A stretch of 57,418 nucleotides of DNA, filler included, from Sphacelaria rigidula (lineage: Eukaryota), in assembly GCA_964200075.2 (NCBI GenBank). It is 6 parts of 6 records of this genome, joined end to end, with 100 filler letters (N's around TTAATTAATTAA, not from the genome) between each part and the next. Parts side by side here need not be neighbours in the genome. Positions count along the whole stretch, not along the records: positions 9,588 to 19,074 come from CAXNAA020008376.1; 5 more parts are not named here. One strand, written 5' to 3'. Positions 1 to 57,418 of this stretch are shown in pieces. A program made the position numbers and the translations under genes. The notes below the pieces were generated by a model. It had not been told where the DNA came from. It did no database searches and saw nothing but the letters and a program-made list of their open reading frames with translations. Every line of letters starts with the position of its first letter. Positions within the stretch are counted from its first letter, which is position 1.

Positions 1-95
1 GTGAGAAAAAATCCCAGATCGCTCCGAGATTTAAACCCACGACCCAACCGTCAGAAGGTCCCGAGGCTACCAACTGAGTCACCGGGTCGACCGGC
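1..95 (-). mobile_element. tRNA-derived SINE, 5' head (runs off contig start)
   Basis: Reverse complement GCCGGTCGACCCGGTGACTCAGTTGGTAGCCTCGGGACCTTCTGACGGTTGGGTCGTGGGTTTAAATCTCGG...GGGATTTTTTCTCAC aligns with the head of the full copy at 54305-54400; A-box and degenerate B-box visible. Confidence 0.8.
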
Positions 96-117
96 TTTAA
101 TAACTCAATCAATCCAA

Positions 118-620
118 CCTCTGGGATTTCAAACCGACAATTTTCCATGTCGCACAAGATCCCCAAGAACACGATCTTTGTTGTGGGCTCTAGTGTGCAT
201 TTGGGGTTGGACATGGAGTACCCACAGCAATAGGTGTTAGGCGGGTAACTTTTTGTCGAGCGGGAACTCGTCAGCCAAAAACCACCAATCGACGCTAGTA
301 ATGGTACTCCTCGACATCGTAGATTCTGTGTCGCCACCTCGCTTAGTGTGTGGTAGGCGTAGGGGGAGCTGCACCAATCAAAACAGAGAACGGTCCATAC
401 GTCATATTCCCCTTTCTGCTCAAAACTCAAGTATTCCCATGGTGCTAGGTCGAGGGGCACATGGTGAAAGCCTGATACGTGGTGTAGTGTAACCTGGTGT
501 GCACCCTACCACGAGCACAGGATCGCCTCCCTTAACCCGTCCACCATGAACATCGTACCCAAGCAAGCACATGAGCTTCAGCCATAGGCCGTCCTTGATC
601 AGTAATGGTTCTACAACTAA
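118..620 (-). mobile_element. Decayed DIRS/Ngaro-type (tyrosine-recombinase retrotransposon) reverse transcriptase fragment
   Basis: Manual translation: SGFHHVPLDLAPWEYLSFEQKGEYDVWTVLCFDWCSSPYAYHTLSEVATQNLRCRGVPLLASIGGFWL, then after a frameshift CGYSMSNPKCTLEPTTKIVFLGILCDMENCRFEIPE. Matches DIRS-like RT motifs (LxFGWxxSP; KxxLxPTxxIxFLG); the catalytic xxDD is mutated. Confidence 0.75.
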
Positions 621-984
621 ACGGGAGAGACATGCGTGGCTTTGGTTGGCGGGGACGTCCGCTGTCTCCACCCCGAGTACGTTTGTAGACTAGGCTGTAC
701 TATGCTAACTTCGGCGTGTGCTTGTGCTGAGCGAGCGTTGGCGAATTTAGACCGTACTACTGTGCGTTGCATTTGGTCGAGCTCTGCCGTGGACGAGGCG
801 GCATTGCGCGGTGTGAGCCTTATCGCGTGCATGTGCTTGTGACGAGCGGATTTCGGCGAACGCTTCCGTGCGGCGTTTGCACGGGCGAGCTGCTGCACGT
901 GGCCGTCCCATGGAGAGTTGAGCGTGGTTGAATGGGCACGGCGTAGAGCGAATTTCGGACTGGGCGCCAGCTGGTCTGCGCGAA

Positions 985-1440
985 CTGTGCTGTGCGGTGC
1001 GATGCTATGCGATGCTATGCTATGCCCAAATCTGTACTGTGCGGGCGGCTATATGCAGGGCGGACGTTTGCGGGGCTGGGCACAATCAAGGCGAATTGAA
1101 CTTGCCGGGCGATAGCTGGTCGGCGTTACTTTGCTGTGTTGCGCTGTGCACCAATCTGTACTGTGCCGACGACGAAGTGCCGGGACGGACATCTACGGGG
1201 TGGCGTGCGGGGCAGGGCGAATTTCTTGCCGAACGTTAGCTCATCTGCACGAACAGTTGAAGTGCTGTGCTGTGCCTCAAATCTGTACTGTACTGGCGAC
1301 TAAGTGCCGGGCGGACGTGTGCTGTGCTGGGTCAAGTTTTTTACTGTGCTGGGCGACTGAGTCCCGGGTGTGGGCTAGTGTGGACTAGCTGTGTTGTGCT
1401 ACTCTGCGCGATACTCCTGTGCAATGCTATGCTGCTTGTA
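985..1440. repeat. Degenerate tandem repeat, ~125-bp unit, GTGCT-rich
   Basis: AATCTGTACTGT...GGGCGGAC recurs at ~1030, ~1153 and ~1280. Confidence 0.6.
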
Positions 1441-1611
1441 CATTCCGCGTGGGCCTACCACAGCGCATTTTTTTTCTTGGGTCGGGAGGAGGGGGGGGGG
1501 GGGGGGGTAATTTTTTGGTTTCCGGTGTGGTTTGGCTTTTTGCCCCGCATCCTTNNNNNNNNNNGATATGGTTTCTTCTTTTTCCCTGCCGCGGGGGCCT
1601 ACGTGGGGGTT

Positions 1612-1648
<37 letters not shown>

Positions 1649-1653
<5 letters not shown>

Positions 1654-1744
1654 TTGTTGCTTGCCGTAGTCGTTTGGCTATTGACCACGCATCCATTGCG
1701 AGACGAGCACCGTTCCTACTCCTAATAGAGACATCCCCAACATT
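1649..1744 (-). mobile_element. 3' end of non-LTR retrotransposon (family A) followed by poly(C)
   Basis: Minus strand AATGTTGGGGATGTCTCTATTAGGAGTAGGAACGGTGCTCGTCTCGCAATGGATGCGTGGTCAATAGCCAAACGACTACGGCAAGCAACAAATTAACCCC matches the copy ending at 41093. Confidence 0.75.
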
Positions 1745-1856
1745 AGCATCAAGGCTTCCCACGTGATCTCCCACCGTAGTACTAGCCACACCCATCGCTG
1801 CTTAACCTCACAGAGCAGACGGGATGTTGTGCTATCGACGTCGTATGGCCGTTCTT
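1745..1856 (-). rRNA. 5S rRNA-derived copy (diverged, lacks last few nt; probably retroposed)
   Basis: Minus strand AAGAACGGCCATACGACGTCGATAGCACAACATCCCGTCTGCTCTGTGAGGTTAAGCAGCGATGGGTGTGGCTAGTACTACGGTGGGAGATCACGTGGGAAGCCTTGATGCT has eukaryotic 5S hallmarks (GGCCATAC, ATCCCGTC, GTTAAGC, TAGTACT, GGGAA). No oligo-T terminator follows. Confidence 0.85.
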
Positions 1857-2594
1857 TGGGGAGGGGGGACTAGATTGCGCCATTGAATAAGTGAACGACG
1901 AAACGGGCGTTGGGCTGCGTGCGGCGATTTTATCTCAACGCGGAGGGGGGGGGACACGCCTACGGTGCGGAGTGATGATGGTTGAGAACGGAATACCGTG
2001 GCAGTTGCTGATGTGCGGTGGTGTGACAACCCATGCATGCCGCGCACACAAGTAGTAGGGACGCCCACCGCGTGCGTCCGCTAGGTCATTGCACATGCGA
2101 AAAGAACTTGAATGGCCTGACAGGGCGCCAGAACGAACTCCACCACCGAGCCCGATAGTGGAGTTCGTCGTGACGAACACACTCAGACATGTTGCCCGGT
2201 CCAACCGTGTACCGATATCATGTACCTGCTATTCTACACGTGTGCGCTTCCAAGCGTTCCACGACATTGCAAACTGTGATCCGTTTTCGACCAGGAAACA
2301 TCAACCCGACTGTTGATTGTATGCCTCTTTTCTCTGGTACGGCATGTATTGTGATTACGAAGACAAAAATCCGAAGCATGCAATTTCGTACGGACTTCAC
2401 GCGAGGGTTATAATAGTGTGATGCTCAGGGGTGAACTTTTTTCGATGGCTGGGTGCTTTGCAAAACATCTTCTACTACAGTTTTAATATGCGAGGGGATC
2501 TGTTGCGTCACAACTTGAGTCGTTGAAGAAGATTAAAAAACCTGCAGTACGTCTTGATCGGCGAAGCATTGGTAATTTCATCCCCCCCCTCCCA

Positions 2595-2672
2595 GTGCTC
2601 TGTCTCGAAAGGGATGCGTGGTCAATGATCAACCGACCAAGGCAAGCAACAAATGAGGATGCACTCCTCCCC
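2595..2672 (+). mobile_element. LINE family A 3' end fragment
   Basis: GTCTCGAAAGGGATGCGTGGTCAATGATCAACCGACCAAGGCAAGCAACAAATGAG with C-rich tracts on both sides. Confidence 0.7.
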
Positions 2673-4488
2673 CTCGCGAAAAGAAACTAACCTTCCGAGT
2701 CTACACTCGGCGGCAGCTACAGCACAACGCCGTACTGCCACCCGCTTCCCCAATAATAACATCCTCTATTTTCCAATCCCCTTGCATGTACCTCTTTTCC
2801 TGACGCAGGCCATCGTTCAAGGATTGAGAAGAGCAGTTACGAAGCCATTTCGTCGTGGACCCAGTGAGAAAACGATCGATGCGTACGCACAAGGGGGTCT
2901 TGAGATACCAAATTCACTCAACACCGATGAGGATACACGGTGAATGGCAGCAACTAGACGAGGCACCCTTTTGTCGAGATGCTGTTCCCTTGCTTTGCTT
3001 TTGACGATAGCGTGTACAGGAAGTACAAGAAGCGAAAAGGATTTGTTCTTCATGGCTGGATCTTCGATCGGTTGGTTGATTGATCGCCGCACTTCAACTG
3101 ATCCCTCAGGGATACAGCTGTAACAAGGTTTTCGTGAGATTGAGAGTTGGGTGCGGATTGAGAGTGGCTTCGATCATTCGCTTTTACTTGGCCAATTTCT
3201 CATATCGTATGTGCTTTTCTTCGTCTCATCACTGCCCTGTGCTCACAGCTACACTTTGATATCCTACTCAGGGGTATCGAGGGCCTCAGTGGCAAGTTAC
3301 TACGGAGAGAATATTGGGCCTGGTGGAGGTGCATTTCGGAACTGAAACGGCCTTTCACTAAGTGACCGCTTTTTACTGTCAGTCATACCTTCATCTCTTG
3401 ATTTCTCGCAAACGTGTTTCTATTATTACATTGTAGACGTACCCGAGCTACTCTAGTAGCTTCCTACGCAGGACCAGTCTTACGCCGAAATTCAAAAACA
3501 ATATATGTAAATGCCCGCACTTCGCCTCCGTACAAAAATCCTTGCATCTTTGAACCGACCAGAATTTTTGTATTTCTCCACCGTGGCTAGAGTAGCCGCC
3601 GTGGAACTTGGCACACTAGTCGTACATGACACAGACAATACGTGCATAGGTGGGCGGAAAGAAGTCGGATTTTGTTCGAATAAATATTGCTTATTTTCAT
3701 CTTGGCGTGAGACTGGAACCCGAGCCTTCTGCCGCTTCATGCTCCCACCAGCGGCGACTTTCCCCTTTTTCCGAACCCATCGCCGGCTGCTGATGGGTAA
3801 ACATACACACATCTTCTCCATTTACATCCGCAATAACAAGCTTCAACGCCATGCGTAGCAGCTCTGCTGACACAGTGCGGGTGTCGCCTTTTTTTCTGGA
3901 TCCTGTTCACACGCAGGAGCACCCTCACACGGTTTTATCCTGCACGGTACCCGCCTCCCACCTGCGTTCAAAAACCAAAGAGGGTTGCACGAACACGTCT
4001 AACCGGTCAGCCTTTTGTCCCTCCATTATGCGCGGAGGAAGGCCGCTGCAGAGCAAGACGCTACGAGCATTCGCGCGTGCGACAAAACTACGGATGACTT
4101 TTCGAGGGTATGCGTGCACCACTCTTGAAGAAAAAACCTCACCTGGAGAATGGAAGTGCGATATCCAGGCAGGAGCTTCCAGTGGGAGCGCAACAGTAGT
4201 TGTTGGGCATGGATACATTCCAAGCACCGAATTGCATAATTTCCAGCTTGGTCGCAAATCGCCTCCATCTCTCCGATGCTGATCCCGACAGACAGCAGCA
4301 GCATGATGCCTAATTTGAATTCCTCTCCTCCCCAGCCATCCCGACAATTTACATCACGTTACACTCGCAAAACCTCCCCCCACAAAAAAGAAAGCCCCAA
4401 TCGAAATGGTCGGCGAACAAATCGACGCATGCCATATCCGCCGATCCGTACCACGCCCTCCCTCCCGCCCGTTCTTGCCGTTACCGCG

Positions 4489-5505
4489 TCACTTGGATGC
4501 TCCGGTTCCCGTCAAAAACAGCCACTCCCGATCTCGACGGATGATCGCCACCAGTCGCACAGCGGCCTTGTACGCCTGCTCCACGGGTATGCTCCCAGAG
4601 GGAAAACAAACATGTAGCTCGTCGCGCTCACCCCAGCTGTCGCCGCCGCTGCCACCTCTAATGAGACTGCCACCCCCCCCAGACAGCGCTCCTGACCATC
4701 GGCTGCCGCCCGATCCATCATCGCGCCGGCCGAACAGCGAAACAAAAGTCTCCGTGGCTCCGATCTCGTACACCAAGCTATGCACAGGATCGGCCTCAAA
4801 AATTGCTGTCGCCTCGGCAAATCCAGACGCTTCACCGCCCGAGCCCGCCCGACCGCTGCCGCCGTTACCAGCATCCGCCTGCTCTTGGTCCCCAGCAGAC
4901 GGCGAAAATCCAGATGTTCCGTCGTTCGACGCGCCACCACCACATCCGTTCTCGCTATATCGGGAGAAGACGCGGCCCTCTTGCGAGCTTCCCCGTCGTA
5001 ACCTCAGGGCGGCACGAGTGTAGTGACCCCAAATCCGCCGCTGGGCGCCGTGGTCACCTGCGAGGGTGGAGGCAAACGGAGACGTCATCACTTGATTCAC
5101 GCAGGGAGCCCCGCCCCTTCGACCGCGAAGACAGTAGAAGAAGTGGAGGGCGTTGAGCTGCGAGCAGAACCTGTTGAGGATGCTCTCCCTTTCGGCGCTC
5201 GCGCCGGCACCGAGATAACGGTCCCAGTTCAGCCCTAACGTGGACCGGAAGCGGGATTCGAGGGCCGTCCGCGCCCGTCGGAATGCTTGGAATTGCTCCG
5301 CGGACGCCTCTGCGGACACGAGGATGAGGCATGAATTCCCTGTGCGAGTGGGTCGTTGCTGTTGCTCTTGACGTGGTTGGTCCTCGGTGCTGCCGTTATC
5401 GGTGATGCTGGTGCTGATGTCATCGTTGCTGCTACTGCCATTGCCTTGTTCGGTGGTTGGTTCTTCGGGATCGTCCAGGAAGGCGATGTAGGCATACAGG
5501 TAGCC
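4489..5505 (-). CDS. MON1: Vacuolar fusion protein Mon1, exon 3 (terminal)
   Basis: Acceptor CAG|GGCTAC; GYLYAYIAFLD...LHFFY...AVRLVAIIRRDREWLFL...ASK*; phase 0 join to exon 2 restores WTPVCFPRFQEKGYLYAY, the Mon1 signature. Confidence 0.9.
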   Translation of the reverse strand, partial: GYLYAYIAFLDDPEEPTTEQGNGSSSNDDISTSITDNGSTEDQPRQEQQQRPTRTGNSCLILVSAEASAEQFQAFRRARTALESRFRSTLGLNWDRYLGAGASAERESILNRFCSQLNALHFFYCLRGRRGGAPCVNQVMTSPFASTLAGDHGAQRRIWGHYTRAALRLRRGSSQEGRVFSRYSENGCGGGASNDGTSGFSPSAGDQEQADAGNGGSGRAGSGGEASGFAEATAIFEADPVHSLVYEIGATETFVSLFGRRDDGSGGSRWSGALSGGGGSLIRGGSGGDSWGERDELHVCFPSGSIPVEQAYKAAVRLVAIIRRDREWLFLTGTGASK

Positions 5506-6550
5506 CTGGGTCCCCAGAGAAAGGCGAATCACGAAGCAGCGGGTGGTGGGCTAGGGCATGAGAACAAGATAGGGCGGAGAAATCACGGCAGTGTCCCGAG
5601 TAGATGATGACGCCGGAACCGTCAAAACGGTACGCGAGCGAGTAAACAACAGATACTATGCTGCAGCGTATGTACAACGCATACCAACTCGTGCCTGTGG
5701 CGCCCCATCAACAAAAGCGCGATGTTCAGCAGAACGCATACGTCTGGTTTTGTATATAAAACATTCATCAAGTTTTGAAGCTTCGATGGCATGTACAAGC
5801 GTCGACGACAATTCGATGCAGAAGATCATTCATGAGTGCCGGACAGATCCGACGACATGATGACTGGGCATAAAACGATACCGTGGCCAGTACAGTGTAT
5901 GAAAGCGGTCAATCCGGCATCATGAGATCAGAGAAAAAAGACGCCCGAAGCAGGTGGAGTCGAAAGTACCTCGCCATTTTGAGTCATTGTTCAGTACTCG
6001 TACAGGACAGCCCTGGCGAATTGCCTCGAACTTCATTGTTCTACGCAATATCCCGCTTGTTTTCCTCCATTTTCTTGAAGAACACTCATAGAATGGACGC
6101 ATCATTGCGTGTTCTCGGCAAAAAAACGGAAGTGTAGTCAAATCTACACATTTTTTGCGCCGGGAGAAAAACTCAGTGACGACTGCATTTCAAGGCGGGG
6201 AAAAGAAACAAGTGACTGTTTTCTTAACCGCTGTCCCTGAAGACCTATCCGGTTCTCCAGTGGAGCAACCGGAATCTCAGCTAGAGTGACTCAAAAACAA
6301 GATGCGATATCCAACGTCCGCGGATCGTACTCCTTCTTGTGTACCACCTGTCGCAATATCAAACGTCCATTAATCGAGAAAAAGAACCCTGCGTCGCATC
6401 GCGCGGGCAGAACCGTCGAACCGTCACAAGTTTCAGGACTACTGAGTAGAAGCGAAGACAGAAAAATGATGGATACAAAACACACAACGACACTACACAT
6501 CAATGCCGCCCACTTACAAATTAGGTTTCGCTCCTCGTCATCACACACAC

Positions 6551-6949
6551 CTTCTCTTGGAACCGAGGAAAGCAGACGGGCGTCCACGATTCGGCGGTAC
6601 GCAAGGCGGGCTGCGTGGCGACGAAATTCACCAGGAGCAACAGATCCTGCGAATGAAGACGTTGCGCAGGAGCCCGCGGCTGCGCGAGCGCAATCAGCTT
6701 CTCACCACAGAGCCAAATCGCGTACAGCGCACTCGGTCCCGCCGCTGCTGATTGCGCCGTCTGTAGTGCGCTGCCCAGCTTCGCCCTGATGGCGGGGTCC
6801 ATCCAGACTGTTTCGACCCCGCCGGCCAACATGCGACCACGACCTCGAGCAGGCTCGGCGAGGTCTGTGATGCCCTTCAGAGAGGTGTCTGCGCCGCCGA
6901 GGAGGCCACGGAGGTCGTAGCCAGGTGAACGACGGAAGACTGCTTGTAC
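6551..6949 (-). CDS. MON1: Mon1 exon 2
   Basis: Acceptor CAG|GTACAA, donor AAG|GTGTGT, 399 nt; FRRSPGYDLRGLLGG, LHSQDLLLLVNFV, ESWTPVCFPRF. Confidence 0.92.
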
Positions 6950-7479
6950 CTGCGTACGACGGGAGGTCCGATGTAGATGAAAGTAAAAGGTAGCGAGGCG
7001 CACATCCGGTGTTGCGTTTGTTCGTACGGCGGTTTGGTTTGGTTCGGTTCCAAAAAGAAGAATAAGAAGAATAAAAAACGAGTGTTCGAGATCATGAGAG
7101 GGATGCCACGGTCCACTTCGGTGACGAAATGCGAATTAGTTTTCAGCGGCTGCTGAATACATTGCACTCGCGAGCAGGGGACTTTCGAAACGCACGTTGT
7201 GTTCATGAGCGACTTGATTTGTGTGACTGAGTAGATCGGAAAAGATCGAGGGACTGTCCGTCGATGAAATAAACGGAACAATTTGCAAGGGCTAACAAAG
7301 GGTCAGACAAGGAGGGCAGACAGACTACGGCCCAAGTGACGCAAGAGTAGACGGGAAAAACAAAGCGGGAGTCAATGGGCAACCATGCACGCGCAAAAAC
7401 ATGCAAAGACCACCGCGCACGTCCTGTTCTGTACCACATACCACATATGCAGTATAGTGCACGTACTCTCGCAACGTAC

Positions 7480-8607
7480 CTTGGATGTGAGGAGAAACAC
7501 GATGCTGGCATACATATACTCAAGCTGCAGCCGGAGGAACGTTTCGGGTTCCTGGTCAACAAAGCATCCTCCTACACAAACACCACAACCATCTTCACCA
7601 GTATCGCTTCTTCCGTTCTCATGCCTCGCACCATCCACGGCCCATGCCCCTGCCCCGTCAACCTCACTATCACCATCCTGCCCACGGGCATTTCGCCCGG
7701 TACCACCCTCCTCACGATAGAAACAGGTCGACGATGAAACGGCCACCAGCACGAGATCACCCCGTCGCAGAAACACGAACCGGCGGTTGGCGGTAGAAAT
7801 GGACTCCATTTCGTCATCACCGCCCTCGCCCCCGCAGTCGATGCAGAGCGAAAGAAGTCCTTGGATGAGGCCCATGAGGGTGGATAGGCTTTGCTCGTCT
7901 CCGGACAGAGAGAACACCGGCTTGCCGGCTGTGCTGAGCACAAAGATGTGCTTGGGGGCGTCCCAGTGAAAACGGTCACGGTTGTTATCTTCGGCGTTTG
8001 CTGTGGTCCTCGGCTGTTGCTGGTACAGTTCGCCGCATTCAGTATCAGCATCAGCATCAGCCGTCACCACTACTGCTGCAGGATTGCCGGCCTTGGCTGC
8101 AATAAGCTCGGAAATACTCCCGTCCTTCTGCTTGATTGTTCTTCGTGCCTCTGGATCACAGCTCAGCTTGCCCACATCATCGCGTGTTGCAGTTGCTGCA
8201 ACGAAGTCTTCCTCTGGTGTCCCCGTGTTGCTCGTTCCGCCATCCACCTCTCCTTGGCGTTGCTGTCCAGCCAAGGATACTTGATCGCTTGCCATGAGAA
8301 GGTCATCGCCCTGACCACTACTACTGCTAGTGCCACCGCTAGTGGAAGCACCGCATGATGCTGCTTCTCCGGTCGTATCATCGCTGCACATCTCTACCTC
8401 CTCTACCATCGTGGGACTACCACTACCGCTGCAAGCGTCAACCGTCGCCTCTCGCCCCGCTACTTGTTTGTGTGGGACCCGAGATGAAAGCGAATAGGGT
8501 GCCGACTCTGACACTATATTATCTTGCATGCAATCGATTTTTTCATTGGCAGGCCCTGAGCTGTCTGCACCTGCAGCACTAGCCACGCCCCCTACTGGAT
8601 GGATCAT
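7480..8607 (-). CDS. MON1: Mon1 exon 1 (start codon tentative)
   Basis: ATG at 8607, donor AAG|GTACGT, 1128 nt; low-complexity N-terminus then KHIFVLSTAGKPVFS, FVFLRRGDLVLVAVS, LRLQLEYMYASIVFLLT (first longin domain). Spliced product is 847 aa. Confidence 0.88.
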
Positions 8608-8740
8608 AGGGTCGTATGGGAGAAGAAAGCGAACTTGTTTATTATTTCACACAATCATATTCATCACAGTAGCCTCGATTTATCATACCCGCGATCGAAG
8701 CGTCTTCACCCTTGAAGACAACGGCACGTTAGCTTTATCT

Positions 8741-8985
8741 ATGTTGTGGGTACACAAAATTCGACTTAACGATCGATGAGGGAAAGGAACTGCTGAACCC
8801 CTCTCGCGATAAAAAATAGAGGCAAGCACCGCAGAAGGAAGGTGGGGTACTAAAAACAAATGAAAAACAAAAAAGCCCCTGGCTTGACCTTCCTCCTGTG
8901 CAACTCCGGCTGGTGCGCCCACATATACCGAAAGGTGTAGACCGGCGCCCGGAATAGATGGGACGATAACACACACACACACACA
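8741..8985 (+). mobile_element. 5'-truncated tRNA-SINE copy with (AC)n tail
   Basis: Aligns with 54426-54637; ends GGAATAGATGGGACGATA(AC)n; flanked by 48-bp direct repeats 8681-8728 and 8987-9034. Confidence 0.85.
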
Positions 8986-9487
8986 GTATCATACCCGCGA
9001 GCGATGCGTCTTCAACCTTGAACACAACGGCACGGTATGTCCGTATTTTACTGTGCGATGGGTCGCGTGCACATCAAGGTAGCATGTGCAAGCTAATGCC
9101 AGTTTGAATCCAACGATGATTTTGTTACATCGCGCGGCGGATGGTAATCCGTCAGCGGGCTTGTCTCAGGGTTAGCCCACTTTTTTTATCGAAATCCTCG
9201 GGCCGACAGAATCTGGTGTCTTGACATTAATAATCAAACCCCTTCTCATATCTGCGATTTACTTCTTACTTCCGTATGGGGCATCTGATGTGGACTCCTT
9301 CCGTGGTCACAGGCGATGTACACAAATAATAAGGAGGCGTAAAGGAACTCAAATGAAAAATAAATTAGGACAGAAAAATCAGAGAAGCCAGGGGGGTCTC
9401 TGGATTGGAAATGACCAACCCCAACCCCCTACGAGCCCCACTTTTGGGCCCCATTTTTCCAACAAAAACACGTAAATTTCTTTTTTA

Positions 9488-9587
9488 NNNNNNNNNNNNN
9501 NNNNNNNNNNNNNNNNNNNNNNNNNNNNNNNTTAATTAATTAANNNNNNNNNNNNNNNNNNNNNNNNNNNNNNNNNNNNNNNNNNNN
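9488..9587. other. Artificial contig spacer
   Basis: 44 N + TTAATTAATTAA (stops in six frames) + 44 N. Confidence 0.98.
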
Positions 9588-9719
9588 TGGAGAAAGCACT
9601 GTTTTAGGCTTGAACCTCATCTCGGAGTTAAACCTCAATTCGCACAATTTGTTGTTAAGACCTGTTATGCGCGAGCTTTGACGCATGGCGGTAATCTGAA
9701 GAGACATGGGACGATGTCT

Positions 9720-12700
9720 ATTTGACTTCTACGACAGCGTTTGTGACGGATGTTCCCCATTTGTGGAACCCGTTTCTGTCTTCTTTGGCTAGACACGACG
9801 CTTTCAGCCGCCACGCCAATAAATGTATCAATTGCAATATACGAGGCTACAGCATGCGTGGCTGTGACAATTCATGCATAAATGCATTCGATCTCATGAA
9901 CTCTAAACTACAGAGCAATGAACCCGCGTGGCGCCGCCGGCAAAAATGAACGCGCGACTATAATACTCCAAATCGAAATAATCGCCACCATTTCTCGAGG
10001 CAACTATTGCTCTCATCGCGAGCGCCGACAAAACAACCACCATAGTTCTGGCACTCGCCAACGAGATATCCCGCACCAATCATCGTTTCGCTGATAGACA
10101 CCAGCGAACGGGACCGACACATAGCTCGAAACCCAACACCAGAAACTCGGTATCACCACAATCCACGTCTCGTGGAGAATTCAACCTTGAACACTTTGGT
10201 ACACTCCACGGTGCTCTGGCCTACCAAAAGAATACTCAAGCAATCGGAGCTGCTTACCACCTACGATAAAATGGTTGTGTTGGTATTACACTCTCCGGCG
10301 ATCCTCAACTTTAAGATATTGCACTAGTTCGCCGAAATGGCATGCCTGCACTTCTGGGTCATTATCTTGCCGAATTCTTACCCCATATTGGTGCACCAGC
10401 CGACACAGCACATTTTGTCTCGGCGGGACAACAACTCCTGCATCTTATGGGACATGCGAACTTGGAACCAGGCAATATTTTAGGAATCGCCGCCGCTCCC
10501 CTGACGCACATCCCATTCGTGATGTGTGTAACAGAGCCTGCCGAGCCCGACGCACCATCCCCAACGGAGTCAGTCCATTGTGTCGATGAACCTTTTTTCG
10601 ACCTCACCTCTACGACTCCTCCCCAGATCCATACCGTGGATCCTGCCCATTCAAATTCCGATCCTCCTGCTGAAGTGCTTCAACGCTCATCACCAGATTC
10701 TCGGAATAGTTTCTTGAAAATGTCGAACCAACTGCCGCCACACATGCGTGATATCAATTTGACCTTCATGGGCCCGGGTGGGAATCAGCAGTCATCCAAG
10801 AACTCAGTCATGTCCTACTATAGTACCAAGACCGATTTTCCCGATTCAAAACGGATCTTGGGCACTGCAAACGCTGCCCTTTGAGGTTGCACTTCAACTC
10901 GGGGTCTCGCCAATATTGTCGCGACCATACTGGACAAACCCAATCCCTACCAAAAAAGTGAATGTCATCTTAGATACATATTTGGGATCGAGATTGGTAC
11001 ATCATTCCTCCTTTCCCTGGGCCTCGCCACTTGTGGTCGTCTCCAAAAAGGATGGAAACATACGCATAGCCGTGAATTATCAACGGTCGAACTGCGTCAC
11101 TGTGATTGGTAAACTTCCAATCCCCCGCATTGATAACGTCTTCGACTCTATAGACAAAGGAAAAATATTTAGCAACTTCGACCTCATTTCTGGATTTTTC
11201 CAGAACGCTATCCGCCCTGACACAGTCCCACTTACCGCCTTCTGTACCTCGCCCGGGCTCTACGAGTGGCGTCAAGTATCACAAGGCGCTGCCACTGCCC
11301 AGGGATGCTTTTAACGCTTTATGCGACGCGTCCCCGATGATCTCGAGCACATCATCATGTACCTAGATGACGCTACCGCTTTCGATGCCTCACCTTCTGA
11401 ACACATCCGCACTCTACGAGAATTTCTCTCTCGTCTACGCAATCACGACTTGAAACTGTCTCCATCCAATGCTCGCTTGAGCGCAACAGATTTGGATTCC
11501 TGGGACATTCCATTTCGCCAGCAGGCCTGCATTCGGATGCAAACAAAGTCAAAGCGATGATTGACTTGCCGATGTCAACCAATATTTCTCAACTTCGTTT
11601 ATTGTTGGGCGGACTATCCTACTACCGCAAAATTTTGCCGAACGTGTCCAAACGGATTCGCCCCCTTCCTTACTGAGTCACTCAAAAAAGGAGCCGTGTT
11701 TACCTTCACCACCGATATGAAGAACATCATTAGCGAATTGCTGAAATCGCTTACCGAAAAGTCGGTTCCCTGTTTCTCTGGTTAGGAGGCAGTGCGAGAT
11801 GGCTCTCGCCTTTTCCAACAACACACTGACACCAGCACATACTGATTCGGAGGAGTTGTGAATCAACCACAGGTTGACGGCTCCATTCAGCCCATCCTCT
11901 ACACCACCCGTGCTACCCTGCACAACGAGGCAAACTGGAGCCCGCTAGAATTGGAAGGCGGAGTAATCACCTGGGCCATTAAGCGCCTCCGACAAAATTT
12001 GTTCCACGTTCCATTTGAGATCTACACGGGTCATGGGGCACTCGAACAACTCGCCAAGGTTGGCAAACACAACCCGCGTGTACAACGTGTACAACGATGG
12101 TTGGACTTTCTAACAGCGTACCAATATACCATGAAGCACCGTCAAGGCAAAACCAACGGAAACACTGACCTTTCCCGACTATCCCTGCCGCCTACGGCCC
12201 CAGATTCCAGCCCGGCTTGCCGTTTAACGGAGCCCGATGAATCTGGGATTTGCCCTATAAGACGTTTATAACGCCCGATCATGCCCTTGACCTACAGTGC
12301 CCAGAGACTGGTACGCACATGGGCGGTCCTCGCCCTCTACCATATGACGCCGTCTTGGGTGGGTCAAAGCCCACTACCTCCGATTCTGTCTACTTCCGCA
12401 CTTTTGGTACTCGCGCGAAGCTTTTCATGGTGACATCCTCGGTCATCCACCTAACCTCCGACAACACACGCTCCCGGTCTGCCGCCTGCACCCCGCCCCC
12501 GAGTGCCCCGCCGCCACTGATAACATCTACAAACCCTTCGAGCCACGCAGCACCGGTCCAATGGATCAGTACGCAACGCTCCGCGAAAACTACTGTAACG
12601 TACACCACGCACCGGGGAGAATATTCGCTGCGCACTGCTACAACCTCGCCGCCGATAACGGCGCCACCTACATCTAGTGCTCCTGAGCATGGAGCCGAGG

Positions 12701-15312
12701 ACTTAGATCCTACTCCCGGGGCAGATATTGACGTCGGTGTTTCTGCCCCGTCGCCTAGTTCCCCGCTGCCAACCCCACCATGTTTGGTCGGCTCTCCAGT
12801 GGAAGGTCAACTACGCGAGTTTTCCGCCAGCTACTCTCACCGCGAATGGGCCCGCGAACAAAACGCGGAACCTTTATGTCGCGCAGCCGTCCGGTACTTA
12901 CAGCTTGACTGTCCAGTCCCTGTTCCATCCGCCCTTCTGGCCTCGGTTGGCACACTGCCACCCCCGGATATCTCTAACGTATACGTACTCGTGCGTAAAG
13001 GCATCCTTTTTACTACGGATGAAGGCCTACTAGTACTCGTGCGTCACCCCACGCCTTTGACAGGCGCAATTTCCGTCTCAACCACGGGATGCCACGAACG
13101 ACTAGTAGATGACGAACCAACAGGCACACATGTCCCATTATGAATGCGTCCCTGGGCCATGAAAGGCTGTCACACAGACTTGTCATGTCACCTTGGCGTC
13201 ACCCACATCCTAGTGCTCTTGGAACGCTTCTACTGGTGGGTTGGCATAGAAATTTCCACCCACTTCTGGGTTCGACGATGCTTCAAATGCCAACCTCGAA
13301 AAACTTCACGGCAGACAGTACGCTGGCCCGTCATCTCTATGGGACTCCCCAACGCTCTGGGCTACCCTGTGTCTTTTGAATACTTTGGCCCTCCACCGAC
13401 CACAGGTCGCGGCAAGACCGACGTCTTACTCTTCACTTACCGCTTCAGCCGCCACGCGTCCATGTACGCGGTAACCACTGCAGATATCACGGCCGTCGGA
13501 ACGGCCGATATATTGATCCACGACTACGTTAAGCACTACGATTGCGTGAAACGCCCACGTTCATACAATGGTCAGCAATTTGCTTAGATCTTTCTGATGA
13601 ACTTTACAAGCTTCCGGGCATCCGGAAATTGCCACGAGCGCCTACCACCCTGATTGTATCGGTGGTACCGACAGAGTTAATCACACCATGGCTCAGATGC
13701 TTTCTGTGGTTGCCAATGACCGCCAAACTGACTCGGACCTACACCTGTCGCACATCATGTTGTCCTACAACAACTCGGTTAACGCCGCCACAGGCCTTTC
13801 CCCGAACGAACTTCATCTTGGACGTTACCTTCGGCTGACCATCACCGTGTTTGAGCGACACACGTTCGATGGCCACCAAGGATTGGATTAGGATCAGATA
13901 TCCTATCACGAGCTAGCACATTCACGACAACGCAAAGCGTTTACCCTCGTGCGCGACCAACACGCCATCAACGCCTTGCGCCTCGAGAAATTTAAACTGC
14001 TCTCTACAACCTCATGCAAAAACACCCCAACTGAAAAATTGGCGTTTGGATTTGGATCTACAACAATTGTCGACCATCCGCCAAGGCACCAGCAAGGCAG
14101 CCAACGAAACGATTTAGAAGAAAAAAATGTCCCTCAACTGGACAGGACCATTCAAGATCCTGGCAGTCGGACCATCGCCATCATCACCGGATGATAAACC
14201 CGTTGGTGACAAAGTGCTCTATCTCGACCTGCCTTGCTATATCCAGGGCAAGGACACCAAACCCCGCGTCTTCGTGCACAGATGTGAACCCTGCAAGAAC
14301 CGGCATGATCCTAGTGACTTGTCCAAGTACTTGCCTGCCGGACTCACTCAGTACGTTCTCAACAGCTACTCGGGCAAGTCCCCGCCCTATCATGTTACAA
14401 CTGACGACGTGACGGAACAGCCCCCCCGCCTGACCGTGTTCACTATCTCTGGCCACCAGACACTCGTGGTCGAGGTAGCAATATTGCTGTCATGTATAAG
14501 ATACACTGGCAAAGTGTTCGCGGAGCATCTTGGGAACGCGAATCCGATCTTCAATTGCACCGCCGTGCAATCCTCCTGTACTAGACGCAATCTCAACATC
14601 AGCATCTTGCTCACAACAAGAAATGTTGCAACATGCGTCGTGGTGCAGCAGCCCGCGAACTTCATCGCGAACAAGGACTACGCTTTGTCGCCGATAGCTA
14701 CGAACTTGTACCCACCAAACCTTGCGAGGCGAAGTTCTTCGCACCCCAGCGAATACTACCCGAGGGCAGCTACCTTTGGTTCAAAGGCAGCGACAACCTC
14801 TGGTGGTTGGGCCAGACCCACTCCGCTAACCAGGTTTCTGCCGACAAGTATATCGTGCGCTTCATCGATGACCCTGGACCCATCCAGCTCAAGCTTCGGC
14901 CAGCACGATACATCACTAGCCCATCTGCCCCGCCCGGATCCCGGTGCCTTCAGCGACTCAAGTCAAAAGGACTTCGCCGCGATGTCCAGCGCAACATCGA
15001 TCACACCCACGACGTCCACGCACCGCTTTGAACCACGCCTCTTCACTGCAACCCCTTGACTTATTTAGTATTTTTCCCTTCCTTTTTCACTAGGACCCGA
15101 CTCTACGACATACACAACAAAACTATTTATATCGGACTACAATCGGACACTACTAGGAGCTACCAATCATCTACGACTACTGGACTACTCGGAGCCACCA
15201 ACCATCTACGACTACTGGAGCTCTAGTACTCTCCCTTTGGCTGGCGCTCGATCTCGTTGGGTCACCAATTTCAGATTTTTTTCCCTTGCTTCCGACCAAC
15301 ATGCCTTGGTCG
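9720..15312 (+). mobile_element. Decayed Ty3/Gypsy (chromovirus-like) LTR retrotransposon, gag-pol pseudogene
   Basis: Gag knuckle CINCNIRGYSMRGC (~9824; H to Y); RT SSFPWASPLVVVSKKDGNIR, FDLISGFFQ, IMYLDD (~11355); RNase H NEANWSPLELE...FEIYTGH; integrase HTDLSCHLG...CFKC, decayed D-D-E core, WTGPF (~14140). Order RT-RH-INT. Many stops and frameshifts. Confidence 0.93.
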
Positions 15313-15402
15313 TGTGACGGTTTTAGAGACAACCAACTAGACTACTGACCGGTCAGCGCTGACTGCTCAGTAGTCTAGTTGGTTGTCTCTAAAACCGTCA
15401 CA
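15313..15402. repeat. 90-bp near-perfect palindrome (TG...CA), copy 1
   Basis: TGTGACGGTTTTAGAGACAACCAACTAGACTACTGACCGGTCAGC|GCTGACTGCTCAGTAGTCTAGTTGGTTGTCTCTAAAACCGTCACA, 43 of 45 pairs. Confidence 0.95.
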
Positions 15403-15742
15403 AAAGTCAGCCGTGGGGGATCAATCCCCGTCACGTTCACTCCGAGGAGGGCGACTCCCCTTGCCAGCGCTCTATCGACTGCCATCAGGACCTCTAGTAT
15501 TATCGCTTTCACCGTATCCTAAAGTTACTCGTCTACCCCACTCATTCCAAGAGTGTGTACACTGGGGTCCCTAGCAGTACATTCCACACATAGCCACCAG
15601 GCTATACCCCACCCTTTTTCTTTTGGGCCAATTTTTTACAGAGATTTTCTTTCTTTGGGGCAAATGTCTTATAGAGGTCTTCTCTCCTCTTTTTCCTTTG
15701 AAGGAAGTGCGTCCGACGGGAATCGAACCAGCGACTAACTTT

Positions 15743-15831
15743 TGTGACGGTTTAAGAGACAACCAACTAGACTACTGACCAGTCAGCGCTGACTGGTCAG
15801 TAGCCTAGTTGGTTATCTCTAAACCATCACA
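15743..15831. repeat. 89-bp palindrome (TG...CA), copy 2
   Basis: Same sequence as copy 1 with a few changes; perfect core CTACTGACCAGTCAGC|GCTGACTGGTCAGTAG. Confidence 0.95.
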
Positions 15832-16894
15832 GTCGCTACTGATATTCCATTTGTTTTCTTCTCTGGAATACCCCAGGTAGAAGTTGTGCTCCCTGTTGTG
15901 CCTCCCTGGTTTTCCCCTTCGTTTTGCTAGGACGCCGAAGCAATTTGCGCTTCTTCGTTGATCGCTAGCACGCAGAAATAGTTTGTGCTCCCGCGTTCCG
16001 AAGCAGTTTGTGCTCCCGCGTTTCAAAGCACTTTTTTCTGCTCCTCGAAGCAGAAATAGCTCCCTTATTATGAGGTGTGGGAGTGTAGGTACGGGAGCGC
16101 TTTCCTCAGGTGTGCCTCACTAGCCGCTCATGACTTTACGAGTAAAGAAAAACCTTAGCTTTCGCTGCTTTTGAGGATAAATCCTCGCAGCTGTAATAGA
16201 GGTTCGTCTGGGTGGATTTGTGTCATGAGGAGGATATTAGCCTGTTGTCATGCCGCCTCAGACCCGTTGACGGGTCTAGCTAGATTGCATGGCATTTCAG
16301 CTCATATCAAGACTGCAGGTCTGTCCAGAGTTGGTCAGATACGAGTATGAAATAGTATATAGCGAGGGATGATAGTCGATGGGACCGCCTTTGGTGATCA
16401 CAACGCTTCATCCCGACAAGGAGACTCTCACATCTCCGGTGAGACTAGTTGATCGAGCGAGAGAGGTTGAGCACTGCGGATACTTAGGAGATCAAGGAAT
16501 GAAGCATTCCAGAAGAGATACCATCATATCTACGCGTGGAACTGACTTTGATACCTGGAATACAGAACACTGTCAGCGTCGTTTGGTACGCTACATAATT
16601 GTTCTTTGCTTCTCAGCTGGTGTGTCAGGCCTCTTGTTTGGTCCTCCTGCTTTGCCAGTAAGGCGTGTTTACCATGCACCCGGCCTGACCCCATTATATC
16701 ACGCTATATGAGACGAAACGTAACATTGCTTTTGTTTAATGCGATGAACGCAACGTGACGTGACCGTTACTTTTTCAAATGCAACTTTCACGTAACGTTA
16801 ACTTTTGAACGTGCCAAACGGAACGAAACGTGAACGCTAAATTTTAGAGACGTTATGAACAAAACGTGAACGTGAAAGTGTAAGGTGTAGAGCC

Positions 16895-17144
16895 TTTCGG
16901 TATTTCCCCGTCTGGCATCATAGCACTTTCCGCACATTCTGTCATCTTCTTCATCATTCTCCACATTTTTCTTCTCTGATCCAAGCCTCCAGAACCTTTT
17001 CCACAGCCCATTTCTCCATACTGTGTCATGGGCCTATTGTACGTCCAGGACGAAACAGGATATTGTCAGCCCGGCGTCTTTCCTACCTTGAATAATCTCA
17101 CCTGATATGTAAACATGGTCTACGCAACTAAGGTTTGGTCTAAA
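16895..17144 (-). mobile_element. Non-LTR (LINE) reverse transcriptase fragment
   Basis: FRPNLSCVDHVYISGEIIQGRKDAGLTISCFVLDVQ*AHDTVWRNGLWK, frameshift, KMWRMMKKMTEC; matches the GFR..RS..D and LD..KA(F/Y)D.V motifs of LINE RTs. Confidence 0.88.
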
Positions 17145-17878
17145 TTAATACTTCACAGCGGACCCTGAAAAATGGGGTCCATCTCATGAATGACGTTCAA
17201 GTGGCATACCTTTTTCGCAGGGATGACGCGAAACAGTAACACAGAGCGAAACCATATTTCCCCTCAGAACTCTCCCACTGTGAATCATCAGTTGTGGCTA
17301 AATGCACCGAACGACTGCGGTGTACACGCGTGTCGATGACGATACCACCAGAGAGAGAAGCAGTGACAGAGAGGAAGCTCCTCGCCCGTGTCCGTTGTGT
17401 GCCCTCGCTGGGCGATTACCAATCGCTCGAGAGACTGGCATCATGCATGTTACCAGCACGTACCGGATTTCTCATGCGCCGGTAGGTATCCCCGAAGAAC
17501 ATCGAGCTGCGGAGAGATTACGTCTCTTTGTCTCTGGAGATCACCACTGCGAGGATCGATTTCTGTCCGCCTCTCTTTTTGGACAGGACGCGCCTCTTTG
17601 TGCTGACAAACAGGGCAATTTTCCCGTCGCCGCTACCACTGTTCTCTGTCACACACATGCCAGCGAGCACGGTACGCTGCGGAAAAAATAACAGATGATC
17701 CGATTTTAACTTGGGGGTGTTATTCGTCGTTGATTTTACCGTGGCATATCTGACCATCATGGCGCCCGACCACAAGAGCCTGCCACAGGCTAGGTGGGGT
17801 TGGGTGTGTGTGTGAGAGAGAGATCAAAAACTTGTGGAGACCTCCTTGACATGCGGAGTGGAAAACGATACCAATGAT

Positions 17879-18618
17879 GGTGACCTAATTGCTGCTAGCG
17901 TGGTGCAGAGGGATGCGTCAGCTGCAATCCGGAGCTTTCGTCGCTCTACTCTACTGGCTTCCGTCTGCACAGGTTATGCCGTGAGCTCACACACGGTAAC
18001 AACATGTGATTATGTACCTAAATTCGGAACAGCTACTGTATAAAAACAAAACAGTTCGGTTTTCGAAACTACGTCAAGATCATCGAAATGGCTCTTGTTA
18101 CCCGAGGAACTGCGGCTTCCCCATCCCTCCATCAGGTATGAAAGAAGGACGACAGAGTTTTTGGGAGTGCATGTGACGCCCACGGGGGAACGCAGAGTTT
18201 CCCGTGTATAAAAGCATCCGTTTTCCTACCTGCAAACAGTTTTATGCCCATTGCTTTCTAATAAGAACGTCAAACAGTCGATTTGTGTTCTGTACTGTAC
18301 CGATTGGCGGATGCCAATACCAGCAACGTTTGGTGATGCTGTTGCACAGTATCTTCGAACGTTTGACCGGACCCAAAGCGGACACTTTCCCTCCGGTAAC
18401 AAAAGCCATTTCAATGATCTGGGCGTAGTTTCGAAAACCGAACTGTTTTGTTTTCATGCAGTAGCTGTTCGAACTTCAGGTACATAATAACATGTTATTA
18501 CTGTGTGTGACCTCTCGACATACGCTCTGCAGACGGAAGTCAGTAGAGTAGAGCAACGAAAGCTCCAGATTGCAGCTGACGCACCCCTCTGCACCACGCT
18601 AGCAACAGTTAGGTCACC
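17879..18618. mobile_element. Mutator-like non-autonomous element, ~230-bp TIRs
   Basis: 17879-18108 is the inverted complement of 18388-18618; G...C ends; 9-bp TSD ACCAATGAT / ACCAATGAA. Confidence 0.8.
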
Positions 18619-18680
18619 ACCAATGAACAGCGGATTCTCGAAAATGGGGTTGAAAGCAAAAATGAGGTTCAACTCAAAAC

Positions 18681-19004
18681 CCGTGCTTTGCCTGACCTAA
18701 GTTCATGATAAATTACTTTCATATGGACCACCCCATACCACCCCATCCCTCCCGACCTCCCTAAACCTATTTCGGGATATTTCTAGCCTTCCCTTCCCCC
18801 AAAGGGTATGTGCGAAAGCACAGTTTTGTCCCCATTTCGGGGTAAAAAAAAGACGTGTTTTGTCACCAGAATCGTGCTTTCGCACATACCATTTGGGGAA
18901 ACGGAAGGCTAGAAATCCCTCGAAATAGCTTTAGGGAGGTCGAGAGGGATGTGATGGTCCGTATGAAAGTCATTCGTCATGAATTTAGTTCAGGGAAAGC
19001 ACGA
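18681..19004. repeat. Foldback (inverted repeat) element, ~140-bp arms
   Basis: CGTGCTTTGCCTGACCTAAGTTCATGA...GGTATGTGCGAAAGCAC pairs with GTGCTTTCGCACATACC...TCATGAATTTAGTTCAGGGAAAGCACG; no clear TSD. Confidence 0.75.
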
Positions 19005-19074
19005 CACTTTCTACGATAGCCCCCCCCCAAAACCAGCTAAAAATGTCACGAAAACAATGGCCATAAAGCGCCTG

Positions 19075-19174
19075 NNNNNNNNNNNNNNNNNNNNNNNNNN
19101 NNNNNNNNNNNNNNNNNNTTAATTAATTAANNNNNNNNNNNNNNNNNNNNNNNNNNNNNNNNNNNNNNNNNNNN
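19075..19174. other. Artificial contig spacer
   Basis: 44 N + TTAATTAATTAA + 44 N. Confidence 0.98.
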
Positions 19175-20394
19175 AAGACTCGTCGAATTGGGCCGTGCGT
19201 TCAACATTTTCCGTGACGCTGCTGCACCCCTATAAATCAAGTGATGGGTGACTCCAATTATGGAGGTCATGAGCTCGGATCCCGACATATTCTCTTTTTT
19301 TTTTCGTCCGTCGTTAGGGTCATACATTATGCAGGGCACTTTTTTCATTTTTTTCCTTCATTCAGCGGCGGTGCCCTGTGCCACCAGGTTGGTCTACACT
19401 CCACAGTGATATGCTTACATCGGGTTCATTCGGGAAACTGGGGAAGCTGTAGTGTGAGCAAGTTTTAGAAGCTTTTAAGTTGGCTCAGCTCGTATGGGAC
19501 ACCACATGCTCTTGAATAAGTCCCCTCACACAAGATCTATCTACTCACGAGTTTCATAGCGTCTGCAGGCCTTCATCTTTCAGCAGCTGCTTTTGGTCGT
19601 CACTCACTGGAGTCGATGACCGTATGCCTACAAATGCACGCCATCCAACAACCGGTAGCGACCGAGACGTACGTGCTTTTCTAAACGTAACTACAGTTTG
19701 TGCAGCAGCTGCTTCACATTTCCCATCTTCTGGTGTATGTGCGATAATTCACCAAAAATTTACTTCTCCTACCCGCCAGTCATGTCTTGTCTGTATCTTG
19801 GAAAATGACAGAGCAACTTCATTCTCCTCGTCTTCTCTCATCACACAGCACACCCGCCTGGCAATATTAGGAGAGCGGACTGTCCTCGCAGAATAAAATA
19901 TTCCACAACTCGAAGTCTCGCGTGTATTAACGTGATCATTAGGGTTAGATCGCGAAGTTTTCTACTATTTCGATCAAGCGACCAACAGAAAGACGTGGTT
20001 GAAGCTCGAAACGTTTGCAAACTTCTGGTAGCCCGTGCTGGCCATTGTAGTTGACCCCAACTTCCAAGAGATTTCTGTACGCTTGCGATCACGGAGTAAT
20101 GCACACGACTAGGTGAAATTTCATCTACAGGGACGGTGGAACGTCGCAATTAAGGCTCAGAATCTCAGAGAAAACCGCTTCAGAGAACGCTGTAAGAGTG
20201 TGACAGCATTCTTGACCTCCATTCACTATCACTAAGAGCTTTACCGACTCTCTCCTCGTTATTACCATGCATGAGTTCTTGAGCTGTGAGAAATTGTCCG
20301 CAATACTCCCAAGTGCTCCGTGAACTCCTACTTCAGATGAACAACATCTCGCGAGGTCACACACGCGGCGACTTGGCTACCTCCCAAATTCCTC

Positions 20395-20900
20395 CAGGTG
20401 GGTCAACTTTTCGAGCCTCCAGAGGAATCAGACGCCTCCGGAGGGGTGCGCGGCCCTCCAGGGGACATTTTTTTGTTTCCTCCAGAGGGATTAAACGCCT
20501 CCGGAGGCTTATTTTTGCCTCTGGAGGGCCACGCATACCCCCAAAGCCCTCCGGAGGGGTGCGCGGCCCTCCGGGTGCCGGTGATGAGGTGTGTCCACGT
20601 CTTGTCTCTGCCTACCGCGGCTTGGTTCCCACGTTAGCTAAGCGTGGGTGGACTGCCGATGCAGAAATCCAGCCAGCGTTGAAAAACGACAAGCACGCAT
20701 CTGTCTATACGATCTGCACACTTGTTTCTCCACAATCTTCAATTTGCATGAATGCATCATGTGACCTACGTCAGCGGGTCAAACATCTGGCGTCATGTAG
20801 ACACATATATGGTCCATTGTTTATATTGCAACGTTGTGCAAAAGGTTTCCCATGCTGGTCTCGCACACGCCGCCGAGCATATTTTTCGGGAGGAGGTGGC
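20395..20900 (+). mobile_element. Possible hAT 5' end: TIR-like start, CCTCCGGAGG subterminal array, decayed BED-finger-like peptide
   Basis: CAGGTGGGTCAACTTTT, then about 8 CCTCC(G/A)GAGG-type motifs to 20580; downstream TYVSGSNIWRHV resembles the end of a BED finger. Confidence 0.35.
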
Positions 20901-23900
20901 GAGAAAAAAGACAAGTGCTGGGTGCAGCATTCACGAAAACATAGTATTGCTCTCGGGTGTGGTTTGATGATTGACGATATTAGTACAGCTTTTGCTTCAC
21001 AGCCACGTTGAGCAATGGAAACCGACAGGACAAGCCAGTGCTGGCCCGCTAGATTCTGTGTTTTAGTAGGCAAACCATACTCGGCTCAAAAACGTCCAAA
21101 AATGACGTCAAGTGACTGATCTTACAGGCATTCGGATTCTTGTAAGAACATCTTAGGACCACTTTTAGCAGCCACTTCGTTGTGTGCGAAGTACAAATGA
21201 ATGCAAAATGCGGGCGGCCAACTAAATAGCAGAATACGTCATCAGACTCGTGCAGGTACCTTCAAACCGCAAATTGCCGGCAATCTTTCTTTGAACGAAC
21301 CCCAGCATACGCCAGACGGGGAACCCGCATGACGTGAATCGGACCAGCCATTCAGCATTCAGATCTCCGCGCACGACGGCTTCAAAGTTGGGGCTCAGAG
21401 TTCGTAGGGTGTACAAGCGCTGCAAAAGTCCGACCCTCATAGTAGGCGAGACCATCCTGACACCAGAGGCCAAGCGCCCCGCAGAGACCTCAATCGGCAG
21501 AGGTCGCTTCGCAAGACAGAAGAGGTCAAGCGGTTCACGAAGACCTGAAGCGGAGGGAGTGCCATCAAAGCAGATCACAGCACAGCACACAACACAGCAC
21601 AGTAGTGCCGCTATTTCACCACCTCACCACCACCTGCCGTAGCGATCGCCCCGACAGTCAGCCGCCATATACATATTTAAAAATTTCATGATGCTGGGCA
21701 GCGCAGTCAGAACTACCCACACCTTTCCGTTGGAAGAACTTCTACATCATGTCTCAATACAGCACGGACTCCTGCACGACTTGAGCTGGACTTCCGGCTA
21801 CGATCGTACAGTAGGACTGTCGGTGCTGCCATACCCACCAACGCCGAAAGGCCGCTGCAGTGCTCTTGTCCTCTGCTCACTAATTTGTAAGGGTTCCTTA
21901 TTTGCAACGTAGAGCCTTTGATTGCGCTAATTTGCGTTGACAGAAATTTGCATGATTTGCACCCAAAAAGTGGTTGCCAGAACTGCCCTAAAATTACAAT
22001 ACGTTAGAGCCCTTGATTGTCACGTGATTGAATCGGTCACACAAGGGCAAATTCTAACAACGACTGCTTTCTTGTGTAATCAAGTGCAAAAGTCAACACC
22101 TTGAAGACACTGAAAACGTTTTGCGGAAAACACTTTGAAGTTCGTGTTGTTTGCTCGGTGTTCCGATTGTTGCCGCAGGACATCTCAGGGCTCTCGTATT
22201 GACAGGCAAGGTGCAATCGAGGGCGCGCACGCTCCCATGCATGCTATACACGCAAACTTGACATAATTTCCCATGAATATAATAATCGAGTGTGGAATTT
22301 AAGTTGAATAATTTGCGCGGAAAACATGGATAGGGCAAGTCGCACTAACATGGCGGAAACACACCTTGCTTTTTTTGCCACATCAAATTGTAGTGGTGAG
22401 CGAACTCCGACACGTGCGAAAAAATGTCGAGGCATATATTTTGCTGTCCACAAAAGGGAATGGAAGCAACCGGAAAAAGTAAAGTGAGCGCTCAAAATCG
22501 GCAAATATATGGTGGCGACAGAAACGTTGGCGCCTGAAAAAAATAGGGCGAACAATTGTACCTTTCCGCTTTGGCTAATTTAGGTTACATCTTACGGGGA
22601 TATGGATGTTCCTCACGGGTGTTTTTGAAAAAATAATCGGCCCACATGGCGATTTGTTTGAATTTTCATGAAATCATCAAATAGCCCACGTACTCACAGC
22701 TGACAATTACTCAAACATGCGAGTAGCGATGATGGAAATCAGAACTCTTGCAAAACGTACCGCGAACACTTGCATAGTTTTCATCCCAAAAGTTGCTGCT
22801 ACAACTGACCCTGAGACCCAGTTTCAGCACCCATTTGTTGTGCAAACTACAAATGGGTGAAAGTTATGGGAGACAGCAGAATATTCTAGCACGCACGTAT
22901 AGGTAGGCACGTGGAAATTACAACTTAGGGGGACCTACGAGGCCGGGAAAACATGTGCAGGTGGTTTTCATACAGGAAGAAACCCCACACACTCCTTTAG
23001 TCCGAGCTGCCACTACGATCGTAAGGACCCTCGGCGCCCTGATACCCATCAAAGTCGTGAGGCGGCTGCAGGGGCTGCTCGTGTCCTCTGTCTACTGGTT
23101 TGTACTGTCTCCTAATTCGCACGGTAACTTACATCCCCATGAGAGAGAGCCCTTGATTTGAAGTGATTCGCATCGATATCGAGATATGCACAATAATTTG
23201 CACCCAAATATGGCTGCTAGAACTGTCTCTAAATTACACGCTAGGCACACACACTCCATCGTAGAAGAGGGGTGTAAAGCCGTGCGTTTTGGAGCCCTTG
23301 ACTGGCACTAACTTGCGTTGGTGTACGATAGCAGTCATAATTTGCATGTTTTTCACCCCAGTATTGCGTGAGGGCAGGTCATCTATCTTTCATGCAGCTT
23401 CAAACGCCCCCGCGAGAACCGTGGATGATGAACATCATGCATTACGAGCAAAGGTTCGCACACGTGGTGCACGTATCAGTGGATCACAAGACCACCTAGA
23501 CGGCTCGAGCGAAGGCAGGAAGATCGCGATGTGTTATGTACGCAGGCCACGAGGTAGTACTCCAAGCTTGGCTGAAGGTGTCACCGTGCGCAACGAGATA
23601 GAAAGGAATTTGTTAGAACTGGGGTGCATGCCACTCCCCCTGTCCCAACCCGCCTTGTGATACTCTAAGGGCTTGTTGCGCCCGCGTTACGACATGGTCC
23701 AGGACACGTGTTGCGTTTCCGCACTCGAGGGATGGATCATGTGTTTTGCACAACGAAAGGGTTCGCGGGATTTTATGGAGGTAGCCCCTGGAGCGGCTCG
23801 TTTGAGGTTGGGAGAGTTTGAATGTGGGACATTTGCGATTACAACACGGTACATTTACTTTTCAGGACCGTGCTGTCTGTGCTGTGCATGTCTCCGGTAC

Positions 23901-24437
23901 ATGACAGGCAGTGTCAAAGCCTCTGGCCTACAGCGCTGAACTATGCTGTGCCGTACCACGCTATACCGTGCTGTAGTGTACGGACAGCACTTGCGGAAGT
24001 AGCGATGCGGCAGAGCGTTGTGATCGACCCCTTTTACATCGGCCAGTCCCTTCCACTGCGTTTGCAACATGTAAATGCTAACGATCAGCAGAAGCCGGTG
24101 GTGCTAAAAAAATGCTTCTATTTGATGCAGAGAAATCGCGGCGCATGCTAATCTTGCAGCATGAACGACGGAGAAAACGGAGAATACTTGCCCAGAGTGA
24201 GAGACCCACGGCGCGTCAACCCCACTGGGTCGATATCGAGTCTATCGTGGCCGTTGGAAAAACGTTCGGAAGAGAACAATTGCGATAGCACTGCTATCAG
24301 GACGAACGGCTTGGCCCGTGGAAAAATGCGGTTCGATGAGGGTCAGGGCGAGGAAGCAGTGCATACATTCAAGAAGTGGAAAGAGTTCCATTCGCTCACG
24401 TTCCGAGACCGTTGAAACAGAATTGCAAGGAAACTCG

Positions 24438-24643
24438 TTTGTATTGTTTGTCCTGTCGTGCAGAGAAATTGGCTCAACGAAATTGAGATTACCTGATCCC
24501 ATACGTCCGCGTCATTTGCTGCTGACTGCTTCCCTTTTTCTTTGTATTGTCTGTCCTGTAGTGCAGAGAAATTGGCTCAACGAAATTGAGATTATCTGAT
24601 CTCGTACGTCCGCGTCATTTGCTGCTGACTGCTTCACTTTTTT
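24438..24643. repeat. Tandem duplication, 103-bp unit x2
   Basis: TTTGTATTGT(T/C)TGTCCTGT...GCAGAGAAATTGGCTCAACGAAATTGAGATTA...GCTGACTGCTTC starts at 24438 and 24541. Confidence 0.9.
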
Positions 24644-27600
24644 TTCGTCGTTTTTGCTCTTTCTACCGAAAAGGTCCACGACAGAACTCTCAGCTTTTCG
24701 AGCGAGACTTCAGCCTAAAGCACTGTCACACCAATCAGAAAAAAAGCCGCCCGGTTGTCATGTGCCACAGTTGGAAGCGTGTGCTCGGTATTTCAACGCG
24801 TGCCCCGGTACCTACAGACACTCACACCTGGCACCGGGACACCGTCAGAGGTAGTCACAGGTCACAGCAGTACGGCCCATTATCTCTCAGCGGCGTTGGC
24901 GGGATACTAGGGCGAACAACGGCACTCTTCAATCTTCGTGGAAGTCTGTCACGATTGTCTACAAAAACATTGGTTTGAAGTCGCACATTTGCACAATAAC
25001 GGACACTGTTGCTTCGGTTTGTCACCGATCGACATGGATTCCAGCACACAATCAATGAGTCGATTGAGAAGTTCGGTCTTCGCTATCGGGCGCTGTATCG
25101 GATGCAGTATGTCTCGTGATCACCGTGTGAACAACGCTGAGGCGCGGAGTTCTATTCGCCATTGGCTGGTAACATCTGCCGCATTTCTTCGTTGTGCATC
25201 TGCATATATATTCGCTCGGACCCAAAGCGCGAAATCCGGCACCGAAAAATAATCAGTTTTGCTTTTTCGTCGACCCAATTTGTTTTTACAAGATCTCTGT
25301 GCTCCATGTCGGTGACCAAGGCACACGGTGGAGGGCTTCAAGAACCCGATCGCCGGTATCCAGCGGAGACCATGCGAACGGCGTGGTCGCGCATGTCAAC
25401 ACAGCCGTCATCGCATCGGATGGTTGGATGCCTGACATGGAAATGCCCCACAATCCCATGCAAAAACGCACAAACGCACAAAGACGCGCACCCGACGCCC
25501 GAAGAGGAACTCTTTCGAACTTCTTCATATCAGCGTCGAGGCGGAAGAAAAGCACAACAGAGTCAGCCGCAATCTACGGATGATGAGCCGTGGCACAAGC
25601 AACAGCTTTCGGCTCTGGCGCACGGAATTCGGGCTAAGAACAATACGGCCGGAAACTCACATCCACTTGGGGTTGCCCGTGCACCATGCCGCGCGGAAGG
25701 AGTAGCCTGCACATTCACAAGAAGGGGTATAAACTCCCGTGAGACACCGAGGCAAGCGGTCGGCTCCGGCGAGTTCCCTAAAGCCAACACGTTCGATAGC
25801 CTCCGCATTAACTACAGCGCGAAAGAAGAACAAGAACGGTCACCGACACCTTGCCGGCGCTGAAAGGACCACAGCAACGCTTCAAGGCACAGATTCGGCG
25901 GTGGTTCAGTCCTCCACAGGAAGCAGGTGTATGTGTCGCATCACATTCCCCGTTGTTGACAGCGAGCATTACCGTCGCTCGTGTGGCAACGAGCACGACC
26001 CAAATGCCCAGCTGTATAGTGCCCATCACCGACCGGGTCCTGGCGGCGGTACGTGGTGTCACATTGGCCCGGAGCGAGTCACCGCAAGCGCAAATTGGTA
26101 GCCTCATACGGAGACGATGATAGGCTGTGGCCACAGGCACTTGTGAAGGGTTTCTGGCCGATTTCAGAATGCCTGTGCAGCAGAAAAGACTGTTTCATTA
26201 CTTTATTGTACATGCATCAAGTTTGCAGCACCAGGCAATCACGGGTGTGGTGTGCACTGTGCGACTACTCTCTGACGGGGCGGTGCAAGAGTGTTGGCCC
26301 GCAACACTGCGATGGAATGGTCGGATATTTCACGCGGGATGGCCTCGGGTAGCTCCCGAGTAGGGAGGAGACCAAAGGAGAGCATAAACTTTACCCCGGA
26401 TACGAATTATCTCTGTTCACGCTACCAAATGTATCACAGGCAGCGGAATGATTCAGATAAACAGCTGCCCTCCATGCCAGCGGTCGCTAGTGTCACAGTT
26501 GCCCCCACGCCTGCTATGTGGCAGTGCTGCGCCCCTAGGTGCATCGCGGAGAGCGCTGTGATTTGTTGGAACAATGCTAAAGGCAAACCACTGTATTTAA
26601 CACATGGTGTGCGCAGCAACCACTGTTTTCCTCGTGAGACCGTCGTGGTACCCGGCCACGTGAATCTGGCGCTGTAGACGTTCCCCCTCCTCGAACAGCT
26701 CCACAGTGGTCCTTGCCACAAGTTACACTGTTCTGTTCGGTTCGGCTGGACGGCCGTCTCTTGCTCGGCACGGCGCCTAAACGCCAATGTAATCTCTCTC
26801 TAAGATATGGAGAACCTTACCTCGTGGTTATTTCCAGTCTTGGTGCCAGCCTCGACCGACAGGGCCAATGTAAACAACAACGCTAGCAAGATCTGCCGCT
26901 GCCTCCGTGTAAATTTCATATCGTTTCCCTCTAGAATTGTCATCAGAAGGTGATCTAACTTTCGGAATTACCACAGCATCGTGCATAGTCATCCTTTAAG
27001 CCACGTAATGCACAAAACGCTTTGGGTCGCCGAAACTGCTCCGTTAACACCTACCTGCGGCCTGAAGCTGCACATAGGTAAAGTTTCAGCACCTTCGGAC
27101 GCCAGGTGTGCTGTGTTAGGACGCCTAATCTCCAAAAACACCGCCTCAATATTATTAAAAAGGAATAACACTGATAGAACCCGCGTAAATCCCGGGAGAT
27201 TTGTTGTTTTTCGAGGAGCCCTATCGTTCGTCTCCTAACCTCAGGGATGTAAGACTCTTGGATAAAACACCACGCAGCTCTTCGTTTATTCAGGACTGGC
27301 CTCGACGAGACATCCATATAATCGTCTAAGTCACGCCGTATTTCGATCGACACCGACACGTCTTGTAAACCAATCATTTACGACCTTGTAAGTTGCCGCA
27401 ATAGTATCGTGTCCTACTTTATTCCACATCATCGATAGGTTCTAAATCACAGAAGAGGGAACTGCGGGAAGAGGTTTGTTGCAATAGGCTTTAGATCGCG
27501 TGCAGCAATGACCATTGGTAGCCACAATATTATCTGAATCGTGTCCATTCAATGGGTATTGATGGCCACAGTAGTATTTGGATCGCGTCCATCAAATGCT

Positions 27601-28190
27601 ATCGCTGGCCATAGTCCCATCTCTGGTTCTGCATTGGTCCCGTGCGCCACTACCTGCTCCTTGCGCTTCCTTTGCTTTGCGAACCATCGCATCTGAATAT
27701 AACCGTTCGACCACCAGGGTAGGTTATCTGGGTTACGCAGTAATTTCTCAAGTGAAAGTGATGGCGATTCAACATACGACCTGCCCTGACGGTCAAAGGG
27801 AGTGCCGCTCGTTGAAGAAGTGATCCAGATGATAGCGGTAGGGGTGGTCATGCGGCAATGACCGCATGCTATACTTGCCATTATCCCAGGGTGCACACAT
27901 GGAGCTCGAGTGTGTACCCAAGGGGCCTTACAGACTGGAGTACGTTATTCACCGCCCCCAATTCCCGAAAACCTCAATATGGGCGACGGGGGGTACCCCA
28001 TTTTGGAGGGGTATGTACCCCCCCTGATCAGATGGATAATGACGGTAGTAGTAGGTACTGTACTGTGCAGGACGTGCATGAACGGCTTTTCTCGGCTTGT
28101 GCCAGGCTTGTGTACAAGCTGTGTATGCTATGGGTGCACAGCAGGTGGTATGGGCACGTCGAGCCTTGGCTGAGCAACGCCTGTATTTTC

Positions 28191-28416
28191 TGTGTCTGTG
28201 TCTGTGTTGTCGTCCCATCTGTTCTGGACGCCAGTCTACACCTCTCGGTATATATGGGCGCATAAGCCGGGGTCACACAGGAAGGCCGACACAGGAGTTG
28301 TTCTTTTTTATTTGTTTAGTTCTCCACCTCCCTGCTGCGGTGCTTCCCTTATTTTTCTTTTGTCGACAGAGGGGTTCAGCACTCCCTTTCCCTCGTCGAC
28401 CGTGAGGTCGAATTTA
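28191..28416 (-). mobile_element. 5'-truncated tRNA-SINE copy
   Basis: Reverse complement of the 3' two-thirds of 54305-54637. Confidence 0.8.
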
Positions 28417-28660
28417 ATTGGAGCAGATTATGCCAGCACGGAAAAAGGATACAACAGAACTGTGACTTGTTGGCTACTTTCTTTAGCGACACCATCTTCA
28501 CGAGATTCTCATTTTTCGCTTCTACCTGTGTTGCTGTGCAGTATGCCGACCTTTAGAGATTGCACCTCGACAGCAGTTCGGACACGGGCACTGCCTGAGC
28601 GGGCACCACGTGATCACCCTTGAATCATCCACAAGTGGTTGACACCATGGGAGTACTGTC

Positions 28661-28760
28661 NNNNNNNNNNNNNNNNNNNNNNNNNNNNNNNNNNNNNNNN
28701 NNNNTTAATTAATTAANNNNNNNNNNNNNNNNNNNNNNNNNNNNNNNNNNNNNNNNNNNN
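28661..28760. other. Artificial contig spacer
   Basis: 44 N + TTAATTAATTAA + 44 N. Confidence 0.98.
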
Positions 28761-29865
28761 GAAGAAATCGTGAATTTGGTGATTTTGAGTCGTGATTATT
28801 TGTCCTAACCGTGAAAGGTTTGCAGATCATACCTCAGATACGCGGACCATCTCTTAGACTCCATAGACCAAGGACTTCACTCAAAACACAATAGCAGGGA
28901 GTAGTGAAACTTTTCATGTGCTCTCCACAGAGTGGCACAACAGTATGTGTCACACGCCGACGATACGGAGACAGTAGCAGCCTTTGCCCAAACGCGAAAC
29001 GATTGAAGCGCGTTGTTATGTACAGTGCAAGTCGCGGTGTTTACTCCAGTGCAGTACTGTACATTACTGTCAACGTTAGATTTCTCAACTTTGACTGAAA
29101 ATAAGAAAAACTACCTTCATAACGGGGGTGGGGGCGAGATGGGTCACGAGACGAAGGGGGGGAAGGGAGCTCGAGTGCAAGGACAAACATAAACAGGTTT
29201 CGCACACGAAGGGCTTCGGAAAACGAGCTGTTCGAGGTACCGCTTGGAATGTCTCCGCTCCGCAAACCGTGTACACGCAGACATGCAGACCGAGAGGTAT
29301 TTCAAGGGCCGTGTCGTACTCGACATGTCTCTTCTGCACTCACCGGTGTGCTCTCAAAAGCGAATGATTTTCAGCAGTACGCAACAAACACGAAACAAAG
29401 CATGAATAAAAATGGATCCATTACTACGCACAGTAACAACAGCAACAACAGCAGTACCAGCAATAGTACGAATGAGTAAAATGAGCAAATTGCAAATGCG
29501 TATGCATGATCCAGCGTGTCTGTGCGCGCAAGAGAGAGGGAGAGAGAGAGGGAGAGAGAGAGGGAGGGGGGGGGGGGTAAAAAGCACGGTTCGGACAAAT
29601 CACCGCCGGTTCGAATCACTAAATCCACGATTTCATAGGCCTGATTGCTCGAAAGAGAATTTTTTCGACCGCTGATCGAAAAGGTCTCCACGCATTCTTT
29701 GCGCCATTCCACGTGCCTGGGGTGCGCGTACCTGGGTTGCAACGCTGAAAACAGAGCGTAAGAATTGATTCGTACGGTAGGAATCAACTACACCAAAATC
29801 AAGTAATTTTCAGACGAATCACTACTTTGTCTGAACCTTGAAATACGGAGGGAAAAACAACAAAC

Positions 29866-29961
29866 CTTAGCCTTGCGGAACTTGTCGAGGTGGATCGATC
29901 TGGCCTCCTGGTCCATGGCTCCGTACACGACGCTGCTCATCATTCCTACCTCTTTCAGCAA
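29866..29961 (-). CDS. DDX54: DEAD-box RNA helicase DDX54/DBP10, internal exon (5th visible; gene continues off contig)
   Basis: CAG|LLKEVGMMSSVVYGAMDQEARSIHLDKFRKAK|GTTTGT, 96 nt. Confidence 0.88.
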
Positions 29962-30515
29962 CTGCACGCCCAAATTGAAAATAGAACGAAACAAAAGCAT
30001 CGAGGCAGAAAAAAACAAATGCACATGGTTTGTTCGATACTGTTGTCTTCACATTAAAAAACCGTTCCGATTTCTCCGTAAAATAGTACTCCGTACTGCG
30101 CATCTGATGGGGACGCCTTCCGCGGTCACAAGCTAACCACCCCAAGCTAGGGTAAAATAGAATAAAAACAGACCAGGATTCGGGGAAATTCAGTCACAAG
30201 TCACACAGCCAGGGAAAAGTGCGTACATCACTTACGTGTGTGGGGGGAGTATCATGAGCCCAACCCCCGTTGACCGCAAATCTCTCGGGATTCTCCGCGG
30301 AGGAGCACTCACACATTACAATCAAGTCACAGAGTGTTCGCATTTGCCCGCGTTGGCCCACTGAAAAATAACAAGTATCTCGCGGTCAAAGGATTCACGC
30401 CTACGAGAAAACGGCAATCACTGCCACCACCACTAACAAGAACAACTGTAACGACAACGGCATTTCCCCTCAACATGAAGCGAGAATTCGATTTCCTACT
30501 GTAGTAGTAGCATGC

Positions 30516-30648
30516 CTCGTGGATGAACTCTGCATGGTGCCGAGTAGCGACGAAGATGATCGTCATGTCGTCTGGGGGGATGACTTCCCTCAGCAGGAAC
30601 AGCAGGGCCGCGGGCTTGTCCGCGCTCCGACAGGTAAAAAACGCAAGG
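30516..30648 (-). CDS. DDX54: DDX54/DBP10 internal exon (4th visible), GC donor
   Basis: CAG|C+LAFFTCRSADKPAALLFLLREVIPPDDMTIIFVATRHHAEFIHE|GCATGC; motif IV variant ATxHH is typical of DDX54; phase matches the upstream exon. Confidence 0.88.
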
Positions 30649-30902
30649 CTGACAACAGAGCGCACGAGCAGCGACCGGAGAAGACAGAGAGGAGACACCG
30701 AGAAGGACACGCACACAGACATACAGCGATAGAAAACGCCATGAAAATATCAATAGAAGCTAAGCCCTCCCCCCCCCCTGCCTTGAAAACAACAGCAAGC
30801 ACACCACAAGGATTTGATGCCAAATTTGGAGAGCACAACGACAAATGGCATCCTTGGTTTCTAAGCACTACAGCTAATTCTACCCCCCGCCACCCACCAT
30901 GC

Positions 30903-31207
30903 GATGCTCCGTCTCGAAAGGGATGCATGGTCAACGGTCAAACGACTAAGGCAAGCAACAAATGGGTACGCCCTCCCCCAATGGTCAAATGACTAAGGCA
31001 AGCAACAAATGAGTACGCCCCCCCCCACCACCATGCGAGGTCAATGGTCTGATGACTATGGCATGCATGATCATGTGAAACCCCCCCCCCTCCCCAAGCC
31101 CGATCGATTGCGAGCCTCGTCCGGCAAAACCCGGCGTGCTCCGTCCCGGCTTTGAAGGGATGCGAGGTCCATGGTCGTATGACTACTTCAAGATCATGAG
31201 TATATGC
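30903..31207 (+). mobile_element. Cluster of four LINE 3' ends (two family A, two family B) separated by C-tracts, in a DDX54 intron
   Basis: Family A at 30903-30970 and 30980-31030; family B (ATGCGAGGTC(A/C)ATGGTC..TGACTA..ATCATG) at 31033-31090 and 31108-31207. Confidence 0.7.
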
Positions 31208-31372
31208 GTACAACCACTCAACCTGTCCTCCCCGCTCCAGTCTCACCTGCTGACACGATACAGCAGCAAGCCACTACCCCATCATCCCAACACACATATT
31301 CAACTGCCGAGTCTGCGTTCTGCCAGCCACCCTCACCAATCTTTCCTCACTACGATAGTTTTGACATACGTA

Positions 31373-31374
<2 letters not shown>

Positions 31375-31424
<50 letters not shown>

Positions 31425-31500
31425 GTCATCCCATCTATTTTGGACGCCACTCTACACTTTTCAGTATATGTGGGCGTATCCGCCAGGGTCACATGGGAGT
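31375..31500 (-). mobile_element. tRNA-SINE 3' fragment with long (AC)n tail
   Basis: (GT)n then TGTCATCCCATCTATTTTGGACGCC..., the reverse complement of the SINE 3' end. Confidence 0.8.
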
Positions 31501-31960
31501 TTTTACTCTCAATTCTATTACCGATACTCCCCCCCCCTCCCAATCCCTACACACCTCTTCAACTTCCGAGTCTAATTGATTTGGTTTCATTCAAATTAAT
31601 TTGAATGAGTCGTACTTCATGTTCTATAATACCAGTAACTGTCAACGGTTGCTCTGGATTAAAACCTTCAACACGAAATCACAGTAAAACCTATAACACG
31701 CAAAAATCATAAACACACGCACACTACATCACACATCACGCACCATACAGATTCTATACACAACACAGTATATCACACAGCACACACTACATCACACCCT
31801 TTGTACCACGGATTTGTGACCACGGGCTCTATATTTCTGGAAAAAGAGGTTAATGTGAGGAACATCAACATCAACATAAGATTGGAGTACAAGTCACATG
31901 GCATCATACAAGACACATGACACCAGACGACATACTCTGCGGTGCGCGCGATAGACACAC

Positions 31961-32202
31961 CTTAGCTCGGTGCTGATTTTGCTTTCCGTGTCAAGTCGGA
32001 TAAGGGCGGGGTCCTTGAGGCCCGCCCGGGCGAACTGCACCAGCTGCTTGGGCATAGTGGCCGAGAACAGCAGGGACTGCCGCTCTTCAGGGACGCCCTT
32101 CATGATCTCTCTCAGCTGCTCGGCGAAGCCCATCTCGAACAGTCGATCGGCCTCGTCGAACACGATGATCTCCACACTACCCAGGGTGAATTCTGGCACT
32201 TC
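31961..32202 (-). CDS. DDX54: DDX54/DBP10 internal exon (DEAD and SAT motifs)
   Basis: TAG|EVPEF...[13 protein letters not shown]...[37 protein letters not shown]+AG|GTGTGT, 242 nt. Confidence 0.95.
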
Positions 32203-32798
32203 CTATTCAAACAAGGAGGATTTTCTTTTTAATGAAAAATGTGGAGTTTTTGCCGAATATTTCTGGGGGGGAGGGGGGAAGTAAACAAAACCATTGAATT
32301 CCCCGGACTCGAGAAGCCGCCGGCCGGAGTCGGCTTGGGGACGCGAGACGCATTTGCCATTTCTGTTTCTTCCTTTGTTCTGATTGTTTTATGATATGTT
32401 TTATGATATTTTTTCCCACAAAAAAAAAAACACGTAAATCAACAACGGCGGTCGAAAGTATCGAATAGGCAAGTTCGACCCTTCGTGACGCAAAGCTTTA
32501 TTAATACCATGTAGACCTTTACTCTTCACCTACAATACATGTACGTATATATATATATATATATACATTTCCTGCGGAATCTCAAACTGCGACAATATTT
32601 TTGTTTATTGAAATCGGGCACAAAAAAATTGCGCTTGGATTGAACCTTCAGACCCACCGGAGAATGACCACGTACATACACACATACATACATACATACA
32701 TACAAATACAGCCAAGGTGTTATTTCTCAACAGGCTAAATCGAGCGCGATGCATTCATCCACATACATGTTGCTGGTGTTGTAGGTACGGCAGCTCAC

Positions 32799-32951
32799 CT
32801 GCAAATGGTGCATGAGACGACCGGGGGTCGCGATGATTATGTCGGGGTTATCAGCGAGGGCGGTGAACTGCTTGTCCATGCTGTCGCCTCCCACTAACAG
32901 AGCCATCCGGAGGTTCTTAAATTTTGACATCTTGCGCGCGAACGTCAGCGT
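32799..32951 (-). CDS. DDX54: DDX54/DBP10 internal exon (GG doublet, motif Ib)
   Basis: [14 protein letters not shown]...[11 protein letters not shown]...[23 protein letters not shown], 153 nt. Confidence 0.95.
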
Positions 32952-34359
32952 CTTGATAAAATAGAACATAAAAATGAGAAGCAAAAGTGCGAAAAAAAAA
33001 ATGGTCATAGAATGATGTATGTTAATACTTTCGAGAACGACCAGAGTGAGCTAACCGGGGGCGAGGGTCCATCGTGAATGGGGACCATTTTCACTGGGAA
33101 ACGACTCAATATGACGCCGATTCACAAAATGGACGCTGCGTGCACACCAGCTCTTCACACCTGGTTATTGGGGTTCCGGTCTCAAAAGGGTTGGCCTTTA
33201 GACTGCGAGGGTAGTCCGGCTGGATCATGCATACTCTTTTGGATGTTGAATTGATGCCGATGTATAAGATACCCTACTCTCGCTGTCTAGGGGTTAAGGA
33301 ATACCGTATATCTGACACTTTCTCCATGATGCGGGCGTGGGGGATTGGGGTGAGGGAGGTCGGTAGATACAACCGGGGCGAACGAGATGGCGCTCTCCAC
33401 TACACCCGGGTACACGTGAACATGGTATTTCAAGGTGCAACACTCGCAAAATGGCGAGACCTAAGTGCGATTGTATCAAGATCTTCTGGATGTTCTGTCG
33501 CATTTTGTGGCCACGACCCGCGAGTAACGTGGAGGACAGGAGGTGACCGACTGCCCAGCAAAAAAAAATGTGGATTCAAAAATTCCCCCAAGTTTTGCGT
33601 TGAGTCGTAGGCATTAGTACGCCACTTGCTGTCGTGAAGTTTACGGTGGCTGCACCGCAAGGTCGCACCCGATTGTACGGGTTTCACATGCGCTACCAGA
33701 TCATGGAATATCAAAGATGCATCAAAAGATCGCACAGGTGGTCAAGAACAAAACCCACCTGTATCTATATCCATACAGCTATATCTCATATTTTTGTTTT
33801 GTTTCGTCTCCCGTTTTTTTTGTTCAGATTACTCCATTTCCATCTGTTTTCCTTCGTCTTCTCCCTGGCTCGAGTTTCCTTTGGCAAGTATTTCCGTTTT
33901 TACTTCAACTTGGGGCGCGTCTACCGTGCGACCACGTCTTGGAAACAAAATACCCCCTCTTGAGCGACGAAATCGGCCTGCCGCAAGAGAAGGCATTTGT
34001 GTCACCCGTCCAAAAAAAAACGCACTACTGTATCAACACCATCGCGCGGCTCTTCAGTGCGATATACTCGTACACTCAGGATGCGCGCCAACCAACCACA
34101 TGAACATGAAATGGGTAATAGATATAAATCGTACAGTGGTACTGTACATCACGTTCACAGGTTTGGTGGTGGTACCATCGCGACCAGACGGCGACACACA
34201 AAAGACATCAAAAATGAATGCAGGACATGACAGCAAAACACTCTATGTGATTGATTCAAGTACATAATCTGAAACTTTTGTAGAAGAATACAAATAAAAA
34301 AAACGAAGCGAGAAGCAAAAACAATTTGCCGTGGACACAATTAGGGTACGTTACAGTAC

Positions 34360-34572
34360 CTGGACAGCGAGCTCGCGAGTAGGGGACAAAATAATAGATC
34401 GAACGCCAACTTTGGGGCTATGCTGGCCCAGTTTCTCCAGCACGGGAACCAGAAACGCCGCGGTTTTTCCCGACCCCGTCCTGGCCATGACCACCACATC
34501 CGCGCCCGCGAGTGTCACCGGCAGTGACTTACGCTGCACCGGCGTTGGGACTTTGTACCCCATGGCCATGAT
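34360..34572 (-). CDS. DDX54: DDX54/DBP10 internal exon (Q motif, Walker A, motif Ia); first exon not found
   Basis: [21 protein letters not shown]...[12 protein letters not shown]...[16 protein letters not shown], 213 nt. Confidence 0.95.
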
Positions 34573-35355
34573 CTGGAAAGTGGAGAAGGGGGCGGGTTGG
34601 GGTGACGAAAAGTTCGTAAGAGACAAGACGCGTGGGGCACGCATGACGGCATTTATCGTTGTTTCCAAAGGCAATTTTTTACGCAACAGGAGGGGCGGAG
34701 CGTGCTCTGTACTGTACTGTACTGCGCGGGGAATATGACCGCTGATACATGAGTTGGATATCCATAGTCTGTTTCGTTCGGCTGCGTACTATCGTCATTC
34801 GATGAGAAACTCCTGGACCTGAAGACACACCGCGTGGATCGCTGAGCGGGCAGACGGTGGTATGGACCGAACCCCGGTTGTTTTCCATCACCGCCATGCC
34901 TAGCGGGTATCCTGCACGCGGGGGGGGTGATCCCGCGGTAGCTTGGATCGACGAGGACATACTGAAGCCCGAATAGCGCCCTTTCCAACCCACGCTTGCT
35001 TTTTGGTCTGCTCCAATAGGTGTGGGGTGTGGGGATAAGAGGAAGAGGTAGGGTTTGCGGTGGAGGTGCTTGCCTCAATCCGGATAAAGGGCACCTGTAT
35101 ACCTGGACACAGGCCTCGAACAACCATGAGGATAGGTCAGCGGCCGGATCGCGTGGCCGCATACCTCGTCACTTTTGGCCCCTCTCGGGTACAACGGTCC
35201 GCGAGTTTTTCTTGATGGCCAATACAGCTTTAAAATATTCTCATTCCCGCCATGTCGTCACCGGCGTAACGAACTCTGTCTGACGGCCATATCGATGGTG
35301 GATAGTCACGGCAAGATGCAGCCGTGACTAGAGCAAGGCACCAAAGTCGCATTAA

Positions 35356-36387
35356 CCCTTTTGGGACCGGACCCCAATAACACAGGGTTGACCCTGTGTT
35401 GGTGGAATAATAAAAAATAAGTCTTCGAGCGACCTGCCCAATCACGGCGAGGCGAAATTTATCGACCAGACCCGAACGACCAGCGCGGGGATGGTTGTCG
35501 AGTGTGATCCAACCACAAAGATCGTGTGGGGGCCCTATCCCTGGCCCAGATGAGCCTCCCCAGGTTTCCAAGTGCAAGGTGGTCGCATTTGGTTTTATGG
35601 TAATACTTTCACTAAGTACAGTGCTCCCGACTTTTTCCGGAGTGTTTTTGGGTCTCATTTCTACACTGAAACGTAGTAAGTTACACTAACACAGGGTGAA
35701 CAAAAAAAAACGGGGAGGAGTGTACATGCTACAATGTGGTCATGTTCGCGAGGTACTACACCCAGGTGGGCCGTGGAAAGACAAAACGAGCTACCGTCAT
35801 GAATTCTGCTCATCCCTCTGCCGATGACTCAAAGTGTGCAGTTAACATGTATGTTGTAGGCGGGGATGAAGAAACGGTATATAGGCACTTGATCTCGGTG
35901 GCTGAGAATTGCCAAGAGCGTGCAAGGGAGTATGCAACGGCAGCTGCTGCTGCAGTCGGGGAGGCGTACTGCACTGTACTTGTACTGTACTATACTGTAT
36001 GTATGCGCGCCGCGACGTGATATACCCTTCGAAGAGAATTTGCCGCATGCAACAAAGGGGGAAATGGCGGCCCACCACAAGGGGCTGTGTGGCAAGGTGA
36101 TAGGGACGATATTATCATCCAAAGCCACAAGTGGCGGGCGGCCCGCCGGTCGCCGCATCCTGTTGGAAGCTCTCCACCACGACACATACTGCTTGTTACA
36201 TGAGATGTACACTACCTCGTGCGCACCCTGCACCTGAAAATAGATTGGATGAAACTTTCTGTCTTCGTCATAACCCTGCGGTTAAATACGCGGAGTTTTA
36301 CACGCCACTGTCTGCTTCGTGCAGACGCCAGACACGTCATTCCTAACCAGCCTCATTGGTTGTTCTGGTGGCCGGGTCCCAAAAGGG
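35356..36387. mobile_element. piggyBac-like non-autonomous element
   Basis: TTAA|CCCTTTTGGGACC ... GGTCCCAAAAGGG|TTAA: 13-bp perfect TIR with TTAA on both sides; a related left end lies at ~33165-33190 (-). Confidence 0.6.
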
Positions 36388-38101
36388 TTAATGGGCAATT
36401 TTCAAATTATGGCTGAAAAACAAAAAACGCCCGAGGGAACGCACCAAAGTCGCGTCGAGACGAACAAGTGGACGTTCCCGGGTTGCGCAAATACAGAGTA
36501 CAGGACAGCTCTGGTAGATTATTCGTGACTCAGCAGCTGTGCTAGGTATCACTCCGCTCGATTTTTTTTCTTTTTTAATTTATTGCAGTGTATGTATACG
36601 AAGGAAATAACACCACATACTCCGCCAAACGACGCGAATCTGGTCATTTTTGCGTCCTCACTGCGTTGCAAAAAAAGCTCGCTCACCACTACACTATGGA
36701 GTGGCCAAATGCGACAGGGTATAACTCCTTCTGGTCGTCGCCGATGTAGAGCCGTGGCTGACGAACTCACGCGGAACATGAAACCATCTCGAACTGAATA
36801 ATACAGGCTACTTTTTGGACGCTTGCAGGCCATGCAAAGTGCGTAATATGTTGCCGTAGTGACCGAGTAAAGATGTCATTGTGAGTAGCCGCATCATCGA
36901 TCCCATCGACTTTAAGAAGCCTTATTTTCTGAAGGTGCGACGGAAAACGTGATTACAGACCAGGTCCTGTACTGCGGTTCAGCATAGTGACCGCACGTGA
37001 CGGTTGTTTACACGTAAATCTCAAGGCACCTGAGGCCATTTGTTCCAAGATCCGGGCCTCTAATAGCCGCACCAGATTTTGGAGGATCGCTGTAGGGTAG
37101 GCGCTGATGGCCGTCAGTTGGCTCGGCGAGCGCAACCCGACACTTCTCGACCCTTTGTTGTTACCCAATACTATTGCAGCTGCCTAGGTTCATGGTTGAG
37201 CGGGTGAGTTGGGGTTTTCTTGCCGTTATGTTGAAAACCAAAAGCCGATCGAGGTCAGCCCCCATCTCTCAACGACACCAGCTCCCATTTGGGCAGCAGG
37301 AGTTTGTGATGAAACAAGCGCACCGCTACAGTTCTATTCGCGTTGCTTACACGTATGCCAACTCATCGTCGGCCTCCTCCGTTGGCTGGGGGGGGGGGAG
37401 GGGGGCTTTTCACGAACAAAATCTCATGTATGGAGGTAACGAGCCCCTTATCTAGTGTGCCCCGCACACGTGTCTAGTAAACTGATGTCAGCAGATGTGG
37501 AGGTCGTGAGACTCCCGGTGACGGTAGGAACCGTCAAAGGTGGCGAGGTTTTCCTCGTGTTATGTAGTCAAGGGTTGACCGTAAGTCGTGGGGTTTAGGA
37601 AAGTAGATCACTCGGGAGGGCTCGACGAGCGCGAGCGAGTCAGCCAGGACTGACCCCAGGATTAGCTAGCAGTTCGCTGGAAAGATCTATGTTACCTTGG
37701 GGTCCCAGATCCGACTGTACAGATATGGGAGTTTCGGGGCTCGCGGGAACTACCCCCGTAACAGCCGTCCACTAGGTTACACGTCATAAAAAGGAATCTC
37801 TCCGCACATGCCAAAATGGCGATCTCCACACATGCGAGAAAATCACCATCTGCCCACAACCACACCGTCCAGCTGTTCAGCAACAGCTGTGGAGGTTGAA
37901 ATCTTCGTGTAAATTCAATGCCCACATACAGCTACTACTGTTGGCACGATCACCACAACTGTGGCATTAATTTTTCAACTATTCCGATTACGGCAAGGTG
38001 CTGCTGATCATGGCTCATGAAAAAATAACTTCGACGTGCGGCACCTTTGACGTTACTCATCCACATATATTCCGACGCCCCCCCCCCCATCTACAATCTA
38101 C

Positions 38102-38168
38102 AGTCTCGAAAGGGATGCGTCGTCAATGGTCACACGACTAAGGCAAGCAACAAATGAGTAAGCCCGCC
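38102..38168 (+). mobile_element. LINE family A 3' end fragment
   Basis: GTCTCGAAAGGGATGCGTCGTCAATGGTCACACGACTAAGGCAAGCAACAAATGAGTAAGCCC just after a C run. Confidence 0.7.
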
Positions 38169-38246
38169 TATAATCTTAGCAGGATGCAGCTTACCCTTCA
38201 AGCGACTCGCCGAACACACCACGGCGCTTTGCGCTTGGTGATAGAG

Positions 38247-38346
38247 NNNNNNNNNNNNNNNNNNNNNNNNNNNNNNNNNNNNNNNNNNNNTTAATTAATT
38301 AANNNNNNNNNNNNNNNNNNNNNNNNNNNNNNNNNNNNNNNNNNNN
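38247..38346. other. Artificial contig spacer
   Basis: 44 N + TTAATTAATTAA + 44 N. Confidence 0.98.
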
Positions 38347-38374
38347 CCCCCCCCCCCCCCCCCCTCCCTCCATC

Positions 38375-38605
38375 GCTGCACGACTCTGAAACTCTGCTCT
38401 GTATATCACTTCAACGGCCATCCGAAACTCGGCACACTTGACTTTTCTGTAACGGGTGACCCACCGAACAAATCACGGCGCTTCGCGCTTGATGACTGCG
38501 AGCCCGATCCGGCAAAAACTCGGCGTGCTCAATCCCGGCTTTGTCGGGATGCGAGGCCAATGGCCTTACGACTACGGCATGCAGCATCATGAGTACACCC
38601 CCCCT
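38375..38605 (+). mobile_element. LINE family B 3' end
   Basis: Ends GGGATGCGAGGCCAATGGCCTTACGACTACGGCATGCAGCATCATGAGTACACCCCCC; C-tracts on both sides; encodes SGCEANGLTTTA, parallel to family A KGCVVNGQMTKA. Confidence 0.6.
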
Positions 38606-40211
38606 GCCCTCCCCCTGCGCGCCATTCGTCTACCTTTTGACTTGTGTCTCTCCCAAGTGCGCCCATCCGCTCATATTCACCCGTCCCGATTTGTACTCTC
38701 GCGATTTCCTCTGTTAGATTATCCACTATTGCAGCTATCCGAAGCCTTGGGATGAGGTCAAGAGAAAGGGTGACCTCGAGATGATATGGTGGCAAAAGTT
38801 CTTGGAGATGAAGACGTCGGCGGTGACGATGGGTGCGGGAGTTTCAGGCTTTTGAACTTGTGTTGACAAGTTGAAGTTTCGGCCCGAGTATTCAGGGCTG
38901 GGCTGCCCAGTTCAGACTACAGGGTCTCGTGGCAGCTTAATCAATTTTGTACACTTCTGTAGCATGATAATTTGTATGGTCAAGAGTGGTGTCACCTCCA
39001 GTGTGTGCGGGCGTGTTCTGCCCGACAGTTCGAGCTTCACTTGCGCGTGATTTGATTATGTTTGGGTTCGAGCCGGTGAAAAGGTGTCAGTTCAAAAGGG
39101 TCTGTTGAGCAGGGTCACTACCGGGGTATTGACTCTCTCGAATTTCGTGTTACGATGGTCTGATCGCAATATATTACCCAATATCTGGTCACTAGTTGAG
39201 TACGATCTCGGTACTCTGCCCGAGTTTTTCGTTGCGTTAGAGTACGATTTGACAAAAATACCCAAATGTAGGAAATACCCTATCCAACACACCCTTGTGA
39301 CTTTCGATTTTTTTTTTCGTGTAGATAACGCCCAAGTATAAACTAGTGGTTTGAAGTGTGGGGATCTTAGCGATAGTAGTATAGTAGTTTCCTGGACCGT
39401 GTTGCTGTATAGCGAGCCGTCGCGGCGTGGAGTTTTGCCCTCAATTGACGGATGGAGAGGAATCTTGACTCGGGATTGCTACCAGGTTGTAGTTGGAACG
39501 GGTGGTCTGGTCAGCGCGTAGACCGGACGGTTTGACCGCACATCGGTTTTGATTTTTTCATCAAAAAATAAAAGCGGAAGTGGAGAACAAACCCTGAATT
39601 GTGCTTGTTATCACTGTGTTTCTTCGTAGTAGTTTTATGGTAAAGAGCAACGTGGGGGAGAGGGACGGGGGGGCTGTATCGATGGGGTATGTGGCGAAGT
39701 ACTAGATTTTGTGTACTATTGACGTGTGCGGTCGTTCCGCACTATATGGGTGACAGACGAAGAAGCATTGCTATATTTTTGGAAAGTGGGAAATGCTCCC
39801 CGGGGCTGGGCGGTAGTACACCACCAGTGGCAACCGTGCACCCATTCCCCTCTCGGAGTGCAGATAACTAAACGAATGTGACATTGTAACGTTTGGTACA
39901 GTAGATAGTATAGTACCTCAAGTTCAAAGTAGAACGGGTTGTTTTGGGTGTTTTCTCGCGTACCACTTTTCGATGAAACTCGAAAGTGCTACGAGCTGGA
40001 CCGGTCTAGACGTAGATTTAAGCTCTCAAAGCAATATCTCGTCGGCATAGACAAGTTGGACGGTGATCTGCGTATCGTATAAATCAACTGATCATGGGGA
40101 AGATGCCGATGTGCTCAGAAGTTTGGGCTATTTTTTTTCTCGTTGATGGAATCCCATGTCTTGTAATTCCTATACCGTACGGAGATAGCGTGCATACTAG
40201 AGCCTATATGA

Positions 40212-40242
<31 letters not shown>

Positions 40243-40859
40243 TGATTATTACCCTAAACTCACGGAAAAAAAAAAACTTGGCGTCCCGAGCGACAGTGTA
40301 TTAGCATGCCCTATTCTTCCTCCGTACCAAATTTTGGAGGCTAACTCCTCGCGAAGTTGAGGTGAGACGGGGTCTGCAAACCACAAATTCGCGTCTTGGC
40401 CGGCCCAGCCTGTATTGTCGGTAAATTTTGACACAATCAACAGATCGTCCTCGAAACACAATGCCCAAGTTAGTGTCAGTTGGTGTTATCGGGCGATACG
40501 AATAAATACCCCGTCTATCAGGAGGGTGGTGTTTATCGTGACACAGTTTGTCAGCTTTAGTGCAATGAGTAGGTAGAATTTCAACAAAGAAACCTGTTCT
40601 TTTATTCACAAATACACCGGGACAGGCTCGATCGACCGAAAATACCAAAGAATCAGAAGCTGGGGCTGAAAGGTGGCAGGATCCCCGATGACCGGTCAGC
40701 CCGTAAGTCGCTCAATATTGAATACAGCTTAACTTTTTTCTTGGAATTCGGAGCGATACTAGTATCTTCAGATCCCCAGTTTGGTGAGTATTGGCAAGCG
40801 GAAGAACCTATCAAAATCGCCAGTTACGAAGAAATGACTAAATATTTTACTTTGAACTT

Positions 40860-41093
40860 GAGGTATTGTAGCGACAAAACGATCGATGTACTAGGAGGTA
40901 GTTGGTGGCCACAGATGGTGAAACAGGTAGGAGATGAGATATGTAAAATGTCCTGATGTAATGTATAGAATAAAATGTAGTGAGCGTCCACATGGTGTCT
41001 CCATAAGGGGTAGGAACAGTGCTTCGCCTCGAAAGGGATGCGTGGTCAATGGCCAGATGACTAAGGCAAGCAACACATGAGTACACCCCCCCT
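40860..41093 (+). mobile_element. Longest LINE family A 3' fragment
   Basis: Decayed ORF end KTIDVLGGSWWPQMVKQVGDEICK...GVSIRGRNSASPRKGCVVNGQMTKASNT*, then GTACACCCCCC. Confidence 0.7.
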
Positions 41094-42939
41094 CCGACAG
41101 TCCAGCTATATTAGTAACAAAGAAGTATAGTAGCATCGAGGCGCTCAGTATTGACCCAAGTTTCCAGTAGTCGACTTTGTTAGCCCAACTCGTTGCTGGT
41201 GTAGTTGATGGGGTTGGTGTTTTGCCGGGCACCAGTAACTCAGGCGTTTTGTTTTTTATCCACGAACGTGCTTCATTCACCAAAAGGCAGTGGAACTTGG
41301 TGCTACGGTAGGTCAAGGAACCCCCCAAGGACAACCGGCTACGTTGGGTGATTCCTTATGGCGCCAACCTTTGCAAGGTCGATCGCTGCATCATGAGACC
41401 GGTAAGCCTCCGGCACACAGTACTCAGGGTCGGAGGCCTCGTGAGGAGCCACGCGTAGGAGTGTAGTATATTTGCTTTTTATTGTCCTCGTACAGAGATG
41501 TTCTCACACACCCGCTATGTGCCTGTCTCTGGGGGGAGGGATGCCTCCTGCATTTGCCTACGAGCGTACTTGTCCGTCTGCTGCACGAATTATGCATGGG
41601 ACGGGTATGTCCAACAAGGGGGGAACTACCGTCATGTCACCATGTGTCTGAACCGAAGGTCTGGTATACGTGCGGAGGACTGGTACGTCCGAAGGACTGG
41701 TGGGTCCTACGAAAATCATGGACACTGGTCCGTCCGAAGGACTGGAACGGGGGGCAGCTGATGTTAACACAAGTGCGCATAGCATGGTGTGGTGTCATGA
41801 AATGGCAGGCCGTTAGCTCCATCTCCTTCTCTTTGGCGGCGTTCATCATGCCGGTAACGATCCAGCGGGGGAACTCAGCGCGTCCCAGCAGACGATCGTG
41901 AAAAATGGGGATAATGGGAAGACAATGTTTGGCGGGTACCAGTCGCAATATCATCCACAATTTCGACCTCACTTCGTTCCCAAAGAAGAAATCTCGTCCC
42001 CATTCCAGGAACGGCTGTTTCCTGTCACCGCCGGTGCTCTTCCTCTTCGCATACTGGTGATATCGATCATGTTTCTTTTGCGCAATGACTGGCCCGTTAT
42101 AAGACCGAACCTGAGGTTGCATTGGCTTGATCAAGGTTGTGAAACCTCTTTCCACCTGAACATCATATAAGGACGTTATTTTTCGCTGCCATGGACCTTA
42201 AAAATGTTACCACCTCCATTTGCATTTGCACACAAAATTCAAGGATGATTGTGCGCCATACCAAACACATGAGTGGCTCTAGTCGTGGAACGCCTCTACT
42301 GTCCGTTTTATGCCTGGATCGTGGTGCTGTGTGAAGCTTTACCCTGCGACGACTACTGGCAAAAAGCGCAGTCACTGCACACCACCCATCTGCAAGCACC
42401 CTTCACAAACGGACCGCACATGCATTTTTGGAGAGCACCCTCACACAAACTTCGACGTCGTGATGAGGTGGGCTTTTGTCAGGCGCCATTTTCCCCGAAA
42501 CCCGAACCTATCCCGGCGCAGCGAAAGAAAGAAGTACCAGCCACCGCTCTGCTACATGCGTACCGCAAAGACACGAAGCAAACTGTTCAGTATTTACACG
42601 ATGACGTCACGTCGTTTTCACTATATTGGGGCCACAAAAACTCGCTACGGAACGAGGCGAGTCCTGCGGGGGTTGACCCATCGCTGCACTGACTACTTGG
42701 CGTGTGGCACAATCACAGAAAACACGGAAGCTGCCCTACCAGCACACTTCCACAGCAAGCACGTTATTTCCTTGTTTCACCAGAGATGATACAGGGTACG
42801 TCAAACTGCACAAAAGCCAGAGCCATCCTTTCTTTTTTTCTGTTCCTTCCTTTCTCAGAGCGTGTTTCATTTTCGTTTTTCCTTGGGTACGTCTATCATG
42901 AGACCACGGCTGGACCCCTGGGGGGTCAGTTAAAGTGCG

Positions 42940-42940
<1 letters not shown>

Positions 42941-42974
<34 letters not shown>
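42941..42974 (+). repeat. (CAAT)n microsatellite, possibly a retroposon tail
   Basis: 8 perfect units. Confidence 0.8.
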
Positions 42975-42975
<1 letters not shown>

Positions 42976-43247
42976 AAAAAAAAAATCCAGAAACTTCCCA
43001 ATGCTTTCAACACACTTGCGCAAGGGAGGCCCCGCACCACTACAACCATTACTTTTGAACCGCAAGGTCTCGACCACAGGCTTCTGGAAACCCACCGCTC
43101 GACCGCCAACTTCAAGCTGTCGCTGCCGTCTCACCAATTGTAGGTTGCGTTCCGTATCGCCCCGGGTGGCCAAGACGCTGCGTATAGCACCCCCGATATT
43201 GCTTCCGTCACAGCGAAGAACGGCACACCACCGAAACACCGCATACA

Positions 43248-43484
43248 CTACGCTACACCAAGGCCCACGACATTGCCATCACCATCACCGACGCCACGAC
43301 CAATGAAGTTGGCTCCGGCGGGAGTACCATCGTTGCTTTCTACTGGGTCGACTTTGGGCTCCATCGTTATGCTGTCGTAAGGGTCGACGTGCTTCACGCT
43401 GTACCGCACACCTTCGTCGACATTGTCCTTGAAAAAGGAGAGGCATCGGTCTGCGAAGTTTAGGCAAACGTCCTTATCCCAGTG
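43248..43484 (-). CDS. DXO/Rai1-family protein, terminal exon
   Basis: Acceptor AAACAAAG|CACTGG; HWDKDVCLNFADRCLSFFKD resembles the DXO C-terminal W...VCxNF...LSF helix; stop TAG at 43250-43248. Confidence 0.82.
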   Translation of the reverse strand, partial: HWDKDVCLNFADRCLSFFKDNVDEGVRYSVKHVDPYDSITMEPKVDPVESNDGTPAGANFIGRGVGDGDGNVVGLGVA

Positions 43485-43893
43485 CTTTGTTTTGTTTTGT
43501 TTGTGTTTGTGTTTGACAGCAGCAGCAGCGGTAGGCGAGGGAAAAATGGGTGAGCAAAGGAAGCATGAAGGGACTGTTGAGTGACATGATCATGAAAATA
43601 CAAAAATAAATCGTCAAGAAGCGGGAGTCTTGACGAGGGCATGCAAAGAACAAGAACAAGAACATGTGTAATCAAGTGCTGATTTTCCACCCCAACGGAA
43701 AGTAAACAAAAACAACGAGTACTAGGAAAACAAACCGAGCCGGTTATACGGTCGGGGACATTCCACGCAAAGATTGATCAGGTCGACATCATGCACAGAA
43801 CACCCAAAGAGACACAGCGCACTGCCCCGTAACTAGATCTTCGCTGGAGTACTGTTTTTGTTTTTAACACCTGTGCCAGCATTTATCTTTTAC

Positions 43894-43958
43894 CTTAATT
43901 TTGTCGACAGAGTCCACCACAGCGTCGGTGGTCCAGTGCTTCACATCCCGTACCATGC
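43894..43958 (-). CDS. DXO/Rai1-family protein, penultimate exon
   Basis: TACAG|GC+MVRDVKHWTTDAVVDSVDKIK|GTAAAA, 65 nt; phases 1 and 0 fit both neighbouring exons. Confidence 0.82.
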
Positions 43959-44380
43959 CTGTAACCCGAGCGAATCATGCAGCGCAAGCGAGTTCGCGGC
44001 GGAGAGCGTCGTAGTCTTCGCGATATATGCGCAGGAAGTAAAATGGTTCGCTGTCATAAACCACGTTCTACAAACACTCAAGTGGTCGTAAAAAAAGGGG
44101 GGGGAAGCGACGGCAAAATAGCGTCGACACACCAAAATACTGTCACATACAAGAGCATACGAGATCGAAATATCAGCGTCAACAATCACCACTGACTTTC
44201 GCATGCGTACAACAACCTTCTATCGCACATTAGCTTCCATTTCAGCTGCAGATCAGCCGTGGACTCAACACTTGGCACACGGTATTCGACTCACATCGGC
44301 ACCTCCGTCGGATAATTAATTAATCACGAAATGAGCTCATTATCCCGAGTGATTGCGCATGGCAACATGACAACACATAC

Positions 44381-44480
44381 CTTGGTCGTCCCTGTATCCG
44401 ACGACAAGATCTTTCACACCCGCCATGTAGCACTGGGCCCAATACTTGAGGCACTTGTGCTTCTTGAATATTTGCTCATC
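44381..44480 (-). CDS. DXO/Rai1-family protein exon with motifs V and VI
   Basis: TAG|DEQIFKKHKCLKYWAQCYMAGVKDLVVGYRDDQ+G|GTATGT; matches the K..K.W.Q...G and G(F/Y)RD motifs of Rai1/DXO/Dom3Z. Confidence 0.88.
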
Positions 44481-44706
44481 CTATCGTGTTGGTGTGGCCG
44501 ACGACGTGCAGATGGGAGTGCGGTGAGAGGCATGGATGGGGCAGAGTGGCGAAAACATACCTGGCATGCTCAGTAAGAGATACATTGCGTGGGCGTAGAA
44601 CAAGGCAGCCAAGCAATTTCAATTTTAGCACGCTGCGAGCGTTTAGGGACCACAAAGGCTTCTCAATTCCTGAATGACTGACAGCAACGTATCTGCATAC
44701 TTTTCA

Positions 44707-44762
44707 GGGGGAGGGGGCGTACTCATTTGTTGCCTGTCGTAGTCATTTGGCCATTGACCACG
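44707..44762 (-). mobile_element. LINE family A 3' end fragment in a DXO intron
   Basis: GGGGGCGTACTCATTTGTTGCCTGTCGTAGTCATTTGGCCATTGACCACG is the reverse complement of the family A tail. Confidence 0.7.
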
Positions 44763-44983
44763 ATTTTTCAAGGGTGGTGGGGGGAGGAAAACTAGGGATG
44801 TATATCGCTTCCGCTAATATCGAAAAATCGAGCCGAGGCGACATAATCGTAGTAGGCAATAGGTCCCCATATTATCAAATCCCCTTCACCGGCCATCAAG
44901 GGTAGTACATTGTATGGATAATGACCTCAAGTACGATGGAGCGTATGCCTTCGTCTGGGGCTCGAAGACGCGACCACCGATAC

Positions 44984-45069
44984 CTCGCGATATGTCGAAT
45001 GAAATGAGTAGCAGTTACGGTACTGAAAGTGCGCGCCTACGGCGGTGACCACGAGTTCGAGATACTGAG
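44984..45069 (-). CDS. Probable DXO/Rai1-family exon at the motif IV position
   Basis: TTAG|CT+QYLELVVTAVGAHFQYRNCYSFHSTYRE|GTATCG; phase 0 into the next exon; YLEL matches the expected YVELKT but lacks the Lys. Confidence 0.55.
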
Positions 45070-46529
45070 CTAATGTGTGAAAACAGTGAGGAATAATAAT
45101 AATCATAATAATAATACGAGACTTTCGGCGGCTTTCGCCGCCATACTCTGTGGATCGACAGCCAAGATACATGAGCACCGATGATAGTTGTCTGCGTTGC
45201 GTAATGGCACGGGTCATAGTTTGAAGAAAAGGCCGAAGTTTCTCACCAGCTGAGCACGTTGTGCGTGACCTCGCACAGCTCTGTTCAGAATCCAACGAGA
45301 AACAATCCGAAAATGATGCCGATTCAATTGTGGGATGATGCCGACGCAGTTTCAAAATAGTACACGCCCTGGACAATACAACATGTAATGTATATATATA
45401 TATATATATTGCCCTCTCAATATGTCGACGCTTCGGGTGGTCAATATATATTGGGCGAGCAATGTAATGGCACGAGAGACAGGTCAAAATATGTTGTGCC
45501 ATCAATATGTCAAGTCTCGCGACATGCAATATATATCGACCGAACAAAATATTACGACACGCGCCACATCAATATATATTGGCCGAGTAACATGTTGGTG
45601 CGGTGGAGCACCAATATAGATTTGTCGAATAATATATTGGCTGCCACACGAGGTCAATATATATATATATATATATATTGATGATTAAATACACTCAACA
45701 TCCGAAGCGACAATATATAATGCCGCCCAAATATGTCGTGCGTCAATGCGTCCAATATATATTGGGCGGACAATAGACGAGGAAAAGGACGATCACAGTA
45801 CATTTTGGTGTAGCAATATATATGTCTAACTAAGATTACGTGTGAACGCTCCCGTGAAAGCGGGGCAATTAGACCTACTCTCAAAACAGTACACTTAAGA
45901 AAACCCTTCTGCTTCACGTCACCCTGCGACATTTTTTTTCATTTTCGAAAGCTTGATGAGATGGTGCAATGTTTTCCCATAATCTTTCGCGTTCGACGAG
46001 GGCGAGATTCGACCTTCGACCCAAGCAGTCAGTGCCTGACAGTGTGCGCGTAATAGGCAATACGCGGAGCCCTGATGATGGATCTGACACTTTGATAATG
46101 AAAAACGGAAATTTCAGACATACATGCATACACGCGATGAACACAGGTGAAACCAGAACGATTTCTTGGAGTTCGGTGATTTGTGGTGTCGCAGTTTTTT
46201 TTGTTTTTTCTTCGTCTCTTTCTGGGTTGTCTATTATTTGGCAATCGCAGTGTTCATTGTATATGTGCAACACATGACGTTCAAACGGTAACGCGATTAT
46301 ATTTTTATTCCTTGTATACGTTAGACGTCTGAATCGTGTAAGCGCGACATATGCGTGCGTCATATCAACATGATGCCAATCAACAACAATCGTAGGCACT
46401 GTGTTTGTTGTTGCCTGTTCGCAGGCCTTTCTGTGTTCCCAAGATTCGATTCCCCGGCGTTCGGGGTTCGGTGGATTCAACAGCCGATTTGCCGCGGTTC
46501 GGTGAATTTTGGAGCCGGATTTTTTTTAT

Positions 46530-46995
46530 CTCTATCTGTACTGTCTGCATTGCTTGCAAGCAGTGTCTTGGGTGCGTGTGTGCGTGTTTCATTCAGGAGG
46601 ATATAGAAGAGAAGCGGGCAACGTGCAGTGCAGACAGCCCAGGACTATCAGTTCTCTCTTCTTGCAGTGCGACGTGAAGAGGACTTCGGCAACGTGCAGC
46701 TTTGTGCTGTCTGCACTGTCCATGAGCGTGCACGCAACTCGGTTGTGCACCGTACCAGGCAGTTCCGTCGTTGATCCCTACCATGAGAGAAGATGCAAGT
46801 TTTCGCCAACAAAAATAAACAAAGCACACCCAACTACTGCAGTGTATCTATCGCTGGGCTCAACTCGTGCCCTAGGCTGCAGGATTGCGGTGGTGGCTGA
46901 GAATGAGTTGAATGGGGTTTGTATGGTCCTGTGAACAGGTGTTATCCGGCGTGGTGGCCTGTAAGATAGGATTCAATTGCCGCTTCGTGCCTTAC
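46530..46995. repeat. Dispersed ~460-bp repeat, homologous (opposite orientation) to 49655-50110
   Basis: For example GGCGTGGTGGCCTGTAAGATAGGATTCAATTGCCGCTTCGTGCCTT pairs with AAGGCACGAAGCGACACTTGACTCCTATCTTACAGACCACCACGCC. Confidence 0.85.
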
Positions 46996-47380
46996 GGTCA
47001 CGCGATAAAAAAACAGGGGAAAAATTTGGAATTTTTTGTCATCTGACCGTTTTTCACTGAACATCAGTGTGTGGCCCCATTCAGCCAAAAACAGAAGTGC
47101 GGCTAGCGGGAAATGCAAAGTTGATCCAGGACGGTCTCAACGAGTAGAGCAAGTCATTCCAAGGCGTCAACATGCGTCTAGCCCTCTTTTCGGGCGTAAA
47201 TCGACGGAGAAGGGCCCAAAAGGCAGATTTGAACAGGAATTTTGAACGGCTACCATTAGAGTTGGCCTAAGACACGCCCTGAAAGGGGGAAAAAAGAGCG
47301 AACGAACGGATCAAACATTGAGGCGACCTAAGGAAATGTACGTAAACAATGGTTGGTACTATGGAGATGCCGCCAATTCT

Positions 47381-47500
47381 AACGCTAACCCTAACCCTAA
47401 CCCCGACCAACGCATACCGAGAACCCTCGGGCAAGGGGGGGCAGAGTGTTCTCTAGGCAACGTGTGCGTTGCCAGAGCTCAAATCGACGCCCTTCAGCTG
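47381..47500 (-). repeat. Repeat carrying (TTAGGG)n telomere-like units
   Basis: CTAACCCTAACCCTAACCCCGACCAACGCATACCGAGAACCCTCG; homologous to 50410-50520. Confidence 0.65.
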
Positions 47501-47832
47501 ATTTTGGACCAAAACACGGTCTGGACAAGCTAAGTCTACTGCTCACCACTGCTCACCTGCCCCAGACCATGAATTTTCTCAGAACTTTCTTGAATCTAAG
47601 ATCAAGTAAAATCGAGTACCAACCATTACACAGGCACCGTAGGTGAGGTAGGTACCCGGTACCGGTGTTTGGGACATCTCATACCCTACCGATACCGGTC
47701 CAATTCGGTATTTTCAAATGTCATATCTACGATACCTACGATCCCACGGTATTTCGAGATTTCAATACCTACCGTACCCGCCCAATCCGGTATTTTCAAA
47801 ACTCATACCTACGATACATACGATACCACGGT

Positions 47833-47932
47833 NNNNNNNNNNNNNNNNNNNNNNNNNNNNNNNNNNNNNNNNNNNNTTAATTAATTAANNNNNNNNNNNN
47901 NNNNNNNNNNNNNNNNNNNNNNNNNNNNNNNN
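47833..47932. other. Artificial contig spacer
   Basis: 44 N + TTAATTAATTAA + 44 N. Confidence 0.98.
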
Positions 47933-48181
47933 ACCCCCGTTCTCTCCACCCTAGTGGCGACAGTCGGACCATTACACCACCGGGGCGCGGCGGCTGTTGA
48001 GGAGAATAATGACCAGTTCGATAACTCAGGACCATAAGAATGGCCACGATACTCCCGCAGGACCGTTTCTCGATCTAGAATTTTTCCTGGGGACACGCAT
48101 GGTCGGTGCGGGGAGCTTCCTCGACGACCTGGGCATCCCTACTCCCCGCTTGCTCGAAAAAGAGCTCCCCCCCTCCCCTCT

Positions 48182-48365
48182 ATGCTCCGCCTCGAAGGGT
48201 ACGCGTGGTCACTCGTCAAACGTCCAAGGCAAGCAACAAGTGAGTACCCCCCCCCTCCCCTCTCCTCACTCTCGGCGCGCGCTCCCATGACAACAAAAGG
48301 GGACTGTCTGTGGTCAATGGTCGAACGACTAAGGCAAGCAACAAATGAGTACACCCACCCCCCTC
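48182..48365 (+). mobile_element. Two LINE family A 3' ends; the first has a 15-bp C-rich TSD
   Basis: Copies at 48182-48248 and 48308-48365; CCCCCCCTCCCCTCT at 48167-48181 and 48249-48263. Confidence 0.75.
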
Positions 48366-49473
48366 CCGAGGTTTCTCGGTATGCCTCCGTTGGGGTAGGT
48401 TTGTTCGAAATAATAAATCTCCGAGAAAGTTCTTCGCGATACCGAGTGATTACTAACTTCGCTATGGAAGGTCGATATTGGTCAAATAAAGGTACACTTC
48501 GGATATATTATGAGAGCAAAATATATTAGGAAAAAAATGAGCTTGGTAGTTTTTGCTGGATACAACTACGCCACTGACGGACAAAATAGGGTACTTTGCG
48601 AGGCCCTTGTTTCCCGCGGTGCTGTTCGGCCCTACATCGTGCTCTTCTTTCACGAAAGTTGGTGGAAATACTCTCTCTGCATGGGCTGTGGGTGCCTTGC
48701 ATTCGCGTGGGATTATTCCCAATGGTTTGGGCCTAGCACGAACAGCTCCAACTTCGGCGGTCACCTGCATCTACGTTGGGCTGAAATGGGTGGAATACCC
48801 ACTTGTGTCTTTTGCCCTTTATTATGCCCTGTTGATTCTCCATACCAAATTTGAAAGCCCAACACTCAAAATTGAGGAGAGAGTGGGCCTGCAACCTGTA
48901 GATCCGCTACTAGGCTGATCCAGCTCGTATGCCTTGGGTTGGGGGTAGCGTTAGGGTTGAACCATAGACCGCAAATCCCTGCTCCCAGATGGAGGCAGAT
49001 CGACTATTCCACATCTGGCGTTCAGAAAACTTGTTTCTTGAATGCACAAAACATACTTTTTTTAATGAATGTGTGGATGTTGGGCTTACACGTAGAAAAC
49101 AGTACCAGAGAACCCCTGGCCGGTTTTTACCTTGCAGTCAAGCGCGTGCAGTCCATATGTATCTTGTATGTTATATGTCTTCACTGGACACAACGGCAGA
49201 AAAGACTCAGCGTACTATCGCTCTCCACTGAACAAAGTCTACTGCACGCTGCTGACTTCTTTGCATATAAGAGTGTTGCACAACAACGCTCCAGTGTGAA
49301 GCTATATTGGTGACAAAAGAAGGATCAAGCAGGCGGCGAAGACTCCGAGCAGAGTAAAAAACACGTTGATTGTGTCCATCTTAAGCTATGGTCGAGTGGT
49401 ATCGACCAAAATGAAATATGGCTAAGACTACAAGGTAGTCCATCATCTGTTGTTCATCTGAGGTGTGCATACA

Positions 49474-50263
49474 GAGGGCGTGTCTCAGCACTTTTTTTTT
49501 CGATCGAAAAAGTGCGGTCGTATTTTTTTCCTCCATCTGGTACGTCAACCGTATTTCTGTTCCTAGAAGGCTTCAACTCATTTTTATAATTCGTGGCGCG
49601 CGAAGAAGGAAAAAACAACGAAGCAAAACCTCTTCGATCGAAAACATGCGGTCGAAAGGCACGAAGCGACACTTGACTCCTATCTTACAGACCACCACGC
49701 CAGATACCACCAGTTCACAGAACCATGCAGACGCCACACAACTCATTCTCAGCTACCACCGCAAACCTGCAGCATGGAGCACGAGTGAGAACAGGGATAG
49801 ATACACTGCTGTAGGTGGGTATGCTTTGCTTATTTTGTGTTGGCGAAAACTTGAGCATCTTATTTCATGGTAGGGATCAGCGACGGAACTGCGCGGTAAG
49901 GTGGGCAACCGAGTAGCGTACACGCTCATGGACAGTGCAAGCAGTGAAAATTGCACGTTGTACAAGCTTTTTTCACGGTCCTTTGTAAGCAGAGTGAACA
50001 GATATTCCTGCTCTGTCTGTACTGCACGTTGCCCGCATCTCTTTCACATCCTACTGTACAAAACACGCACACACACACGCACTGCAAGCAAACAGTGCGA
50101 ACGAGAGACCAAGTACCGTTCCATGAACTCCACTGCCTTTTTTTCGATCGAAAGCTTGAAAATTCGCTTGGACCGAAGTCGACAAAAATGAGCAAGTTTT
50201 GCTTGTATCAATTCCACCGCCCCTTTTTCTTCGATCGAAAGAAATGTGCCAAGACGCGCCCTG
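49474..50263. mobile_element. hAT-like MITE with TTCGATCGAA subterminal motifs
   Basis: GAGGGCGTGTCTCAGCACTTTTTTTTTCGATCGAA ... TTCGATCGAAAGAAATGTGCCAAGACGCGCCCTG; TSD not convincing. Confidence 0.55.
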
Positions 50264-50590
50264 ACCATTCCTGTAGTGTTCACCACTTGGTCGATTAGAA
50301 CCTTCCCGGAATTTCATTATTTTATTTGAATGTGAACACCGATATTCGGGTCTTGAGTGAGGCTGACAGCACCAACTGCCCCATGCGTGCGTAAAACGCG
50401 TTTTCGTCAAGGCTACGATTTGAGGTCCGTCAACGTCAAACTTTGCCTAGGGAACGCTTCGCAAGGGTTCTCGGTATGCCTTGGGTTGGGGTTGAGGTTG
50501 GGGTTAGGGTTAGGGTAAGCGATAGTTCGAGATAATATGTTTCCGAGGAATTTCTAAATCGACCAAGTGGTAAACACACCTCGGCCATTC
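50264..50590. mobile_element. Small inverted-repeat element with internal TTAGGG-like run
   Basis: GTGTTCACCACTTGGTCGATTAGAA pairs with TTCTAAATCGACCAAGTGGTAAACAC; GGGTTGGGGTTGAGGTTGGGGTTAGGGTTAGGG at 50483-50515. Confidence 0.55.
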
Positions 50591-51703
50591 AGACTAATCA
50601 CAGCTCTAAAAATGGTCGATCCACTCCTCTTGGGTCTTAATCCTGCCTTGGAATTTCAAACTTTCCGTGGGGAAATCCCAAATGCACATGGGTGACTAAC
50701 TGAGCCTTCCGGCTATTTTGCGGATAGGCCCCCACTCCCTGTCAAAAACCACCCCTCTAACCCCCCGGGAGCCCTGGATGCCCCTGGACTGTCAGGTGGA
50801 ACTGTTCTGAGGCGACGCTCGCAGTCTAAGGGCTAACCCTTTGGCCACCACCCACCCTTTGACCACCAGGGCAAGCCATCTAGGTCATGAATTATTTATT
50901 CAATTGATCTGATGCTGCATCAACCGATGACCTCCCCTGGGGGTCACAGGATTCACCCGTTGATCCTCAGATCAACTACTCGTACTAGATTTGAGCGAAT
51001 ATTAAGTCGATTCAGCAGAGGACCCACCCTGGTTGTGGAAGGGTTAACCCATAGACCGCGAGGGTAGTCCATCTGGAGCATGGCGTCCGCATCAGATGCC
51101 CAGTACGAATGTACTGCGCAGATATCGGAAAGGTTTTTAATGTGAAGACAACAGCAACAGCAACAACAACAACAAGATGACGATCCAACAGATGGCCCTC
51201 TCTCGCTGTCTAAAGTAATAGAAGTACTGTACGTATCTCAAAATCGAGGTTCCCGGTATATTTGACTGTAAATTAATGTAAAATATGCCAGGAAGCTCGA
51301 GTTTGAGATACAGTACATCTAATGAGGGTGATGTCCATGTTTTTACAAGAATGAAGTGTGTTCAGCGATGGAATTTATCCACCAGTTCGGGTGAGGGTGT
51401 CGTTCAACGACGAACGCACTCTGTGCATGATATGATACGGGGGCACTTTTATCTCCTCCATGTACTGTACTATACAAGAATCCATCGGCAGTGTTGACAC
51501 TTGGATTCGACTCTTTCGTAGGACTGACAGTCCCGAGCGCTACCAGTCGGTGCAGGACAAGCTGCTTTTTCTTGTCCGATGATGCTCGTGCTTGTTACGG
51601 CTGAAAATCAGAAAAATACACTACTTGCTCACGTGAATCATGAGTATTTTAGTGAGCGACGAACTCGGATCGACCTGGGCTTGTCGTATGTTGTCTCCTT
51701 TTT

Positions 51704-52114
51704 CTAAGACGAAGGAGCGAAAAAGATCGTGCCGTGCTGCAGAACCAAAACCGTGCATAGCGTGCCGCTTGGTTCGACACGGAGTGCGTATTTGGTATCA
51801 CCTGAGACTTGAGCGCCGTGCCGTAGATATCCAGCTGCCTCTAGCTGCGTGGGCCGGTCAGCCTCTAGCGGCATCGAAGTGCTTAGAAAGTTAGGGTTAT
51901 CACCCGCGGTCTTCCCTTCCCTCGGAGTATGCACAGCCGAAAAGCCCACCAAAACAACGACCGTCGCAATAAGCGCGACAACCAACAGTGCTAACCCGCG
52001 CCGCCTCGTCGAAAGTCCGTGAGAGCTCTCGGCTCTCGTCCTTGCTGCCGCCGTAGTCTCATGTCGATGTCTTGCCGTTGAAAGCAGCGGTCGAGACTCT
52101 ATATACTTCACCAT
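51704..52114 (-). CDS. Possible first exon of a type II membrane protein (unknown family)
   Basis: MVKYIESRPLL...STRRRGLALLVVALIATVVVLVGFSAV: basic residues then a ~21-aa hydrophobic segment; 3' boundary and downstream exons not established. Confidence 0.35.
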   Translation of the reverse strand: MVKYIESRPLLSTARHRHETTAAARTRAESSHGLSTRRRGLALLVVALIATVVVLVGFSAVHTPREGKTAGDNPNFLSTSMPLEADRPTQLEAAGYLRHGAQVSGDTKYALRVEPSGTLCTVLVLQHGTIFFAPSS

Positions 52115-54304
52115 GTCCAACACAAGTACTGGGGCAGTGCGGCAATTCACTGCTGCGTATATCGTGCCGTGGTGTGCTTGCACTTTACTGCCGTATTGTC
52201 TGTACTGTACTGTTGTCTGTTGCACTACAAAACTGTTGTGACTGTCACAAATTACAGGCAAACCACGGTTGGAAGTTGCGTCATTTCGTTTTTGCCTTTG
52301 TTTTCGCTGTCACATCTAACTCCTACCTTTCGTAGGGGTGAGCCCGCGGTCTCAAGGGATCGACGGCGGTCTCTTCCTCCCCTGGTCGCCGTCACAATGG
52401 AACAGAATAAGACTCTCTGTCTCAGGCCAACTTTCATTAGTGATGATCGCTAGGCAGAACACGTATTCTGGATGGCTGATTTCCTGCGGTCAGATCGCCT
52501 GACCGCACTTCCACGGTCGTCAAAGCCTAAGTCTTGCGGCCTGATTCTTACTTTATACCGCCCGTATCCCGTATTCTGCGCTGGAGGTGCTCATTCAGGA
52601 TACTATACCGATTAGAGCTCTATGCTAGTATCAAATTATTTTTTTTATGCAAGTAATGTCACCGAAAGCATTGCTCAGGCTACTTTTTATGTATCAAAAC
52701 ACCCATGATAGAAGAAAGAAAAAGCCGTTTTCCGATGAACCGTTTCTCGACATATCTTTTTGAAGTAAAATGTCATGTGGACGTTATGAAAAAAACCAGA
52801 CTTGAAGCAGGTCTAGGTTCCCGTCGTCTTCTTCTACACGACGTGTGGGGGGGAAATATTGAAATTTTCAAATCCGAGGCGCGTGAGAGAGACAGCGCTC
52901 TACCATTGTGTCGTGGTGTCCGGTCGATTCTTTCTGTACTCTTTTTTTTAATTGCTACTGTATGAGCAGTACATGGTGCTCTCGATGCAAAACGAACCCG
53001 ACAATGCCATACACTTTACGGTACCAACTGTAATCCCCGCTTGACCGCGGTCAGAGAAGCCCATACCGGGTCCGGTGCCACTTTCGTTCGCACAGAGAGT
53101 ATAGTTCTTGTCCGGCAGCTGGCGCCCAAAGTATTGAGCGAAGAATAGCTGGATTACAGAAGCGCATCCCGTATCTCACTGAAAAGGGGATTCATTGGAA
53201 GGGGAGCAATACTGAAGGCGAAACAAAGCTACGGGAGCGGTGTCTTTTTTAGCTGCGGACCTTTGGAGGGGTACTGTCTTGAGCCCTACCCTACTGCACC
53301 GACCGCTCTATAACTGGCAGTACTGCTGTACTGTTGGTCTGTGCAAGTTGAAAGCAGCGGGCGTACATCCTGGGTGGGAATTGTTTAGGTGAGAACTACT
53401 GTATTTCAGCGCCAGCTGCACGCGTGAACGATCATCGCCTTGCTGAGTGTGCATGTATGTATACAACTAACTGTATAGTGTTGGTGGAGTAGTTATGTTC
53501 GATATTTTCTGTTTCGCCTGCTTACTTTGAGTTTGATTGTTCCAAAAACCGTTGTGTTTTCGTGTCGAGTCCCGTTGTAGCTGCGACAACTCAACGTCAC
53601 TTGTCGGATTTCGCACACCCGTGTGAGAGCGGTCAATATGCAAGGGCTGCAGTAGCCATGCTTTTCATGTATCTATGCACTGCTGTGACGGTACTGCTGT
53701 ACTCCAGCTGCCGAGTACGACAGTGAAAAGCCGTCAAGTTCATCATGTTCCAGTTTCGTTCCATTTGCGAATTTAGTTCTTCGAACACGTCTGAAATTTT
53801 GCAGAAAAGCCGAAACGTGAAACTCTTCCGATCCGTTTTTCGTAACGGCACCATCTCCTGAACCTGCCAACTACGAGTAAAATACAAGTACCGCCTGTAA
53901 AAGGTTCAATCATTGTCGTGCCGGGTGCGACTGGGGTGCACGTTTCACGTTTCCTCCATTCGACAAAAAGGCTGATGAAAAACATGGGGGTTTTTTGGTG
54001 GTGAGCAGGTCCATCGATCCAAGAATTTTTTCAACACATGAGACGAATCATGAATCATGTCTCATGATGCTTGTATCACACGAATCGAACAATCGTCCGA
54101 TCGTATCAGCCGTATAGCATCATCATTTTTTGCAGTTGCTTTCGTACTTCGTTCCTCAACAACATGCACTTCTGGCCTTCCTCACCCTCGGGGAAATGGG
54201 TGGGGAAAGCCTCGTGAATCACCCGTTCAAAACAGGTTGACCTCTCACACATCCGACCGTCGGTCACCACCTGGAGATTGCGCTGCGCACGATAGTACAC
54301 TCGC

Positions 54305-54637
54305 ACAGGTCGCTCGGGTGGCTCAGTTGGCATCCTCGAAACCTTCTGACGGTTGGGTCGTGGGTTCCAATGTCGGAACGAGCTGGGATTTTTTCTCACA
54401 CAATTCCCAACAGCGGAGAGCGACCATGTCGTGGGTACACAGAATTCGACTCAATGGTCGACGAGGGGAAGGGACTGCTGAACCCCTCTCGTGATGAAAA
54501 AAAAAGGCAAGCACCGCAGAAGGAAGGTGGAGACCTCGAAAAAAAAATGTTCTTCCTCCTGTGTGACCCCGACTGGTGCGTCCAAATACACCGAAAGGTG
54601 TAGACCGGCGTCCAGAATAGATGGGATGACAACACAC
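54305..54637 (+). mobile_element. Full-length tRNA-derived SINE (~330 bp)
   Basis: A box TGGCTCAGTTGG (54319-54330), B-box-like GGTTCCAATGT (54363-54373), body, tail TAGATGGGATGACAACACAC; four partial copies elsewhere in the window. Confidence 0.88.
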
Positions 54638-55085
54638 CAGCCTTCAGCCCCTCTGGTTCTCCCCGCCCTAGTAGCAGGCGTGTGCACCCACTCAAGCAGT
54701 ATACACACGCCCCCCAACCAATGAATACTGTGTCGGCTGGAACCAGTTTAACCTCGAGACTTGAAAAAAAAAAATACTGTACCGGTATCAGGTAACTCGT
54801 GGACAGACGCGTCTTGAACGAGTCTCCGGCCGTCACGCCGGCATCGGTAAAACATGTACTGACCCGCCGTGATCGAGTTTCCAAACATCACACCTATGGT
54901 TCTGTGACGGAACTTTGACAACAAATCGATTAAAATATAAAAAACTGGCATCGGTTGACCCTAGAGATCGACGCCCCACGACAAAAGCACCAGCTATCGT
55001 ATCCATGGTTCCCCAGAGGACCAGGGTACCTCTAGCTGGTTTCCGGGACCCGTTGCATGTCGCACCACTCAACCAAACAGCGTGG

Positions 55086-55489
55086 TAGGCCTTGACCGAT
55101 AAGGCACGCCAAAGGCGTGCCTGAGGCAAATGGACGAGGGCCTGCCGCAGGCGAAAAAATTGGGGGTCAGGCAACAACTAAGGCATGCCTGACACTCAAT
55201 TCCATGCCTGACACTCAATTCCATGCCTGATGAGTCGAATCCATTCCTGAGATGCCTTGGTTTCTGGATTCGATTTGACTCAGATTTGCCTTGGACAACC
55301 TGCCGGGTATCCCGACTAGTTGGAGTTGGCGTCGTCGTTCGTGTGCCTTACGCCCATTCTTTTTTGTAGTATATGTGTTTTCCTCGCCCAAAGAAGCCAT
55401 GTCAGGCACCATACCCCCTCTCAGGCAACCACTTTCTGAAAAGGGGCTCTAAGGCAAAAAGTAAGGTATGCCTTAGAAGTTAGGGCCTA
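55086..55489. mobile_element. hAT MITE (404 bp)
   Basis: Perfect 8-bp TSD CAGCGTGG (55078-55085 and 55490-55497); imperfect TIRs TAGGCCTTGACCGATAAGGCA / TGCCTTAGAAGTTAGGGCCTA; many internal TGCCTGA motifs. Confidence 0.85.
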
Positions 55490-56398
55490 CAGCGTGGTGA
55501 GCGCGACATGCCCAACAAAATCGGATGGAAGTCCCTCCCAATCGCGCGCTCAAAATGCACTCCAAGCACAATTCACGTTGGCACAAGACTATACAGCCCC
55601 CGCAAGAAAGGCCGGTGGCTAACCACACGATAGCCAGACTAATGTAACCACGCCATGTATTGTGACCACGCCACAGAGGAATCCATTCCGCGCCACTTCC
55701 TCGGTGGAAAGCACCGGCCGGGTGATCGGGAGAGCTGATGGTGAATACGTAGAACTACAGACAGTTACTCGCACTACTGCGTCGGGAAAATTCAGCACTC
55801 AGCAGAAATCTCTGCGAGGAAAACCCGATCCCCAGGAGAAACGTCGGCATTAGCGCCCCGCGTCCGAACACAGCCACGAACACATATCCAGCTCTAAGTG
55901 ACACGGGTAGTCCGATAAAATGCGAAATAAACAAGATTCAGAGAATCTGCGCTCGTCGCATGACAAGAACCAAATTCCTCGTCCACGAAAATAATCATCA
56001 CATGCGTAAAATGGCAAGGGATTGACAAAAAGCCTTGGAAAAAACGGCAATTTCAACTAATGGGGTACGAAAAATGGATACAACAGTATAAGAGTCCAAA
56101 GCACAATGGAGAAAAGGAAAAGGAGCTTGACGAAAAGCCTGAGGAAAACGGAAATTCCATTCTGAATGCTCTGCACCATTACAATATGATATGCACTGGC
56201 GGCGAAATTTACGTCGGTAGTACAGAAGGATATACACACTCGAAAATTTCAACCACAGACAGCTGTTTTCATCCATCTTAACATTTAAAAAACAAAGTAA
56301 AAATAAGTGTTTTTGAAGATTGTGCGTACTGATCCATGTGACCGATTAAAGTGGATCATTGAAGTGTTTCTTTTTTTTAACGTTTGAACCATGTATTG

Positions 56399-56827
56399 AT
56401 CTCGATTTGTACAAATATGAGGATTTCAGTCCGTCTACAGGCAATTTTCTCCCGTGGATTGATTTTTCGGACCCCAGTCCGTGGGGTAATGTTTTTTCGG
56501 TTAGTCGTGAGAAAACCCGATCAATTCTCCGATTCTCTGGACGTTCACTTTCGGTGTATTGCCTTCCTGCTCAAATCGGGACACTCCCGCATCTTCTCCG
56601 ATTTTTCCCGATTAAAAAAAAAGTGTCGGGGGAGATGCGGGACTGTCCCAATTTGAGGGGTAAGGTGACGTATCAAAAGTTAACGTCCAGAGAATAGGAG
56701 AGTTGATCTGGTTTTCTCACAGCTAGCCGAAAAACAGTGCCCAACGGACTGGAGTTCGAAAAATCAATCCACGGGAGAAAATCGCCTGTAGACGGGCCGA
56801 AATCCTCATATTTGTACAAATCGAGAT
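56399..56827. mobile_element. Full-length foldback MITE (~205-bp arms, tiny spacer)
   Basis: ATCTCGATTTGTACAAATATGAGGATTTC ... GAAATCCTCATATTTGTACAAATCGAGAT; pairing continues to the centre near 56610. Confidence 0.85.
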
Positions 56828-57418
56828 TCGTTGCCATAAACGATGATCTTAGACAGCGAGCGTCACCTCGGAACAGTTCCACAGGCTGACATTCCGGAGA
56901 CATTCGGGAGTTTCCAGTGGCCGGGGTGTATGGTTTTTGAGGGGGGGGTGTTTGTCCGCAGAGGATCCGAAAAGCTCACGAAGTCAACCATGTGTGTATG
57001 GAAGTTTCCCACGGAAAATTATGAGCCTTGCACGAGGCCCGGGAGGCGCGGGATGCCCATTCTGACCAATCACAGTCGTCAAAATGAGCACGTTCTTCCG
57101 ATTCGGGTGGACTATATTGGACTAATTCCCTGTCTACCCCCACGACTCATTTTGGTCATGGGAAATCAACCATAGATTACACGAGTACGAATAACTTGTT
57201 TTGTGTTCTGCTCGTGGTCTACGCCGCCTGCCTGACCCCTCATATGCTGCCAGCGTAGCTTCACACTGTCTGTTGTTGTTCTTGAGCCTTAGGCAGAGGC
57301 ATCAGCAGCATGCAGTAATTTGTGTTCAGTCGAGAGCGATGACACACTTATACTGTTGTCTTTTACCGTTGTATCGTATATGAGGGTGTCTGTTTTTTTT
57401 TTTTTTCTGAGGTTAACC

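Follow-up and report, generated by a model that had tools for sequence, protein, structure and literature searches.

The window analyzed here, a stretch of 57,418 nucleotides from Sphacelaria rigidula, includes at positions 9588-19074 a single contig of 9.5 kb from a fragmented genome of 244 Mb. Runs of N with TTAATTAATTAA spacers lie at 9480-9600, 19075, 28661, 38247, and 47833, at a spacing of ~9.6 kb; a window spaced in this way is made of separate contigs joined together, and neighbors across the spacers are therefore not genomic neighbors. On this contig lies a degenerate copy of a Ty3/Gypsy LTR family, probably brown-algal and present in many copies, here termed lineage X. The family encodes RT, RNase H, and an integrase with a GPF motif in Ty3/Gypsy order, and this order is present in the window copy. 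Its parts are as follows:

9669..10146, + strand: gag remnant (blastn against long copies)
10763..12268, + strand: decayed reverse transcriptase and RNase H (Pfam RVT_1 E = 0.0042, below the cut-off; RT_RNaseH E = 7e-16)
13147..13880, + strand: decayed integrase zinc finger and catalytic core (Integrase_H2C2 E = 7e-9; DNA match to copies with an open core)
14035..14300, + strand: integrase SH3-like/GPF domain, with WTGPF at 14139-14153 (translation; alignment of copies)
14421..14584, + strand: predicted chromodomain-fold domain with one of three cage aromatics, broken in the window copy by a frameshift at ~14460 and a TAG at 14582-14584
14585..14752, + strand: conserved basic linker (AlphaFold2 secondary structure, charge count, conservation)
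14753..14959, + strand: predicted Tudor/SH3-fold barrel with an extra C-terminal strand and two of four PHF19-type cage aromatics (fold, dN/dS)
14960..15031, + strand: conserved C-terminal tail and shared stop codon (the stop is common to 45 of 49 copies)
16221..16374, + strand: start of the 3′ LTR, the only part of it placed (75% match to the 5′ LTR of a copy on contig C1212)

The 5′ part of the window copy lies beyond the contig edge (9588), and a gag-end/protease region of ~1.3-2.2 kb found in other copies is absent at ~10150. Homologs of the window integrase carry PF00665 and PF17921. The full-length element is represented by a single insertion (contig C413) of ~12.6 kb, with ~410-bp LTRs that are 94-96% identical and lie 12.2 kb apart; an identical 4-bp word on both flanks of this one copy represents a target duplication. 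The 3′ non-coding region of the window copy holds two copies of an ~81-nt palindromic repeat (15313-15393 and 15743-15823), with a tRNA-like sequence beside them near 15710. Long inverted repeats at 46569-50081 (arms up to 135 nt, 2.7-3.2 kb apart) and 17872-18625 (236-nt arms, 282 nt apart) are likely DNA transposon ends.

Six-frame translation recovered both peptides of the original prediction, assigned there to a chromodomain and a Tudor-like domain, letter for letter in a single + frame, interrupted by the TAG and closed by a TGA at 15029-15031. The GPF motif lies in another frame, which the frameshift joins to that of the tail. The 148-residue protein encoded by 14585-15028 returned 150 scored matches among 931 candidates in its own genome, at 69-87% identity (self excluded). 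A sample of 50 copies, comprising the 30 best-scoring and 20 hand-picked for divergence or long frames, was examined further. At the position of the window TAG, 41 of the 50 have TGG, seven have a stop (four TAG, including the window, and three TGA), and two have another codon. Stops at the other Trp codons number 0-5 among 47-50 copies, making this site the highest of seven, in a sample retrieved with a query downstream of the TAG codon, which selects against stops further down. In 14/50 copies the frame is open from a point before GPF as far as the common end, and in 5/50 it is open from the integrase core; 45 of 49 copies terminate at the same codon, and identity between subfamilies is 0.75 before this stop and 0.53 after it. 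The TGG majority, the open copies, and the shared stop indicate that both the frameshift and the TAG of the window are decay, and the TAG had been correctly read as a mutated TGG. In other copies, a single reading frame with a common stop runs through integrase, SH3/GPF, chromodomain-like domain, and second barrel.

Pairwise Nei-Gojobori comparison of two subfamilies (9 x 8 copies) gave the following dN/dS values along the protein: SH3/GPF 0.12, chromodomain 0.10, linker 0.27, and barrel 0.16; that of the integrase core (0.03) is affected by saturation. Copies of the same subfamily, partly chosen for open frames, gave 0.2-0.7. Mismatch by codon position in the barrel is 0.17/0.10/0.37, an excess at third positions. 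These ratios indicate that the second domain is under purifying selection. As originally proposed, the Tudor-like domain belongs to the same protein as the integrase; the pattern named as refuting it, a conserved stop after the chromodomain with no constraint downstream, is contradicted by the TGG majority and the constrained barrel.

A profile search with the tail returned 511 clusters at E<=1e-3, and 38 of 169 matches (redundant cluster members counted) span both domains. Six proteins of 507 candidates share 48-51% identity over 89-100% of the tail, one of them labeled Nemacystus decipiens. Relatives from the profile search also include proteins of Ectocarpus sp. CCAP 1310/34 with the chromodomain half, in three gene models that stop short of the barrel; these named relatives in Nemacystus and Ectocarpus agree with the brown-algal lineage proposed originally. 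The name Tribonema was absent among 26 proteins looked up (150 of 511 matches listed), and the 148-residue piece, as query against longer proteins, matched none of 705 candidates. Runs guessed to be RNA carry lineage X contigs, and may be DNA. Separately, long gag-like proteins (P0091/P0177 and P0103) are fused in frame straight to a Tudor-like barrel, without RT or integrase; these are perhaps non-autonomous derivatives that keep the barrel.

An AlphaFold2 model of the tail, built from an unaltered copy and 99 relatives (pLDDT 89, pTM 0.81), predicts a chromodomain that is joined through a basic helix to a Tudor/SH3-type barrel, all packed as one unit whose rigidity is suggested by the pTM. 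Within the linker, a long helix (14618-14668) is followed by a short strand and a second helix, and all tail segments except the last are net basic. Residues 3-59, with a three-strand sheet and C-terminal helix, resemble the Chp1 chromodomain (Z 7.0, rmsd 1.7, 53 aligned), and many chromodomains rank next. Residues ~105-195 are predicted as an SH3-like five-strand barrel and match Tudor domains (Z 5.0-5.6), with ties to PWWP (5.5), TraI (5.9), and KOW (4.8-5.1). Structure scores for the tail are all middling: no comparison of the model reached Z>=8, and neither Foldseek nor the viral fold library returned a match at E<=0.001. The high-probability local Foldseek matches are to the PHF1/PHF19 Tudor (44 residues, rmsd 1.7-2.0) and chromodomains. 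All seven PDB profile matches at E<=10 are Tudor (three) or chromodomain (four), each on the expected segment; the best is the PHF19 Tudor (E = 0.03), and the chromodomain matches include MPP8/Swi6.

Among 100 lineage X members, Pfam Chromo is found at E<=1 in 19 (best 1.7e-4), and the barrel matches are to the myosin N-terminal SH3 (14 members, best E 0.0054) and Agenet (4 members, best E 0.02), all of these matches being weak; no Pfam Tudor family is listed for these members, and the window's own fragments, including the 148-residue piece, match Pfam for neither domain. Comparison by hhalign of the barrel with the element's own SH3/GPF domain gave 0.5% from shallow alignments, which lends no support to an origin of the barrel by duplication of that domain. 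ESM Atlas feature matches are all under 0.9 and serve as leads only; its structure rows, none of which reaches the naming bar, list TraI domains as well as two clusters of Gypsy Pol. The cluster in the first row, a Gypsy Pol in which 93% of members have Pfam Chromo, aligns with the barrel over 78 residues (TM 0.61) in a stretch assigned to no family, and may represent a distant lineage that shares the tandem. An SH3-fold barrel in the tail is well supported by the model. That it is Tudor rather than another SH3-fold barrel is likely, though only weakly favored; the original assignment holds for the fold and for the best matches (PHF1/PHF19), whereas it is weakly resolved against PWWP, KOW, TraI, and myosin SH3.

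Cage residues are W50/Y56/F74/Y80 in the PHF19 Tudor (PMC7105160, excerpt) and Y24/W45/Y48 in the HP1 chromodomain (PMC3350952, excerpt). Over 159 rows, with redundant cluster members dropped and the barrel register taken from the PHF19 profile alignment, the three chromodomain sites are aromatic in 2/46, 80/88, and 5/90 relatives, as had been seen for the first and third sites in the window; one of the three residues of a classical (group I) cage is kept. The four barrel sites are aromatic in 0/118, 90/110, 83/102, and 0/98, so that two of four are kept, and a cage-type Asp is retained in 83/100. With two of four and two of three sites non-aromatic, a classical methyl reader is unsupported, and so is the extra methyl-lysine/arginine reader first proposed, no relative having an aromatic at the sites equivalent to W50 and Y80. 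Several other aromatics are strongly conserved (positions 122, 123, 130, 146, 166, and 177: 101/118, 95/119, 95/113, 88/101, 70/84, and 64/72). Group II chromodomains of plant chromoviruses likewise lack the first and third aromatics, and their ligand is given as unknown; these are single domains in another host group, whereas lineage X adds a helix and barrel (PMC3350952, excerpt). The Polycomb-like Tudor of PHF1/PHF19 is the best profile match and superposes over 44 residues, but two of its cage aromatics are missing in lineage X, where an extra strand and helices are predicted, and H3K36me3 binding is unsupported.

Two further Gypsy lineages were recognized in the genome, with integrase cores 23-26% identical among X, Y, and Z (X vs. 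Y, 23%); in an unrooted integrase tree the three form well-supported groups separated by long branches, a topology that cannot order events. A genome search with PF21743, the PTM-type Tudor, gave 99 matches; of the 30 loci listed, the majority represent lineage Y tails, a weakly matching integrase being present in 13 of them; we equate this family with the CDD model cd20401, which we take to be the AtPTM-like Tudor model. PF21743 is found in 24/24 members of lineage Y (23 of them selected through it) and in 0/100 of lineage X, where this curated profile detects no PTM-type Tudor. In lineage Y (L079:1222-1674:+, L071-L100, L103-L122), the PTM/DIR17-type Tudor is preceded by a predicted chromodomain fold: in a model from 24 sequences (pLDDT 82, pTM 0.44), a linker of low confidence connects this fold (Z 6.6, rmsd 2.7, 59 aligned) to the Tudor. 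Pfam did not detect the lineage Y chromodomain, and a PDB profile search with lineage Y tails gave a single irrelevant match. One copy forms a 10.7-kb tandem unit. In lineage Z (L126-L152), the integrase stops ~24 residues past a single chromodomain. No profile similarity between X and Y was detectable by hhalign (whole tails 1%, Tudor-Tudor 3.5%, chromo-chromo 0.2%). A common origin of these tails finds no support in these values; their dissimilarity is consistent with convergence, without proving it.

The available text of PMC12477816 describes four Gypsy lineages in Ectocarpus, three with chromodomains and outside the chromoviruses; Gypsy-10_Ec32 (11.5 kb) carries a Tudor domain and is called the first TE with one. 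Gypsy-10_Ec32 and its Tribonema homolog resemble lineage X in being brown-algal Gypsy elements with a C-terminal Tudor on Pol, but the description available gives the Tudor only (CDD cd20401) and mentions no tandem (PMC12477816). Compared by description rather than sequence, lineage Y is the probable counterpart, likelier than X: one Y copy has a 10.7-kb tandem unit against the 11.5 kb of Gypsy-10_Ec32, and, on our own equation of the two Tudor models, Y has a PTM-type Tudor. Ectocarpus ECR-1 and the NADAR lineage share with X a chromodomain fused to the integrase C-terminus, with no downstream barrel mentioned in the excerpts (PMC11541908, PMC12477816). ECR-1 keeps all three cage aromatics in a 6.6-kb element with a single gag-pol ORF (PMC11541908, PMC12477816, excerpts), whereas lineage X has lost the cage, ends gag at a stop (6/6 copies printed), and spans ~12.6 kb. 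The Ectocarpus NADAR lineage (IV) has NADAR at the Pol N-terminus (PMC12477816, excerpt); NADAR was found on no lineage X copy and was not seen in long copies, the only two genome matches both being on contig C4, where L101 (C4:35363-35809) is the only strong one, within a 720-aa frame. Lineage X, with a member in Ectocarpus sp. CCAP 1310/34, may be one of the three chromodomain lineages described in that excerpt. The word "tudor" is absent from the available portions of PMC11541908 and 10.64898/2025.12.07.692804, and that of 10.1101/2021.11.30.470311 lists Chromo and PHD fusions to TEs. Literature searches, limited to papers outside subscription, found no chromodomain and barrel in tandem on a Gypsy element. 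The supposition that the arrangement was undescribed therefore stands for the tandem and not for its parts: Tudor on Gypsy is already published for this algal group, and the chromodomain-plus-barrel tandem, apparently present in two lineages, seems not to be. This suggests that sorting the lineages into "chromodomain" and "Tudor", as published, may overlook a combination of the two folds in at least two of them.

Targeting domains of Gypsy elements sit at the integrase C-terminus, as does the tail here (PMC11541908, excerpt), and even the ECR chromodomain is described as having an unclear part in targeting (10.64898/2025.12.07.692804, excerpt). We lean toward a role for the lineage X tail in tethering integration to host chromatin without a classical aromatic methyl-lysine cage. 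The C-terminal ~205 residues of the integrase, in which SH3/GPF is followed by the chromodomain fold, basic helix, and Tudor/SH3-fold barrel as a predicted unit, would tether the integration complex to a nucleosome surface, DNA, or a chromatin protein, and, like the chromodomains of other Gypsy elements, would bias the choice of insertion site. As for tRNA-gene targeting, 49 loci, a weak test as mostly element-internal DNA, contained no tRNA genes.

The tail could instead be a true methyl-mark reader, in which conserved aromatics of barrel, linker, and chromodomain form a composite cage for a brown-algal repeat mark, e.g., H3K79me2 or H4K20me3. Such a rebuilt pocket is plausible because repeats in Ectocarpus, where H3K27me3 is absent, bear H3K79me2 and H4K20me3 (PMC7784034, excerpt); the six conserved aromatic positions and the cage-type Asp would suit it, as would the best sequence and Foldseek-probability matches, which are to methyl-lysine-binding PCL Tudors. 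However, the canonical sites lost from both domains weigh against it, and the remaining aromatics can be core or interface residues, leaving this reading unlikely. We hold similarly little expectation that the barrel is a nucleic-acid-binding or assembly domain (KOW, PWWP, or a second integrase-CTD-like domain) acting in the intasome, cDNA, or packaging with no role in site choice. The fold ties with KOW, PWWP-ssDNA, and TraI domains, the Atlas rows with TraI and Gypsy Pol (under the naming bar), the net positive charge, and the gag-like fusions P0091 and P0103 without integrase are in keeping with such a domain, but the barrel shows no profile similarity to the element's own SH3/GPF in shallow alignments, lineage Y has a Pfam-grade Tudor at the same place, and lineage Z ends right after its chromodomain, indicating that the barrel is not generally needed. 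That the downstream frame is non-coding 3′ sequence with a chance Tudor pattern, the protein ending at the TAG, is refuted and can be given almost no credence: the elevated stops at that codon (7/50) and the lack of a Pfam match to the 148 residues are outweighed by the TGG majority, mixed TAG/TGA stops, the shared downstream stop, the dN/dS of 0.16 with third-position excess, ~50% identity in other families, and a confident model.

Beyond the tethering role that we prefer, two deeply divergent brown-algal Gypsy lineages may independently have added a Tudor barrel behind an already cage-less chromodomain. By way of a composite pocket of non-canonical type, the resulting modules would read a chromatin state peculiar to this lineage, namely H3K79me2/H4K20me3 nucleosomes in hosts that lack H3K27me3 and appreciable 5mC, and so steer insertion; we consider this combination quite improbable. 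Retrotransposons of brown algae choose their sites in hosts whose repressive chromatin is unlike that of plants or animals. Lineages X (a conserved, compact, and expressible module of ~200 residues), Y (a differently built tandem), and Z (chromodomain only, a natural control) lend themselves to studies that compare binding and insertion sites three ways within one genome.

The gag-pol junction of lineage X, deleted in the window copy, has a feature of its own. In all six copies listed (L061:7082, L063:7382, L057:7100, L067, L051, and L065), which include both subfamilies, gag and pol share one frame and are separated by a lone TGA, the stop of gag, with C as the next base. Stop-codon readthrough is a possible explanation.
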